Of a DNA stretch of 64,000 nt, positions 1 to 64,000 are shown piece by piece. This DNA is from Bythopirellula sp. (lineage in GTDB: Bacteria; Planctomycetota; Planctomycetia; Pirellulales; Lacipirellulaceae): the NCBI GenBank assembly GCA_965216565.1, contig OZ244170.1:5120001-5184000 (forward strand). Reading direction: 5' to 3'. Made by a program: the position numbers and the translations under genes. A model generated the notes under the pieces. It was not told the DNA's origin, did not search any database, and saw only the letters and a program-made list of their open reading frames with translations. Numbering within the stretch: the first letter of the stretch is position 1; every line of letters starts with the position of its first letter.

Positions 1-854
1 ATCCAGAAAATCCTCCCCAGACCGATAACGGGACTGTTGACTACAGCAAAGATTTTTTCGAGCGGCCCGCTTATCTCACCGTCTCGGGGCAACTTGAGGG
101 AGAAATCTACGCAACGGCACTGAGGAGGATATATACTTTTGGGCCAACGTTTCGAGCAGAAAACTCCAACACGTCTCGTCATCTGGCAGAGTTTTGGATG
201 GTCGAGCCCGAGGCAGCTTTTTTCGACCTCGACGACAACATGGAATTGGCTGAGCAGTTTCTGAAACGTATTGTTCGCGACGTTATGGCCAATTGCGAAG
301 AGGATGTTGATTTTTTTCAGCAAAGAATTGATAACACCGTGCACGATAGTCTGCAGCGTGTTGCCGATAAGCCTTTTGAAAAGGTTAGCTACACCGAGGC
401 TGTGGAACTGTTGGAGAAAGCGGACGAAAAATTCGAGTACGCGGTCGAATGGGGAACCAATTTACAGGCAGAGCATGAGAGGTATCTCTGCGAGAAACTC
501 TACGAATCTCCGGTAATCGTCTACGACTACCCAGCGTCGATCAAACCTTTCTACATGAAAGTCAGCGACGATCAGCGCACGGTGCGTGCGATGGATGTAC
601 TGGTACCACGGGTTGGTGAAATCATCGGCGGCAGCCAACGCGAGGAACGGTTAGATGTACTGCAGGCTCGAATGGTAGAGCAGGGGCTCGACGAAAGCGA
701 GTATTGGTGGTATCTCGATCTCCGCCGATTCGGTACGGTTCCGCATTCTGGTTTCGGGCTAGGGCTGGAACGGATGGTGCAGTTTGTGACCGGCATGACG
801 AACATTCGCGACGTGATTCCCTTTCCCCGCACGCCAGGCAATGCCGAGTTCTAA
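1..854 (+). CDS. asnS: Asparagine--tRNA ligase (5' truncated by window edge)
   Basis: The frame is open from position 3: [38 protein letters not shown] (motif 2), [22 protein letters not shown] (motif 3), C-terminus [12 protein letters not shown]. Confidence 0.97.
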
Positions 855-855
855 A

Positions 856-1206
856 TCAAATAGCCCTCAACACCATTACCAGTAAGGGCGCGACCGAAAG
901 GCACATGCCAAAGACCACAAGCCCTCTGGGTGGCGGCGTTTGTCGGAATCGATACACGGCTGGTAGGAGCAGAATCGAAAGAGTGCCCACAATTGCTGCG
1001 GCAAAAAGCATCATCTCTCTCAGCAGCAGCATTTTCTTGGCATCGGGCACCAGTTTCACGTAGCCATGAGCGCCCAGGGTTGCCAGCAGACAAAAAGTCA
1101 GCGTAGTGACGGTAACGGTCCATGCAATCGTAATCGCATCCGCCGCACGAGTCTCTGCCGGGATTCTGGCGTTAGATCTCGAGTGTCGTTTCTTGTGCTT
1201 TGCCAT
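856..1206 (-). CDS. Small hypothetical membrane protein (about 3 TM segments)
   Basis: 116 aa, basic N-terminus followed by three hydrophobic stretches; abuts the asnS stop convergently. Confidence 0.65.
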   Translation of the reverse strand: MAKHKKRHSRSNARIPAETRAADAITIAWTVTVTTLTFCLLATLGAHGYVKLVPDAKKMLLLREMMLFAAAIVGTLSILLLPAVYRFRQTPPPRGLVVFGMCLSVAPLLVMVLRAI

Positions 1207-1498
1207 TGTGTTGTCGATTGTTCTAAAGAGACGAATTAGATGTTGCCAAAATGCAACATCTAATAGACCTTGTTGCGATTGCGAAAGCTAGGGCCGTAAT
1301 AATCTAGCTCAAGCCAAAGTTCTTGTTTGCCTCTTGATGTTTGGTGAGCTACCTTTTGGTGGCGGGAGTGCGCGAGCGCTGCTGCCTACCTTTTCCCACC
1401 ATCGAGCACTGTTCGTCTCACCGAGTTGCTCGACAAATACACTCCGTTAGACACTTTTCTACTTGTAGTATTCTCCTAGTTCCATACCAGGAGAATCC

Positions 1499-2236
1499 AT
1501 GACCGTTAGGATACGCCCTATGGCTACAGCAACTTCCGAAACTGTCGACTCCTTGCAGGCAACACTAGAGCCCCTGGGCGAACTCCACGAGGATCATTCG
1601 CAATTGGAAGCCTGGGTACATGATTCGTTCGCAGCACTAGAAAAATTGCATAGCGAATTAACTGAATGGCAATCAGAGCTTGCCCGAAAACAAACAGAGC
1701 TTGATCTCCGCGAAGATGCCATCCGTAGCAGCGAAGAACAAATCATCGATGGCGATTCTGCTGAGCAAATCGAACATTGGAAGCGCGAGCTGGAAGAGTC
1801 TCGCAACGATACAAAGATTCTGGAAGAAGAGAATGCCGAGCAATTGCAAGAGCTAGAGAGCATGGAACTGACACTCGTGCAAATGGAAAAACAACTCCAA
1901 ACATCGGAGAAGAGATCGGCTGATCTTACCAACCTGTTGGAAGTCGAACGAGCTCGTTCCGATCAGGAGCAACACCAGTGGCAAGGCGAGTTCAAAGAAA
2001 TGCGGCGGCTCTTGGACAAGCAATGTTCGCTACTGGAAGGCCGGATTCGGGATTCGCGCGATACGGGAGATGACGAAGAATCAGGGAACGCAAGTGGCTC
2101 TGGCGATGGCTCATCTTCCGATTCAATTTCCCGTACAGCAGAACTACGCCGTAGAGCTAAGATGCGGAGGGAAGCTCGTCTCCAACGACACCAAGATGGT
2201 GGGACTAAGGATGGCGAGGACTCAGACAACTCATGA
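1499..2236 (+). CDS. Coiled-coil hypothetical protein
   Basis: AGGAG ribosome-binding site before ATG 1499; E/L/Q-rich heptad pattern over about 170 aa; stop overlaps the next start (ATGA). Confidence 0.8.
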   Translation: MTVRIRPMATATSETVDSLQATLEPLGELHEDHSQLEAWVHDSFAALEKLHSELTEWQSELARKQTELDLREDAIRSSEEQIIDGDSAEQIEHWKRELEESRNDTKILEEENAEQLQELESMELTLVQMEKQLQTSEKRSADLTNLLEVERARSDQEQHQWQGEFKEMRRLLDKQCSLLEGRIRDSRDTGDDEESGNASGSGDGSSSDSISRTAELRRRAKMRREARLQRHQDGGTKDGEDSDNS

Positions 2237-2604
2237 GCAACCCGAACCATCGTCCCCATGCCGCGCATAAGAAAAAGCAAGGCAGCCCCAGCGCTGGAGA
2301 TCTGTTCCCAGGACAGCTTCCATCCTACCTGTTGAATCCAGGAACGGACGAGGTCCGCGAGTTGCTGGAAGAGTTGGACGATGCCATCTTCGGCGCAATT
2401 GGCGGTAGCGAGAAGTCTCTGAAGCATGCCCAGAAGCTATGGCCCCAAGCCATGGGTGAGATCGATAGCGAACTGCTTGAGGAATCGAGAGAACAGTATC
2501 TCCTGTTTGCCTTGGAAGCCGTCGAGCGACTCGAGAGCCCAACGCGAACACCAGAGAATGTGCTGTTTGCCCTCGATATTGTTGTGATGCTTTCCAACGA
2601 ATAG
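2233..2604 (+). CDS. Hypothetical alpha-helical protein
   Basis: Translationally coupled to the upstream ORF by an ATGA overlap; acidic, amphipathic composition. Confidence 0.7.
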   Translation: MSNPNHRPHAAHKKKQGSPSAGDLFPGQLPSYLLNPGTDEVRELLEELDDAIFGAIGGSEKSLKHAQKLWPQAMGEIDSELLEESREQYLLFALEAVERLESPTRTPENVLFALDIVVMLSNE

Positions 2605-2608
2605 CGTA

Positions 2609-3082
2609 ATGCAGAGGATGAAACCGATGTGTACACGTCAGTTTTGCGGCTACATCCTATTCTGCGTCCTGCTCATGGGTTGGACGGTGCAGGTTGAGTA
2701 CCGCAACGACAGTTTCCCGCTCATCAGCGACGTGGTTCACGAAACCGAGGGCAGCCGTAGTCAGGTTCAGTACCGGATCAGCAATCCTCGAAGGGAGAGA
2801 ACACGCGTTGCCACCCATGTCCGGTTGCAATCACCCCACGCTAGTCCCTCTCATCCAGAACTCTTTTCTAGCCCAGTCACCATCACGAAATTCGATCTGG
2901 AGCCACGCTCCACTCTTGATATCGATCTCTCCGTGGAGAACGCCGGAGCATGGTCGGAAGCCGATGTGCAACTCTACGTACTTGACGATTCCCTAGGAGT
3001 CGACGATGCACAACTCGATTGGTTGGGGCGACTATCCAGCGACCGTGTTACCTTCGAAGGACTGCAAAAACTGTTCGAATAG
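2609..3082 (+). CDS. Hypothetical exported or membrane-anchored beta-rich protein
   Basis: 4 nt after the previous stop; N-terminal hydrophobic segment (YILFCVLLMGW) then alternating beta-strand pattern; 3' end overlaps carA by 51 nt. Confidence 0.55.
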   Translation: MQRMKPMCTRQFCGYILFCVLLMGWTVQVEYRNDSFPLISDVVHETEGSRSQVQYRISNPRRERTRVATHVRLQSPHASPSHPELFSSPVTITKFDLEPRSTLDIDLSVENAGAWSEADVQLYVLDDSLGVDDAQLDWLGRLSSDRVTFEGLQKLFE

Positions 3083-4174
3083 GTAGTGGCTGTCGTGCGG
3101 CCCTGCGGATGCCTCGGGATGGTACTGCACGCTGAATGCCGCTGCTTCTTTGTGACGAACTCCTTCAATCGTGTCGTCATTCAAGCTGCGATGGGTTACC
3201 TCCAAGCAGTCGGGAAGCGAATCTTCTTCGACGGCAAAGCCATGATTCTGCGAGGTAATCTCTACTACACCATCATCAAGCCGCTGCACGGGCTGATTGG
3301 CTCCGCGATGTCCAAACTTCATTTTGTAAGTTTTTGCACCGCAGGCCAGCGACAAGAGCTGATGACCAAGGCAAATACCGAAGATTGGTTTCTTGCCTAG
3401 AAGCTCGCGGATTGTGCCGATCGCGTAGTCCAGAGGTTCTGGATCGCCGGGGCCATTGGAGAGGAATATTCCGTTGGGTTCCTGTGCCAAGACCTCTTCA
3501 GCAGTTGCGGTCCCCGGCAAGACTGTTACCTGGCAACCACGATCGAACAAATGACGAGGAATATTCCACTTCATGCCAAAGTCCAGGGCTACTACGTGGG
3601 GCCGTTCCGAAGAGTCTCCAATTCCCCCACTTCCATTCAGATGCGTCCACTCGCTGACGGTTTCTTCCCAATGGCAAGCTTGCTCGGGCATGACTTCCCG
3701 CACCAAGTCGCGCCCGACGAGCCCTGGGCTGGCCTTAGCTTTGGCTACGAGACTGGCGTCGTCCAAATCGGTGGTAGATAACACTCCCCGCATGGCCCCC
3801 ACGGATCGGATTCTTCGCACGAGTGCCCGGGTATCGATCGATTCGATAGCTACGACGCCCCATTCTTCCAGGTATTTGCTCAAGGAATTCTCGGAGCGGA
3901 AATTGCTAGGAATGCGGCTATGCTCTCGGACTACAAAACCGGCCAGGTGTGGCCGAGCGCTTTCCAGGTCTTCCTCATTCACCCCGTAATTGCCAATTTG
4001 GGGATACGTCATCGTCACAATCTGCCCACAGTAGCTGGGGTCAGTTAAGATTTCTTGATAGCCGGTCATCGAGGTATTGAAACAAACTTCTCCATCGACT
4101 TCACCAGCTGCGCCGATCGAAATGCCGGTATATACGGTGCCATCTTCCAGGGCTAACTTTGCGGTTTGTTCCAT
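3032..4174 (-). CDS. carA: Carbamoyl-phosphate synthase small (glutaminase) subunit
   Basis: GEVCFNTSMTGYQEILTDPSY, LSNGPGDP, FGICLGHQL (catalytic Cys), SQNHGFAV, SVQYHPEASAGPHD. Confidence 0.98.
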   Translation of the reverse strand: MEQTAKLALEDGTVYTGISIGAAGEVDGEVCFNTSMTGYQEILTDPSYCGQIVTMTYPQIGNYGVNEEDLESARPHLAGFVVREHSRIPSNFRSENSLSKYLEEWGVVAIESIDTRALVRRIRSVGAMRGVLSTTDLDDASLVAKAKASPGLVGRDLVREVMPEQACHWEETVSEWTHLNGSGGIGDSSERPHVVALDFGMKWNIPRHLFDRGCQVTVLPGTATAEEVLAQEPNGIFLSNGPGDPEPLDYAIGTIRELLGKKPIFGICLGHQLLSLACGAKTYKMKFGHRGANQPVQRLDDGVVEITSQNHGFAVEEDSLPDCLEVTHRSLNDDTIEGVRHKEAAAFSVQYHPEASAGPHDSHYLFEQFLQSFEGNTVAG

Positions 4175-4328
4175 CTCGGCTGCCTATGTCGTGTGAAACG
4201 TTCGTTGATAAAGAAAGTTCTAAGACTCGTTGTGGCAAGCTGGAGCTTACTCGTCGTGGGAGACGATAGCCTGTTGTAGGCTGTGGGTCTCCTACTGCAA
4301 GCATGCAGCAGGTCAGCCTAAACTAACG

Positions 4329-4368
4329 AGAGGGTCCTTGTTCCGGCGAGCAAGGACCCTCTTTTTTT
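4329..4368 (+). terminator. Intrinsic terminator on the + strand with no + strand CDS upstream
   Basis: Stem AGAGGGTCCTTGTTC / GAGCAAGGACCCTCT with one U-G pair, followed by a T7 run. Confidence 0.7.
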
Positions 4369-4477
4369 GTCCCCGTCGCACGGTCAAGCTTCGATTATAT
4401 CGAGGTTGAATGACCAGCTAAAGGGGCCGAACGGAGGCGTTCCGTCGGCTTGTGGATAGCGGCTAAGTTTTGCCTGC

Positions 4478-6094
4478 CTACTTCTCGGAAATGTGGATTT
4501 CCTCCACGGAATCCAGGTGTCCCGAATCGTACGATGCTCCGGCGACAGCCAGCAGATGGCCATTGCGTCCAGGCAGCAATTGGTGGAAGAATCGTGGTGT
4601 CGCGAATTTGGCGACTTCTGTCCATTTCGCTAGATCTTGCTCAAGTCGGTACACGACTCCACCCATTCCACCTGCGAAGAGCCTTCCATCGACATTTCTC
4701 GCAGCGATGCCGAAACCATGAAACGGTTCGCCCGGCAATGGCGGGCCGGCCTTCCACTGGTTCGATTCGAGGTCGAATAGGGAGACCTCACACGTGGGTT
4801 GCGCATCGTTGTTCATCCCACAAATCGCGACAAGCTGCCCATTCGCATGGCCGAGAGCGAGAGCACGGCGGCGAAACGGTGGTTCGGGAAGTGTGCGCCA
4901 GCCGGCTTCAATATCTGACAAATCAAGAGCCATAGCCCCCGTCTGCCATTCGCCTTGGTCGTCGCCGTGTAGTTTCCAGCCCCCGACTACGTAGATGATA
5001 TTGTCCGCTACGACCGCATCATGCGACGACCGCCCGTTTGGCAAGGGTGGCAGGTCCTGCCAGTGGTTCGCCTCAGGGTCGAAGCAGGCGAAACTGCTAA
5101 CGGAGTGAAGCGATTCCTCCTCGCCCGAGGCATTCCGGGCATCGAGTCCCCCAATTCTGTAGAGCTTTCCTTCGTGTGCCACCAAAGCCAACCCCTGCAA
5201 TGGAGGTCCCATCGGCAGCTCCTGCCAGTCGCTAGTTCCATCGAGCTTAGTCCGCAAGAACGATTTCGATAGGTTGTCGCGTGAATGCTCGTGGACTCCT
5301 CCCTTGTGGCCGCTGTAAACGTAGAGCCAGCCATCAGAGACCGCAGCACCAAAGCTAGCCACCGGTTCGGGTAGAGGCGGGATGGAGTCGGTTTCGATGC
5401 TGGGTTCGTTTCGAAATGTCATCGTCAGATAGTGCGAGGCAGACTCATACTGTTTGCCATCGATTTCGCCGGTTTGGTTTTCTTCTAAGTGGCTAATCAG
5501 CAATGCGTCGAAGCTAGACTCGATCGCCTCACGAGAAAATGTTGCATAGCCCTTGTCGTCGGTAAACGCTTCCGCCTCTTTTTGATCCTCTTCGCAGTAA
5601 AGTTGAACGCTAGCCTTGGCTAGCGGTTGATTGTCCCAAAAAACGCCTACTCGTAGGCCATCTTCGGATGTGCGCCGGACACGAGCATACAGCCTAGGCG
5701 GTTGTTTGCCAAACTCGGTCGTGGGTGATTCATCAAGAGACGAGGCGTGTTGGGCGTAGTAAGTAAGATTCGTCCCATGATACACACCGTAGGGAATTGT
5801 TGCTTGGAGCATGGCACGTTGATCTACGGGTTTTTTCGATCGCTTGCCAATGAACGCTTCCGACTCGATATCGGCGAGAACGCACTCCCGCGGCATTTCA
5901 CTCTGGGTGTGCAGCAAGACTGTAGCGCTACCTACTGCCTCTGGGAGATGGTAAGTGCGTTCGTCTGGATCTTCTCCGAAAAACAACAACGCATGGCCAT
6001 CGGAGTCGCAAGCAAGCCAGGGGAAGTGTGCCGAAACTTTACCTGACGCTAGGAAGAAAGTCAGGAGAGTTAAGTATGTAGTCAAATGTTTCAT
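4478..6094 (-). CDS. Secreted protein: DUF4198-like N-terminal domain plus Kelch beta-propeller
   Basis: Signal peptide ending VSA|HFPWL; Kelch repeats (LYRIGG, IYVVGGW, LFAGGMGG, W..LPPLP); His-rich loop GHKGGVHEHS. Confidence 0.85.
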   Translation of the reverse strand: MKHLTTYLTLLTFFLASGKVSAHFPWLACDSDGHALLFFGEDPDERTYHLPEAVGSATVLLHTQSEMPRECVLADIESEAFIGKRSKKPVDQRAMLQATIPYGVYHGTNLTYYAQHASSLDESPTTEFGKQPPRLYARVRRTSEDGLRVGVFWDNQPLAKASVQLYCEEDQKEAEAFTDDKGYATFSREAIESSFDALLISHLEENQTGEIDGKQYESASHYLTMTFRNEPSIETDSIPPLPEPVASFGAAVSDGWLYVYSGHKGGVHEHSRDNLSKSFLRTKLDGTSDWQELPMGPPLQGLALVAHEGKLYRIGGLDARNASGEEESLHSVSSFACFDPEANHWQDLPPLPNGRSSHDAVVADNIIYVVGGWKLHGDDQGEWQTGAMALDLSDIEAGWRTLPEPPFRRRALALGHANGQLVAICGMNNDAQPTCEVSLFDLESNQWKAGPPLPGEPFHGFGIAARNVDGRLFAGGMGGVVYRLEQDLAKWTEVAKFATPRFFHQLLPGRNGHLLAVAGASYDSGHLDSVEEIHISEK

Positions 6095-6214
6095 TTCAAA
6101 AGTTCCTTGTGAACAATGTGCGGACCAGTGGAATCGGTCTGATGCTGTGTTATTGAAAAAATCTGTGTGGAGGAAACGTGGCGTGATATTTGTGTCGAAG
6201 TTTTTTCTTGAACA

Positions 6215-7063
6215 TCATTTCAGCTCGGGTTGAATCTCTTCGCCGGCGCGCGTGACCAATGCATCGAGAGCTTGGTCTTCGATGTCGTCTCTCACAAAGT
6301 GCACTGAGCCATCAAGCATCACGAAGTGGGCTCCAGAGGGGTGATCGCTACGAAAAGCGGTGTTGTATTTGCCCTCGAGGCTAAAATTGTTGGGGGGCGG
6401 AGGATTCGATGGGTTGAATGGTCCGTATGTAGAACCAAACGAGAACATCACGTATCCGCCTGCCCATTTGGGCCCTTCGTGTGTCTGTCCTCCAAAATAG
6501 TCCTTCTCGCCGAAAGCGAAGGTATTGGAGAGCCCGTCGGTGATGTCCCTAAGTCGCAGGGTGTGTTCGGTGTTCGGCACGATCGCGCCGTCGTATAGTT
6601 TGAATAGCCAAGGTGAATGGGTCCCTGTAGAAGAGCTATAGCTACTTGGCCCTAATTGGCCCTCTGCGTGCTCGTAGGCCATTGAGGGACACAAATACGT
6701 GGGGATCGTTGTTTCTGCAACGCCCGCGTTATCGGGATGGTCGATGCTCTTTAGCGGATCAAAGACGACGTACTTACCGGCTTCCTCGACATAAGGGAGC
6801 AAATAGAGCAAGCATCCGGCTTCGTCGAAAGTATCGCCGACATTCTTCACAATGGCAGCGGGTGGCAGGTGTCCGCGTGCGTTGTGATACATTTGCGTGG
6901 CTAGTCCGATTTGCTTGAGATTGTTCTGGCAGGTCATCCGTCGTGCCGCTTCGCGACCAGCCTGTACCGCAGGCAACAGCAGCGCAACAAGTACGCCGAT
7001 CACAGCAATTACCACGAGCAACTCGACTAAGGTAAATCCACTCCTCGAGCGATGGTCTAACAT
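6215..7063 (-). CDS. DUF1559 prepilin-type N-methylation protein
   Basis: GFTLVELLVVIAVIGVLVALLLPAVQAGREAARRMTCQNNLKQIGLA; C-terminal H-X9-DG motif (HPSGAHFVMLDG). Confidence 0.95.
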   Translation of the reverse strand: MLDHRSRSGFTLVELLVVIAVIGVLVALLLPAVQAGREAARRMTCQNNLKQIGLATQMYHNARGHLPPAAIVKNVGDTFDEAGCLLYLLPYVEEAGKYVVFDPLKSIDHPDNAGVAETTIPTYLCPSMAYEHAEGQLGPSSYSSSTGTHSPWLFKLYDGAIVPNTEHTLRLRDITDGLSNTFAFGEKDYFGGQTHEGPKWAGGYVMFSFGSTYGPFNPSNPPPPNNFSLEGKYNTAFRSDHPSGAHFVMLDGSVHFVRDDIEDQALDALVTRAGEEIQPELK

Positions 7064-8112
7064 GGCAAGTCCTCCGGGTGTCTCCGCGCGATAGTCCTAC
7101 AGCTCGTAGTGATTACTAATCCAGCTACTAACAGCGTTAGTGAATACGGCTCTGGGACCGCATGCAGAGACTGAGTGTGTGGCGGGGTACTTCCATATTG
7201 AGCTTCCCAGGCCAATAGCTCAGATCCGTGGGAGTTCGAATCAACCTGCCAGGTAAGAAAATCGAGGCCATCAACGGACATGTCGCCGTTGAAATCGGCG
7301 TTAATCCCTGCGCTTACGATTAAGGTGTCGATGCGAAGATGCTGAAAGCTCGAGTGCACGATCGAATCAGTCTGGAATCGAAAGTCACCGGTGAAGCCTG
7401 GCAACCAAAATTCAGCAATAAATTCTTGTTGCTGCACCAAGCCAAAGGGGCCGTCCACAAGGAGGTTGGGGTCGGAAACTTCCGAGATATAGAGTGAGTC
7501 TGAAATCTCTCCGCCTTCGAGGGGCCTGCCGTCCAGTTGAACTAGTTCCAGGGAATCGGGGAAAACACTTGCTGGTCCGCCATCGTTGGGGTCCTCGTTC
7601 AATGTGGCGGCAACTTGGACGATGACGCGGGTACCATCAGTTGGCGCGTAAGACTGTCCCGAACCGGCTGAGCCACCGTGGTTCAAGATGTCAGCATACA
7701 CACGATAGTTCCCATTGAATGCGTAGTAACCTCCGGAGCTCCCTACGAACCCTGGCGAGTTGACACCCAAGTTGGGATCTGCCGAGAGAGCTGGGTTCAT
7801 GTTGCTTGAACTGGGTGCTGTGCTTCGTGTGGAGAACATAAACACGTCGGGATCACCGAGAAAGTCGATCGGATCGGAGTTCCATTCTTGAAAAGTGCTA
7901 TCCGGATCTCCGACGGACCAATCGTTGGGGTCCTGGAAGTTGACGGCAGAGCCTTCAGCGTTGTGCACGCCCGAGTAAAGCAACAATGCTGTGGCCGCTA
8001 GGAGCCGTAAAGTCTTGCGAGGCAGGGCATGATGTGCGTCCGAGCGTGTGCCTGACGTTGCGAAAGCTCGGCTGGTCATGACTTCCCGTTCAGCTGCAAC
8101 TTGAAGTTTCAT
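7057..8112 (-). CDS. PEP-CTERM surface protein with dockerin-like Ca-binding motif
   Basis: Signal-like LLAATALLLYSG; ADFNGDMSVDGLDFLTWQ; C-terminal VPEP, TM segment, then ARRH. Start is uncertain (8112 or the next in-frame ATG). Confidence 0.85.
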   Translation of the reverse strand: MKLQVAAEREVMTSRAFATSGTRSDAHHALPRKTLRLLAATALLLYSGVHNAEGSAVNFQDPNDWSVGDPDSTFQEWNSDPIDFLGDPDVFMFSTRSTAPSSSNMNPALSADPNLGVNSPGFVGSSGGYYAFNGNYRVYADILNHGGSAGSGQSYAPTDGTRVIVQVAATLNEDPNDGGPASVFPDSLELVQLDGRPLEGGEISDSLYISEVSDPNLLVDGPFGLVQQQEFIAEFWLPGFTGDFRFQTDSIVHSSFQHLRIDTLIVSAGINADFNGDMSVDGLDFLTWQVDSNSHGSELLAWEAQYGSTPPHTQSLHAVPEPYSLTLLVAGLVITTSCRTIARRHPEDLPC

Positions 8113-8183
8113 GATTTGTAGTCCTTTGAAAAAGATCCAGTCGGCCCTGTTCCGGACGGCCGACTGGACCGGACTCTGGTGGT

Positions 8184-8876
8184 TTACCTACGACGCCTGG
8201 TCACGACACCAATAAAAGCTAATCCCGCCAAGCACAGCGCTGCAGGTTCTGGAGTAGCAATCGAGATATTGTCGATATCGAAGGTGAATTGTGCTGGGTT
8301 GCCTGCCAATCCTGCGGGAATATCAACACCGAATTGCAAATGGCCAATGTTGGAGAACACGTCGTTCCAACTAGATCCTTCGGTAGAAACAATCTGAGGA
8401 CCATGGGGATTGAGGTTAAAGCTGACTTCCGTCCACGTGTTGGGAGCTACTGGTGTAAAGTCGACGGCAACGGCGCCTGGAAAGTTGGCTGGGCCGCTTC
8501 CTCTCATGAAATAGTTCACCACGCTGGGAGCATTGTGTTTGACTTGAGCGGTTACTATTCGTATGCCATCGGCAACCCAATTGCCTTCAAAGGCGCCGCC
8601 ACTTGACCCAAATTCATCTTGCCCCCGGTAGAGCACCACAGAGTCTCCACCACTGTTAGGATCAGAGAATGCGAATGTGGTCCTGGCAAAACCGCTTCCG
8701 TCTGGACCTCCGGAGGAAACGTAAGTTAAGGGACCACTACTGTTATCTCCCCAGAATGCCGTATCGGAAGCAAACTCTTCGGTAAAGGGGGGCGCTGTTG
8801 CGGGTGCTGTACTTGCGACAATCACTAATACAGAAAACCAAGAAGCAATCACTAAGCTGCGATTGAATAAACTCAT
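8184..8876 (-). CDS. PEP-CTERM surface protein (beta-sandwich)
   Basis: Start moved to MSLFNRS (GGAG upstream); signal peptide; C-terminus TPEPAALCLAGLAFIGVVTRRRR. Confidence 0.88.
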   Translation of the reverse strand: MSLFNRSLVIASWFSVLVIVASTAPATAPPFTEEFASDTAFWGDNSSGPLTYVSSGGPDGSGFARTTFAFSDPNSGGDSVVLYRGQDEFGSSGGAFEGNWVADGIRIVTAQVKHNAPSVVNYFMRGSGPANFPGAVAVDFTPVAPNTWTEVSFNLNPHGPQIVSTEGSSWNDVFSNIGHLQFGVDIPAGLAGNPAQFTFDIDNISIATPEPAALCLAGLAFIGVVTRRRR

Positions 8877-9201
8877 GGTACGAATCATCTCCAATATGAA
8901 ATCGTTGATCGCGATATTGCGACACCGATTGAACTGCATGGGCTGAAAACTGAGCTGCTAAGCTCGAGGAAAACTCACTGAGAAAGCTCAGGACTCGAGA
9001 GCTTTTCAACAAGCGATGCCTGTGCTTAGCAAACCACGGATGGCGAAAATAAAACTCGCCTCTGAAGAAACTCCTTTCGACTCGATTGCTGGGCAACGGA
9101 TGACGGCCCTAGGGGCACACTCGTCCACGTTGGCTGGCAATCGGCCGGAGTTGGCCGTGGCTGGCTAGATGTGGGAAACTCGATTCACAACCATGGATCT
9201 G

Positions 9202-9230
9202 TTGCAAATGAGTCTCAGTAGCGATATGAT
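9202..9230 (+). promoter_or_regulatory. Sigma70-type hemP promoter overlapped by a Fur-like box
   Basis: TTGCAA (9202-9207), 17 nt spacer, TATGAT (9225-9230). GCAAATGAGTCTCAGTAGC (9204-9222) matches 12/19 of GATAATGATAATCATTATC and has the core palindrome TGAG-T-CTCA. Confidence 0.65.
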
Positions 9231-9295
9231 AACGGCTGTTTCACGTCATTCAAAGGGCGAAAAGTCGCCTTTATCAGAAAAGACAGCTTTGAATT

Positions 9296-9511
9296 ATGGC
9301 ATTCCCAGCGCCGAGCGATTCACCCAAGAATGAGCAAATCCGGCGGTCCATTGGCTCGAAACCATCATGCTCACCCCAGGGGATTACTCCCCCCAAGGTG
9401 ATCCCATCCGAGGCACTGTTCGAGGGTTCCAGGCTGGTAGTTATCGACCATGCCGGTGATCCCTATCGATTGATGATCACCAAGAACGGCAAGTTGATTT
9501 TGCAGAAGTAG
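9296..9511 (+). CDS. hemP: Hemin uptake protein HemP family
   Basis: C-terminal IPSEALFEGSRLVVIDHAGDPYRLMITKNGKLILQK fits the HemP pattern (S..LF.G...V.I.H.G..YRL..T..GKLIL.K). Confidence 0.88.
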   Translation: MAFPAPSDSPKNEQIRRSIGSKPSCSPQGITPPKVIPSEALFEGSRLVVIDHAGDPYRLMITKNGKLILQK

Positions 9512-9562
9512 ATGCCTCAGAACTGAGCCGATGGCGGTCTCTGAGAGTGTGCCAGGACCACG

Positions 9563-10159
9563 TTATTTCTTGCCGCTCGCCGACTTCACATTGGGGACCA
9601 ACGGCCCGTCCAGAGGCAAGGTGTAAGTGAGCGCACCAATAGCTTGCCCTTTGGGAACGTCTTCGTAGTGGCCGTGGCACATGACGCACTTTTCCATCAC
9701 CACGGGTATCGCTGTGGCAACGCGAAGATGCTTTGTTCCCTGCCGTGTTTCGACTTCCTCAACCCAAGATTCGCCGGCCACGAGTTGCTTCATGGCCGAT
9801 TGTTCGAATTTGTCTTCCGGAGTATTCTCTTCGTTGATCGGTTCCCCTGTTGCGTCGACTAGCCGGACCTTGTGCCAACCGTTCTTCTCTGCCGCGGCAA
9901 AGATCATCTTGAAGGCGGTTCCGGCGGGGATCATTTCTTCGTCATTCACATAATGAGTAGTGATGGCGACAATACCGTTTTTGTAGATGTCGTCCAACAT
10001 CCTCACCTCTCGTTGGGCACGTTTCAGCTCGGGATCGCTATTCGCGGTATCTGTCTTCTTGATATCCTCGGCAGAACTCTCGCCTCCAGACATTCCATAG
10101 GCTAAACAGAGCAGGAGAATGCTCGCCAGTGCTAGAGTTACCTTCTTGGAAAGGGTCAT
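9563..10159 (-). CDS. Exported c-type heme protein, DUF3365/Tll0287-like
   Basis: AAGGAG before ATG 10159; signal peptide; C-terminal CVMCH heme-binding motif preceded by LRVATAIPVV and followed by GQAIGALTY. Confidence 0.85.
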   Translation of the reverse strand: MTLSKKVTLALASILLLCLAYGMSGGESSAEDIKKTDTANSDPELKRAQREVRMLDDIYKNGIVAITTHYVNDEEMIPAGTAFKMIFAAAEKNGWHKVRLVDATGEPINEENTPEDKFEQSAMKQLVAGESWVEEVETRQGTKHLRVATAIPVVMEKCVMCHGHYEDVPKGQAIGALTYTLPLDGPLVPNVKSASGKK

Positions 10160-10319
10160 TGCAATACTCCTTACACATAGGGTCAATGGGCAATGGTGGG
10201 ACCAGCGAGAATCGTTACAATAGATAATCGACCTGTTTGTCCGATTTTCAGCAAAATTCAAAGTTAACTGCAGCTATTATCGATGTCAATGTCCGATTTA
10301 GACGGTTCGGCAGATTTTA

Positions 10320-10336
10320 TGGATGTCAAACATCTA
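10320..10336. promoter_or_regulatory. Putative Rrf2-family operator (imperfect palindrome)
   Basis: TGGATGT-CAA-ACATCTA, 30 nt upstream of the Rrf2 start, in the divergent region shared with the heme-protein gene. Confidence 0.45.
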
Positions 10337-10365
10337 GATATCTCTTGCTTTGGGGGCTGGGCGTA

Positions 10366-10809
10366 ATGTTTTCGCAAACACAAGAGTACGCATTACGGGC
10401 AACTATCTGGCTTGCCAACCATCTGGATGAAGGAGCATTCGGATGCAATCAGATCGCGGAAGACACCGCCGTCCCGCCCAGCTATTTGGCCAAGGTTCTG
10501 CAGGAACTCGCGCGGTCGGGCATCCTCACGTCTCGGCGTGGAGTGGGAGGAGGATTTCAGCTTGATCGCGATCCCGATTCGCTCACCGTACTAGAGGTTA
10601 TCAATGCCGTGGACCCGGTGAAGAGAATCGCCACCTGTCCATTAGGTTTGAAGACGCACGGAAAGCATCTCTGTCCGATGCACTCGCGGCTGGATAGTGC
10701 GATGGAAATGGTGGAAGAGGCGTTAGGGAATTCTACTATTCGCGAAGTGATGTCTGAGCCTGGCAGACCATTGCCGATGGTAGAAACGCCTCGAGCGAAA
10801 AAGAAGTAG
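10366..10809 (+). CDS. Rrf2 family transcriptional regulator
   Basis: MFSQTQEYALRA, IAEDTAVPPSYLAKVLQELARSGILTSRRGVGGGFQL; C-terminal CPLGLKTHGKHLCPMH. Confidence 0.95.
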   Translation: MFSQTQEYALRATIWLANHLDEGAFGCNQIAEDTAVPPSYLAKVLQELARSGILTSRRGVGGGFQLDRDPDSLTVLEVINAVDPVKRIATCPLGLKTHGKHLCPMHSRLDSAMEMVEEALGNSTIREVMSEPGRPLPMVETPRAKKK

Positions 10810-10868
10810 GCGGCCGTGCGACACGTGGTGTCGCGGCTGAGTGATGTGTAGGGAAATGCACTACCGCT

Positions 10869-12134
10869 CTAAGTCGAGGTGCTCTGTTCCAACCTAGATG
10901 GATCCGCGAACTCTGCCTCGGCTTCAGTGAGGCAGCGTTTGATTTGCCGCACCGCCTGCTGCAGACGTTGCTCGTTCTCCACCATCGACATGCGCAGATA
11001 ACCCTCGCCGGCTGGCCCAAAGCCGCTGCCAGGACTGACGGCCACGTTGCCTTTTTCCAGGAGCATCATGGCAAAGTCCATTGTGCTCATTCGCGATTGC
11101 CAAAGTTCAGGGATTTTCTGCCAGACGAACATGCCTGCCTTAGGCGGTTCGACGTCCCACCCGATGCGCGTGAGCGCATCGCAGAGTGTATCGCGACGAC
11201 TTTGGTAGATGCGAGACTGTTTTTCGACCGCGGCATCGGTATCTCTCAAGGCAACAATCGCCGCGATCTGGATCGCTTGGAACATGCCGTAGTCGTAGTA
11301 CCCCTTGATTGTTGCTAGCGCCGAGATCATCTCAGGGTTGCCGGAACAGAAGCCGACTCGCCAGCCGGCCATATTGTAGCCTTTGCTCATGGTGGTGAAC
11401 TCAACGCCCACCTCGGCGGCTCCGCGCGAAGCCAAGAAACTTGGCGGCTGATAACCATCAAAGGCCACGTCGGCATAGGCGAAGTCGCTGATCACCATGA
11501 AGCCATACTTTTTGGCGAGCCGCACGACTTCGTCGTAGAAGCTTTGTTCCACCACTACGCTCGAGGGATTGTGAGGGTAGTTGAGAATGAGAAGCTTTGG
11601 GCTGGGGTAGAGTTTCTCGCAAGTGTAGGCGATGTCAGCCAGAAACTTTTCGCTATTGGTCACTTCGAGTGTGATCACATTGCCCGAGGCTAAGGCGACC
11701 GAATAAACGTGGATTGGAAAATAGGGAGCAGGCACCATTGCCGTATCGCCAGGACCCATCATGGCCAGGCACATGTGGCTAAAGCCCTCCTTCGATCCCA
11801 GGCAGACGATCACTTCGCTATCAGGATCTAGGCGTACACCGTACTTCTTATGGTACTTGGCGGCCACTTCGCGACGAAGATTCGCGATGCCATTGGACTT
11901 GCTATAACCGTGATTGCGCTCGTCGGCAGCGGCCTCGGCCAGCTTATCGATCACCAGATTTTCGGGGGGATCGCTAGGGTTGCCCATGCCCAAATCGATC
12001 ACATCGTCGCCCGCCCGCCGTTTGTTGTACAGCATCGTATTGATGCGGCCAAACAAATACGGTGGCAGGCGCGTAACACGCTGGGCGATCTGTACCTGGA
12101 AAGGATCGGAAGACGAATCGGATGGGGACGACAT
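10869..12134 (-). CDS. PLP-dependent class I/II aminotransferase (AlaC / LL-DAP aminotransferase-like)
   Basis: [51 protein letters not shown] (PLP Lys). Start is approximate. Confidence 0.92.
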
Positions 12135-12223
12135 AGGTAATCTCAAAGTGGGCAGTATCTTGTTCCTAGGACCAAGTATACCCGCGCCAGGCTAGTCGCC
12201 CAATGGAGAGTCGAACCTTCCTT

Positions 12224-14131
12224 TTATCGAGTTCCAGCAACAGGTCGTACGGCTGTGTCTTGCCGGACCTCTGCTTGCCCCTTGGGAGCTGTACTTGTCC
12301 CAGCCAGGTAGTTGTCGATGCGAGATTGGCTGCGAATTCTTTCGAATGTCTCGGTCATCGCCATTCGCAGTTTTTTCTCGTTAATGTCACGATAAAGAAT
12401 GTCACGGACTTCGGCCAAATTGACATCAATCTGCTCAGTACGGCCCTCACAGCGGAGGATTATGAATTTTTCTCCGACCTGAACGATTCCGGATAGCTGA
12501 CCCGGTTCGAGGGCAAAAGCAACTTCCTCAAGTTGTGGTTGACCGCCAAACTTTTGCAGCGGTGGAACCTCGCCCCGGAGTGCTTTGCTGGTAGGCTCGA
12601 CCGAGTACTGCTCGGCCAAATCGCCGAAGTAAACAAGCGTGGGGTTTCGTCGGGCCTTGTCCCATACTTCTTGGGCGCGTCGCATGTTGCCCAGCACAAT
12701 TGCTCGGCAGCGAACTCGCTCGCCATAGTTGGCTTCAAATCCTTTTTGCAAATCTTCCTCGTCGACAGAGACGTCACTTGCCGCAAGTTTCTTGAGTGCC
12801 GCCGAGGGCCACAAAGCATTGCGGTAATAGTCGTCTTCCGAGATGCCTTGTTGCTCGGTCACAATCTGCATCCACTTGCCAAGGTCTGGGTTGCCCTGGT
12901 CGTCGACAACGCCGGCAAGCTCGGCCGCGTGGTGCATCTCGGCATTAGTATCTTCTTGAGTGAGGGTCAGGCCAGATTTCTTCATCGCTTGGGATAGTAA
13001 TAGTTGCGAAATCTGAGTTTCCAGCACTTCTTCACCATGGCGAGTCAGGCATTCCTTTCCAAGCTCATTGAAAGTAATGCGGTCGCCGTTGACGGTAGCA
13101 ACAACTCCCGGCAAGGTTTCCCGGAGCTGAGGGGTGTTGTACACATTCTGGATGGTGGCAGTTGACTGCAACTTGGCAAAAAGATTTTGCGCGACGCCGC
13201 GGAGTTTTTCGTCTTTGATTTTCTCAACGATCTCGGCCTCCACCGCAGCAGCTTGTACCTGACGTGGCGGGATGCGACCCTCGCACTTGAGAATGACAAA
13301 CTGGCCGGCTACTTCCAGAACGGGAGAAATTTGTCCTGGCTGTAAGCCAAAGGCGGTTTGCTCGATTGCGGAATCGCCCACGTGTCGGCTAATTGGCTGA
13401 ATCAAACCCCCAATGCTGGCACTGTTGACGTCGACAGAGTGTTCGATAGCCAGTCGGGCAAAGTTCTCGGGGTCGGCAACTAGTTCCGCATGAATCTTGT
13501 CTGCCTTTTCACGCGTGCTGATGGCGATGAGTCGGGCTTGGATTTTCTCGCCAAATTGCTTTTCCATCGCGATCTGAACTTCTGCGGCCGTTGGTTCGAC
13601 TTCGCTGGCTGCGAGTTTACGCAAGGCCAGGGTGGGCCAAACGATGTCGCGAGCATACTCCTCGGGGGTGATATCTCGCTCTTGTTGGAGCAGATCGAAC
13701 CACTGCTCGCGGCCTAGCTTAAAGCGTGCCGCCATGCGATCGATTTCGGCTTCAATATCTGCCGGGGTTATTTTGATACTTCGCTTTTCGCAATGCGAGA
13801 GGATCAATCGTTTGTTGACCAGGCTCTCGAGAACCTCTTTTCCAAACTGCTGCATGCAGGCATCGGTGAGCGCCTGGCGACTGATGTCCTGACCATTGAC
13901 GATGGCCATGACATCGTGCTGAATGGGGTTGGTCTGCTCCGGGGCAGAAGCATTTTCGCCACCGGAGCGTGGAGCCTGAGCCTGCGCGGTGCGATCGCCT
14001 TCGATGCTGCGGAATTGCACGGCGACGGTCACAACAATTACTGCGATGACAATCCAACCAACCTGAGAGGTAAGTAGTCGATTCGAAAAGCGCGCGAGCT
14101 GCGCGCCAAAGTCTGCGTCCTTGCGAGACAT
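12224..14131 (-). CDS. Periplasmic foldase with duplicated SurA-N/PpiC (parvulin) modules
   Basis: N-terminal TM or signal segment; two copies of MAIVNG/VATVNG followed by parvulin motifs FARLAIEHS..SASIGG and FGDLAEQYS..SKALRG. Confidence 0.9.
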   Translation of the reverse strand: MSRKDADFGAQLARFSNRLLTSQVGWIVIAVIVVTVAVQFRSIEGDRTAQAQAPRSGGENASAPEQTNPIQHDVMAIVNGQDISRQALTDACMQQFGKEVLESLVNKRLILSHCEKRSIKITPADIEAEIDRMAARFKLGREQWFDLLQQERDITPEEYARDIVWPTLALRKLAASEVEPTAAEVQIAMEKQFGEKIQARLIAISTREKADKIHAELVADPENFARLAIEHSVDVNSASIGGLIQPISRHVGDSAIEQTAFGLQPGQISPVLEVAGQFVILKCEGRIPPRQVQAAAVEAEIVEKIKDEKLRGVAQNLFAKLQSTATIQNVYNTPQLRETLPGVVATVNGDRITFNELGKECLTRHGEEVLETQISQLLLSQAMKKSGLTLTQEDTNAEMHHAAELAGVVDDQGNPDLGKWMQIVTEQQGISEDDYYRNALWPSAALKKLAASDVSVDEEDLQKGFEANYGERVRCRAIVLGNMRRAQEVWDKARRNPTLVYFGDLAEQYSVEPTSKALRGEVPPLQKFGGQPQLEEVAFALEPGQLSGIVQVGEKFIILRCEGRTEQIDVNLAEVRDILYRDINEKKLRMAMTETFERIRSQSRIDNYLAGTSTAPKGQAEVRQDTAVRPVAGTR

Positions 14132-14405
14132 GGCGGTTTCTCCATAAACCGAGTGTAACTAGATTGGGTCGCACGCTATTCGGGAGCGCGCGAGAGTACG
14201 GGGGTAGGCGGAGAGTATACGGGGCGACGATGAAACGCAGCAATAGCGATGAACGCGGGTGCTAGCTTGGGATTGCCTAGAATGCTTTGGCCATGAATAG
14301 ATCTATCCGAGGGCTGCTAGAATTGTGCTAGCGAGACGATCGTTTGATCGTGAGTACAAGCAATCCTCAGCCAAGCCAGGGGCAGGACAGTAATCCAAAA
14401 TAGTC

Positions 14406-14966
14406 CTACTCGTCCATCACCTCAGCTTCTTTGTCCTTAGCCAGTGCCGTGGCTTGGTCTTCGTACTTTTTGGTGAGGTCCTGAATTTCTTTCTTCAAGT
14501 CGTCGCGGTCGTCCTCGGTGAGTTCTTTGTCTTTCTCACCCTGATCGGCATGTTTGTTTCCATCGCGGCGGACGTTGCGGATCGAGACCTTGGTTTCCTC
14601 GGCCAGTTCCTTGGTCCTAGCGACCATCGAGCGGCGGACCTCGGTAGAAAGGGCAGGGATATTGAGTCGAATGACTTTGCCGTCGTTCTGCGGTGCGAGG
14701 CCCAAGTCGCTGGCGATGATGCCTTTTTCGATGTCTTTGATCGTCGAGGGATCGAAGGGGCGGATTACCAACTGAGTGGGTTCGGGAGCACTGACCGAAG
14801 CGATTTGCTTGATCGGCGTCGGTGAGCCGTAGGCATCGACGCGCACCGAATCGACGAGGCCCGGATTGGCTCGACCGGTGCGGATACCAGTGAGATCGTC
14901 CTTTAACTTGGCGATCGCCTTTTCCATGCGTTCTTCGGTATCGAGAAGTATTTCATCTACGTTCAT
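14406..14966 (-). CDS. frr: Ribosome recycling factor
   Basis: EERMEKAI, IRTGRANPGLVD, YGSPTPIKQIASVS, PQNDGKVIRLNIPALS, KVSIRNVRRD. Confidence 0.98.
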   Translation of the reverse strand: MNVDEILLDTEERMEKAIAKLKDDLTGIRTGRANPGLVDSVRVDAYGSPTPIKQIASVSAPEPTQLVIRPFDPSTIKDIEKGIIASDLGLAPQNDGKVIRLNIPALSTEVRRSMVARTKELAEETKVSIRNVRRDGNKHADQGEKDKELTEDDRDDLKKEIQDLTKKYEDQATALAKDKEAEVMDE

Positions 14967-15008
14967 AGTGTTGCCTAGCGGACTTAAGTGAATGGCTCTA
15001 TTTCTTTG

Positions 15009-15092
15009 GACGGGATAACGGGATAAGCAGGATTTACAGGACAAGTAACCAGATAAGCATCCTGTAAATCCTGCTTATCCGGTCATCCTGTC
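15009..15092. repeat. Long inverted repeat with 9-nt periodic arms
   Basis: GGATAAGCAGGATTTACAGGA (15021-15041) is the perfect reverse complement of 15060-15080; pairing extends imperfectly outwards. Confidence 0.85.
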
Positions 15093-15098
15093 GTTCGT

Positions 15099-15863
15099 TT
15101 AGCTCCTACTAACCTTCACCTTGCTACTAACAGTTGTGCCTAGTTTTTCGCCGCGGACGGCGCGTTCGATGTTGCCATCTACTCCGTAGTTGAACACCAA
15201 AATGGGCAGGTCGTGTTCCATGCATTGGGCGATGGCTGTGGGATCCATGACCCGTAGGTTCTGATCGCGAACCTCTTGGAATGAGAGCTCATCGAACAGT
15301 ACCGCATGAGGGTTCTTTTCTGGGTCGTCACTGTACACGCCCTGCACTCGTGTGGCCTTCATCAAAATATCGGCTTCCAGCTCTAAGGCTTTCTGGGCGG
15401 CTGCCGTGTCGGTCGTCACAAAAGGGGCACCTGTGCCGCCGGCTAGAATGACCGTGCGACCCTTTTCCAAGTGACGTTTGGCACGTCGACGAATAAAAGG
15501 TTCGGCCACGCCGTCCATCTTGACCGCGCTCATTAGTCGTGTTTCGCAACCGAGCGATTCCAACGCGTCTTGCAGCGCCAGACCGTTAATGACCGTGGCG
15601 AGCATGCCCATGTAATGGGCTGTGGCTTCTTGGATGCTAGAGTTGCCGGCGGTGAATTGAGCACCGCGGAGGATATTGCCGCCGCCGATGACGATGGCGA
15701 TCTCGACACCTTGCTGTTTTGCCTTATAGGTTTGGCTGGCAATATGCACGACCTCTTGCATACTGATGCCACGTTCGCCCGAAGGAGCAAAGCTCTCGCC
15801 GGAAAGTTTTAAGACGACACGTCGGTAAGGACCGGGGCTTGGTTCGTTGCTCGCGGTAGACAT
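15099..15863 (-). CDS. pyrH: UMP kinase
   Basis: [53 protein letters not shown]. Confidence 0.98.
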
Positions 15864-15960
15864 GGTGGTAGGCGGTCCTCAATTCCCAAATTTCAAGTGA
15901 TGCGCTTGATATCTCCCGAGATATCAGGAGCCAATTCCTGGACTGCCCGGATGGTATCAC

Positions 15961-15991
15961 AAAAAAGCCCCGAGCAAAATTGCCCGGGGCT
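15961..15991 (-). terminator. Intrinsic terminator downstream of tsf
   Basis: AAAAAAGCCCCGAGCAA-AA-TTGCCCGGGGCT on +, which gives a hairpin plus U-run on the - strand. Confidence 0.75.
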
Positions 15992-16027
15992 GAGATTACT
16001 TCAGGTTTGGGGGAGTTGGGAGGCCAG

Positions 16028-16885
16028 TCAGGCCGCTTCACCCGATCCTTCGTCAGAAGAGGTCTCGCCCAGAGTCCAGCGTAGGAAGCGTTTAATCTTC
16101 ATGTCGCCGCTCTTAGCAATATCGCCCACAGATTGCTTATCGTCTTTGACGAAAGGCTGCTCGCTGAGGACATGCTCCGAGTAAAAGTTTTTCATCCGTC
16201 CTTCGATCATCTTCTCGACGATATTATCTGGCTTGCCTTCTTTTTTAGCTGCTTCGGCCAGTGTGGTACGCTCGGCCTCGACGATCGCCGGGTCAAGGTC
16301 TTCCTTGTTCGCTGCCTTGGGATTCATGGCAGCGATATGCAGTGCCACTTCCTTGGCCAGCTCGTCGTTGCCGCCTTCCACTTCCAGAAGCACGCCAATC
16401 TTAGCCATGTGAACGAACGCACCGCAGGGGGCATCGATCCGTTCCTGACGAGCGAGGCGAAAAACTTCGCGAATTTTGTTCTGAAGTTCGTCGCGTTGGT
16501 CCTCTAGCGTCATGCCATCGCGAGAAGGAGATGGTTGCGACCATAGCTCCTCAGCCGTGGCGGCACCCGGACCAGTGGCGAGTTGTCTCGCCAAATCGCT
16601 GGCAAGTTGCACAAATTCGTCGTTCGACGCGACCGGTGCCGACTCGCATTGTAGCTCGATAATGGTACCAACCTTGTCGGCGACGCTGGCATAAACGCCA
16701 ATCCGACCTTCATCAGTCGATCGATCTTGCCGCTTGCCCATGAATTTTTTGCCACTCTCACGCAACGCTTGCTTGGCCGCTTCCATGTCGCCGCCGGCGT
16801 CGTTGAGGGCCTTCTTGCATTCCATCATGGGGAGCTGCGTATCGTCGCGCAGTTGTTTCACCATTGCTGCGGTGATTTCTGCCAT
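16028..16885 (-). CDS. tsf: Elongation factor Ts
   Basis: MAEITAAMVKQLRDDTQLPMMECKKAL, ALHIAAMNP, GKPDNIVEKMIEGRMKNFY, LSEQPFVKD. Confidence 0.98.
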   Translation of the reverse strand: MAEITAAMVKQLRDDTQLPMMECKKALNDAGGDMEAAKQALRESGKKFMGKRQDRSTDEGRIGVYASVADKVGTIIELQCESAPVASNDEFVQLASDLARQLATGPGAATAEELWSQPSPSRDGMTLEDQRDELQNKIREVFRLARQERIDAPCGAFVHMAKIGVLLEVEGGNDELAKEVALHIAAMNPKAANKEDLDPAIVEAERTTLAEAAKKEGKPDNIVEKMIEGRMKNFYSEHVLSEQPFVKDDKQSVGDIAKSGDMKIKRFLRWTLGETSSDEGSGEAA

Positions 16886-16974
16886 GTTAGTGATACTCCT
16901 ATGTAAACGATTCGTATCGAATTGCGAGCCGAGCAGATTCTCGAGACTCGCTTGAACTAGTTAGCGATATAAAA

Positions 16975-17724
16975 TTAAGAAGCCGTTGCAGCGATCGGGG
17001 CGGCGTCGGAGCCTTCTGATTTCTCAGCCTGCTCGGCCGCCTTCTTGGCTTTTCCTTCGGCCACGGCATCGGCCAGAATGTTGACGATCAGGTCGATCGA
17101 ACGCATGCTGTCGTCGTTGCCGGGGATCGGCAGGTCGACCAAGTCCGGATCGCAATCAGTATCGATCAGCGATACCGTGGCGATGCCCATCTTGCTCGCC
17201 TCTTTGACGGCATTCTTCTCTTTTTTGGGATCGACAATCACCATGCACTCGGGCAGGCGATTCATTGTTCGCATGCCATTGAGGTTGCGATACATTTTGC
17301 GGTATTCGCGGTTGAGCGAAGATTGCATTTTCTTCGAGTAGCTGTTGATTTCTTCCCCTTCACGGATCGCCTCCAATTCTTCCAATCGAGCCAGCCGGCT
17401 ACGAATGGTGCGGAAATTGGTGAGCGTGCCACCCAGCCAACGGTCGTTGACATAGGGCATGCCGCAACGGTCGGCTGCCAATTGGATGGTGTCGCCCGCT
17501 TGCCGCTTAGTGCCGACAAACAGAATCAGGCTGCCGTGGGAGGCGACGTCGGCCAGATACTTCTTGGCCCGCAGAAGTCCGCGAATCGTTTCGCGAACGT
17601 CGATGATGTGGATTTGATTGCGACGGGCGTAAATATACGGCCGCATCTTGGGGTTCCAGCGACTGGAACGATGTCCGAAATGGACGCCTGACTCGACTAA
17701 CTTCTCAACTAGGGTAGAAGACAC
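16975..17724 (-). CDS. rpsB: 30S ribosomal protein S2
   Basis: [56 protein letters not shown] start at 17724 after GAGGAG. Confidence 0.98.
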
Positions 17725-17915
17725 AAGAAACTCCTCACAGTGGCACACCGGCTAAGTCCCCTGGGTCGCGACAATTGAGGCGACGGCACCGCATCTGGGT
17801 GCCAGGCGTCCGGCGTTGGAAATCTATCGGCCAGGAAGCAACATAGGCTAGGTGCGGGCCGAACACACCAATTTAGCCCTGCAGTTTAGCTGGTAGGGTG
17901 AAAATGGTCAATCGG

Positions 17916-18015
17916 GCCAGCCGGAAGCGTTAGCGCCTGGATTCCTTGGAACGCCCGTCCCGTCGCTGACGCTCCAGGCTGGCGAATGGATCCCGTTGCT
18001 GACACTTGGGGTTGG
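17916..18015. repeat. REP-like palindromic cluster
   Basis: GCCAGCCGGAAGCGTTAGCG pairs with CGCTGACGCTCCAGGCTGGC; a degenerate third arm TGCTGACACTTGGGGTTGGC follows. Confidence 0.6.
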
Positions 18016-18030
18016 CTTGGCCCGATAACG

Positions 18031-18063
18031 AAAAAAGCGGGGTTGAGCTCAGCTCAACCCCGC
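18031..18063 (-). terminator. Intrinsic terminator of the PEP-CTERM gene
   Basis: AAAAAA-GCGGGGTTGAGC-TCA-GCTCAACCCCGC on +, which gives a perfect stem plus U6 on the - strand. Confidence 0.85.
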
Positions 18064-18112
18064 GATCGGTTCTTCTTCCAATTCGTCTTGTTGCACGCGT
18101 TCAGTAATTGAA

Positions 18113-18757
18113 TTACTTGCGACGACGGCTTACCAGTGCCAAACCGGCGACGCTAAGCAGTGCGAACGAGGTAGGCTCGGGGATCACGGAGTCTACTGTG
18201 ATCGAGACGTTGTCATACCACATATTCGTGGGGTTTCCTGGGCCGTTAGTAGCACCAAGTTGCAGAGTGATGCCGCCGCTCGAGTCCGGACCAACAACGG
18301 TCGCGAAATTGAAGGTGGTCCAGACATTTGGATCGGGGTTAATCGCCAAAGGTGCGCCGCCCAGGATCTCGGCCGAGGAAGTACCACCGCCTGAGAGTTC
18401 AGTGAAGAATTCTGCGAAAGCAACGCCACCTGGGACTGCATACGAACCACGTGCATCAAACTGGATGCTGACGGCTTGGCCTGCTGTGAGTTGACCAGCA
18501 GCAAGATTGGCCTGCTTGATAAGTGAATTGCTGAAATTGACATCGTTAGATATCGAGCCAGCAAATGTACCTGAGGAGGGATTCACATTGGTAACCGTTT
18601 GCTGTCCAGGGCCGGTTGGGAATTGCTCCCATCCTGTGAAATCACCGGTCTCAAAATCGCCATTGATCGCCAGATCGACGGCCGATGCGTTCAAGCTTAG
18701 GCCAACGGCAACCAGCGTACCCAAAACAACACGACTCAAGATTCTTGAAAGCTTCAT
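18113..18757 (-). CDS. PEP-CTERM surface protein with carbohydrate-binding (CBM4/9-like) domain
   Basis: Signal peptide ASA|; INGDFETGDFTGW ... WYDNVSI jelly-roll signature; C-terminus IPEPTSFALLSVAGLALVSRRRK. Confidence 0.9.
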   Translation of the reverse strand: MKLSRILSRVVLGTLVAVGLSLNASAVDLAINGDFETGDFTGWEQFPTGPGQQTVTNVNPSSGTFAGSISNDVNFSNSLIKQANLAAGQLTAGQAVSIQFDARGSYAVPGGVAFAEFFTELSGGGTSSAEILGGAPLAINPDPNVWTTFNFATVVGPDSSGGITLQLGATNGPGNPTNMWYDNVSITVDSVIPEPTSFALLSVAGLALVSRRRK

Positions 18758-19003
18758 TAATCTCTCTCCTGGGCGGTAGCACCCAATTCAGTGACCTAGA
18801 AAGCCGGCTGCTACGTCACCGCCGATCAGTCTAGATTCGAAAAGAAAACGGTTACAGGAACAGTTTCGCAAGACTGCCTTGCGAAACCACGGCCGCCTAA
18901 TCCGAGCCTGTATCAGTTACTGTAACAGTTTCGCATTTTGTTTCAACTGTTTATCGAAAGAAACTAACGAATTTTCAGAGTGACTTGCAGAATTGTCGGA
19001 AGT

Positions 19004-20002
19004 CTATGCCCCGACCAGTTTTAGCCCAGTTAGGGCAGCATCGTGAAGGTGCCCGTTAGTGGCAATCACACCACGATTCGTTGCGAGTGTGCGGCCGTGG
19101 GAGAAATCCAGCGGTTTGCCGTCAAGGTCGGTGATCCGTCCACCGGCTTCTTCCACCACAATCGATCCGGCTGCCTGGTCCCAAATCTTTTCCCGGTAGT
19201 CCGGACGCGAGGGAGAGATCAAACGCAAGTTCACATCCCCATGTCCCGAGGCCAAGACCGCATACTTGGCTTGGCTATCCATTGGCACGGGGTCGGCCGT
19301 GATGTTCAGAGTGCTTACCAACTCGCCAATGCTCCCGGTATTGGTATGTGCTTTTTCGACGGAGCGGAGCAGCCGTGCATCGGTAATGTTCGCCGAATCG
19401 GAAACCTTGAGTTTCTGCCAGTCGGCCTGTTCATCGTCGAGTGAGCGAACAAAAGTGCCATCCCCTCGTCGTGCGACGAGCAGCGAGCCTGCGCCGCCTT
19501 TGTCGGGGCGATATCCTTCAGCCAGTTCGGGACAGCCGAGTGCGCCGACGCGGACTTTTCCGTCTCGTAGAAAGGCCAGGGCTACTGCGTATTGGTCGCC
19601 CCGCAGAAAGCCTTTCGTGCCATCCACTGGGTCGAGCGTCCAAAATTCAGTCGTGGGCTCGCCGGCTCCCCGATCGATCCAGCGGCAGACATCGTCGGAA
19701 TTCGCCCCTGTGATCGCTTGACTCACAAAGTGTGTGATTTGCTTCAGCGTCTCGGCACCCTCCGCAGTCTGCAGCGATTCAGAGCTTTCCTCGCCAACGA
19801 ATCCCATTTCAGGGAACGTCTCTTCTAGTCGCTTGCCGATGAGTGCTTGTGCGGCAAAGTCGGCCACGGTGACGGGAGATTTGTCGTCTTTGGAAATCGC
19901 ATCGCCCACCATTTCTTTCTGAACCCGGCGAACGAGCTGGGCCGCCTCGCGGACGGCGTCGATAGCGAAGCGGACTTTGGAACAATCGATCGGAGAAGGC
20001 AT
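19004..20002 (-). CDS. 3'(2'),5'-bisphosphate nucleotidase (HAL2/SAL1-like inositol monophosphatase family)
   Basis: KDDKSPVTVADFAAQA, WTLDPVDGTKGFLRGDQYAVALA, MDSQAKY, EKIWDQAAG. Confidence 0.93.
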   Translation of the reverse strand: MPSPIDCSKVRFAIDAVREAAQLVRRVQKEMVGDAISKDDKSPVTVADFAAQALIGKRLEETFPEMGFVGEESSESLQTAEGAETLKQITHFVSQAITGANSDDVCRWIDRGAGEPTTEFWTLDPVDGTKGFLRGDQYAVALAFLRDGKVRVGALGCPELAEGYRPDKGGAGSLLVARRGDGTFVRSLDDEQADWQKLKVSDSANITDARLLRSVEKAHTNTGSIGELVSTLNITADPVPMDSQAKYAVLASGHGDVNLRLISPSRPDYREKIWDQAAGSIVVEEAGGRITDLDGKPLDFSHGRTLATNRGVIATNGHLHDAALTGLKLVGA

Positions 20003-20116
20003 GAGAGAAGAGAGGGGACAGGGGGTCAGGGATTGATGCGAGGAGCGATGCGCATCATAAGAATTTACGCCCCTCCACTCTAGGCTCTAAGCTCTTGGCT
20101 CATAGCTCAACAAAAA

Positions 20117-20188
20117 CTACCCCGCCAGGACTTGAACCTGGAATGAGGGAATCAAAATCCCTAGTGTTACCAATTACACCACGGGGTA
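20117..20188 (-). tRNA. tRNA-Gln(UUG)
   Basis: Minus strand TACCCCGTGGTGTAATTGGTAACACT-AGGGA-TTTTGAT-TCCCT-CATTCCAGGTTCAAGTCCTGG-CGGGGTA-G; CCA is not encoded. Confidence 0.96.
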
Positions 20189-20256
20189 AGGCAGTTTCGT
20201 TTGCCGACGTGTTACTTTACGTGATTGAGGCCCTGGCGGCTATAGTTATCGCGGGT

Positions 20257-20931
20257 CTAGTCGGTTTGATCCTTCGCACGATTGGCTACCTCAAAGGTGA
20301 CCTGCTCCAGCTCACGTGCCAAATCGACTCCCACCTTGCTGACACCGGCCGGCACCGTAAGGGTCACAGGGGCGAAATTCAAGATACCGCTGACGCCTGC
20401 AGCCACAAGCTTATCAGCGACAACCTGGGCGTGTGGGGCAGGGACTGCCACGAGACCCAACTCAATTTTCTCCTGCGATACCAGTTCGGCTAACCGGTCT
20501 AAATGATGGACATTCACACCATCGATTGAATTTCCCACTTCGCCAGGGTCTACGTCAAACGCTGCGATGATGCGGAAGCCTTGTTTTTCGAATCCTCGAT
20601 AGCCTAGCAAGGCTCGTCCCAGGTTACCGACACCAACGAGCGCGACCCTCCATTGGCGGTCGGTCCCCAGAATCCGCCGGATTTCCTGCACTAATTCCTG
20701 ACACCGATAGCCAATTCCGGGGTGACCGAAATGGCCGAAATGGGCCAAATCCTTCCGAACTTGGGCATCGGTAAAGCCCAGCAGTTTGCCCAGTTGGCTG
20801 CTGCTGATGGTTTCGTTGCCGTCGCCCAGCAAGTGCTGCAACTCCCTCAAATACAGACTCAACCGGTTCACCACCGCATTGGGGATGGAATCGGGGTCGG
20901 GTCGATCTGGGTTGGGCTTAGGGGAAGTCAT
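20257..20931 (-). CDS. rex: Redox-sensing transcriptional repressor Rex
   Basis: IPNAVVNRLSLYLREL, ISSSQLG, QVRKDLAHFGHFGHPGIGY, VGVGNLGRAL, GILNFAP. Confidence 0.97.
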   Translation of the reverse strand: MTSPKPNPDRPDPDSIPNAVVNRLSLYLRELQHLLGDGNETISSSQLGKLLGFTDAQVRKDLAHFGHFGHPGIGYRCQELVQEIRRILGTDRQWRVALVGVGNLGRALLGYRGFEKQGFRIIAAFDVDPGEVGNSIDGVNVHHLDRLAELVSQEKIELGLVAVPAPHAQVVADKLVAAGVSGILNFAPVTLTVPAGVSKVGVDLARELEQVTFEVANRAKDQTD

Positions 20932-21364
20932 TCGAGTGGGATCAGGGGAGACACGGAGAGTCATTTCACCCGCGAAAAACCCCAGCAACATTCAGTTCCT
21001 GGGGTGGCTGCCACTGTAAAGCAATGAGATTTAGCCAGCAACCCAAAGCTCATAAGTGCCAATGCCTCGCATAACGACCAAATCGCATTCTGCCATGCGT
21101 TTCGCGGCACGGGCGTAACCCCACTAATCCTTACCTTCGTCAGTTCAGCTATGGACCCAACCGAGGCTGAGGGTCCGGCAAAACGCAACGTTTGGATCGT
21201 AGCGATTGAGAATAGCAGAGAATCAAGCTGGACTCTTATTTTTAGGAGTTCTAGCTAAGGGAGGGAGTTTAGTTAGGCCGAAAAACTGAGTGGATGGACA
21301 TTTTCCCATCTTGACCAAGTTGTGTATTCCCCCACCCAGAAGTGTTACGAAGGAGATCCTCACC

Positions 21365-22882
21365 ATGAGAACCAAGTCTTGTGTGTTGGCTCTGGCTGTC
21401 GTAGCCGTCGCGTTGCTGCAATCCTCAGCATCGGCCGGCTACTGCGGAGCTGCACGCTACAACGGATGTTGTCAGCCAAAGTGCTGCCACGTTGTAATGA
21501 AAACCAAACGTTGTGTGACTTACGAGAAGCAGTGCTGCACTCGTTATCGCACAGTTTACGACCGCGTATGTTACGACAAGGTGATCAACTGTACTCGTTA
21601 CGTACCCGAAACCCGCACCAAGCAGGTCTGCTACACCGTTTGCAAGCCAGTTTGGGAAACAAAAACCCGCAACTACACGGTTTGCAAGCCTTGCTGGGAA
21701 ACGAAAACTCGTCAGGTCTGCTATACCGTCTGCAAGCCAGTTTGGGAAACCAAAACCCGCAGCTACACGGTCTGCAAGCCCTGCTGGGAAACCAAGACTC
21801 GCGACGTTTGCTATACGGTTTGCAAGCCAGTTTGGGAAACCAAGACTCGGTGCTACACCGTCTGCAAGCCAGTTTGGGAAACCAAGACCCGTTGCTACAC
21901 CGTGAACAAGCCTGTCTGGGAAACCAAGACCCGCCAAGTTTGCTACACAGTCTGCAAGCCAGTCTGGGAGACTCGTACTCGCAACTACACGGTTTGCAAG
22001 CCAGTTTGGGAAACTAAGTCCCGCACTGAAACGTACTACGTCCGCAAGGCTGTTCCCTACACGAAGACCATCAACATCAACACAGGTCACTGGGAGCGAG
22101 AGAGCTACCAGGTTCCAGGTCGGACTTACACCAAGCGTGTACGTCAGCCCGGTTCGTGGAAGTGGGATGCTTGCCGATGCAAGTGCGTTTACTGCCCAGG
22201 TCCTTGCTGCACGGTGAAGTGCCAAGGTCCTCCGCGAACTTGCTGCAAGCGAGTTTGGGTGCCTGAATGCCGCACTAAGGAAATCTGCTGCTGCAAGTAC
22301 GTGTGCGAGCCACGCACCCGCACCTGCTGCTACAAGGTGTGCCACATGGTTCCTGAAACCAAGACTTGCTGCTACAAGGTTTGCCGCATGGTGCCTGAGC
22401 AGCGAACCAAGACTTGCTGCTACAAGGTGTGCCACATGGTCCCTGAGACCAAGACCTGCTGCTACAAGGTTTGCCGCATGGTACCTGAGACCAAGACCTG
22501 CTGCTACAAGGTTTGCCGCATGGTACCTCAGCAGTGCAAGAAGACCGTTTGCTACAAGGTCTGCCGGATGATTCCGGAAACGAAGACTTGTTGCTACAAG
22601 GTTTGCCGCATGGTGCCTGAGCAGCGAACCAAGACTTGCTGCTACAAGGTCTGCCACATGGTCCCCGAGACCAAGACTTGCTGCTACAAGGTCTGCCGCA
22701 TGGTTCCAGAACAGCGAACGAAGACCGTTTGCTACACCGTGTGCAAGCCAGTATGCGAGCAGCGGACAATCAAGTGTTACAAGTGTGTGCCACGTAAGGT
22801 TCCTTACACCGTCACACGATGCGTACCACGTGTCACTTGCACTAAGGTGCCAGTGTGTGTCTGCTGCCCTTGCTGCAACTAG
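21365..22882 (+). CDS. Secreted Cys-rich YTV-repeat protein (planctomycete envelope family)
   Basis: AAGGAG before ATG 21365; signal peptide ending ASA|; 9 x YTVCKP(V/C)WETKTR and 9 x YKVC(R/H)MVPE repeats; about 80 Cys in 505 aa (hand count). Confidence 0.93.
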   Translation: MRTKSCVLALAVVAVALLQSSASAGYCGAARYNGCCQPKCCHVVMKTKRCVTYEKQCCTRYRTVYDRVCYDKVINCTRYVPETRTKQVCYTVCKPVWETKTRNYTVCKPCWETKTRQVCYTVCKPVWETKTRSYTVCKPCWETKTRDVCYTVCKPVWETKTRCYTVCKPVWETKTRCYTVNKPVWETKTRQVCYTVCKPVWETRTRNYTVCKPVWETKSRTETYYVRKAVPYTKTININTGHWERESYQVPGRTYTKRVRQPGSWKWDACRCKCVYCPGPCCTVKCQGPPRTCCKRVWVPECRTKEICCCKYVCEPRTRTCCYKVCHMVPETKTCCYKVCRMVPEQRTKTCCYKVCHMVPETKTCCYKVCRMVPETKTCCYKVCRMVPQQCKKTVCYKVCRMIPETKTCCYKVCRMVPEQRTKTCCYKVCHMVPETKTCCYKVCRMVPEQRTKTVCYTVCKPVCEQRTIKCYKCVPRKVPYTVTRCVPRVTCTKVPVCVCCPCCN

Positions 22883-22950
22883 TTTGTCGCAAGAGCTGAG
22901 AGAAGTGATGCTTCCTTCATAAGGGGAAGCGAACTTGGTCAGAAAACGAT

Positions 22951-22993
22951 CGGCGGCCCGATTCACTAAGGTGAGTCGGGTCGTCGTTTTTTT
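22951..22993 (+). terminator. Strong intrinsic terminator of the YTV gene
   Basis: CGGCGGCCCGATTCAC-TAAG-GTGAGTCGGGTCGTCG followed by a T run. Confidence 0.88.
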
Positions 22994-23063
22994 ATGCGCT
23001 AATTGTTATGCAGCACACACTCGCGATTCTTATGAGTATCGCGGTTCAGTACAATGACGTCTA

Positions 23064-23732
23064 ATGAAACCGAAATTCAACCACCCCTGGGAAGTTTCGA
23101 CCCGCGAGGCACGCGACATCCAGGAGAGACTGCGTGCAAGTGTCGTCCGGCGTGGCAAACCGCGACGCATTCGCCGGGTGGCTGGCATTGATATCAGCAT
23201 CCGCCATAACCGCGCCATTGCTGCGATAGTCGTGCTCGACTTTCCCAGCCTGGAAATTGTTGAGCTTGCGCTAGCCGAGCAGCCGGTGCCGTTTCCTTAC
23301 ATACCGGGGCTCCTGTCGTTTCGAGAAATCCCATCGATCCTCGCTGCCGCTGAGAAGCTCCAGAGCTCGGTGGATGTGATGCTGATCGACGGGCAAGGGA
23401 TCGCACATCCCCGCCGATTTGGTCTCGCTTCGCATTTAGGGGTTTTGTTCGACCTGCCCACGATCGGATGTGCCAAGACTCGCTTCATCGGCACGCACGA
23501 CGAACCTGCCGAACAAGCGGGTTGCTACACCGACTTGTGGCACAAGGAAGAACTAATCGGGGCGGTTCTTCGGACCCGCGATCACGTGAAGCCCTTATAT
23601 ATTTCCACCGGTCACAAGATCGAACTGCCAATGGCGCTCGATCTTGTTCTCGATTGCTGCGTAGGACTTCGCTTGCCGGAGCCGACGCGATTAGCTCATC
23701 AGGCGGCGGGCGGTAACCTTCGTTGGCCTTAG
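23064..23732 (+). CDS. nfi: Endonuclease V
   Basis: VAGIDIS, FPYIPGLLSFREIP, LIDGQGIAHPRRFGLASHLG, TIGCAKT, KPLYISTGH, RLPEPTRLAH. Confidence 0.97.
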   Translation: MKPKFNHPWEVSTREARDIQERLRASVVRRGKPRRIRRVAGIDISIRHNRAIAAIVVLDFPSLEIVELALAEQPVPFPYIPGLLSFREIPSILAAAEKLQSSVDVMLIDGQGIAHPRRFGLASHLGVLFDLPTIGCAKTRFIGTHDEPAEQAGCYTDLWHKEELIGAVLRTRDHVKPLYISTGHKIELPMALDLVLDCCVGLRLPEPTRLAHQAAGGNLRWP

Positions 23733-24307
23733 CTGTCGATGAGACTAGCTTCGACGTTACGTCGTATTAAGAGGATCACCACAAAGTCATAAACGGCGTG
23801 CGCAACGATCGGACCGACGAGGTCGTCATAAGCCTCTGTCATCCAGCCAAGGAATAGGCCCAGCAACGTCGCCGCCACAAAGTAGGTCGTCGACAGGGCA
23901 TGTACGGCACCGAACAGTACCGACGCAATCACGATACCGACCAGCGGCCAACTGTACATGGCAATCCACGGTTGAAGGACTCCGCGAAATAGCAATTCTT
24001 CACCAATTCCAGCCGCTGCAGAGATCACTGCCAACTCGGGCCAGGAACTCGTGGCAAAGATTTCCTGGATGAGTCGATCCATTTGGCGACCCAAATCGGC
24101 CACGGGTTTCCAGGAGATTCTCCGAGAGATCAAGTAGACGACGATCATCAACGAGCAGGCAGCCAGGCCACGTGCAAAACTGGCCCCCTCGATCCGAAGC
24201 TGCGAACGAATCGGAATCTCAGCCCCCCACGAAAGCAAAACGGCCAAGATTCCCAGGGCGGATTCCCCGGCGACAAACAGGGCAAAGATGCGTGGATTTC
24301 CTGGCAT
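23729..24307 (-). CDS. CPBP (CAAX/Abi) family intramembrane glutamic protease
   Basis: GEELLFRG, LFGAVH, PIVAHAVYD motifs in a multi-TM protein. Confidence 0.92.
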   Translation of the reverse strand: MPGNPRIFALFVAGESALGILAVLLSWGAEIPIRSQLRIEGASFARGLAACSLMIVVYLISRRISWKPVADLGRQMDRLIQEIFATSSWPELAVISAAAGIGEELLFRGVLQPWIAMYSWPLVGIVIASVLFGAVHALSTTYFVAATLLGLFLGWMTEAYDDLVGPIVAHAVYDFVVILLIRRNVEASLIDS

Positions 24308-24752
24308 TGATTACCCAATCATTTGGACCCAGCGACGAGACTTTCGTTCAATTGCATATTTAACACTAGCCCGCTAGGCTCATCCGGCCCGCATCTTGAC
24401 GATCCCAAGTGCCCAATTTACACTGTCTGGCTTTCCTCACCTCTTGATGCGCCAGCGATAGACTCCAAAGGCAAGAGAACCACGGTTCCGTAATCCGCCA
24501 GGCGGAGGCATTTCCGGGGACCCTATCGGTGCACCGCCTTGACCCGATTGTGTTTGCAATCAAGGTCTTGCATCGCAGCATCAATATTGAATTACGCATT
24601 AAGCGGTAGTGTTTAGGCAATCAACAAACCTGCCACGCTGGATCGATATCGCACCCAACGATATCGGTATAACGTGTGGCAAGTGTGAGTATAACGTAAC
24701 CCGTAGAATATTTTGCACAGCAAGCGCTTCCTAAAAAAGGATCAACTTACCG

Positions 24753-27425
24753 ATGGCTAAGAAAGCTTCCAAAAGCTCGAAAATGACTTACTACTTCGGC
24801 AAAACCAAAACCGAAGGAGACAGCAAAAAGAAAACACTCCTCGGCGGCAAGGGTGCCAATCTCGCGGAGATGACTAGCATCGGATTGCCCGTGCCTCCCG
24901 GATTTACGATCACCACCGAAGTGTGCGATCTGTACTACAAGAACAAGCGGAAGCTGCCTTCTGGTTTGCTCGACGCAGTTCGCAAGAACGTCAAGATGTT
25001 GGAAAAAGAGCTGGGCAAAAAGTTCGGCGACACCAAAATGCCGCTGCTTGTGTCGGTTCGCTCCGGTGCGGCTGTTTCTATGCCGGGCATGATGAATACT
25101 ATTCTCAACCTGGGCCTCAATGACGAATCCGTTGTAGGTCTCGCCAATGCCACAGGCAACGAGCGGTTTGCTTATGACGCCTACCGTCGGCTCATCAACA
25201 TGTACGGCGACGTTGTCTGCGGCGTCGACCACGAGCACTTTGAGCAAGCATTCGACAAGATCAAGAAGCGGTACAAGGTGACCGAGGACAACGACGTCCC
25301 GTTGGAAGGCATGATCGAACTTTGTGAATCCTACAAGCGAGTTTTCAAAAAGCACTTTGGCAAGCCGTTCCCACAAGATCCTGTCAAGCAGCTTGAGCTA
25401 GCTGTGGAGGCGGTATTCAAGAGTTGGATGCAGTCGCGTGCCGTTCGGTATCGCCAGGTGGAGAACATCACCGGGCTACTTGGAACAGCTGTGAATGTGC
25501 AGTCCATGGTATTCGGCAACATGGGCGACGATTCGGGTACGGGCGTGGCATTCACACGTGACCCATCCACCGGCAACAACAAATTCTACGGCGAATTCCT
25601 GATCAACGCCCAGGGCGAAGACGTTGTGGCTGGTATTCGTACCCCGCAGCCTGTGGAGAAGATGGCTAAGTGGAACAAGAAGGTTTACGACCAGCTACTC
25701 AAGATCAAGACGAAGCTAGAGAAGCACTATCGCGACGTCCAGGATATCGAGTTCACGATTGAAAAAGGCAAGCTCTACATGCTGCAAACGCGGAACGGTA
25801 AACGCACCGGTGCCGCGGCCGTGAAAATCGCTTGCGATATGGTCAAAGAAAAGCTCATCACCGAGAAAGAAGCAGTGATGAGAATTCCTGCTGCTGACCT
25901 GATCCAACTTTTGCTGCCTAGCTTCACTCCCGCCGCGAAGTCCAAAGCGAAAAAGGAAGGCAAGCTGCTGACAGTCGGACTTCCCGCTTCGCCGGGTGCC
26001 GCGTTTGGCAAACTCGCCTTTACCGCCAACGAAGCGGTTGAACGCACTCAAGCCGGCGAGAAAGTTCTACTCGTGCGAAAAGAGACCAATCCGGAAGACA
26101 TCGACGGCATGCACTCGGCGGCCGGTATTCTAACCAGCACCGGCGGAATGACTAGTCACGCCGCAGTGGTAGCTCGTGGTTGGGGACGATGCTGTGTTGC
26201 TGGTGCGGGAGAGATCTCCATCGATGAGAAAGGCCGGAAGATCACGGTCAAAGGCAAGACTTACTCGCACAAAGATACGCTTTCCATCGACGGATCAACG
26301 GGTGAGGTGATGGCTGGCGATATCGCCACGCAAACACCAAAGCTTTCTGGCGATTTCAGTAAGGTGATGGGTTGGACGGACAAGTACGGCAAGATGCTGG
26401 TTCGCACCAATGCCGATACCCCTGCCGACGCCAAGCGAGCTCGTGAATTCGGTGCCCAAGGCATTGGCCTCTGTCGTACCGAACACATGTTCTTCGAAGG
26501 CGAACGTATCATGGCGATGCGGGAAATGATTCTGGCCGAAACCGAAGAGGATCGTAAAGCTGCACTCAAAAAGTTGTTGCCGCTCCAGCGAAAAGACTTC
26601 GTCGGAATCTTCACTGCAATGAAGGGATTGCCAGTGACGATTCGGTTGCTCGATCCCCCGCTGCACGAATTCCTACCGCACGACGACAAGAGCCAGGCCG
26701 AAATGGCTAGCCGATTGGGCGTCAAGCGCGGGGCCGTCCGCACACGGGTTCAGTCGCTGCACGAAGCCAATCCGATGCTCGGTCACCGTGGCTGCCGACT
26801 AGCAGTTACGTATCCCGAAATTCTCGACATGCAGGTCACTGCGATCACTGAAGCTGTGATTGCTTGCAAGAAGAAAAAGGTCGATGCCCAGGCAGAGATC
26901 ATGATTCCTCTGGTCGGCACAGCTGCAGAGCTACAATTGCTCGGCGATCGTGTTCGCAAAGTGATTGACGAGGTCAAGCAAGCCAAAAAGTATACCGGTA
27001 AGCTGAATATCTTGGTCGGAACGATGATCGAGATTCCTCGAGCCGCTTTGACTGCGGATCAGGTAGGTGAATCGGCCGACTTCTTTAGCTTCGGCACAAA
27101 TGACCTCACACAGATGACGTTTGGCTATAGCCGCGACGACATCAACACGTTCTTGCCAGACTATCTCAACGAAGAGATTCTGCCCCGCGACCCATTCCAG
27201 TCGCTAGACACCACGGGTGTTGGACAACTGGTGCGAATGGGTGTGGAGAAAGGCCGCTCGGCAAAGAAGAAGCTGAAGTGCGGCATTTGTGGCGAGCACG
27301 GTGGCGATCCCGACTCGATTCAATTCTGCCACGAAGTGGGTCTCGACTACGTGTCGTGTAGCCCCTTCCGCGTGCCGATTGCTCGCTTGGCTTCGGCTCA
27401 GGCCGCACTAAGCAACGGTCGCTAA
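24753..27425 (+). CDS. ppdK: Pyruvate, phosphate dikinase
   Basis: LLGGKGANLAEM, LLVSVRSGAAVSMPGMM, GGMTSHAAVVARG (phospho-His), GIGLCRTEHMF, SFGTNDLTQ, GICGEHGGDP. Confidence 0.99.
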   Translation: MAKKASKSSKMTYYFGKTKTEGDSKKKTLLGGKGANLAEMTSIGLPVPPGFTITTEVCDLYYKNKRKLPSGLLDAVRKNVKMLEKELGKKFGDTKMPLLVSVRSGAAVSMPGMMNTILNLGLNDESVVGLANATGNERFAYDAYRRLINMYGDVVCGVDHEHFEQAFDKIKKRYKVTEDNDVPLEGMIELCESYKRVFKKHFGKPFPQDPVKQLELAVEAVFKSWMQSRAVRYRQVENITGLLGTAVNVQSMVFGNMGDDSGTGVAFTRDPSTGNNKFYGEFLINAQGEDVVAGIRTPQPVEKMAKWNKKVYDQLLKIKTKLEKHYRDVQDIEFTIEKGKLYMLQTRNGKRTGAAAVKIACDMVKEKLITEKEAVMRIPAADLIQLLLPSFTPAAKSKAKKEGKLLTVGLPASPGAAFGKLAFTANEAVERTQAGEKVLLVRKETNPEDIDGMHSAAGILTSTGGMTSHAAVVARGWGRCCVAGAGEISIDEKGRKITVKGKTYSHKDTLSIDGSTGEVMAGDIATQTPKLSGDFSKVMGWTDKYGKMLVRTNADTPADAKRAREFGAQGIGLCRTEHMFFEGERIMAMREMILAETEEDRKAALKKLLPLQRKDFVGIFTAMKGLPVTIRLLDPPLHEFLPHDDKSQAEMASRLGVKRGAVRTRVQSLHEANPMLGHRGCRLAVTYPEILDMQVTAITEAVIACKKKKVDAQAEIMIPLVGTAAELQLLGDRVRKVIDEVKQAKKYTGKLNILVGTMIEIPRAALTADQVGESADFFSFGTNDLTQMTFGYSRDDINTFLPDYLNEEILPRDPFQSLDTTGVGQLVRMGVEKGRSAKKKLKCGICGEHGGDPDSIQFCHEVGLDYVSCSPFRVPIARLASAQAALSNGR

Positions 27426-27463
27426 GACATAATCCGACGCGTCAAGACCTAGGGATCGGAACA

Positions 27464-27542
27464 TAGCATCCCCCGGCTCCGCCGGGGGATGCGAATTGCA
27501 CATGTGGACAGTTTCCCTATCCCCCGGCGGAGCCGGGGGCTA
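27464..27542. repeat. Pair of inverted REP-like palindromes between convergent genes
   Basis: ATCCCCCGGCTCCGCCGGGGGAT (27468-27490) and ATCCCCCGGCGGAGCCGGGGGCTA (27519-27542). Confidence 0.8.
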
Positions 27543-27556
27543 GCCAGTGGCACGCG

Positions 27557-28462
27557 CTAAGCTGCGCTGGGCGATTGACGCTGCTGGTCCGAATCGGGTA
27601 CGGCGTCGTCCACGGCATCGTCGACAGCCGGGTGGACTCGCAGTGCCACGCGAGGGGGACTGCGCCGTTCCTGCACAAAGCCGCGTTGGCCAGTTTCGAA
27701 AAAGCGGGCGAATTCGGATGCAATGCCCTCGGGAAAACCTGCTTGTAGCCCTTCGACCATGGCGTCGAAAGTAAGCCCCTGGCGATAGATCAAGCGATAC
27801 GCCGCCTTCAGCTGCATAATCTCGTCTCGGCTCAGCCCAGCACGTTTCAGTCCGACGCGATTGAGGCCCACGATCAGCGAACCGGGGCCATCGGTCAGTA
27901 CGAAGGGGGGGACGTCTTGCACCACCTTGGTGCAACCGCCAACCATTGCCAGACGTCCGACGCGGCAGAACTGGTGGACCGCGGCGTTTCCGCCCAAGCA
28001 AGCTCGATCGCCAACCTCTACGTGGCCGCCGAGCATCACTCCGTTGGTCAGAATCACATCGTTGCCCACTTGGCAATCGTGCGCGATATGCGAGCCAACC
28101 ATCAGCAGACAGTCGTTGCCAATGACGGTCTCCGAACCAGTGTGCATAGCACGGTGAATCGTAACGTGCTCGCGGAACACATTGCGATCGCCGACTGCTA
28201 GTGTTCCCGGTTGAGGAGCGTCGCCCTTATATTGTCCTAGTCCACCCAACACGGTGCCCTCGCCGACTTCATTTTCGGCTCCGAGCTTTGTTCCAGTTTT
28301 AATAGATACGTGCGAGTGAAGCTGACAGCGGTCGCCCACGATGGTTCCAGATTCGACAATGCAGAAAGGGCCTATTTCTACACCGGTACCGATCTTGGCT
28401 TCGGGACTGATCACGGCCGTAGGATGAATATTCACGTGGGTCTCTTTCAATTCGGCGGGCAA
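27557..28462 (-). CDS. lpxA: Acyl-ACP--UDP-N-acetylglucosamine O-acyltransferase
   Basis: IHPTAVIS, hexapeptide repeats, FREHVTIHRA, SHIAHDCQVGN, GHVEVGD, VHQFCRVG, QDVPPF, GLNRVGLKR. Start may be the GTG at about 28438. Confidence 0.93.
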   Translation of the reverse strand: MPAELKETHVNIHPTAVISPEAKIGTGVEIGPFCIVESGTIVGDRCQLHSHVSIKTGTKLGAENEVGEGTVLGGLGQYKGDAPQPGTLAVGDRNVFREHVTIHRAMHTGSETVIGNDCLLMVGSHIAHDCQVGNDVILTNGVMLGGHVEVGDRACLGGNAAVHQFCRVGRLAMVGGCTKVVQDVPPFVLTDGPGSLIVGLNRVGLKRAGLSRDEIMQLKAAYRLIYRQGLTFDAMVEGLQAGFPEGIASEFARFFETGQRGFVQERRSPPRVALRVHPAVDDAVDDAVPDSDQQRQSPSAA

Positions 28463-28833
28463 TTGCTGGCGTCAACTTTTTATCGCGGAGTACGCCTTTC
28501 CGCTAAGTGAGTTATCGGATTTTCGGTTTGTGCAGGCTTAGATATCGAGTCGCCAATCGCGCCAGATACCCAGGCTTGCCAGAACGATCTCCGACAGCAA
28601 TCACTGCTAGCAAAGCGAACCGTGGTGCGGTTCACTTCTGCCGAGCAATTGGTGCCACTTAGCGGACTTTCTCGCTAATGCAAAATGCCCATCGCAAATG
28701 CCAAATACGCTATATAAAAGCGTTCTGCTCGTTCAGCACTATGTTTACGGGTTCATCGTGCGAAGAGCAGCGAGATTTTTAGCAGATTGTTAGCAGCAGG
28801 GGGAGAACAATCTGGAGGGATCTTCAGCGACCG

Positions 28834-29352
28834 TCAGCTGAGGCGGTCCCATTGCAAAATGCCCACCAGCGATTTGGCGTCTTCAATTTCCCCACGCACC
28901 GCCATGGCGACCGCTTCGCTCCATGGGACTACGAGATTCTCGATTTCTTCGCCAGCTTCGCGCGCGGTTTTGCCAGCGGTTAGACCTGTGGCTACGAACA
29001 GATGCATTCGTTCGTTGAGGATTCCCGGAGACATATAAAAACCAGGAAGTTCCTGCCAGGTCTCCGCGACGTAACCCGTTTCTTCCTGCAACTCGCGTTT
29101 GGCTGTTTCCAAGGGAGGTTCCCCCGGCTCCAGCGTCCCGGCAGGGAGTTCGACCAAAGTTTTTCCCACAGCCACACGAAAGTTGCGAATCAAACAGACT
29201 CGATCTGCGTCTAACAAGGGAATAATTGCCACGGCTCCCGGGTGCAGCACCACCTGACGGCGGATTTCCGTCGACTCGTCGGTGCTGTGGAGCGTGTGTT
29301 CAACCACTTGGAAACGGGACGTCGTCAGTAGAGTTTTCGGGCTATCTGGCAT
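28834..29352 (-). CDS. NUDIX hydrolase (ADP-ribose pyrophosphatase-like)
   Basis: HPGAVAIIP, ELPAGTLEPGEPPLETAKRELQEETGY (Nudix box), SPG, IEDAKS. Confidence 0.94.
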   Translation of the reverse strand: MPDSPKTLLTTSRFQVVEHTLHSTDESTEIRRQVVLHPGAVAIIPLLDADRVCLIRNFRVAVGKTLVELPAGTLEPGEPPLETAKRELQEETGYVAETWQELPGFYMSPGILNERMHLFVATGLTAGKTAREAGEEIENLVVPWSEAVAMAVRGEIEDAKSLVGILQWDRLS

Positions 29353-29682
29353 ATGGGGTTCTTTCCAGAGGACATTCTAGGTAGATATTTGTTTTGTCTG
29401 CTTTTTGTGCCAGCAGGGTTGTAAAAATAGACAATTCCTGGTCGTACCGGGCGTGGAAATCGACCGGAGATGGTTTGCCGTTTTTCAGGCACGTTGGTAG
29501 GATAACGATAGTGGAAACTGTATTTCAAGAAGTAGTTCTAGAACGTTGCAATCCGCCAGAAAACTGATTGAAAAAGCGCCGTTTTTCTAGTCTTAGTGTT
29601 CGCTGAGGAAAGTTACTTTCACCGGGCAATTTTAGCCTACGGGCAATCTTGGTGCCTTTATCAGGACAGGCGATCTTACAGC

Positions 29683-30780
29683 ATGGCAAGCAACACAACC
29701 GACTATTGGAGCTTGTGCATAGGTCGCTGGCGCGGGGTCGAGGTGCGGTTGCACATCTTGCTCCCTCTACTTGCGTTGGTGGGACTGCTATTAGTTGTGC
29801 AAGACAAACTCCAATCGCCAAAGGTGCTGGCGAGTGGCTTGTTGGTCTTAATAGCCAGCGTCGCCGCGGCTGAACTTGTGCGATGGCTGACGGCCCTTCG
29901 TTTTGGCGGCCAAAGTGAATCGCTAGTCCTCGGACCAGTTGGTGGATTCACCAAGCTTACACTTCCGAGCGATCCTCCGGCGCATATCGCAACTGCCCTC
30001 GCGGTACCAACAACTTTTCTCGTGCTAATGGTCGCGGCAGCTTGTTCTTTGGCTGTGGCCGGGGACGACAATGTCCTCCGCCTACTGAATCCAATTAATC
30101 CGCAGCTCAGTCAATTCAACCCTGAACTGAATCGACTGCCGGCTCAACCTCTTGATGTTGTGACAGGTTCCAGCACGATCTTGCCAATCGTTGGTGAGCT
30201 ATTCGTATGGGTGAATTTCTGTTTGTTCTTGGTCAGCCTACTTCCGATCGAACCTTGCGCCGGTGGCGAATTGCTGTGCGGTGTGTTATGGCCAATTGTA
30301 GGGCTCACAACTGCCCGCTCGCTAACTTCGCTGGTGGCAATCGGAGCAGGGGTGATGGCTGTTCTGTTGGCCCTGGTGATGGCTAGCGAAACCTCTGGCC
30401 CCTTGCTGCCAGCCTGGTTCCCCCTGGCCACTGCAGCACTATTCCTGTTTTACGGCGGAATGCGTCCCAGTCCCCAGCGCCGAGTCGATCTTGGTTTAGC
30501 AATCGATGAGTTTGATTCAGACGACGAACTGTGGATCACAAGCCACTGGGAGGACGACGATTACGAAGCCGTGCTCGTCGAACACTTGCAAGACAAGCAG
30601 CAAGAAGCGATCGATCGCAAACGCCGCGAGCGTGAGGCCAGCGAAGACGCCCGCGTCGATGCTATCTTGGCTCAGCTAAACAGTTTGCGGTTCGACGAGT
30701 TGCCCGAGGAAGATCGGGCCATTTTGAAACGCGCTAGCCGTCGCTATCGCCGTCGCCGACTAGCCGAGGATGAGTCGTAG
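29683..30780 (+). CDS. Site-2 protease (M50)-like membrane protein with degenerate active site
   Basis: M50B-type layout (IGRWRGVEVRLH, LVLGPVGG, WVNFCLFLVSLLPIEPCAGGELL), but HExxH reads AELVR and the PLDGG Asp is absent; C-terminal VDAILAQL...LPEEDRAILKRAS. Confidence 0.8.
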   Translation: MASNTTDYWSLCIGRWRGVEVRLHILLPLLALVGLLLVVQDKLQSPKVLASGLLVLIASVAAAELVRWLTALRFGGQSESLVLGPVGGFTKLTLPSDPPAHIATALAVPTTFLVLMVAAACSLAVAGDDNVLRLLNPINPQLSQFNPELNRLPAQPLDVVTGSSTILPIVGELFVWVNFCLFLVSLLPIEPCAGGELLCGVLWPIVGLTTARSLTSLVAIGAGVMAVLLALVMASETSGPLLPAWFPLATAALFLFYGGMRPSPQRRVDLGLAIDEFDSDDELWITSHWEDDDYEAVLVEHLQDKQQEAIDRKRREREASEDARVDAILAQLNSLRFDELPEEDRAILKRASRRYRRRRLAEDES

Positions 30781-30837
30781 CAGCAGTGCGATACGCGGTA
30801 TCACGACGATTCCTGCGGCCCATTCTGTAGGTCCCAG

Positions 30838-32439
30838 CTAGTCCCACCACCAGACGATTTCTTCGGATTTCGGGGCGGGGGCATCCTTCAGAATCGAATT
30901 CTCTGATGTCACATTCTTCGCGGCAACGATTGGCGCTGACTTCGCCGCATCGAGCCACACTCCACCACTGATGCCGGCAATGATATGCCGCCGATTGATC
31001 ACTCGGTGATTGACCACCGTCTCCACCTCGGTGGGAACCGAAAGCTTGGGTAACCGCAAAGCATCGTCTGAAGAAAACAGCTCCGCGCCCCAGCCGATGC
31101 GTTCCATGAGCCCCTCGCGACGCACAATCGAAAGTGCCAGCTCGAGGTCAAACACATTTCTCAACTCGCCATACAGTGGATAAGCCTGCGAGAGTGTACT
31201 GAAGTGTTTGGTAAACGAATTGGCGAACTGTAAATTCAGATCATCCGATTTACCGGTATGAACGCGGCGACCTTGGGCGGCCAGCAACTCATTTTCGCTG
31301 AGCACCTTCACACCTTGGCCCTGGAGTCGATATGTGGTTCGCTCGACATTCACTTGCACAGGCTCGTAGTTCATGGCAAACCACCACCGTAGAACAGACA
31401 TTGGGGGGGCGGAACCATCAGGCATGAGTTGGACGGTACTGAGATAGCTTTCCACGCCATCAACACCTTCGGCGATTCCCATCCCGACGAGCTTCATGTG
31501 ATAGTCGGCCATCAACAGGACGCGAGCAACATGGCTTTCTGCCTCTATTCCGAAGAAAACAACGTCCTGTTGACCGAGAGTTTTTTGCAAACCCTCCAGC
31601 CACTTGCCACGGTCGGAGGGTTCGAGGGGCTCTTGGCTGGACCGATCGAGATAGCTCTGAGTGGCTGCCAACGCCTGCTGACGCGGAATAATCGAACAGC
31701 CAAAAGACTCGGCTCGTTGTTGTTGAGGACGCCTCCATAGAGTGAGCAAATCATCGAGCCGGACCACGGGCAGCCCCGTTTGGACGCTAACGATGCGACC
31801 GTTTTCTTGAATCTGCCAATCACCTGCCGGCCCTGCGAGGATCAGGTCGCCGGAGTCGGGTGCGACGAGCACATGCTCAATCCGCTCGAGACCTGCCAGC
31901 GTCAGCATTTCAGAGGATAGCGGTTGATGCTCAAGTTGCCGTTGCCAAATGGCCTGTTCCAGCTTGGGGAGGGAGACAAATCGTAGCTTGGACGATTGAC
32001 GAGCGTCTCCCGTCTGGCGGTCCGTAGAATTCAAGTCCGTAGGTGAGAACTCCTTCGCACTACTCGGTGCCTCAGAGAATGCGAGCGCCCCGGCAGAACT
32101 GATATAAACGCCCGTGGGGAATGGCTGCACCTCGCCATCCCCGGTGCCGTTTTCCATCCAGGTATCTGCTTCGACAGTCGATTGTATGAGATCGATGAGC
32201 GAATCGAAGTCTGCATTCTGCGAGCCACCTTGCCCCGTGCCACCTATGCCGCCAAAGATATTCTGGTTGCCTTGGCCGCCTTGATTGCCCTGACCAATTT
32301 GGTTGCCTGGGCCGTTACCTTGTTGACCGAATCCTTGCTGGCCGATGCCTTGTTGCCCGCAAGACGTATTCGCGACAAGTGAAGCCAAGAATAAGGAGGC
32401 AAAAAGTGAAGCAGGCCTGAGCCTAAAGGGAGTGAACAT
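30838..32439 (-). CDS. DUF1598 domain secreted protein (planctomycete-typical)
   Basis: Signal peptide and GQ-rich linker; ADFDSLIDLIQSTV, LRFVSLPKLE, DLILAGPA, ADYHMKLVGMG, LRWWF, YGELRNVFDL, ISGGV. Confidence 0.85.
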   Translation of the reverse strand: MFTPFRLRPASLFASLFLASLVANTSCGQQGIGQQGFGQQGNGPGNQIGQGNQGGQGNQNIFGGIGGTGQGGSQNADFDSLIDLIQSTVEADTWMENGTGDGEVQPFPTGVYISSAGALAFSEAPSSAKEFSPTDLNSTDRQTGDARQSSKLRFVSLPKLEQAIWQRQLEHQPLSSEMLTLAGLERIEHVLVAPDSGDLILAGPAGDWQIQENGRIVSVQTGLPVVRLDDLLTLWRRPQQQRAESFGCSIIPRQQALAATQSYLDRSSQEPLEPSDRGKWLEGLQKTLGQQDVVFFGIEAESHVARVLLMADYHMKLVGMGIAEGVDGVESYLSTVQLMPDGSAPPMSVLRWWFAMNYEPVQVNVERTTYRLQGQGVKVLSENELLAAQGRRVHTGKSDDLNLQFANSFTKHFSTLSQAYPLYGELRNVFDLELALSIVRREGLMERIGWGAELFSSDDALRLPKLSVPTEVETVVNHRVINRRHIIAGISGGVWLDAAKSAPIVAAKNVTSENSILKDAPAPKSEEIVWWWD

Positions 32440-32676
32440 TACTGGCCTCGTTCTGTTCCAAGTTGCGATGACGTTCTTTGCAGTCGAACGTCGAACAAAC
32501 AGCGTGGCAAAAATTCCCGTGCGGATGGGAAACCACAACTCTCCCCAGCTGGATTATCTGTCAGATAGCCTGCGCTGTCTAGATTTTTCCCGGGAATCAG
32601 ATACGCGACACCACTATGCGGAATGCTCAACAAATTGTTGACACCATGGTCGAATAGACTCAGTTCTATTCGGTAT

Positions 32677-33942
32677 CTACTCGATGGAAATACGTCCCGA
32701 CTTGTTCTCGCCAGCGACAACTTCGACGAAATCACCACAATCGGCAAGCTCGGCGGCGACTTCCACGGGGGCATAACGGCAGGAGGTTCCGACATTGATT
32801 GGCTGAGCATCATCGAGCGGTCCCTCGACCAACACCTTAAGGGGCATTCCTTGTAGCGAATCGAAGTAATCGTCGCGCAGCCCCGCTTCAATTCTGGCAA
32901 GCTCTTTGCCCCGCTCTTGCTTGGTCTTTTTCGGAAGTTGATCGGGAAGCTCAGCGGCAGGTGTTGTCCGTCGCGCACTGAAAGGAAAGATGTGGATCTT
33001 CGAGAAGCCGACGCGACGCGAAACATCGCAAGTCTCTTCAAATTCGGTGTCTGTTTCCCCCGGGAAACCAACAATGATGTCAGTGGTAATAGCGGGCCGA
33101 TCGAGCGACTCTTTCAACAGCTGGCAACGATCGACAAACCGCTGGCTACCCCAGCGTCTCCGCATGCGACGCAGCACACTGTCGCTTCCACTTTGCATGG
33201 AAATGTGCAAGTGGGGACAGACCTTGTCACCGTGATTGGTCATCACGGCAATCAATTCACGGGTCACTTCTGTCGCTTCGATGCTGGAGAGTCGAATACG
33301 AAAGTCGCCAGGTAGCTCTGCAATGGCTCGCACGAGATGAGACAATCGGGTCCACTTTTCTTTCGGGAGTTTACGATTCCAATCGACTCCGTAGTGACCC
33401 AGATGGATACCAGTAAGCACTACCTCCCTGTAACCGTTGTCTACTAGCCGGCGGACTTCGTCGAGAATATGCAGAAGCGGTCGGCTGGTAAGCTCCGGTC
33501 GAACGTGTGGAATAATACAGAAACTGCATCGCAACATGCAGCCGTCTTGCACCTTCACATAAGCGCGGTGCCGACGACCAAATCCGGAAATGCCCGTGGG
33601 AACATCGGTGACGCCAAACCGACCGAGCAAATCGGGCAGCTCGCGTTTGTCAGTCAATACCTCGGTAACTTGCGGCAGGCTGGCAACATCTTCGGGCGCC
33701 CGGGTCGCATAGCAACCCATCACCACAATCTTGCTCGCCGGATTATCACGAGCCATTCGACGGATGATTTGCCGACTTTTCGAGTCGCCTTCACTAGTCA
33801 CCGTGCAAGTGTTGACAATGCACAGGTCGGCAGCGTCTTCGCTTGTCGCGTCCTCGTAGCCAATCCCCAAAAGTCCTTCCCGGATGTATTCCGTTTCGTA
33901 CTGATTGACCTTGCAACCTAGAGTGTAAGTTTTCAGTTTCAC
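32677..33942 (-). CDS. mtaB: tRNA t6A37 methylthiotransferase
   Basis: TLGCKVNQYE, VNTCTVT, VKVQDGCMLRCSFCIIP (radical SAM CxxxCxxC), QSGSDSVL, DIIVGFPGET. Confidence 0.95.
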   Translation of the reverse strand: MKLKTYTLGCKVNQYETEYIREGLLGIGYEDATSEDAADLCIVNTCTVTSEGDSKSRQIIRRMARDNPASKIVVMGCYATRAPEDVASLPQVTEVLTDKRELPDLLGRFGVTDVPTGISGFGRRHRAYVKVQDGCMLRCSFCIIPHVRPELTSRPLLHILDEVRRLVDNGYREVVLTGIHLGHYGVDWNRKLPKEKWTRLSHLVRAIAELPGDFRIRLSSIEATEVTRELIAVMTNHGDKVCPHLHISMQSGSDSVLRRMRRRWGSQRFVDRCQLLKESLDRPAITTDIIVGFPGETDTEFEETCDVSRRVGFSKIHIFPFSARRTTPAAELPDQLPKKTKQERGKELARIEAGLRDDYFDSLQGMPLKVLVEGPLDDAQPINVGTSCRYAPVEVAAELADCGDFVEVVAGENKSGRISIE

Positions 33943-34042
33943 TGCGTTGTATCTTTCTTTTTCCTGCCTGCCTGGCGGTGCTTGTCGCCACGATTAGACT
34001 GCAGCCTAGTGGGCCATTTCAAATTTCACAATTCCGCTTGCT

Positions 34043-34390
34043 TTATTCGACCGCTTCGATCGTACTCCACATCGATCCTTTGCTAGATTCCATGTTATCT
34101 TTGCCGTAGGCGTGAATCTGGTCTCGCTTTAGTTCGGCGTGCTCTTTTGTCGTTGTGAGCACCACGGCACGGCCCTCTTCGTCGACGCCCTTGGCGATTT
34201 TCTCGCACTGTTGTTTTTCGTGGCCAAAGAGTTCGCGGAGCATCTTTTCTACGTAGTCGAAAGTGTGATCGTCACTGTCCCACAAAAGCACGTTGTACCG
34301 AGGCTGGCGGCGTTCGACGTGCTGGCCCTCTGCTTGCTTCTCGGGAACGACTGTGGCTACACCCTGGTCGTCTTCTTCAAACTCATCCAT
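34043..34390 (-). CDS. clpS: ATP-dependent Clp protease adaptor ClpS
   Basis: YNVLLWDSDDHTFDYVEKMLRELF, VDEEGRAVV, EHAELK. Confidence 0.9.
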   Translation of the reverse strand: MDEFEEDDQGVATVVPEKQAEGQHVERRQPRYNVLLWDSDDHTFDYVEKMLRELFGHEKQQCEKIAKGVDEEGRAVVLTTTKEHAELKRDQIHAYGKDNMESSKGSMWSTIEAVE

Positions 34391-34636
34391 CTATTCAAAC
34401 CTCTGTCTTTAGCGATTCCCTAGCCAGGCACCGGTGGCGTGATCTCTCTGACGGCATTATATTAAACGCCCGACCTAAGGGGATACTTGCAGCACTACTT
34501 TCCTTGGTTTTGGCAGAACGATGCAATTGAGCATCGCTAAGAATTCCCGCCTGGCATAGTAGCGTCTGTCAATCATGGTCCAATCGTCAAATTACTCCAT
34601 CTCACCGCCACCATTTCGTCCCCGAAATTTGATCAC

Positions 34637-36010
34637 GTGATAGACAAAGTACTCCAATATATTGAGGCGAATAGCCAGCGGTTCCAAGACGACTTGATGA
34701 AACTGCTACGCATCCCCAGTGTTAGCGCCGACTCGGCTCATAAGGACGACGTGCAGCAGGCCGCCGACTGGCTAACCGCTCATCTGGGAGAAATGGGGCT
34801 CGCGGCGGAGCAAATTGACACCGACGGCCATCCACTGGTGTATGCGGAGTCGCCGCCAGTACCAGGGGCACCGGTGGCGCTTGTCTACGGTCACTACGAC
34901 GTCCAACCTCCCGATCCGCTCGACTTGTGGGAGACGCCCCCATTCGAGCCGACCGTGCGCGATGGCAACGTTTACGCGCGTGGCGCGAGTGACGACAAAG
35001 GGCAGATGCTCACGCATGTAAAAAGTCTGGAGGCGTGGTCTAAGGCAGCCGACTCACTCCCCTTACAGGTTAAGGTCCTGATCGAAGGCGAGGAAGAAGT
35101 TGGTAGTGCAAATCTGGAGAAATTCCTGGCCGACAACGCTGCTAAGCTTGCTTGCGATTGTGTGGTCATTAGCGACACGGCCCAATTCGCACCAGGGATT
35201 CCTGCGATCACCTATGGGTTGAAAGGAATCGCCTATCTTGAACTGCGGCTGACCGGTCCCAATCGCGATCTACATTCGGGCGTGTTTGGCGGTGCGGTTA
35301 CCAATCCTGCAAACGCACTTGCACAGATTCTCGATAAGTTGATCGACGATCAAGGCCGCATCCAAATTCCAGGTTTCTACGACAACGTGGTGCCGCTGGA
35401 AGACCGGGAACGCGAGCAGTGGAAAGACCTGCCATTTGACCAGCAGGAGTTTGAAAACGAACTCGATGTCGATGGCGTAACAGGCGAGGCGGGTTACACA
35501 ACGCTCGAACGTCGCTGGGCCCGGCCGACTTTTGATATCAATGGGTTAACCAGCGGATACCAAGGCGAAGGTGCCAAGACGGTGCTGCCATCGAAAGCGT
35601 CGGCCAAGTTCAGTTTCCGCTTAGTTCCTAATCAGGACCCAAAGCAAGTGGCGGACAGCTTGCGAGCGTTCCTGCCGACATTGTTGCCGCCAGGCATCAC
35701 GATGGAACTGATCGAATATCACGGCGGAGCGGGAATTGCCTTTCCACTAGATAGCCCGATGATGGACGCGGCCAGCGAAGCCATCGAGGTCGGCTTCGGG
35801 AAGCGGCCCGTGTTTATGCGCGAAGGGGGCTCGATTCCCATTGTAAGTAGCTTTTCTCAGCATTTAGGGGCGGAGGTGCTCTTGTTGGGATGGGGTCAAA
35901 ACGACGACAATCTGCATAGTCCCAACGAGAAGTTCTCGCTGGAAGCTTTCCAGCAGGGCATCCGTACCAGCGCCGCGTTGTGGGACCGTTTGGGCCAGAT
36001 TAAAAAATAA
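34637..36010 (+). CDS. M20 family dipeptidase
   Basis: LLRIPSVS, YGHYDVQPPDP, YARGASDDKGQ, IEGEEEVGS, DLHSG, GGSIP, NLHSPNEKF. Confidence 0.95.
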   Translation: MIDKVLQYIEANSQRFQDDLMKLLRIPSVSADSAHKDDVQQAADWLTAHLGEMGLAAEQIDTDGHPLVYAESPPVPGAPVALVYGHYDVQPPDPLDLWETPPFEPTVRDGNVYARGASDDKGQMLTHVKSLEAWSKAADSLPLQVKVLIEGEEEVGSANLEKFLADNAAKLACDCVVISDTAQFAPGIPAITYGLKGIAYLELRLTGPNRDLHSGVFGGAVTNPANALAQILDKLIDDQGRIQIPGFYDNVVPLEDREREQWKDLPFDQQEFENELDVDGVTGEAGYTTLERRWARPTFDINGLTSGYQGEGAKTVLPSKASAKFSFRLVPNQDPKQVADSLRAFLPTLLPPGITMELIEYHGGAGIAFPLDSPMMDAASEAIEVGFGKRPVFMREGGSIPIVSSFSQHLGAEVLLLGWGQNDDNLHSPNEKFSLEAFQQGIRTSAALWDRLGQIKK

Positions 36011-36099
36011 AACACAGAAAAAAATAAAACACTGCAACAAGTGATGCACATCAAGAACTGCAACAAGCAGGCCAGTAATCTAGGGGTGACGTAGGAAGA

Positions 36100-37383
36100 A
36101 TGCTCGATAAACGCTTTATTCTCGACAATATCGAGACCGTTCAGGAAAACTGCAACCATCGCGGCGTGAAGGCTGACGTGGCGCGGTTCGCAAGATTAGA
36201 AACCGAATGCCGTCAGTTGCAGCAAGAGGTTGAAGAACTGTCGCGGCAAGCAAATTTGGTTAGCAAGTCTATTGGCAAAGCCAAGGACGACGCCGAGCGA
36301 GAACAGCGTAAAGAAGAAGGCCGTGCACTTCGCGAACAGAAGGATGCCAAGCAGACCGAGATGGATCGTATCGCCGCCGAGGCGGGGGCCATCTATCGCA
36401 GTATGCCGAATCTCACGCATCCCGAAGCACCCATCGGCGAGGAAGCACATAGTCGCGAGATTCGTAAAGGCGAAGTGGAAGTCAAACGGTTCAGCTTCCC
36501 CGTGCACGACCACGTGGAGCTCGCTAACCAACACGATCTGGTCGACTTCGAAGGCGGAGCCCGCATCGCCGGGAATGGCTTCTACTTTCTCAAGAACGAA
36601 GCAGTGATGCTGGAACTAGCACTTCAGCAATATGTAATGGAGCTTCTGGTTGGCGAAGGGTTTGTACCCACAATCACTCCCGACTTAGCTCGCGGCGAAA
36701 TCCTCTCCGGCATCGGCTTTATTCCACGTGGACCTGAAACTCAGATCTACAGCATCGAGAATCACGATTTAAATTTGGTTGCTACCGCCGAGATTACCTT
36801 GGGCGGTATGTATTCCGGCCAAGTGATTGACGTCGAGCAATTGCCGCTCAAGCTATGCGGCATTAGCCATTGCTTCCGAACCGAAGCGGGCGCCGCCGGA
36901 CGGGCCTCGCGGGGGCTGTACCGCGTGCATCAGTTCACCAAGGTCGAGATGTTCGCTTTCACGCTGCCGGAGCAAAGCGAAGACATGCACAACTACTTCT
37001 GCGACTTGGAATGCCAAATATTCGATGGCCTGGGGATTCCATATCGGGTGATCGACACCGCCACCGGCGATCTAGGCGGTCCGGCCTACCGCAAGTTTGA
37101 TCTGGAAGCATGGATGCCGGGGCGGGGCGAGAACGGCGAGTATGGCGAAGTCACCTCGGCAAGCAATTGCACCGACTACCAGGCGCGACGTCTCAACATT
37201 CGCTCAAAGGTGAAGGGCGAGAAAGGTACGAACTTTGTCCACACCCTCAACGGCACAGCCGTGGCCATCAGCCGAGCGATCATCGCAATCCTAGAAAACT
37301 GCCAACAACCCGACGGCACCATCCTGGTGCCCGAGGTGCTGCGGAAATGGGTCGGCAAAGAGCGCATCGGTGCGACGGGCTAG
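36100..37383 (+). CDS. serS: Serine--tRNA ligase
   Basis: N-terminal coiled coil; LVATAEITL, CFRTEAG, GLYRVHQFTKVEMF, EVTSASNCTDYQARRL, HTLNGTAVA. Confidence 0.98.
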   Translation: MLDKRFILDNIETVQENCNHRGVKADVARFARLETECRQLQQEVEELSRQANLVSKSIGKAKDDAEREQRKEEGRALREQKDAKQTEMDRIAAEAGAIYRSMPNLTHPEAPIGEEAHSREIRKGEVEVKRFSFPVHDHVELANQHDLVDFEGGARIAGNGFYFLKNEAVMLELALQQYVMELLVGEGFVPTITPDLARGEILSGIGFIPRGPETQIYSIENHDLNLVATAEITLGGMYSGQVIDVEQLPLKLCGISHCFRTEAGAAGRASRGLYRVHQFTKVEMFAFTLPEQSEDMHNYFCDLECQIFDGLGIPYRVIDTATGDLGGPAYRKFDLEAWMPGRGENGEYGEVTSASNCTDYQARRLNIRSKVKGEKGTNFVHTLNGTAVAISRAIIAILENCQQPDGTILVPEVLRKWVGKERIGATG

Positions 37384-37432
37384 CGGTGGTGTTCTGGCTG
37401 AATCACTAATTCAGTCATCAAGCAAGTTGTCG

Positions 37433-37729
37433 TTATGACCTCGTGCGGCTGAATGGTGCCGTCGGGTCGGAAATTAGGTGCCCAGGGAACTTGTCGAAAT
37501 CTTTGGCTTCTCGAAGTCCGTTGGCAACCTGGATCACATCGTCGGACGCAACAACTGTCGGGTAGCCAGCAGTCGTCAGTATTCGTTTGAGACCTTGAGA
37601 ATCTTGCACCCTACATAGCTCTTGGTACTCATCGAATGAGAAGTACATTCCCTTCTCGCCACGACGCGCAAGCTCACTAACGAGTTTTGGCCCAAGTGAA
37701 CCGTGATCAACGCAAGAGTCTATCTTCAT
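37433..37729 (-). CDS. Hypothetical protein coupled to sppA
   Basis: ATGA overlap with the sppA stop; fills the gap before convergent serS; no recognised motif. Confidence 0.45.
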   Translation of the reverse strand: MKIDSCVDHGSLGPKLVSELARRGEKGMYFSFDEYQELCRVQDSQGLKRILTTAGYPTVVASDDVIQVANGLREAKDFDKFPGHLISDPTAPFSRTRS

Positions 37730-39570
37730 TCAATCTCAATCCAAAACGGCATGATCGTAGCCACGGGTTCCCGCAGCACGGCTCGCAATTGGGCGGCTTT
37801 GCGGACTGGGGCGGTTAGCTCTGGAGCGAGTTGCCTAAGGCCGAGCGAGATGGCGACTTCCTTTTCTGCATCTTGATCGATGCCGAAAATTGCCTCGAAG
37901 GGATTCTCTTGCTTAGGCAGCACCTTGAGATCGACCTCGGCGTCGGGCTCCATGCCTGCTAACTGCTTGGCAGTTCGAATGGCATCCTTCAATGTGCCGA
38001 GTTCATCCACCAAGCCAATTCGTTTAGCATCGCGGCCAGTGTAGACTTTTCCGCCAGCGAGTTCCTTGAGCTGCTCCAAGGGCATGTCGCGGCCCTCGGC
38101 TGCTTTGGAAGTGAACAAATCGTAAATCTTGCTCATCATGTTGAGAACAACTTCGCGTTCGCTCTCGCTAAAGTTGGAATTGGAAGAGAACATGCCACTA
38201 TTTTTGCCACGGCTAATGACGTCGGTCGTAATGCCAATTTTGCCGTATAGCTCATTCATGTTGAACTTCCCGCCGACAACACCAATCGAGCCAGTAACGG
38301 TGCCCGGCTCGGCGAAAATCTTGTCAGCACCCATCGAGATGTAATACCCACCACTGGCAGCAACGTCGCCCATGCTGGCCACAATCGGTTTCTCGATAGT
38401 CTGCGTTGCACGCCAAATCAAGTCACTCGCCAGCGCCGATCCGCCCGGGCTATTGACCCGCAACACGATCCCTTTCACGCGCTCGTCCTCAGCGGCTTCG
38501 TGAAGTGCTTTGACGATAGTGTCAGACCCCATCAGTTGCCCAGCGAACGGATTGTCTTCGCTTTTGCCACTCATAATGGGGCCGACGGCATAAACAATCG
38601 CGATCTTATCCTTCTTCGAACTACGGCCACCATCGCCGCCGAGCATCAGGTTGAACAGCTTCATGAAACCCATCGGTCCAGAAAAGTCGGTGTCGACTTT
38701 CTTCTTGGCGTAGTTCATCACATAAACCAGCTTGTCGGCATCATACTCAGTGGAGAGCCGTGCGCGGACGGAATCGGGATAGGCGACCTCGTCAATCAGA
38801 CCAGCCTCCTTCGCCTCGCGTGCCGTGAGCAAGCCTTGGTCGACTTTGGCGCGGACTTCCTCAACGCGAAGGTTCCGATTCGTAGCGATTCGTGTGATCA
38901 CTTGATCGTATAGATCATCGACCATTGCCGTGAGGTTTTCTCTAACGGGCTCGCTAAAGCTCTTTCGGGTGAAAGGTTCGGCGGCGCCTTTGGCTTCGCC
39001 CATGTGGATCATGTCTGCCTCGATGCCCAGCTTGTCGAGCATCTCTTTGTAGAAACCCGCCTCAGCCCGTACGCCGGGAATTAGAATGATCCCAGCCTCC
39101 GGCATCACGATTTCGTCGCAGGCAGTGGCGAGCAGATATTGGGAGCCCTGGGCGGATTCCAGTTGTGCGATCACCTTTTTACCACTGGCACGCACTCGAG
39201 CCACGGCGTCGGAGAGTTCATTGAGCTTTCCCCGAGCCATGGGATTGCGGATCTCAAGGATAATGCCGGAGATCGAATCGTCCTCGGCGGCCTTGTCGAG
39301 TCGAGCGATCGTCTTGCGTAGATCAATACCAAGGTCGCCAAACAGCGACATCTGGCCGGGCGACTCGGGGAGTTCCCCTTTGATGGCGATATGGGCCATA
39401 CGAACTTTGTTCGGTTTCTTGGTCTCGGCTGCGTTGTCTGTCGAATCGCTAGCAGATGCAGACGCTTGCTTGGCCTCGACGGCTTTCGATTGTGCTACCA
39501 GTTGGTCGCAGAACAGGCAGGCTGAAAACAGGATGATGCCGGCGATGGCAATTTGGAACGAGTCGCGCAT
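37726..39570 (-). CDS. sppA: Signal peptide peptidase A (protease IV), long form
   Basis: Two S49 domains; LRVNSPGGSALAS, SMGDVAASGGYYI, TGSIGVVGGK, GKVYTGRDA, GLVDELG; GAGGA before ATG 39570. Confidence 0.96.
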   Translation of the reverse strand: MRDSFQIAIAGIILFSACLFCDQLVAQSKAVEAKQASASASDSTDNAAETKKPNKVRMAHIAIKGELPESPGQMSLFGDLGIDLRKTIARLDKAAEDDSISGIILEIRNPMARGKLNELSDAVARVRASGKKVIAQLESAQGSQYLLATACDEIVMPEAGIILIPGVRAEAGFYKEMLDKLGIEADMIHMGEAKGAAEPFTRKSFSEPVRENLTAMVDDLYDQVITRIATNRNLRVEEVRAKVDQGLLTAREAKEAGLIDEVAYPDSVRARLSTEYDADKLVYVMNYAKKKVDTDFSGPMGFMKLFNLMLGGDGGRSSKKDKIAIVYAVGPIMSGKSEDNPFAGQLMGSDTIVKALHEAAEDERVKGIVLRVNSPGGSALASDLIWRATQTIEKPIVASMGDVAASGGYYISMGADKIFAEPGTVTGSIGVVGGKFNMNELYGKIGITTDVISRGKNSGMFSSNSNFSESEREVVLNMMSKIYDLFTSKAAEGRDMPLEQLKELAGGKVYTGRDAKRIGLVDELGTLKDAIRTAKQLAGMEPDAEVDLKVLPKQENPFEAIFGIDQDAEKEVAISLGLRQLAPELTAPVRKAAQLRAVLREPVATIMPFWIEIE

Positions 39571-40009
39571 GGCTTCCTCTGGGCTGGTGGGGCTCTTGAT
39601 TTGCTTCTCTATTTTAGCGCAATGAGTGCGTTGCTGGCTATTCGTCGACCGTCCGTGAATATTTGAACTCTTTTGGAGATCCAGGCAGCAGACCCTAGCT
39701 GCCCAGCATATTGTCATCCCGAGATCCGCCGAGGGTTCTAGCTAGATTTCTTGACAGACCTCGAAATGAGGGCTTCTGAGGTAGCTCGGAATAGCGATTG
39801 AATTGTCGATAGGACAAGAATACCGAGGAATTCAATACTTCTGATAGCGTTTGTTTGCTCTGAGTATCTGGCTCATGAGATCGGTCTGGCTAGAGGACCT
39901 GCCTTTTGCTAATTTCCGCCCCTCGGCACCGGAAATTCTTGCCGAGAATCTTTTCTCTCGCTACCAAGATTTCAACCCGGCTACCACTATTTGGGGAGAC
40001 GCACGTCCT

Positions 40010-41212
40010 ATGTGGCGCTGTCTGTTTGTACTGTTTTTGATGGGACACTTCTGCGCATTAGACGCCGATCTACATGCTGCGCAACCGCTTTGGCAGTCAC
40101 TTATTCCGCAAAGACAAGTGGAATCCGATCCGAGTGCCGACTATTCACTCGACCAGCAACGAGGCCCGTGGCTGATTTTGGCCGCGACTTTCTCGGGTGC
40201 GGAAGGGGAAGCTGATGCCAGGGAGTTGGTGTTGGAGCTTCGCAAAGAGTCCAATTTACCGGCCTTCTATTATGCCATGACCTTCGAACGCGATCAGCTC
40301 AACGTGGGTCGGGGCATCGACGTGGATGGAGCACGGATTCGTCGGCGCTACAACCGCGGCAGTGCAGTGCTCGAGCATGCTGTGCTCGTGGGGGAGTTCA
40401 CCTCTGTAGACGATCCGGATGCGCAGGAATTGCTCGAACGGGTGAAGTATCTCCAACCGGAGTGTTTGAAAACCGCGGGCGAGCAAGAATCGACCCAAAG
40501 CCTGGCCTCGGTCCGAAAGTTTCATAACTACGTCCGCAAGAACCTCGGCAAACAGTCGCAGCGAGGGCCGCTAGGATATGCTTTTTTGACCAGGAATCCC
40601 TTGCTACCAAAAGAGTACTTCGCCCCTCGGGGGGTCGATGACGAAATTGCCAAATGGAATGAGGGTTTGGAGTACTCACTGATGAAAGCTCCTGGACGTT
40701 ACTCCATGCGGGTAGCAACCTTCCGAGGCCGCAGCAAGCTACATGCTCGCGATGGTGACGCGGAGGATATCAAGTCGCATAAGGCAACCGAAAAAGATCC
40801 ATTGGTGGTTGCCGGCCGTAATGCCCACCTGCTAACCGTCGCATTACGCAAAAAGGGTTGGGAAGCTTACGAGTTTCACAATCGTCAAGAGAGTTACGTG
40901 GCGGTCGGAAGTTTCGACGATGCCCAGCAGCTTGCCGATGGCCGTATTGTGATCGACAATCGTGACGCTCAGATCATTATCAAGACATTCGGGGCGATGA
41001 CGCCGAACAATGTTTTCAACCGTCCTGCTGCCGAAGATATCCAGCTGGAACAGCAAAAGAAGCAACAATTTCTCAATAGCTTCGCCAAACAGCAAGGCTC
41101 GGTGGCACAAGGGTTCCATCCCAAGCGATTTGTGGGCCTGCCGTTCGACATCCATCCCGAAGCGGTCCAGGTTCCTCGCCGATCGGTGAGTGCGGCTTAC
41201 GCCAGAAACTAG
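40010..41212 (+). CDS. Secreted hypothetical protein
   Basis: Signal peptide MWRCLFVLFLMG...; 400 aa; two loosely similar SPOR-like segments (WLILAATF..VLVGEF and YSMRVATF..VAVGSF). Confidence 0.8.
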   Translation: MWRCLFVLFLMGHFCALDADLHAAQPLWQSLIPQRQVESDPSADYSLDQQRGPWLILAATFSGAEGEADARELVLELRKESNLPAFYYAMTFERDQLNVGRGIDVDGARIRRRYNRGSAVLEHAVLVGEFTSVDDPDAQELLERVKYLQPECLKTAGEQESTQSLASVRKFHNYVRKNLGKQSQRGPLGYAFLTRNPLLPKEYFAPRGVDDEIAKWNEGLEYSLMKAPGRYSMRVATFRGRSKLHARDGDAEDIKSHKATEKDPLVVAGRNAHLLTVALRKKGWEAYEFHNRQESYVAVGSFDDAQQLADGRIVIDNRDAQIIIKTFGAMTPNNVFNRPAAEDIQLEQQKKQQFLNSFAKQQGSVAQGFHPKRFVGLPFDIHPEAVQVPRRSVSAAYARN

Positions 41213-41430
41213 CGGTATCGGTCTTCCAGAATCGCTTCGCTCTATAGCCGGACCGCCACGCGGTCCAAGGCACCCCGGAGGCAAGTGCGCCTCCGGCTAG
41301 ACGTACCGAGTCTACGTCGCAATCTTCCACGATTCGCAGTTCTTGCTCTAGTTCGCCACTTCGGTATGCTAGTGACTTGAGTCGCTTGCCTTCTACGACC
41401 CCATTCCAATGCCTCCTGCCCGACACATCT

Positions 41431-42072
41431 ATGCCCGACGCTTCTATGACTGTTGCCGAAAAAACACTTTTGCTGGGTACCTCGAACCAGGACAAGGGAC
41501 GCGAACTGGCTGAATTGCTCGCCCCCTATGGGCTTAAGATCGAAACACTCGCCGACAAGTCAGATCCCTTGGACGTTGTGGAAGACGGCGACTCGTTTGC
41601 CGCCAACGCGCAGAAGAAGGCCTCCGAGCAAGCCCAGCATTTGGGTTGTTGGGTCCTGGCCGACGATAGCGGCTTGGAAGTAGATGCCCTCGATGGAGCG
41701 CCGGGCATTTTCTCGGCGCGCTACTCGGGCGAAGACGCGACCAACAGTAGCAATAACGCCAAGCTGATTGCCGAACTGGGAGATCTGCCACCTAAGAAAC
41801 GCGGCGCGCAGTATTATTGCCATGTGTCGCTCTCGGATCCTACAGGGAAAATTCGAGCCGATAGCGCCGGCATTTGTCGGGGAGTGATCCGCAAAGAACC
41901 CGTGGGCACCAATGGTTTTGGTTACGATCCTCTGTTCGAAGTTGTCGAGCTACATCGCACATTCGGTGAGCTCGGGCCAAGGGTGAAATCCACTCTCAGC
42001 CACCGAGCACGAGCCCTGCGGGCGATTTTGCCGAAACTGGTGGCGCTCGCCAAAAGTGACGAGTGGCAGTGA
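41431..42072 (+). CDS. rdgB: dITP/XTP pyrophosphatase (HAM1 family)
   Basis: LLLGTSNQDK, EDGDSFAANAQKKA, LADDSGLEVDALDGAPGIFSARYSG, GFGYDPLF, SHRARA. Start is 41431 or 41446. Confidence 0.96.
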   Translation: MPDASMTVAEKTLLLGTSNQDKGRELAELLAPYGLKIETLADKSDPLDVVEDGDSFAANAQKKASEQAQHLGCWVLADDSGLEVDALDGAPGIFSARYSGEDATNSSNNAKLIAELGDLPPKKRGAQYYCHVSLSDPTGKIRADSAGICRGVIRKEPVGTNGFGYDPLFEVVELHRTFGELGPRVKSTLSHRARALRAILPKLVALAKSDEWQ

Positions 42073-42356
42073 GAGCGGGGCCCAGACTTTATTAAGCTTC
42101 AGCAACGTGTGCCACTAGCTTTGCCAGTGCCAGATAGAACAACTGGTTGCCGAGTCACTACTGGTTGCCGAGTCATAGCGGAGACGGTGAAGATCAGTCA
42201 GCGCAAATAAAGAGCTGCCGTGAACAAGATAATGATCGCGGCAGCTCAATAAAAAGGGCAGTTACTATGTATGGCAGAAATATAGCAAGCACGGTTCGGC
42301 TAGCCAAGCGTTTTGTTTCAAAAAACTCTCGAAATAACTCTATGGTAGGGGGAACG

Positions 42357-43652
42357 ATGACAATCCGAGTTTGGACATTATTGGCTGCTCTGGTGTTCTC
42401 CAATTACGCGCAAGGCGAGGCGCCAGCCGACTGGATAGCCGAAGAAATCCCGCAGCTTACCCAGCTGTACAAGTCATTGCACCAGACTCCGGAACTATCG
42501 TTCCAAGAGGAGCAAACCGCTGCCAAGTTGGCAGAACTATTGAGGGCCTCCGGATTCGATGTCACCGAAAAAGTTGGTGGCCATGGGGTGGTGGGGGTGC
42601 TGAAAAATGGCGAGGGAAAAACCGTGCTGCTGCGAGCGGATATGGATGCTCTACCTGTGGTGGAAGAGACCGGCGTGCCCTATGCCTCCAAGGTTCGCAC
42701 CCCCGACGAACGGGGGGCGGTGGTCGGAGTGATGCATGCCTGCGGCCACGATATTCACATGACAAATCTCATCGGGGCTGTTCGTTACTTGGCTTCTCAT
42801 CACGACCAATGGCAAGGAACATTAGTCGCCATCTTGCAACCTGCCGAAGAACGGGGAGCCGGTGCCAAGGCAATGCTAGTCGATGGTTTACTGTCCCGGT
42901 TTCCACGACCCGACTACGCCCTTGCGATGCATGTGGCGGCCGATCAAGCCACGGGGACGGTAGGATATCGGGCCGGCTACGCCCTAGCCAATGTCGACAG
43001 CGTCGACATCACAATCCAAGGCAGAGGTGGCCACGGTGCCTGGCCTCACTCCACAATCGACCCCGTGGTGATCGCGGCACGGCTGGTCGTCGATCTCCAG
43101 TCAATCGTCAGCCGCGAAGTGAAGCCCATTGAACCGGCAGTCATCACCGTAGGTTCGATCCACGGCGGGACCAAGCACAACATCATCGGCGATTCTTGTG
43201 CTCTGCAAATCACCGTCCGCAGCTACACACCGGAGGTCCGTAAGCAACTGATCGACGCCATCCGCCGCAAAGCACTCGCTGCCGCGGCCAGTGCCGATGC
43301 TCCTGAGCCTGAGATCGACGTCTCTGAGGGAACGCCGGCACTGTTCAACGACCCGGAACTGACCGAGCGCGTGGTGGCTGCATTGAAGCCTGTGCTGGGC
43401 GAGAAAAATCTAGTGGAAGTGGAACCTTCGATGGGCGGCGAAGACTTTGGCCGCATCGGTCGCGCCGGTGTACCGATCGTGATGCTCAGATTGGGGGGCG
43501 TCACCAAAGCGCGGTTAGACGAATACCGCGAGCGTGGAGTGCAACCACCATCGCTACACTCAGCCAAGTTCTACCCCGATGCCAAAGAGGCCCTCGAAAC
43601 CGGCGTCACCGCCCTGGCAACCGCGACGCTTGATCTCTTGGGGAAGGACTAA
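42357..43652 (+). CDS. Secreted M20D amidohydrolase
   Basis: Signal peptide; LHQTPELSFQE, LRADMDALPV, MHACGHDIH, QPAEE, GRGGHGA, MGGEDF, LHSAKF. Confidence 0.94.
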   Translation: MTIRVWTLLAALVFSNYAQGEAPADWIAEEIPQLTQLYKSLHQTPELSFQEEQTAAKLAELLRASGFDVTEKVGGHGVVGVLKNGEGKTVLLRADMDALPVVEETGVPYASKVRTPDERGAVVGVMHACGHDIHMTNLIGAVRYLASHHDQWQGTLVAILQPAEERGAGAKAMLVDGLLSRFPRPDYALAMHVAADQATGTVGYRAGYALANVDSVDITIQGRGGHGAWPHSTIDPVVIAARLVVDLQSIVSREVKPIEPAVITVGSIHGGTKHNIIGDSCALQITVRSYTPEVRKQLIDAIRRKALAAAASADAPEPEIDVSEGTPALFNDPELTERVVAALKPVLGEKNLVEVEPSMGGEDFGRIGRAGVPIVMLRLGGVTKARLDEYRERGVQPPSLHSAKFYPDAKEALETGVTALATATLDLLGKD

Positions 43653-43822
43653 ACGCAGAGTCCGCAGAGCACCAGAGGGCCGCGGAGAATTTTACCCAGC
43701 AATAGTAAAAAATTTGCTCTCAATCTATAAGTAGAATCTAGATGTGCCGCCTTGGGTTCATCGGCCGAGCCCGCCCACGATTCCTCCTCCGCGGCCCTCT
43801 GCTTCTCCGCGAACTCTGCGTT
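43652..43822. repeat. Miniature inverted-repeat element with 36-nt arms
   Basis: 43652-43687 matches the reverse complement of 43787-43822 at 32/36; arms are built from CGC(A/G)GAG units at 9-nt spacing. Confidence 0.8.
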
Positions 43823-43831
43823 GAAAAAAAA

Positions 43832-45145
43832 CTACTCATCCCGCAACCGAGGATCGAGTGCATCGCGTAGCCCGTCGCCCAGGAAGTTGAGCGCCATCAA
43901 CGTCACCCCAAGTGCGACGCTGGGAAATAGAATCAACCACCAATAGATCTTTACCGGCGTAATCACCTTAATGCCTTCATTGGCCAGCAGACCCCAAGAA
44001 ACATCGGGCGGTTCCACCCCCAGACCGAGGAACGAAAGAAACGCCTCGAACAGCATCACCCGGGGAATCGTTAGCGTGAGGTACACAATCACCACGCTGA
44101 ACAGATTGGGCAGCAGGTGCAGAAAGATGATTCGCAGCTGCCCGGCGCCCAATGAGCGGGCTGATTCTACGAATAGTTCGTTGCGGAGTGAGATGACTTG
44201 CCCGCGCACCACTCGTGACATCGTGAGCCAATAAATTGCTCCCACCACAAAAAAGAAGATCGTGATTCGATCAATTCCCCAATAGGAGAGCTTGTCTGCC
44301 ACATCTTCCTGTCTCAAGATCGTCAAGATAAACAGCACCACGAAGATAAAAGGGACCGAGTAGAGGACGTCGACCAGTCGCATCATTGCGTCGTCGACCC
44401 AACCCCCAAAGTAACCCGCTACGGCGCCGTAAGTGACACCAATCGATAGCGAAACGATCGTCGCCACGAGCCCCACGATCAGCGAAATCCGGGCTCCCCA
44501 AAATACCCGGGCCAGAATATCGCGGCCCAGTTTGTCGCGACCGCAAAGCGAGTTGAGGCTTAAGTCGCCGAATAAGGCCAATCGCGTTCGCACCATCCAG
44601 CGGCTAACCGGGCCGAGATCGGGGAAGCCCATCGCCCTGTACGGTTGTTGAATCGTGTCCTCGATCTCCGCCTGCTTTTGCCGCAAGGCAAACCAGGCGT
44701 CGTCGTAAGCGGATTGCTCCTCGGCGAGCGCGGTTTTGCGTTGCTCGATCGTTAAGCCTTCGTCCAGCTGTGCTTCTGCTTGGTCCAGGGCTACGCCGGT
44801 TTCGTCAAGCGTCTGCTCCAAGCGAGGCAGTTCTTTTTCCAAATCAGTTACCGTTTCAGGCACTCGGGCTATCATCTCGGTATTGAGCTGGAATGTGTGT
44901 AACCAGAGTGGCGAAGCAGTCGGCTCTTCGTACTGGACGCTAGTTTGTGTGTAGTCGGGCGTTTGCAGAGGCAGCAGAGGAGTGAAAAAGGCAAGCAGGC
45001 AAATGATCCCTAACGTCCACAGCGAAATCATCGCCACGCGATTCTTGCGCAGGCGTCGCCACGCATCTTGCGATAACGACATCCCTTCGGGAGTCGCCGC
45101 CGTAAAGTCGGCCGGTTCAGTGGGTATAACTTCAGACTCTTCCAA
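43832..45145 (-). CDS. oppC: Oligopeptide ABC transporter permease OppC with coiled-coil insertion
   Basis: SLSQDAWRRLRKNRVA, GRDKLGRDILARVFWGARISL, FVESARSLGA, EAFLSFLGLG, NFLGDGLRDALDPR. Confidence 0.95.
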   Translation of the reverse strand: MEESEVIPTEPADFTAATPEGMSLSQDAWRRLRKNRVAMISLWTLGIICLLAFFTPLLPLQTPDYTQTSVQYEEPTASPLWLHTFQLNTEMIARVPETVTDLEKELPRLEQTLDETGVALDQAEAQLDEGLTIEQRKTALAEEQSAYDDAWFALRQKQAEIEDTIQQPYRAMGFPDLGPVSRWMVRTRLALFGDLSLNSLCGRDKLGRDILARVFWGARISLIVGLVATIVSLSIGVTYGAVAGYFGGWVDDAMMRLVDVLYSVPFIFVVLFILTILRQEDVADKLSYWGIDRITIFFFVVGAIYWLTMSRVVRGQVISLRNELFVESARSLGAGQLRIIFLHLLPNLFSVVIVYLTLTIPRVMLFEAFLSFLGLGVEPPDVSWGLLANEGIKVITPVKIYWWLILFPSVALGVTLMALNFLGDGLRDALDPRLRDE

Positions 45146-45170
45146 TTACGTTTGCCTTTTGCGTATATCA

Positions 45171-45348
45171 TCCCCCTCCTTTGAAAAGGAGGGGCTAGGG
45201 GAGGATTGAACCAGTTGACTCAGCCTTGCAGCTTGACTCTTACCTAAGCAGAGGCCACTTTCTATTTCTGAAGATAATGAATCGAGGAAAAACAAATTCA
45301 GGTATCCATTATCCCCCTCACCTAACCTCTCCCCAAAGGGGCGAGGGA
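45171..45348. repeat. Inverted pair of CCCCTCC/GGAGGGG REP-like elements between oppB and oppC
   Basis: TCCCCCTCCTTTGAAAAGGAGGGGCTAGGGGAGGATTGA (45171-45209) and the opposite-orientation CCCCCTCACCTAACCTCTCCCCAAAGGGGCGAGGGA (45313-45348). Confidence 0.8.
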
Positions 45349-45388
45349 CTAAAGAGAAGTTGTTTTTCCTCGATCCGTTTCTTGCTCC

Positions 45389-46306
45389 TTAATGCAACTC
45401 CACCCGCGGATCGAGCACCGCGTACGAAAGGTCCACAATCCAGTTCATCGAATACAGTAAAACTGTGTAAAGCATCACCAGGCCCATCGCCAAGGTGTAA
45501 TCGTTCTGCAGCGCCGCATGAACAAAGTGCGATCCCAATCCGGGAATGGCAAACACCTGCTCGACAACTAACGAACCGGTGAGAATGCCTGCAATTGCTG
45601 GTCCAAGGAATGAGACGACTGGCAGCATCGCACCCCGTAACCCGTGGACAAAAATCACACGCAGTGGTCCGACACCTTTAGCTCGAGCAGTACGGATGTG
45701 ATCTTGCGAGAGCACATCCAACATGCTGGTTCGAGAAATCCGTGCGATATACGCCGCATAGGGGGCACCAAGACAGAACGCGGGAAGCACCAACTGCTGG
45801 AAACTTCCCCATCCCGCTGCAGGAAACCAGCGCAGCTTGAATACGAAAAAAATGATGCAGATGCTCGCAATCACAAAGTTGGGCAAAGCAATTCCAACCG
45901 TGGCCGCCAAACGCAGCCAAACATCAGCCCACCCGCCTCGGAAAACGGCAGCCACGATCCCCGCCACCAACCCTAGACTCGCTCCAAACATCAGTGCCAA
46001 TAAACCTAGCGAGACAGAAATCGGCAGCCCCTCGGCGATCACTTGATTCACCGTGTAGTCTCCCAATTTGTAGCTGTAACCAAGATCGAGACGCAGATAG
46101 TTGGCTAGCTCTCGCTGATACTGTTCGAAAAGCGGCTTGTCGAGATTGTAGCGCCGCTTCATGTTCATTTCGATCTCAGGTTCCAGGGCCCGTTCGCTAT
46201 CAAAGGGACCTCCCGGAACCGACCGCATTAGAAAAAAAGTGATCGTAAACACGGTCAACAAAGTGACTACCATCCACAGAGCGCGGCGGAAGCAAAACGC
46301 AATCAT
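45389..46306 (-). CDS. oppB: Oligopeptide ABC transporter permease OppB
   Basis: LMRSVPGGPFD, YNLDKPLFEQY, DHIRTARAKGV, GSLVVEQVFAIPGLG, DLSYAVLDPRV. Confidence 0.96.
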   Translation of the reverse strand: MIAFCFRRALWMVVTLLTVFTITFFLMRSVPGGPFDSERALEPEIEMNMKRRYNLDKPLFEQYQRELANYLRLDLGYSYKLGDYTVNQVIAEGLPISVSLGLLALMFGASLGLVAGIVAAVFRGGWADVWLRLAATVGIALPNFVIASICIIFFVFKLRWFPAAGWGSFQQLVLPAFCLGAPYAAYIARISRTSMLDVLSQDHIRTARAKGVGPLRVIFVHGLRGAMLPVVSFLGPAIAGILTGSLVVEQVFAIPGLGSHFVHAALQNDYTLAMGLVMLYTVLLYSMNWIVDLSYAVLDPRVELH

Positions 46307-48195
46307 GGCTGCTCCTCCACCGACCTATTACGGGTGAATTCCGTGGGCCCCTGGTGATCGTGATCGATCCACATCGCACTGACCGGATGGAAATCTTGGA
46401 TGTTGTTGTAGAACCCGCGGACGTAGGGCTTTACCATGTTCTTGGAAACATAGAAGTAGATGGGGATAATCGGCAACTCGTCCATTAGCATCCGCTCAGC
46501 TTCTTCGAGAATCGCTAGCCTTTTTTCAGGGTCCGCCTCGCTATTGGAAGCCTCGATCAACTCGTCGTACCGCTCATTGGCAAAGCCGGTGTTGTTCTGC
46601 TCGCCATCGGTGACATACATGTCCAGATAGGTGAGCGGGTCGACGTAGTCCCCGATCCAGGCACGGCGGCACAGGTCGTACTTCATTTGACGTTGGCTGG
46701 AGTTGTACGATTGCCATTCTTCGTTGCGGGTTTTAATTTGGATGCCTAAGGCACGTTGCCATTGGCTACGGATGAGTTCGGCAATGGTCTGATGCGATTC
46801 GTCGGTGTTATACAGGATGTCCATCCGCGGGAAGCCCTTGCCCTCCGGATAACCTGCCTCGGCCAGCAGTCGACGGGCCTCTTCGATGTTGCTCGGGTCG
46901 CACGTTTGTCGTTCGTAGCCAGGCATCCCCGGTGGGACCAAGGAGTAGGCCGGTACTTCTCCCGCCGCCAGAATTTTCTCGCAAATCTCTTCACGATTAA
47001 TCGCCAGCGAAAGGGCCCGACGTACCCGAACATCATTGAGCGGCTTGCGAGTAATGTTCACCATATAGAAGTAGGACGACATATACGGCTTGGGATTCAG
47101 ATCATTCCGCGGCGGATCTTCTTTCAACAAAATCCGCAAGGCTTCGGGAGGTACCGTGTCCATCCAGGCGATTTGATCGGTCATAAACATATTGAGCGCC
47201 GTATTTTTGGAGTCTACGGCTAGCGCGTCGACGAGGTTGATGCGGACGTTCTCGCGATTCCAATAGGTTTCGCTCCGCTGCATGCGGATACGATCTCGAA
47301 TCCGTCTGAGTAACGGGATATAAGGGCCGTTGCCAACGAATTTATCCGATTTTGTCCATCCCGGATTGCCATAAGTTTCCACGCATTGGCGGTTCACAGG
47401 AGAGAAGGGATAGAATCCTACGAGCTGTATGAAAAATGGGGCAGGGTGGTAAAGCGTTACCTCTAAAGTGAGCGGATCGAGCACACGGATCCCGACTTCT
47501 CGAAAATCGAACAGCACCTGTCGACACCACCGAGTGTCGTTGGGCGCAGGGTCAACGGCCAGCGAATCGTCGGTCGGATCGAACCGGATTTGTTCCCCGT
47601 CGATGTCAACGACAAAGATGCGATGCTCCGCGTCGTCGCTGTTTTCAATTCTTACAAGTTTGCCGTAAAGGATCTCGCCGCGACGCGAGTTCACGGCGTC
47701 AATGGGTAGGTTAAGCTCTACCTCCACGGGATCGCCGGGCGAGATGCCACTCCCGCCACGGCTGTAGTTTCTGGCGTTGACGATATGCCAAGCAAGAAAG
47801 GCATACTCGGCTGCGGTCCGTGGTCCTAGAAACCTTCGCCATGAATAGTGAAAGTCCTCGGCCGTAATCGGCGTTCCGTCAGACCACTTGGCATCGTCCC
47901 GCAAGTGGAACGTGTAGGTTAGCCCGTCGTCAGAAATTCCCCAACTCTTAGCCACTCCGGGAATCGGTTCGATGGTTTCCGGATGCCAATTCACGAGTCG
48001 CTCGAATAGGCAATTCATGATTCGCCCCTCCGGCTGGCCCGTGAGAATGGCGGGGTCGAAACTCTTCACTTCGGTGCCGTTGGCGAATGTAAAATCAGCA
48101 GGCTGCAGACTGGTGCCCATCGTGGCCCATAGCGTCGCGGCAAAGATGCCGACCACTGCCACGACGATTAGCACTTTACGGACATCAAGCGGCAT
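46303..48195 (-). CDS. oppA: Oligopeptide ABC transporter substrate-binding protein
   Basis: SFDPA, PGVAKSWGISDDGLTYTFHLRDDAKWSDGTPITAEDF, VGNGPY, DVRVRRALSLAINR, WIGDYVDP. Confidence 0.95.
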   Translation of the reverse strand: MPLDVRKVLIVVAVVGIFAATLWATMGTSLQPADFTFANGTEVKSFDPAILTGQPEGRIMNCLFERLVNWHPETIEPIPGVAKSWGISDDGLTYTFHLRDDAKWSDGTPITAEDFHYSWRRFLGPRTAAEYAFLAWHIVNARNYSRGGSGISPGDPVEVELNLPIDAVNSRRGEILYGKLVRIENSDDAEHRIFVVDIDGEQIRFDPTDDSLAVDPAPNDTRWCRQVLFDFREVGIRVLDPLTLEVTLYHPAPFFIQLVGFYPFSPVNRQCVETYGNPGWTKSDKFVGNGPYIPLLRRIRDRIRMQRSETYWNRENVRINLVDALAVDSKNTALNMFMTDQIAWMDTVPPEALRILLKEDPPRNDLNPKPYMSSYFYMVNITRKPLNDVRVRRALSLAINREEICEKILAAGEVPAYSLVPPGMPGYERQTCDPSNIEEARRLLAEAGYPEGKGFPRMDILYNTDESHQTIAELIRSQWQRALGIQIKTRNEEWQSYNSSQRQMKYDLCRRAWIGDYVDPLTYLDMYVTDGEQNNTGFANERYDELIEASNSEADPEKRLAILEEAERMLMDELPIIPIYFYVSKNMVKPYVRGFYNNIQDFHPVSAMWIDHDHQGPTEFTRNRSVEEQP

Positions 48196-48285
48196 GGCAA
48201 GCTTTGGGGCAGAGTCGTAGATGGGTTCGTGGCTGGAGGTGCTCTAGCTTACCCGGTACCGTTTTTTGCTCAAAGGGGAAATGGT

Positions 48286-48783
48286 GTGTCGCGAGAGCAC
48301 CACAGGCATAAACCGCCCAGAAGTTTGGCCCAGCCCAGGGAGTTGGTAATTGTCTGTGCGCCGATGCGCTCGAACGTGAACTTGTCGAGAATCGCAAGGG
48401 CTGCTAGCTGCTGCGGATTGAAGAAGATTATCTGCACAGGTCCGGCCAAACTCGATCGTCGAATCGCCCGCGATGGGGCCGACACCATTCAGATCGAATC
48501 ACACCGCACATTGCCCCCCGTGCTCGCTGAATTGCGTCAGGGTGGCTATCGGCTCGTGGGCTTAGAACAAACGACCGATTCGCAGGACATTCACCAATAC
48601 TCATTCCCCCGCAAGACGGCATTGGTGATTGGCAACGAGCGATCAGGGCTCACGCAAGAGTTGCTTGACGAACTGGACGAAGCGGTCGAAATCCCCGTTT
48701 GGGGGATGCCGCATAGCTACAACGCGGCAACAGCCACCGTCATGGCCCTCTACGAGTATTGCCGCCAGTTTCCCGACGGTTAG
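48286..48783 (+). CDS. SpoU/TrmH family RNA methyltransferase
   Basis: NVNLSRIARAA, LVIGNERSGL, VEIPVWGMPHSYNAATA (SPOUT motifs). Start is approximate. Confidence 0.9.
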   Translation: MSREHHRHKPPRSLAQPRELVIVCAPMRSNVNLSRIARAASCCGLKKIICTGPAKLDRRIARDGADTIQIESHRTLPPVLAELRQGGYRLVGLEQTTDSQDIHQYSFPRKTALVIGNERSGLTQELLDELDEAVEIPVWGMPHSYNAATATVMALYEYCRQFPDG

Positions 48784-48815
48784 GTCCTGGGCGAATAATG
48801 CCGTCGCGCGTTAGA

Positions 48816-48872
48816 CTTGAGAACGTTAACACAGCTCGAGATCGTTAACACAGCTTGAGATCGTTAACTCAA
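48816..48872. repeat. Three 19-nt tandem direct repeats
   Basis: CTTGAGAACGTTAACACAG / CTCGAGATCGTTAACACAG / CTTGAGATCGTTAACTCAA. Confidence 0.85.
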
Positions 48873-48883
48873 CAGGTCATTTG

Positions 48884-48922
48884 TCCCCCTCCTTTGAAAA
48901 GGAGGGGTTAGGGGAGGATTGA
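48884..48922. repeat. Second copy of the 39-nt CCCCTCC REP-like element
   Basis: 38/39 identical to 45171-45209. Confidence 0.85.
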
Positions 48923-48992
48923 CTCTCGCAATTTCCCCATTCGCATAATCGTAATTAATAATTCAAAACAATCGAAATGAAAGGCTCAGGCC

Positions 48993-49331
48993 ATGGCCGA
49001 AGTATCCGAGCTCTACGACGAAGCAGAAAAGCTAAAGCAAGAAGGCGATCTAGAGGGAGCAGCCTCGAAGCTTGAGCAGGCAATTGCCGCAGACGAATCC
49101 TACGCCCTGGCGCATTCTGCTCTGGCGGTGGTCCTGCAGCGCATGAGCAAGCACGACGAGGCGATCGACCACGCGAAGAAGGTTTGCGAGCTCGAGCCGA
49201 ACGATCCGTTTAGTTACACCGCCATGAGCGTGACGTACCAACGCGCCTACGCGGGCACCAACAACATGGAATACATTCGCATGGCCGAAGACGCAATGGA
49301 GCAAAGCCGAATACTAAGTCAGCAGGGCTAG
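48993..49331 (+). CDS. Small TPR-repeat protein
   Basis: GDLEGAASKLEQAIAADESYALAHSALAVVL...EAIDHAKKVCELEPND. Confidence 0.88.
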   Translation: MAEVSELYDEAEKLKQEGDLEGAASKLEQAIAADESYALAHSALAVVLQRMSKHDEAIDHAKKVCELEPNDPFSYTAMSVTYQRAYAGTNNMEYIRMAEDAMEQSRILSQQG

Positions 49332-49466
49332 AACCTCTTCGTCAATCACGTTCCGCCATTCAGTTGGCGGCGTCTGCCAAAACACTACGAAATGGTCCCA
49401 GTGAGAGGGACCCAGTGCAGCGAAAGGCAGCGCCGAAAACGCCTAGCCCAAACTCAGCTCGAGCCG

Positions 49467-49832
49467 TTAGCCTTGCTGACCCTGGCCTTGTGGCTTGGCG
49501 ACAACTCGCTTCTGCACGTCAGTTTCCAACACGCCAAAAGCTTGCTCGTGCCGTTGTACCGAAAGATGCAACGCGTGCAGCATACGCTTGGCTGTGTAGT
49601 AATTGGTCACAATGCGTTGGGTGATTTCCACTGGCTCCGAAGGCACGCCAAAGGGTTGCGAGTTGAGACCGAAGTCGATAATCAGTTCTTCTGGGGTACC
49701 CGTGACGCGGCAGAAATTCGCATAGGAGCATGTCGCTTTGTCGTCGTCCACCTGTACGCGAGCTTGCTGTTCTTGAGCAGCAGCAGGAGAGTCGGAAGGA
49801 GTTTCGGCGGAGGGTTTGTCTTCTTTGGCCAC
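49467..49832 (-). CDS. DUF3467 family protein
   Basis: SYANFCRVTGTPEELIIDFG, QRIVTNYYTAKRM, EQAFG; GTG start after GGAG. Confidence 0.85.
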   Translation of the reverse strand: MAKEDKPSAETPSDSPAAAQEQQARVQVDDDKATCSYANFCRVTGTPEELIIDFGLNSQPFGVPSEPVEITQRIVTNYYTAKRMLHALHLSVQRHEQAFGVLETDVQKRVVAKPQGQGQQG

Positions 49833-49980
49833 TGTAGGTCTCCGTTGTTGTTTGAGCCTAATTACGCGATCCACTCACAAAGAGCGGTAAAATTTGTATG
49901 CTGAGAAACCTAGTGTAAAGCATCCCCCCTGTTCCGTCCAAGCCCTGGCAGTCTGGGTAGGAGAAAGCACCCACGTTGGC

Positions 49981-50628
49981 CTATTTGCTGGATTGCAAAC
50001 TTAGAATGACACTCTCAACTTCGGTGCCGTGAGCGTGATAGGTGGCTACTTTTCGGAGCTCAAGCGATTTGAGTAACCCCCGGTGCCGCGCTTCACCCCG
50101 TTCTTCTAGCCAGCGCTGACCTTTTATGAGCAGAAGTTGATCGAACGCATCCCAGTAAGGGGCCATCCAAGTGAGGATCTTTGCCATCGAGGCCACGCCT
50201 CGGGCCGTTAGTGTATCGAAGGTCTCCAACTCCAGCACTTCCTCCGCTCGGCAGGCATTCACCTGAACGGAGAGTTCAAGCTCTTCGACGATGGCTTGTA
50301 CAACGCGAGCTTTCTTCTGGGTCGACTCGCAAACACTCACGCGCAAATCAGGCCGGCAAATCGCAATGATAAGTCCTGGCACCCCGCCGCCCGTGCCGAC
50401 GTCGAGCACACGCTCCCCCTTTTCCAGCAGATGAGCTAGCTGCAAGCTATCGGTGACGTCGCGATCGATGAACTTCTCGTACGTCGTATGCCGCGTTAGA
50501 TTGAGCTGTTCGTTCCAACGCCACAACGCAGCTCGATACCGATCGAGCACTATCAGCTGCTCCTCGGGTAGCTGGATGTCTCGTTCTTGCAGATGCTGCT
50601 GTAACAGCTGATGTTGGGAGTCGCTCAA
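49981..50628 (-). CDS. rsmG: 16S rRNA m7G527 methyltransferase
   Basis: WNEQLNLTR, VTDSL, VLDVGTGGGVPGL, ESTQKK, LTARGVA, LIKG. Confidence 0.93.
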   Translation of the reverse strand: MSDSQHQLLQQHLQERDIQLPEEQLIVLDRYRAALWRWNEQLNLTRHTTYEKFIDRDVTDSLQLAHLLEKGERVLDVGTGGGVPGLIIAICRPDLRVSVCESTQKKARVVQAIVEELELSVQVNACRAEEVLELETFDTLTARGVASMAKILTWMAPYWDAFDQLLLIKGQRWLEERGEARHRGLLKSLELRKVATYHAHGTEVESVILSLQSSK

Positions 50629-50743
50629 AATAGAATTTCCATAGCCGGGTGATTGCTAGCCGAGGATCAAGTATCTTGCATAGCAGGGCTGGCGCGAAGG
50701 GTCAGCCGAGGGTGCCTACCAATTTCTTCGTTCCCGTGGCTTC

Positions 50744-51643
50744 ATGTTTGGCATTTTAAATATCAACAAACCGAGCGGCTGGACGTCGCGAGACGTCGTG
50801 AATCGCATTTATGGCTTGCTCAAGCCTATGAAGGTGGGGCATACCGGTACGCTCGACCCGCTGGCGACAGGGGTATTGATCGTAGCGGTAGGCAAGGCGA
50901 CGCGGCTGATTCAATATTCGCACCGTCTGCCGAAACGCTACCGGGCGACTTTCCATTTGGGCCGAAGTAGCCCCAGCGACGACATCGACACCGACGTGCA
51001 GATTCACGAGGGTGCTCCTCAGCCAAGCAAGCTGGAACTCGAGGCGATGTTACCAGAATTTGTGGGGACGATTCAGCAAAGGCCCCCTGCCTACGCCGCG
51101 GTAAAGATCGAGGGCAAGCGGGCCTACAAACTGGCCCGTCGTGGCGAGGAGGTTCAGCTTGAGCCTCGACCGGTGAATGTTCATTCGCTGGAGCTCGTCG
51201 ACTACGAGTATCCGGAACTTGTCTTGGATATCAAATGCGGGAGCGGAACCTATGTGCGAGCCATTGGCCGCGATCTGGCAGAACGACTGGGCACGGTCGC
51301 AGTGATGTCTGCCTTGGAGCGAATCGAGATTGGCGGGCTCAATGTCTCGGCTGCAGTGGAAATGAGCGAATTGCGAGAAGAAGTTTCTCAGCATCTATCA
51401 TCGCCACTGAGTTTGGTGGAGTCGTTGGAGCGAGTCACCCTAACAGAAGAGCAGATACTGCGACTGCTAAATGGCCTGACCATCGAATTGCCAGAGACTC
51501 TCGTGCAACGCGCACCTTTGCCAACCGCAGAGTTGCAGCGGGAAATTGTGGGACTCGATTCGATGGATCGCATTGTTACGATCATAGAGAAGACACCGAC
51601 TGGTGAATTCAAACCACTGTGCAACTTTCCTCGATCGTTGTGA
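50744..51643 (+). CDS. truB: tRNA pseudouridine(55) synthase
   Basis: GILNINKPSGWTSRDVV, KVGHTGTLDPLATGVL, QRPPAYAAVKIEGKRAYKLAR, CGSGTYVRAI. Confidence 0.97.
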   Translation: MFGILNINKPSGWTSRDVVNRIYGLLKPMKVGHTGTLDPLATGVLIVAVGKATRLIQYSHRLPKRYRATFHLGRSSPSDDIDTDVQIHEGAPQPSKLELEAMLPEFVGTIQQRPPAYAAVKIEGKRAYKLARRGEEVQLEPRPVNVHSLELVDYEYPELVLDIKCGSGTYVRAIGRDLAERLGTVAVMSALERIEIGGLNVSAAVEMSELREEVSQHLSSPLSLVESLERVTLTEEQILRLLNGLTIELPETLVQRAPLPTAELQREIVGLDSMDRIVTIIEKTPTGEFKPLCNFPRSL

Positions 51644-52001
51644 TCGTTAGATTTCTGCCAGGAATCTGTATTACTAGCCATTTACTAGCGAACTCTTGGG
51701 CAGCTCTGGGCGTTCTAAGTCTTGCGAAGCGTATTTACCAAGAGCATTCGTAGCCTGTCGTGTCGGTTATAGGCCGTGCGCCAAGTCCTGCCTATCGTCC
51801 GTTCCAGGCAGTTCTTACCGAGGCTAGCCGCAGATGTGAATCTTGGCCGCTGCAGGTTCCGATAACTAAACGAGCAAGGTAGGGGCTATACGCGCCCAGA
51901 CTGCGCCACACGCCAGGATAGGCACCAGGGATATACGATAGGGCACGGATGGGCCCAGCGATCAGGCTGCAACTACCAGAAGGTAGGGCAGTCGGAAACC
52001 T

Positions 52002-55000
52002 ATGATTGCCCCGTCAATGTTCGAAAACCGAAGTATAAAATTCGATCTGCTGGCCATCTTGATGTTGGCCGCAACCGTGCTCGTTGGCATGTCGCTCCTC
52101 ACCTATGAGGCGACCGATCCACCCAGCACTCTGGTCTATCCCGCTCAAGATAATTATCAAAACGCTTGCGGGCCAATTGGTGCATACGTCGCGCACTATC
52201 TGCTCGAGAGCTTTGGCATTGGCGCCTACTATTTGGTTGGTTCGTTAGGCACTTTGTCGGTAGTCCTGCTTTGGCGGCGTGGTGTCGATCAGCCCGTATT
52301 GCGTGGCGTAGGCTGGGCAACATCGCTGGTAGCCATCGCCACACTCGCAGCGATGGCGTTGCCGCATTTTACTCCTGGTCCAGAAATTGGAGCCGGCGGC
52401 TATCTAGGAGCCATGGGGCGGGCGCTGCTCGAAACTCATTTTGCCAGTGCGGGCGCATTTATCCTGGCGCTCACCGTCTTGCTAGCCGGCATGCTGCTTT
52501 GCACAGATTACCTGTTGCTGAAGTTCGTCGCGGCTACGACGATCATTTCTGGTCGGAGTCTCGTTTCGCTAGGCCATTTGGGCGGCTCCAAGTCGACCCG
52601 CGGCAAAGATCGTCCTGAGACCGATCTGGAAGACGAATTCGAAGACGACGAAGAGGCAGAGTACGAAGACGACGAATACGAGTATGAAGATGAAGACGAC
52701 GGCGAGGAGGATTCAGCCGACGACGAGAATGAATACGAAGAAGAATACGAAGACGAAGACGAAGAGTGGGAAGAAGAAGACGAAGCCGACGAGTCCCCGC
52801 TCAAAGTCCGCACTCCCGCCGCTAAGCTAGCTGAAGAGGCGGCAGAAGCCGAGGGAGAAGCGTCTGCCCCTGGCGGTTTGAAGACCAAGCTGGCTAGCGC
52901 GCTGCGTATCAAGAAGAAAACTAAGCCGTCCGCCAAAGAGGCGGAAAAAGACGAGGTTCGACACCAACTTGAGGCCGCAGAGCAGGTCTCCGAGATCGAC
53001 GTCGACTACGAATTGCCGCCGCTCGATCTGCTGCTGGAATCGGACGAAGTCAGCTACGAAGAGCACGAGCGTGAAGTGCGTCGCAAAGCGAAGCTACTCG
53101 AAAAGACATTCCGCAACTTTGGCTTCAACGTAAAAGTCGTCGAGATCGAAACTGGCCCCGTAATCGCCCAGTACGAAGTTGAGCTGGAAGCTGGACTGCG
53201 ACTGGCGAAAATCACCAACTTGGCAGACGACCTGGCCATCGCACTGCGCGTGCCCAGTGTGCGTATCGTTGCGCCAATCCCCGGCAAGAATACAGTTGGC
53301 ATCGAAGTCCCCAACGAGAACCGCCAACTCGTTCGCCTGCGAGATGTCATTGAGGAGACCAATGGCCGGTCGAAACGGATGAAAATTCCCGTGTACTTGG
53401 GCAAAGATGTCTCGGGCAACCCGATGGTGGTCGACCTCACCTCACTGCCGCATCTGTTGATTGCTGGCCGGACGGGAACGGGTAAAAGTGTGTGCCTGAA
53501 TACCATCATCGTCTCGATGTTAATGAGTCGGGGTCCCGACGAAGTGCGGCTCCTGATGATCGATCCCAAGATGGTCGAACTCAGCGGGTACCGCAAGCTA
53601 CCGCACTTGATGCATCCGGTGGTGACAGACATGCGTAAAGCCGAGGCAATTCTGTCTTGGGCGGTCGACAAGATGGAGGAGCGTTATCAACTATTGGCAC
53701 GTGCCGGGGTAAGACACGTTACGGTCTACAATCAATTGAGCGAGGAGGAACTCCGCGACCGAATCCAGCCGAAGAGCGAAGCCGAATGGGAAACGATTCC
53801 TAAGCAGTTGCCTTTCGTAGTGATCGTGGCCGACGAAATGGCCGACTTGATGATGACCGCGGGCAAAGATGTCGAGCAGCACATTATTCGTCTGGCTCAA
53901 AAAAGTCGTGCCGTTGGCATTCACTTGATCCTTGCCACGCAGAAACCGACCGTCGACGTAATCACGGGCTTAATCAAATCGAACTTGCCCGCCCGGATTG
54001 CCTTCCAGGTGGCTAGCCGAACCGATAGCCGTGTGGTGCTCGATGAGATGGGTGCGGACAAACTTCTCGGCAACGGCGACATGTTGTTCCTCTCGCCAGG
54101 AACTAGCCAACTGCTGCGTGGCCAAGGGACATTCCTGTCCGATGATGAGATCACCTCTATTGTGGACTTCGTCGGAACCGATCAGCCGCAATTCGCCAAG
54201 GAGCTGATCGAGCTCAAAACTAAAGACGAAGAAGAGGCGGCAGCGCCGGGAGCGCTGAAAAATCGCGACGAACTGTACCAAGCTGCCGTCGATGTGGTGG
54301 TCCGCGAACGTCGTGGAAGCGTCTCGCTATTGCAGCGGTGCCTGGGCATTGGTTACGGACGAGCGGCGCGGCTCATCGATTTTATGGCCGAAGATGGTAT
54401 CGTCGGCGAGTACAACGGATCTCAGGCACGCGAGGTGATGGTCTCCGTCGAAGATTGGGAGGCAATGTCAGGCGATGGCGACCAATCAGCTGAGCAAGCC
54501 GACGGTCCCACCACGACGGCATCCGTACAGCCCAAGGAGCGCCGTACCAACAAGATAGTCCCCGGTGCCGATGAACCGAGCGACATCGAAGATCAGATCG
54601 AGGAAGAAGATCAGATTGAGGAAGTCGAAGAGCAAGACATCGCCGCACCATGGGAGGGCGATGACGACGAGAGCAGCGAATACGAAGACGACGAACTAGA
54701 AGACGAAGAGCTCGAAGAAGAGGAACTTAGAGACGAAGGTGAACTCAAAGACGAGGACGAACTCGAAGACGAAGGTGAATGGGAAGAGGAAGACGAGTGG
54801 GAAGACGAAGACGGCGAGGAGGCTTCAGCCGACGACGATCCGGAAGAAGATGAACTAGCCGAAGACGAAGAGTGGGAGGAAGACACCGATGAGGAAGAAA
54901 ACGAACTAGAAGACGACGAAGAATGGGAAGACGAAGACGACGAGGAAGCAGCAGCCGACGATGAACCAGAAGAAGACGAATTAGCCGAAGACGAGGAGTG

Positions 55001-55106
55001 GGAGGAAGACGAAGACGCTGAATACGAAGAAGATGAGTGGGAAGACGACGAGGAAGACGAGGACCTCGAGGACGAGGGCGACGAGCCCCTAGCCGAAAGT
55101 GCATAG
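52002..55106 (+). CDS. ftsK: DNA translocase FtsK with acidic linker and long acidic C-terminal tail
   Basis: N-terminal 4TM domain (NACGPIGAYVA); PHLLIAGRTGTGKS, IDPKMVEL, DEMADLMM, RLAQKSRAVGIHLILATQKP; gamma domain SVSLLQRCLGIGYGRAARLID. Confidence 0.97.
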   Translation: MIAPSMFENRSIKFDLLAILMLAATVLVGMSLLTYEATDPPSTLVYPAQDNYQNACGPIGAYVAHYLLESFGIGAYYLVGSLGTLSVVLLWRRGVDQPVLRGVGWATSLVAIATLAAMALPHFTPGPEIGAGGYLGAMGRALLETHFASAGAFILALTVLLAGMLLCTDYLLLKFVAATTIISGRSLVSLGHLGGSKSTRGKDRPETDLEDEFEDDEEAEYEDDEYEYEDEDDGEEDSADDENEYEEEYEDEDEEWEEEDEADESPLKVRTPAAKLAEEAAEAEGEASAPGGLKTKLASALRIKKKTKPSAKEAEKDEVRHQLEAAEQVSEIDVDYELPPLDLLLESDEVSYEEHEREVRRKAKLLEKTFRNFGFNVKVVEIETGPVIAQYEVELEAGLRLAKITNLADDLAIALRVPSVRIVAPIPGKNTVGIEVPNENRQLVRLRDVIEETNGRSKRMKIPVYLGKDVSGNPMVVDLTSLPHLLIAGRTGTGKSVCLNTIIVSMLMSRGPDEVRLLMIDPKMVELSGYRKLPHLMHPVVTDMRKAEAILSWAVDKMEERYQLLARAGVRHVTVYNQLSEEELRDRIQPKSEAEWETIPKQLPFVVIVADEMADLMMTAGKDVEQHIIRLAQKSRAVGIHLILATQKPTVDVITGLIKSNLPARIAFQVASRTDSRVVLDEMGADKLLGNGDMLFLSPGTSQLLRGQGTFLSDDEITSIVDFVGTDQPQFAKELIELKTKDEEEAAAPGALKNRDELYQAAVDVVVRERRGSVSLLQRCLGIGYGRAARLIDFMAEDGIVGEYNGSQAREVMVSVEDWEAMSGDGDQSAEQADGPTTTASVQPKERRTNKIVPGADEPSDIEDQIEEEDQIEEVEEQDIAAPWEGDDDESSEYEDDELEDEELEEEELRDEGELKDEDELEDEGEWEEEDEWEDEDGEEASADDDPEEDELAEDEEWEEDTDEEENELEDDEEWEDEDDEEAAADDEPEEDELAEDEEWEEDEDAEYEEDEWEDDEEDEDLEDEGDEPLAESA

Positions 55107-55341
55107 CTCGCCGTCCGCTTCTCTCTTGTAATCGTTACAGGCCCACCTCTTGTTGGGCCCAAAATCTACGACGCCCTTGTCCAGGCCCTCCTTGAGGCGC
55201 CTGCCGCTAGCCGATTGGCATCAGGCTGTTTATGATGCAGTGAGACGCCTTGTTGAGTGGGATTGTCCAGTTCCCCAGGCCGTTTAGCCGGCGACGCGGC
55301 CCTCTCCTCATTCTTTTCTTAGACCGGAAATCAATCAGCCT

Positions 55342-56106
55342 GTGGAACCGCTTAGCCAAACCATCATCGTTGTGCCATGCTACAACGAGGCGCAGCGGCT
55401 TCGCCTAGAGTGCTTTCAGCAATTCTTGGCTGAGCATCCGCAAATCCAATTCCTGTTTGTCGACGATGGCAGCAAAGACGGCACCGCGGACCTGTTGGAG
55501 CCGGCATGTGCAGCCCAGCCCGAGTCGCTGCGACTCCTCAAGCTTGCAGCCAACGGTGGCAAAGCCGAAGCGGTACGTGCCGGCTTCCTAAAAGCCTTTG
55601 AATCAAAGCCTGCCGCCGTTGGTTTTTGGGATGCCGATCTTTCCACGCCGCTGGACGAATTGCCACGGATGCTCGATATCTTAGAAAAGCGACCAGAGAT
55701 TGAAATGGTGTTCGGTGCCCGCGTGAATCTACTCGGTCGTTCGATTCGCAGAAAGTTGTCGCGTCACTACATTGGCCGCGTGTTTGCCACGTTCGTGGCC
55801 CAGCTTCTGGGGCTCGCAATTTACGATACCCAGTGCGGTGCCAAGGTGTTCCGCACCAGCGACGAGCTACAGAGCCTTTTCCAAGCCCCGTTTCTATCCC
55901 GCTGGATATTCGATGTAGAAATCATTGCGCGTTCGATCCAATCGCGGAAACGCGATAGCTTGCCGCCGACCTCTTCGATCATTTGCGAAATGCCTTTGAA
56001 AACCTGGGTCGATGTCGAAGGTTCGAAGCTGAAGCTCAAAGACTTTTTCCTCGTCGCCCGCGATCTGGTTCGCATCTACTTCAACACAATGCGATCTGCA
56101 AGGTAA
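55342..56106 (+). CDS. GT2 glycosyltransferase (polyprenol-phosphate glucosyltransferase-like)
   Basis: IVVPCYNEAQRL, FVDDGSKDGT, NGGKAEAVRAG, FWDADLSTP, DTQCGAKVF, WIFDVEI, GSKL. Confidence 0.93.
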   Translation: MEPLSQTIIVVPCYNEAQRLRLECFQQFLAEHPQIQFLFVDDGSKDGTADLLEPACAAQPESLRLLKLAANGGKAEAVRAGFLKAFESKPAAVGFWDADLSTPLDELPRMLDILEKRPEIEMVFGARVNLLGRSIRRKLSRHYIGRVFATFVAQLLGLAIYDTQCGAKVFRTSDELQSLFQAPFLSRWIFDVEIIARSIQSRKRDSLPPTSSIICEMPLKTWVDVEGSKLKLKDFFLVARDLVRIYFNTMRSAR

Positions 56107-56112
56107 TCGGCT

Positions 56113-57102
56113 ATGGAGTATTTATTAAGAAAGCTGGCCGCGTGTGTGCGAGGTTGCTTGCGAGCACTCACGACCCAGCGAAGTGAAGTCTCGCCGCTTA
56201 GCAAACTGCTTCGCGGTATTGTGCTTGTCCCCCTATTTGGCATGCTCTATGCCTCGTTGCGGGTATGGGTGCTAGTGAAAGGGCCGCTAGAAGTCGAGGC
56301 CACTACCTACTACGGCTGCACCTTCCGCTGCCGCATGCCGGATATGATTCAGACGTATCTCTATCTGTTTGAAATCTGGGAACCCGATCTGTCTGCGTTT
56401 ATCGATGATCGCATGCAGTCGGGAGGAACGTTTGTCGATGTTGGTGCAAACATTGGCTACCACACCCTATTGGCTGCTAAGCGACTTGCAGGACAGGTCG
56501 GTGGGGCAGGGCAGGGCGGCGGGGTGGCCATTGAATCGTCGCCAAAAGTGTTCGCGCTGCTGGAGCATTCGCTCGAGTCAAACAACCTGCAGCAGAACGT
56601 CCGCACTGTGAACAAGGCAGCGAGCGAGACCGTCGGCGTCCTGCCGTTGTTCGAAGGCCCCGACCAAAACATCGGCCTCAGCACGACCGTGCAGACGCGC
56701 GGGCTGCCCAGCGAGGGAGAAATTCCGGCTGCACCCTTGGGTGATCTGCTAAAAGCCGACGAAATTGCCAGTGCCAGATTGGTGAAGATTGATGTTGAAG
56801 GGGCCGAAGGGGCAGTCCTCGCAGGCATGAACTCGTTCTTGGACCAATGTCCCCAGGAAGTCGAGCTACTCGTTGAGCTCTCCCCAGAGTGGTGGGAAGA
56901 CCAGACTCTCACTCCCCAAGCAGTCTTACAACCCTTTCTGGATCGCGGATTTCACGTCTACGAAATAGAAAACAATCTTTGGCCTTGGCGATATTTGTGG
57001 CCGCAGGACGTCAGCCGTCCGCGTCGACTCAAACAGTCGCTTACCGAACGGGTACAACGATTGGATCTGGTGCTTTCGCGTACCGATGCGGAACAACTCT
57101 AA
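56113..57102 (+). CDS. FkbM family methyltransferase
   Basis: FVDVGANIGYHTL, AIES, LVKIDVEGAEGAVLAGM. Confidence 0.92.
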   Translation: MEYLLRKLAACVRGCLRALTTQRSEVSPLSKLLRGIVLVPLFGMLYASLRVWVLVKGPLEVEATTYYGCTFRCRMPDMIQTYLYLFEIWEPDLSAFIDDRMQSGGTFVDVGANIGYHTLLAAKRLAGQVGGAGQGGGVAIESSPKVFALLEHSLESNNLQQNVRTVNKAASETVGVLPLFEGPDQNIGLSTTVQTRGLPSEGEIPAAPLGDLLKADEIASARLVKIDVEGAEGAVLAGMNSFLDQCPQEVELLVELSPEWWEDQTLTPQAVLQPFLDRGFHVYEIENNLWPWRYLWPQDVSRPRRLKQSLTERVQRLDLVLSRTDAEQL

Positions 57103-57149
57103 ACTTTTCCCGAAATCGGCTCCAGCACCTTTCGCAAGAACAGGTGGTA

Positions 57150-59264
57150 TCAGAAGCCCCGCTTCTTGCGTTTCTCGTCTTTCTCGATTTGCTGTTTGAT
57201 CTGGTCGACTCTGTTTTGAGTTGAAAAGCGGTGCAGGTCCGAGCCGAATGGCCCGCGGAAGTGAGCGTGATCGAAGGCCTCGGCAGCCATTTCTTTCTCA
57301 CCCAATTTGTAGAGAAGCTGCCCTTTGGCGCCGTAGTAGGTCGCACTTCGCCGAGGGTTCAGGGCAATAGCACGATCCATCGTTTCCACAACTTTTCCCA
57401 CATCGGCCTGACGGGCATAGATCTCTGCGAGACGGTTGTGGACTCGCGATTCGTAGTAGTATTTGTCAACTGCCTGAGTGAGGATGTCAATTGCCAACTC
57501 CGTATCGCCGCGCGTCGCCGCACGCCGGGCTCGTGTGAGGAAAGCTTCGACTCCGTCTGGACTCACCTCTTCCACCGTGGGCAAGTCTTGGTCGTTCAGG
57601 GGCGAATCGGGGGGCAACAACAGAACGCCCCTGCCCCGATGAACCAATTCCCAGGGAGGATTGATCTTTGTCAGTTGGTCAGGAAACTGCTTGGGGTTCG
57701 ACGCCACCAAGGCAACATCGGCGGGATACTTCTTAATAAATTCGCCATTGAAATTCCCAGGCAGCAGGCGACTATGATAATCGTGATAGATTTCATCGCC
57801 GTAGAGTGTGTTGGCGCGGCCATCGAAAAACAGCTTATAGCCGGGAGCATTCAAGATGATAAATCCGCCCCAGTTGTAGTAGTTCAGCACACGCTTGTCC
57901 GGTTGCACCTCATTGAGCCAGGCGACCTGATCTTCTGGGTAGCGATCGGTCATCGCCCAATCGCGGAGCAGACTTTCGCCAAAGCGAACCTCGCTCCAGG
58001 TATAGCCAGCCACGAACAGGGCTAACACGCTCGCTCCAACGCCCACCCAGGGTGCCTTGGCTTGCGGAAGCAGCTCGTAAAGTTTGTCGCGGTAGTAAAC
58101 CAGGCAAATAGCTGCCAGCGGTGCCGCGGTTACGCAAAACAAGGGGATAAACCGCCGCGAACCACACGCGAGATAGAACGTCACAAAACTGAGCGCAATC
58201 AGATAGTTACCGGGCTTGTATTTGGAGTCCTTCTCCGAAATGTTCATCAAGTTGGTGACAAAGGCGCCGGTAAATACGAGGAGAATGAAAAGCATGTAGG
58301 GTTTCGTCGTCAGATCGCCACTTCTCAGATCTTGGAGCACATCGGGGTTGTTGTACTTCAACCACATCAACCCATTGATTAAGAGAATCACCCCCGTGAT
58401 CGAATACACCATCAGCTTAGGACGGCGACAACTAGCTCCAACCGCCGCCAACATGACGATCCACCAAAAGGTGCCCTCGAAATAATAGGGATCCAATCCG
58501 AACAACGGCGGGTTCCACTCCACCAATCCTCGGTACGGCGAATCTTTGAAAAAGTAATCGAGCTGAAACTCCGCGATCCACGGGCCGTAGGGATTTACCA
58601 TCCAAACGAAGAGGCACAACCCCACAGACACCCACTGCCACCAGGGGATCGAAAGTTCTTTTTCTTTGATTGATTGCTCGATGGTCCGCACCAAGACCAT
58701 CAGCCCCACCATGCCGATGCCAAAGACGAAACCGGCGTGCAAGTTCGTCCACAGCACTATCAACGGCGGCCATAACCATAGAGCCCACTTCTTGTGACGC
58801 GTCACCAGTACGATTGCCACCATCAGCAACGTGACGGGATGGGGTCGGACGTCGAGAAACCAGTGCGAAGCAATCGTCGCCAGCCAAACCGTCAATCCCG
58901 CGGCAAACATCGACTTGGTCGCTTCATACGCCAGCATGAACACCAGCGTGAAGATCACCACATACAACCCAATCGTAAACCAAGCCACGGCGTCCGGCGT
59001 GATCTGATAGATCTTCCAGTACAGGACGTCCCACAACCATTCGTGGTTGGTCCACTCCTTGCCGCCGTAGGTGTGCGAAAACGGATCGGTCCGTGGAACC
59101 GCACCCCGCTCCCAAATATCGCGCCCCGCAGCCAGGTGCCAAAATAGGTCGGAGCCCATGATGAACTGCTGGAAAAACCAAGCCGTCACCGCAGCAAAGA
59201 TGGCAGCCGGGGCCAAGAGACTACGGTTAAACTTCTCCAAACTATCAGACTGTGGTTCTTCCAT
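57150..59264 (-). CDS. Polytopic membrane protein (GT-C-like) with C-terminal TPR repeats
   Basis: DLFWHLAAG after TM1, DPFS, NHEWL, RP, LWTNLHAGF, NPYG, NYYNWGGF, FFDGRA; more than 10 TM segments; TPR-like tail. Confidence 0.8.
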   Translation of the reverse strand: MEEPQSDSLEKFNRSLLAPAAIFAAVTAWFFQQFIMGSDLFWHLAAGRDIWERGAVPRTDPFSHTYGGKEWTNHEWLWDVLYWKIYQITPDAVAWFTIGLYVVIFTLVFMLAYEATKSMFAAGLTVWLATIASHWFLDVRPHPVTLLMVAIVLVTRHKKWALWLWPPLIVLWTNLHAGFVFGIGMVGLMVLVRTIEQSIKEKELSIPWWQWVSVGLCLFVWMVNPYGPWIAEFQLDYFFKDSPYRGLVEWNPPLFGLDPYYFEGTFWWIVMLAAVGASCRRPKLMVYSITGVILLINGLMWLKYNNPDVLQDLRSGDLTTKPYMLFILLVFTGAFVTNLMNISEKDSKYKPGNYLIALSFVTFYLACGSRRFIPLFCVTAAPLAAICLVYYRDKLYELLPQAKAPWVGVGASVLALFVAGYTWSEVRFGESLLRDWAMTDRYPEDQVAWLNEVQPDKRVLNYYNWGGFIILNAPGYKLFFDGRANTLYGDEIYHDYHSRLLPGNFNGEFIKKYPADVALVASNPKQFPDQLTKINPPWELVHRGRGVLLLPPDSPLNDQDLPTVEEVSPDGVEAFLTRARRAATRGDTELAIDILTQAVDKYYYESRVHNRLAEIYARQADVGKVVETMDRAIALNPRRSATYYGAKGQLLYKLGEKEMAAEAFDHAHFRGPFGSDLHRFSTQNRVDQIKQQIEKDEKRKKRGF

Positions 59265-59342
59265 AAGGCATGTCGAAAGCGCAAAGCGAATAGGTTGGCA
59301 AACAATTCCGAAATCCGCAATCCGCATTCCGAAATCGACAAG

Positions 59343-59416
<74 letters not shown>

Positions 59417-59565
59417 GTTGGTAGCCCCTGAGTATAGCTGCTGCGCTTAGAGGGAGAAACCGGTATTGCTTGCGGCCAGCCTCTTCTCGGTTGGATATTA
59501 AAATCAGTGTGATGTCGCCCTAGCGATTCACAATAATATTCGTGTTGATCCGTGCTATTCGTGGT

Positions 59566-60822
59566 CTAACTTCCTGAGTCACCAACTAGAAATAGATGCG
59601 TCTCGCCGCGCACCAGTAGCTTGCCGCGGACGGGGACGGGGGTGGCGATGGTGCTTTCGTCCATGGCATTCTCGGCCACGATTTCCAGGTCGTCCTCGGT
59701 AAGTCGGCAAACCATGATCACGCCGTCTTCGCGGGCGCAGTAAAGCAAGTCGCCAGCCAACACGGGCGAGGCGTAGTACTTGGCCCGCGCTTTGGGGAGT
59801 GTTTCTTCCCACCGCTTTTCGCCGGAGAGTTTGTCCAGCCCATAGAGAGTCCCTTTGTCGGTGAGTAGAATCACGCGCGATCCGGTGATCAGCGGCGTCG
59901 GTACGTCGGAGCCGATTTCGGTGAGCTCCCACAGGCGATGCGTGTCGGTGGTATCCCCCTGGGCGTCTTCGAGTTTTATGGCCGCCAAAAATTCACCGCG
60001 GCCGTAAGGAACGATGGCCACTTGGTTGTCGACCGCTGGCGAGGCAATCACCCGCCACTGCCCTTTGTTTTCCGGATTGAAACCGCCGCATTCCCACAAG
60101 AGCTCGCCGGTGGCCAAGTCGTGCCCGGTCAGATGATCTGCCCCCCAAGTGACAATCACTTTTTTGCTACCTTGCGAAACGACTGCGGGTGTGGTGTACG
60201 ACTGGTCGGATTCCTTTTCCGTCTCATACTTGCGAGGCTGTTTCCATGCAACCTTCCCGGTGTCTGCATCGAACGCCACTAGGTAGGAATCCCCATCTTG
60301 CATCACTGCGACCACAATTTTCCCCTCGTCCAACAGGGGCGAAGTGCCCAGGTCCCACCAGAGCGTGTCAGGGCCATACAGCTCTTGCAGGTTTTTTTGC
60401 CAGAGGAGTTTGCCCTGCAGGTTGAAGGAGGCGAGCGTACCACTCTTGTAGTACACGGCGAGGTGATTTCCATCGGTGGCGGGCGAGGGGTTGCTGCCTG
60501 TGCCATTGCGATGCCTGCCAATCCGCTCAGGCCCGAGAGATTGCCGCCATAATTCTTCGCCGGCGAAGTCATAGCAGACGACGCCGTCCTGACCGTCGAT
60601 GGGGCAGGTGACGAAGATCTGCTCTTCCCACACGGCAGGCGTCGAACTGCCGCGGCCAGGGAGTTCTACTTTCCAATCGACATTGCTCTCAGCAGAGAAC
60701 TCGACTGGGTAATCGCCGTCGACCGCGATGCCTTGCCCCGCTGGCCCCCGCCATCCGGGCCAGTTGTCGGCGTGGGAATTCGTGGACAGGACCAAGAACG
60801 CTAGAAGGAATAGCAATCGCAT
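59566..60822 (-). CDS. PQQ-like beta-propeller secreted protein (BamB-like planctomycete family)
   Basis: Signal SHA|DNWPGWRGP; WKVELPGRGSSTPAV, SYTTP, YYASPV, ATP repeats. Confidence 0.92.
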   Translation of the reverse strand: MRLLFLLAFLVLSTNSHADNWPGWRGPAGQGIAVDGDYPVEFSAESNVDWKVELPGRGSSTPAVWEEQIFVTCPIDGQDGVVCYDFAGEELWRQSLGPERIGRHRNGTGSNPSPATDGNHLAVYYKSGTLASFNLQGKLLWQKNLQELYGPDTLWWDLGTSPLLDEGKIVVAVMQDGDSYLVAFDADTGKVAWKQPRKYETEKESDQSYTTPAVVSQGSKKVIVTWGADHLTGHDLATGELLWECGGFNPENKGQWRVIASPAVDNQVAIVPYGRGEFLAAIKLEDAQGDTTDTHRLWELTEIGSDVPTPLITGSRVILLTDKGTLYGLDKLSGEKRWEETLPKARAKYYASPVLAGDLLYCAREDGVIMVCRLTEDDLEIVAENAMDESTIATPVPVRGKLLVRGETHLFLVGDSGS

Positions 60823-60874
60823 TGCTGTTGTCTCCAAGAGTTGGAATGACGAATCGCAGTTTAATGAAATTTTG

Positions 60875-61042
60875 CCACAGAGTTCACAGAGGACACGGAG
60901 CATCAGTTGTTGCTTCCAGCATATCCCCCTCCCCCGTATGCGGGGGAGGGGTTAGGGGAGGGGGCTTTTTGGAAACCATATCCTTCGTGTATTGATGGTC
61001 CCAGTCTTAAACAGTCCCCCTTTGTCTCTGTGATCTCTGTGG
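60875..61042. repeat. CACAGAG-type inverted-repeat element enclosing a CCCCTCC REP-like element
   Basis: Left arm CCACAGAGTTCACAGAGGACACGGAG (60875-60900); right arm CTTTGTCTCTGTGATCTCTGTGG (61020-61042); inside, CCCCCTCCCCCGTATGCGGGGGAGGGGTTAGGGGAGGGG (from 60925). Confidence 0.75.
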
Positions 61043-61051
61043 TTAACTGTC

Positions 61052-62395
61052 TCAAACACCTCCAATAACCTGCTCCGCTTCGTCGCAGGTCGCTTTGGCT
61101 TCTTCCTGGGTCGGAGCTTCGGCAAATACGCGGACAATTGGTTCGGTGTTACTCGCTCGTACCAGGAGCCATTTGCTGGACCAATCGAGTCGCAGGCCAT
61201 CGAGTCGATCGGACGTCGCTTCGGAAAAGTGCTTCTCCAGTGCATCGAGTGCTGTGCCGACTTTGTCGGTGGCCAGGTTGACCTTCGCTTTGTGGAGCGA
61301 ATATCGAGGCAACTCGTCGACGAGTGAGCTGATGGGCTGCTCGCGCGCTGCCATGGCGTCGAGCACCAATGCCATGCCGACAAAGCTGTCGCGGACATAG
61401 CCGATGCGGGGATCGATCACGCCGCCGTTCCCTTCGCCGCCGAGGACGGCGCCGGTATTCATCATCAAATCGGAGACGTTGGCTTCGCCGACTTTGGATC
61501 GTTCAAAAGGTACGGAGTACTTCTCGGCCAAGTCCTGGGTCATTCGGCTGGTGGAGCAGTTGGTAACAACGGGCCCAGGCGTTTGACGCAACACATGATC
61601 GGCACACAAGGCGAGCGTGTACTCTTCGCCAATGTAGCGGGAGTGTTCGTCGATGATTGCCAAGCGGTCGGCGTCGGGATCTTGGCAGAACCCGATGTCG
61701 CAGCCATTAGCTTGGACTAGCTCTAGTACCTGCCGAAGATTCTCGGCGGTGGGCTCGGGGGGATGTTCGAATAAGCCATCGGCGTCGGGTCCAAGCACCG
61801 AGACCGCGCAGCCAAGCTCTTGGAGCAGCGGCACTCCGAGTACGGCACCCGATCCATGATTCGAATCGAGCATGACTTTGAATTGTCGCGAACGAATTCG
61901 CTCGACATCGCAAATGCCGGTGATCATCGCCAGATGAGCGGAGGTACTGTCTTCGATTTTGTGACACGTGCCCAACTGGTCAAACGACCGCCAGCGTGGC
62001 GGTTCGCCCCGATAACGATCGATGACCTTCTGTCCCGCCTTGGCGGGAATCACACGACCCGTTTCGTCGAACAGCTTCATGCCGTTGTACTCGGGCGGAT
62101 TGTGGCTGGCGGATATTTGAATGCCGCCCACAGCGCGCTGATGCCGGACTAAAATGCCCGTGGTGGGTGTCGCTGCCACGTCCGCATCCAGACAGGTTTT
62201 GCCCATCGCCATTAACGTCCCGCGCACGATTTCGGCAATCATCGGCCCCGTATGCCGGCCATCGCGGGTGACGAGCACAGGCCCATCGGGAAGCGATTCC
62301 GCAAAAGCGGCGACATACCGCGTGGCAATTTCGGGAGTGAGCGACTCGCCGATAATACCGCGAAGTCCTGAGACGCTGATAATGGGTTCGGGCAT
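61052..62395 (-). CDS. glmM: Phosphoglucosamine mutase / phosphomannomutase family
   Basis: ISVSGLRGI, ISASHNPPEYNGMK (phospho-Ser), QDPDADRL, GGEGNGG, VRASNTEPIVRVFAEA. Confidence 0.88.
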   Translation of the reverse strand: MPEPIISVSGLRGIIGESLTPEIATRYVAAFAESLPDGPVLVTRDGRHTGPMIAEIVRGTLMAMGKTCLDADVAATPTTGILVRHQRAVGGIQISASHNPPEYNGMKLFDETGRVIPAKAGQKVIDRYRGEPPRWRSFDQLGTCHKIEDSTSAHLAMITGICDVERIRSRQFKVMLDSNHGSGAVLGVPLLQELGCAVSVLGPDADGLFEHPPEPTAENLRQVLELVQANGCDIGFCQDPDADRLAIIDEHSRYIGEEYTLALCADHVLRQTPGPVVTNCSTSRMTQDLAEKYSVPFERSKVGEANVSDLMMNTGAVLGGEGNGGVIDPRIGYVRDSFVGMALVLDAMAAREQPISSLVDELPRYSLHKAKVNLATDKVGTALDALEKHFSEATSDRLDGLRLDWSSKWLLVRASNTEPIVRVFAEAPTQEEAKATCDEAEQVIGGV

Positions 62396-62418
62396 GGATT
62401 GATGTGAGATAATTGAGA

Positions 62419-62481
62419 CCAGGTTGAATGATTGGGTTGCCAGTTTGAAAGACTGAGCTGCCAGATTGAAAGACTGAGCTG
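62419..62481. repeat. Three 21-nt tandem direct repeats in the divergent glmM/apbE region
   Basis: CCAGGTTGAATGATTGGGTTG / CCAGTTTGAAAGACTGAGCTG / CCAGATTGAAAGACTGAGCTG. Confidence 0.75.
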
Positions 62482-62570
62482 ATAGTGCAGCAACATCGTA
62501 ACAGAAGCACTAGCCTGCGAACAATCACATCATTACAAGAAGCTCCTTGCCGATGTGGTATAATTCTGAG

Positions 62571-63692
62571 GTGACCGATCAAAGTGGACATTCCCGACGC
62601 GATTTTCTCAAGGGGCGTGGAGCTGCGCACGTTCTTGCTGAGAAGCTAGCTCAACTGGCCGATCGCCACCTGGGTGATGGGTCTCCCAAGAAGCCAAACC
62701 CGACCGAGGTCACCCGTCAGCATCTGCATGTGCAGGCAACGCGCCGTGCGATGGCTTGCGAATTTCAGGTCACGTACCACAAAGAAGATCTGGATGCCGC
62801 TGAGCCAGCCTTGGACGCACTCGACTCGATCGAGGCACTAGAAGCGCAACTCACAATCTATCGCCAGCACAGCGAGATACTGGAGATCAACCGTCAGGCA
62901 GCTAGCAAGCCGGTGCTCGTCGAACCTCACCTGTTTGCCCTCCTAGAACAAGCAAAACGTATCTATGAGCAAACGGGTGGGGCGTTTGATATCACCAGCA
63001 CGCCGCTGAGCCGTGTGTGGGGATTTCTCAAGCGTGAGGGGCGACGGCCTGGGGACGAGGAATTCGCAACCGCACTCGCCCGGGTAGGTTGCGACAAGGT
63101 GCTGCTTGACCAAAGTGACGGCAGCGTGAGATTTTCTGAACCTGATGTGGAAATCAATCTGAATTCCATTGGCAAAGGCTACGCACTCGATCGGGTTTCG
63201 GCGGGCATGGAGGAGCTTGGTGTCAAAGACTTTCTCTTGCATGGGGGAAGTAGTAGTGTGCTGGCTCGTGGTTGCAATCGGAGTACTCCACAGCAGGGCT
63301 GGACGATTGGGCTCCGCGATCCTCTGTCACCAGAGCGGCGAATCGCAGAGCTTTTCCTGCGAGATCGGGCCCTCGCCACAGCCGGGGGTGGCACGCAGTT
63401 CTTCGAGCATGAAGGGTCAAAATTCAGTCACATTATTGATCCGCGCACCGGCTGGCCTGCGCGAAACCGTTACACGGCTACCGTGCTGGCACCGACGGCT
63501 GCGGAAGCCGATGCGGTGGCTACCGCTTTGTTTGTGATGGACTTGGACGAAGCGGGCGAGTATTGTGCCAGTCACCCTGCCGTGGCCGCGGTGTTGGTGT
63601 TCCCTGGCACAGACGGCTCAGGAATCGCTATCAAGGCCTGGGGGCTGGAAGATGACGACTGGCAAGTGCTAGACGATTCGTTGCTGGCATGA
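62571..63692 (+). CDS. apbE: FAD:protein FMN transferase
   Basis: AMACEF, SEILEINR, TGGAFDIT, INLNSIGKGYALD, SHIIDPRTGWP, ADAVATALFVM. Start is approximate. Confidence 0.93.
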   Translation: MTDQSGHSRRDFLKGRGAAHVLAEKLAQLADRHLGDGSPKKPNPTEVTRQHLHVQATRRAMACEFQVTYHKEDLDAAEPALDALDSIEALEAQLTIYRQHSEILEINRQAASKPVLVEPHLFALLEQAKRIYEQTGGAFDITSTPLSRVWGFLKREGRRPGDEEFATALARVGCDKVLLDQSDGSVRFSEPDVEINLNSIGKGYALDRVSAGMEELGVKDFLLHGGSSSVLARGCNRSTPQQGWTIGLRDPLSPERRIAELFLRDRALATAGGGTQFFEHEGSKFSHIIDPRTGWPARNRYTATVLAPTAAEADAVATALFVMDLDEAGEYCASHPAVAAVLVFPGTDGSGIAIKAWGLEDDDWQVLDDSLLA

Positions 63693-63759
63693 CGCCGAGA
63701 ACTTAGCTGCTGTCGGAGACGAATCTCGCAATACTTGAACATAGGAAAAGAGTCGAGGC

Positions 63760-64000
63760 GTGCTTGAACCGTTGATTGAACATGTGGGTTATCTGGGCAT
63801 CATCATCATCTTGTTGCTCACGGGGTGCGGCCTGCCTGTTCCGGAAGAAATTCCCATCGTGATCGCCGGTGTGGTTAGTTCGCAGGGCGAGCTCGTCCCT
63901 CATTGGGCATTTCTAGCTTGCCTGGTCGGTGCGTTATTGGGCGATTCTGCCATGTATGCCATTGGTTACCACTTTGGGCATAGCTTGGTTCTCAAGCATC
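63760..64000 (+). CDS. DedA family membrane protein (3' truncated; absent from the ORF track)
   Basis: GTG at 63760 after GAGG; translates LEPLIEHVGYLGIIIILLLTGCGLPVPEEIPIVIAG...GALLGDSAMYAIGYHFG. Confidence 0.9.
   Translation, partial: MLEPLIEHVGYLGIIIILLLTGCGLPVPEEIPIVIAGVVSSQGELVPHWAFLACLVGALLGDSAMYAIGYHFGHSLVLKH

What the first reader, a model, noticed from the sequence alone, without database searches (positions are those of the whole stretch)
21365..22882. Mirror-symmetric repeat pattern in the YTV protein implies one giant disulfide-stapled beta-hairpin rod
Seen: after the signal peptide, the N-arm (21632-22033) has nine YTVCKP(V/C)WETKTR units and the C-arm (22331-22732) has nine different YKVC(R/H)MVPE..TCC units. 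Both arms are 134 aa. Tyr-to-Tyr spacings are 14,16,14,16,14,14,16,14 in the N-arm and 14,16,14,14,16,14,16,14 in the C-arm, which is the exact reverse, including the single 14-14 irregularity. The symmetry axis falls near WDACRC (about 22163-22180), flanked by roughly mirrored PG/GP kinks. Cys is about 16% by hand count. Known: YTV-motif proteins were described from Rhodopirellula and proposed as envelope components. Inference: two arms of different sequence that keep reversed register must pair antiparallel along their length. This gives a two-stranded ribbon of roughly 70-80 nm (about 230 residues per arm at 0.33 nm), with spare CC pairs available for inter-chain cross-linking. Any repeat gain in one arm would need a matching gain in the other. 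It could be a molecular ruler or the monomer of a disulfide meshwork or filament. The gene is monocistronic with a good RBS and terminator.
Basis: partly seen in the sequence, partly recalled or inferred. Interest (0 to 1): 0.88.

Follow-up and report, generated by a model that had tools for sequence, protein, structure and literature searches.

The report
Giant beta-hairpin YTV wall protein
This gene encodes a cysteine-rich YTV cell-wall protein of a planctomycete whose two repeat halves are mirror images in unit length, most likely because the chain folds back on itself into one two-stranded beta-ribbon about 70 nm long.

Summary
The 505-aa secreted protein (Pfam YTV, E 1.6e-86; 15.8% Cys) has nine N-arm and nine C-arm units whose 14/16-residue spacings are exact reverses.

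In 30 of 37 well-anchored relatives the two arms differ in length by one constant, over 14 arm-length classes (83-291 aa). All 24 sequences that parse fully into 14/16 units obey the mirror rule. Fifteen of them, in five distinct patterns, are non-palindromic and fail a same-order match. A marker unit pair stays at mirrored positions in 6 of 6 sequences across three arm lengths.

AlphaFold2 gives one strand 41-250 and one strand 291-500, with every break mirrored about i+j=541. The short orthologue P0003 gives the same topology at pLDDT 80-91 in caps and centre.

"Disulfide-stapled" is not supported: only 2 of 235 facing pairs are Cys-Cys.

Seven relatives have unequal arms. The gene is an ordinary member of the known YTV wall-protein family. 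I found no paper describing the hairpin architecture. This scan has noted it before on at least 8 other genomes.

The parts
21351..21355 (+). AGGAG ribosome-binding site, 9 nt before the ATG
   Evidence: Read from the sequence.
21365..22882 (+). YTV-family gene, 505 codons plus stop
   Evidence: ORF. Pfam PF07639 E 1.6e-86, 14 stretches. Orthologues start at the equivalent Met.
21365..21436 (+). Sec-type signal peptide, residues 1-24 (MRTKSCVLALAVVAVALLQSSASA)
   Evidence: Basic n-region, hydrophobic core and ASA read from the sequence. AF2 helix 4-17. No signal-peptide predictor was available.
21437..21484 (+). N-terminal Cys-rich tail, residues 25-40 (4 Cys), at the open end of the hairpin
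   Evidence: Unstructured and low pLDDT.
21485..21631 (+). N cap, residues 41-89, the start of the long N strand; faces the C cap
   Evidence: AF2 strand starts at 41, pLDDT 64-73. Conserved anchor N2.
21632..22033 (+). N-arm: nine YTVCKP(V/C)WETKTR units, unit lengths 14,16,14,16,14,14,16,14,16
22034..22330 (+). Conserved centre, residues 224-322. It holds invariant W243 (GHWE) facing W298 (VWVP), mirrored PG/GPP breaks and the tip
   Evidence: AF2 pLDDT 62-83, breaks at 251-253/288-290 and 261-263/278-280. Invariant columns. W243+W298=541.
22169..22180 (+). Hairpin tip, residues 269-272
   Evidence: Gap between strands 264-268 and 273-277.
22331..22732 (+). C-arm: nine YKVC(R/H)MVPE..TCC units, unit lengths 14,16,14,14,16,14,16,14,16
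22733..22879 (+). C cap, residues 457-505: a tenth YTV-type unit, CVPRKVPYTVTRCVPR and the CCPCCN end. It faces the N cap
   Evidence: AF2 strand runs to residue 500, pLDDT 53-75. Conserved anchor T2.
22951..22996 (+). Intrinsic-terminator-like hairpin (16 pairs, 10 G-C) followed by a T run

Best explanation
The gene encodes a secreted, cysteine-rich member of the YTV family. Published work finds this family to be a major constituent of SDS-resistant wall preparations of Planctomycetia.

After signal-peptide removal the chain folds back at a conserved central turn (tip near residues 269-272). The N half (residues 41-250) and the C half (291-500) then run antiparallel and pair residue by residue (i + j = 541) into one two-stranded beta-ribbon. 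The ribbon is about 210 residues per strand, roughly 70 nm long.

Both unit lengths (14 and 16) are even, so the two faces stay in phase along the whole rod. One face is Val/Lys/Arg/Tyr/Glu. The other is Thr/Cys/Pro/Met/Trp. A Tyr at unit position 0 in one arm faces Lys or Arg at position 10 in the other.

The 14/16 order of the C-arm must be the reverse of the N-arm to keep every unit in the same register. That is why indels in one arm are matched by mirrored indels in the other.

The cysteines do not face each other across the ribbon. They lie mostly on one face (48 of 65 strand cysteines) and in clusters at the tip and at the open end. The inferred role is to cross-link rods to each other or to other envelope components, giving a disulfide-bonded protein layer.

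What is shown: the mirror rule, the arm-length co-variation, the residue co-variation and the predicted topology. What is inferred: that pairing is within one chain, that the ribbon is continuous in vivo, the cross-linking and the envelope location.
For: 1. Family. PF07639 E 1.6e-86; 298 relatives; 848 cluster representatives at E<=0.001.

2. Arm lengths. Of 59 sequences with three ordered anchors, 37 are well anchored. Thirty of these have C-arm minus N-arm equal to the same constant, over 14 distinct N-arm lengths from 83 to 291 aa; r = 0.90 over all 37.

3. Mirror rule. All 24 of 24 sequences that parse wholly into 14/16 units obey it. Fifteen of them, in five patterns, are non-palindromic and fail the same-order comparison:
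- P0003: aaBaB / aBaaB
- L032: aaBaaaBaB / aBaaaBaaB
- the query group: aBaBaaBaB / aBaaBaBaB
- L033 and L021: aBaBaaBaaB / aaBaaBaBaB
- L053 and L048: aBaBaaBaaaaBaB / aBaaaaBaaBaBaB

4. Residue co-variation. Mirrored unit partners carry more mutual information than partners permuted within each protein (z 3.3 and 2.7; 0 of 300 permutations reach the observed value). The top couples are N position 10 or 9 with C position 0 or 2 (z 7-9). The odd N unit WENHSKEVC is the mirrored partner of the odd C unit W(K/T)TC in 6 of 6 sequences, whether n = 8, 9 or 10.

5. AF2, window protein. E41-250 and E291-500, with all intervening strand breaks symmetric about 541. pLDDT is 64-83 in the caps and centre.

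6. AF2, P0003. Mean pLDDT 69.3, caps 78-87, centre 81-91, all breaks symmetric about 427. In both models the sum equals Y(N)+Y(C)+10, the register given by the co-variation.

7. Structure search. Foldseek finds only proteins with long beta-hairpins, at TM <= 0.13.

8. Literature. Passages read in PMC8567305, PMC5287468, PMC12673574 and PMC10632474 report YTV proteins as major wall-preparation constituents, restricted to Planctomycetia, with one essential in Planctopirus limnophila.
Against: Seven of 37 well-anchored relatives break the equal-arm rule: P0004 and P0001 +30 aa, L034 +60, L042 -90, P0018 -122, P0017 -16, P0010 +2. I could not tell real alleles from assembly errors.

Twenty-two further sequences were dropped for weak anchors. 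Four of these also show the constant difference and the rest do not.

pLDDT is below 50 through the middle of both arms, and pTM is 0.20 and 0.26. The tool gives no coordinates or contact map, so N-to-C pairing in the models is read from the mirrored strand boundaries and not from contacts.

AF2's register and my co-variation both draw on the same alignments, so they are not independent.

Many sequences in the query group share their pattern by descent, so they do not count as independent events.

An isolated two-stranded ribbon of 200 residues per strand has no solved precedent among the structures searched.

Nothing here shows location, oligomeric state or disulfide pattern.
Confidence: 0.72

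Rival explanations
1. The N-arm pairs antiparallel with the C-arm of another chain. The result would be a domain-swapped dimer or a head-to-tail polymer, with the conserved centre acting as a hinge instead of a turn. The protein would then be the monomer of a filament or net.
For: The mirror rule, the equal arms and the unit-level co-variation are satisfied equally well by pairing between chains. A net would fit the SDS-resistant wall material described in PMC5287468.
Against: AF2 closes the centre into a tight turn at pLDDT 81-91 in P0003 and pairs the N cap with the C cap of the same chain at 78-87. The invariant W243 and W298 face each other across the turn. A monomer prediction cannot model the alternative, so this evidence is weak.
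Confidence: 0.15
2. The arms lie side by side antiparallel, unit against unit, but not as one continuous two-stranded ladder. Each 14/16 unit would form a local turn or short hairpin, giving a thicker four-stranded or solenoid-like rod. The uninterrupted strand in the AF2 model would then be an artefact of repeat sequence.
For: pLDDT is 36-47 in the mid-arms. Every unit has a Pro in mid-unit. There is no solved precedent for such a long ribbon.
Against: Both unit lengths are even and the Pro of both arms sits at odd positions, which a continuous ladder predicts. The co-varying residue pairs (10 with 0; 12 with 12) are direct cross-strand partners in the continuous register. In P0003 the strands are continuous, at pLDDT above 80, well into the first and last units of each arm.
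Confidence: 0.1
3. The mirror pattern is chance or a by-product of how tandem repeats mutate, and has no structural meaning.
For: Within this one protein the pattern is mostly 14/16 alternation with a single extra 14 per arm, so a mirrored position alone would arise by chance about once in several tries.
Against: Five different non-palindromic patterns are all mirrored and none is in the same order. Arm lengths are equal over 14 length classes. The two halves are homologous in the same orientation (47% identity over 171 aa, E 6e-29). Duplication would therefore give the same order, and an inverted DNA duplication could not encode them.
Confidence: 0.02

Closest known systems
YTV-domain cysteine-rich cell-wall proteins of Planctomycetia (Pfam PF07639; reported in wall preparations of Rhodopirellula baltica, Gemmata obscuriglobus and Tuwongella immobilis)
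   Same: Same family by Pfam. Secreted, about 16% Cys, and found only in planctomycete records among the relatives fetched. The published role is a wall constituent, and a YTV protein is essential in P. limnophila (passages read).
   Different: In the passages I read, the literature describes a motif and a cellular fraction, not an architecture. I found no description of two arms, the mirror rule or a hairpin. Hieu et al. 2008 and Mahajan et al. 2020 are cited there, but I could not read them.
Chlamydial cysteine-rich outer-membrane-complex proteins (OmcA/OmcB). The comparison is recalled, not tested.
   Same: A proposed functional analogy: disulfide cross-linked Cys-rich envelope proteins give rigidity in another lineage of the same superphylum.
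   Different: There is no sequence relationship. Pfam reports only YTV above threshold. The repeat and hairpin architecture has no counterpart that I know of.
Long beta-hairpins of pore-forming toxin stems and phage tail knobs (lysenin, aerolysin, anthrax protective-antigen pore, phi29 tail knob)
   Same: They are the best Foldseek matches, because each holds an unusually long two-stranded antiparallel hairpin.
   Different: TM-scores are at most 0.13 and sequence identity is 3-14%. By recall, those hairpins are tens of residues per strand and are part of oligomeric barrels. Here the model is a free ribbon of about 210 residues per strand.
Single-layer beta-sheet rods such as staphylococcal SasG/Aap G5-E repeats and Borrelia OspA (recalled, not tested)
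   Same: Elongated, repeat-built beta-structures without a conventional hydrophobic core.
   Different: By recall, those are three-stranded and built from consecutive local domains. Here sequence-distant halves pair, and that pairing is what creates the mirror rule.

Membership tests
YTV family (Pfam PF07639) | Match to the YTV profile above the curated cut-off (21 bits) | tested here: met
   284.5 bits, E 1.6e-86, 14 stretches.
YTV family (Pfam PF07639) | High cysteine content | tested here: met
   80 of 505 residues, 15.8%.
YTV family (Pfam PF07639) | Restricted to Planctomycetia | tested here: met
   All 47 genome loci carry planctomycete titles (Bythopirellula, Lacipirellulaceae, Pirellulales, Thermoguttaceae). 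The one exception is a MAG labelled Granulosicoccus, probably mis-binned. The family search rang in 0 of 14 control genomes.
YTV family (Pfam PF07639) | Export signal | tested here: inconclusive
   A Sec-like N-terminus was read from the sequence and is conserved in orthologues. No signal-peptide predictor was available.
YTV family (Pfam PF07639) | Presence in SDS-resistant wall preparations | not testable with these tools
   Known for other species only.
Two-armed mirror-hairpin architecture (defined in this scan, not in print) | C-arm length minus N-arm length equals the family constant | tested here: met
   153/158 with the anchors and 135/138 with the anchors, the same constant as in 29 other sequences.
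Two-armed mirror-hairpin architecture (defined in this scan, not in print) | Reverse of the N unit string equals the C unit string, offset by one unit | tested here: met
   8 of 8 positions mirrored, against 7 of 9 in the same order.
Chlamydial OmcB-type cysteine-rich envelope proteins | Sequence homology | tested here: not met
   No Pfam family other than YTV passes its cut-off. NCBIfam gave none.
Beta-pore-forming toxins | Fold similarity beyond a long hairpin | tested here: not met
   TM at most 0.13.

The most novel reading that the evidence does not exclude
YTV proteins are free-standing two-stranded beta-ribbon struts, the longest beta-hairpins known. Their length is set by the number of 14/16-residue units, predicted at about 46 to 115 nm across the relatives seen here.

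Their two homologous halves have co-evolved through paired, mirrored indels.

The rods are cross-linked into the SDS-resistant protein layer of the planctomycete envelope. The links would run through a Cys-rich face and through Cys clusters at the tip and at the open end. Rod length would then act as a species-specific spacer.
Probability: 0.4. Interest if true: 0.85.

Novelty: new member of a known kind. Interest (0 to 1): 0.68.

Why it matters
What the protein-rich planctomycete wall is built from has been asked since the 1980s. YTV proteins are its best-attested protein component, and one is essential in Planctopirus limnophila.

A concrete model now makes that question testable by EM, cross-linking and matched against unmatched unit deletions. 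The model has three parts:
- a hairpin rod whose length scales with unit number;
- a defined register;
- cysteines that point away from the partner strand.

For structural biology, a ribbon of about 200 residues per strand would be an extreme case. For evolution, it would be a clean example of two distant segments of one gene gaining and losing repeats in a coordinated, mirrored way.

This particular gene is one ordinary member of the family. Its value is that its non-palindromic 14/16 pattern can tell mirrored pairing from same-order pairing.

Tried and rejected
- **Complex prediction.** Two copies of P0003 (residues 25-392): no verdict, score 0.00. This is neither for nor against self-association.
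- **RNA evidence for a monocistronic transcript.** No RNA holder was listed.
- **DNA contigs of four runs (one study).** They are letter-identical to the window. One contig spans 21200-22399 in three runs. The C-arm (22399-22650) is covered only by short pieces, so its unit count is not confirmed by these contigs.
It has no match within 3 mismatches in the 20992-21364 intergenic region.
- **NCBIfam.** No family.
- **First unit parser.** It over-called Trp at unit position 7 and gave 7-residue spacings. It was replaced.
- **Iterated anchor HMMs.** They became contaminated by repeat units and misplaced the anchors. They were replaced by shorter, non-iterated anchors.
- **Same-order (parallel) pairing.** Rejected on five patterns.
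- **Each arm folding on itself.** Rejected because the arms of this protein are not palindromic.
- **Intra-ribbon cysteine ladder.** Rejected for the favoured register. It would need a register of +2 or +6 instead of +10.
- **Foldseek on both models.** No fold relative.
- **Earlier notes near this place in the same genome.** None.

Full report
**What is there.** Window 21365..22882 (+) is an ORF of 505 codons. It has a Sec-like N-terminus and 80 Cys (15.8%), and is rich in Thr, Val, Lys, Arg, Tyr and Pro.
- Pfam places it in the YTV family: PF07639, 284.5 bits, E 1.6e-86, 14 stretches. NCBIfam has nothing.
- An AGGAG lies 9 nt before the ATG. A 16-pair hairpin followed by a T run lies at 22951-22986.
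- The upstream gene is on the other strand, and the downstream gene (endonuclease V) starts after the terminator. A monocistronic unit is therefore plausible, but no RNA data were available.
- Orthologues begin at the Met equivalent to 21365.

**The observation.**
- N-arm: 14,16,14,16,14,14,16,14.
- C-arm: 14,16,14,14,16,14,16,14.

Each arm is followed by one more 16-residue spacing. Writing a for 14 and B for 16, the strings are N = aBaBaaBaB and C = aBaaBaBaB. The exact rule is: reverse(N) without its first element equals C without its last. Within one protein this could be luck, because the pattern is mostly alternation with one extra 14 per arm.

**The orthologue test.** I fetched 47 loci from genome records: Bythopirellula (including the isolate B. 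polymerisocia Pla144), Lacipirellulaceae and other Pirellulales. I added 241 proteins from two protein searches.

I anchored each sequence with three conserved, non-repeat blocks: the N cap, the centre and the C cap.
- 59 sequences have the three anchors in order, and 37 have good anchor scores.
- In 30 of those 37 the C-arm exceeds the N-arm by the same constant. N-arm lengths take 14 different values from 83 to 291 aa, and r = 0.90 over all 37.
- An earlier anchor set gave the same result: 17 of 19.
- The seven exceptions are P0004 and P0001 (+30 aa), L034 (+60), L042 (-90), P0018 (-122), P0017 (-16) and P0010 (+2). The larger ones are mostly multiples of the 30-aa a+B double unit. I cannot say whether they are real alleles or assembly errors.
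- Of the 22 sequences dropped for weak anchors, four also show the constant difference and the rest do not.

**Mirror against same order.** Of the 30 equal-arm sequences, 24 parse completely into 14/16 units, and all 24 obey the mirror rule.
- Nine are uninformative because their strings are palindromic or uniform: (aB)4 five times, plus L044, L050, L057 and L041.
- Fifteen carry five different non-palindromic patterns: P0003, L032, the nine-member query group, L033 with L021, and L053 with L048. In every one the mirrored comparison is perfect and the same-order comparison fails.

The two halves are homologous in the same orientation: 47% identity over 171 aa, E 6e-29, with the two alignment gaps falling where the strings differ. 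Simple duplication would therefore give the same order. An inverted DNA duplication could not encode these peptides. Selection on structure remains as the explanation.

**Residue level.** I used 19 of the 24 sequences, taking one or two per near-identical group.
- Mirrored unit partners carry more mutual information than partners permuted within each protein: z 3.3 and 2.7, with 0 of 300 permutations reaching the observed value.
- The strongest couples are N-unit positions 10 and 9 with C-unit positions 0 and 2 (z 7-9).
- They come from a marker pair. The odd N unit ...WENHSKEVC (u4) is the mirrored partner of the odd C unit W(K/T)TC. That C unit is v5 when n=8, v6 when n=9 and v7 when n=10. 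The relation holds in 6 of 6 sequences.
- This may be one ancestral change, but it has stayed face to face through two rounds of paired unit gain.

**Structure prediction.** For the window protein AF2 used an alignment of 35 sequences. Mean pLDDT is 55.6.
- DSSP gives a helix at 4-17 and one strand at 41-250.
- Short strands follow at 254-260, 264-268, 273-277 and 281-287, and then one strand at 291-500.
- Every boundary is symmetric about i+j=541.
- pLDDT is 64-73 in the N cap, 62-83 in the centre and 53-75 in the C cap. It is only 36-47 in the repeat-dense mid-arms.

The short orthologue P0003 has five units per arm. It gives the same topology at mean pLDDT 69.3, with caps at 78-87, the centre at 81-91, and all boundaries symmetric about 427.

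In both models the sum equals Y(N)+Y(C)+10, which is the register given by the co-variation. The invariant W243 (GHWE) faces the nearly invariant W298 (VWVP).

The tool gives no coordinates, so pairing is inferred from these symmetric boundaries. Foldseek returns only proteins with very long hairpins, at TM <= 0.13. That fits the geometry but shows no fold relative.

**Consequences of the register.**
- Both unit lengths are even, so side-chain faces stay in phase.
- Within the arms, the even face is V37 K25 R20 Y18 E18 C11. The odd face is T45 C31 P18 K10 M9 W9.
- Tyr at position 0 faces Lys or Arg at position 10 in both directions.
- The Pro of both arms sits at odd positions, which I take to be the non-hydrogen-bonded sites of a two-stranded ladder (inference).
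- Only 2 of 235 facing pairs are Cys-Cys in this protein, and 0 of 178 in P0003. Registers +2 or +6 would give 16 or 9. The ribbon is therefore not stapled by a cysteine ladder.
- Of 65 strand cysteines, 48 are on the odd face. Seven lie in the turn (251-290), four in residues 25-40 and three in 501-505.
- I infer that they serve links between molecules.

**Family context.** The genome has three YTV genes. The paralogue at 4.31 Mb has the same W-W anchor sum (542). Its Gly/Cys clusters at the N end, the tip and the C end face one another, and its arms are about equal.

Published passages describe YTV proteins as follows:
- Cys-rich major constituents of SDS-boiled wall preparations;
- confined to Planctomycetia;
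- in one case essential.

Five literature searches found no description of the two-arm mirror or hairpin. Hieu 2008 and Mahajan 2020 were not readable here.

This scan has reached the same reading on at least eight other genomes. I saw those notes only after my own tests, and they are not independent evidence.

**Verdict.**
- The antiparallel N/C pairing is well supported.
- The intramolecular, continuous ribbon is the best reading, at about 0.7.
- The cysteine staple is not supported.
- The wall role rests on the literature for relatives.
- The gene is an ordinary family member that happens to be an informative one.

Noticed in passing
window 20257-20991 (-), and loci L019-L060 about 0.4-1 kb upstream of the YTV gene: A Rex-like redox-sensing repressor gene (Pfam Put_DNA-bind_N + CoA_binding) is transcribed divergently from the YTV gene. 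The arrangement is kept in 37 of 47 related loci. An inositol-monophosphatase-family gene lies beyond it in 29 of 47. No Rex-box-like site was found in the shared intergenic region.
   Followed up: partly
own genome G000:C1 about 4314100-4315600 (+) (locus L006): A paralogous 493-aa YTV protein has Gly/Cys-rich clusters at the N end, at the hairpin tip and at the C end. These face each other when the chain is folded about its conserved Trp pair (sum 542). Its arms are about equal.
   Followed up: partly
own genome G000:C1 about 3625700-3626600 (-) (locus L005): A third, more divergent YTV paralogue with fewer cysteines in the N-arm. Its centre lacks the GHWE motif and has LTWMPG ... RVWRPN instead.
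   Followed up: no
window 21425-22966 (-), 21322-22017 (+), 22275-22769 (-): Long open frames (513, 231 and 164 aa) overlap the YTV gene in other frames. The same alternative-frame peptides (LLHGLQAG..., ATRSASR...) appear inside many metagenomic 'proteins' of the family, which look like frameshifted assemblies. They are most likely by-products of the repeat composition, not genes.
   Followed up: partly
proteins P0020, P0030, P0032, P0048, P0081, P0112: Some family members carry a C-terminal extension beyond the C cap. In some it has precomputed TPR-type Pfam hits or a source name of 'tetratricopeptide repeat protein'.
   Followed up: no
window 21485-22114 against 22235-22864: The two halves of the protein are homologous in the same orientation, including the pseudo-unit before each arm (RYVPETRTKQVC and KYVCEPRTRTCC) and the unit after it. 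The hairpin therefore arose from a tandem duplication whose copies pair antiparallel.
   Followed up: yes
locus L019 (record titled Granulosicoccus sp. MAG): The closest orthologue (88% identity) sits in a MAG labelled as a gammaproteobacterium. Its neighbours match the planctomycete synteny, so the contig is probably mis-binned.
   Followed up: no
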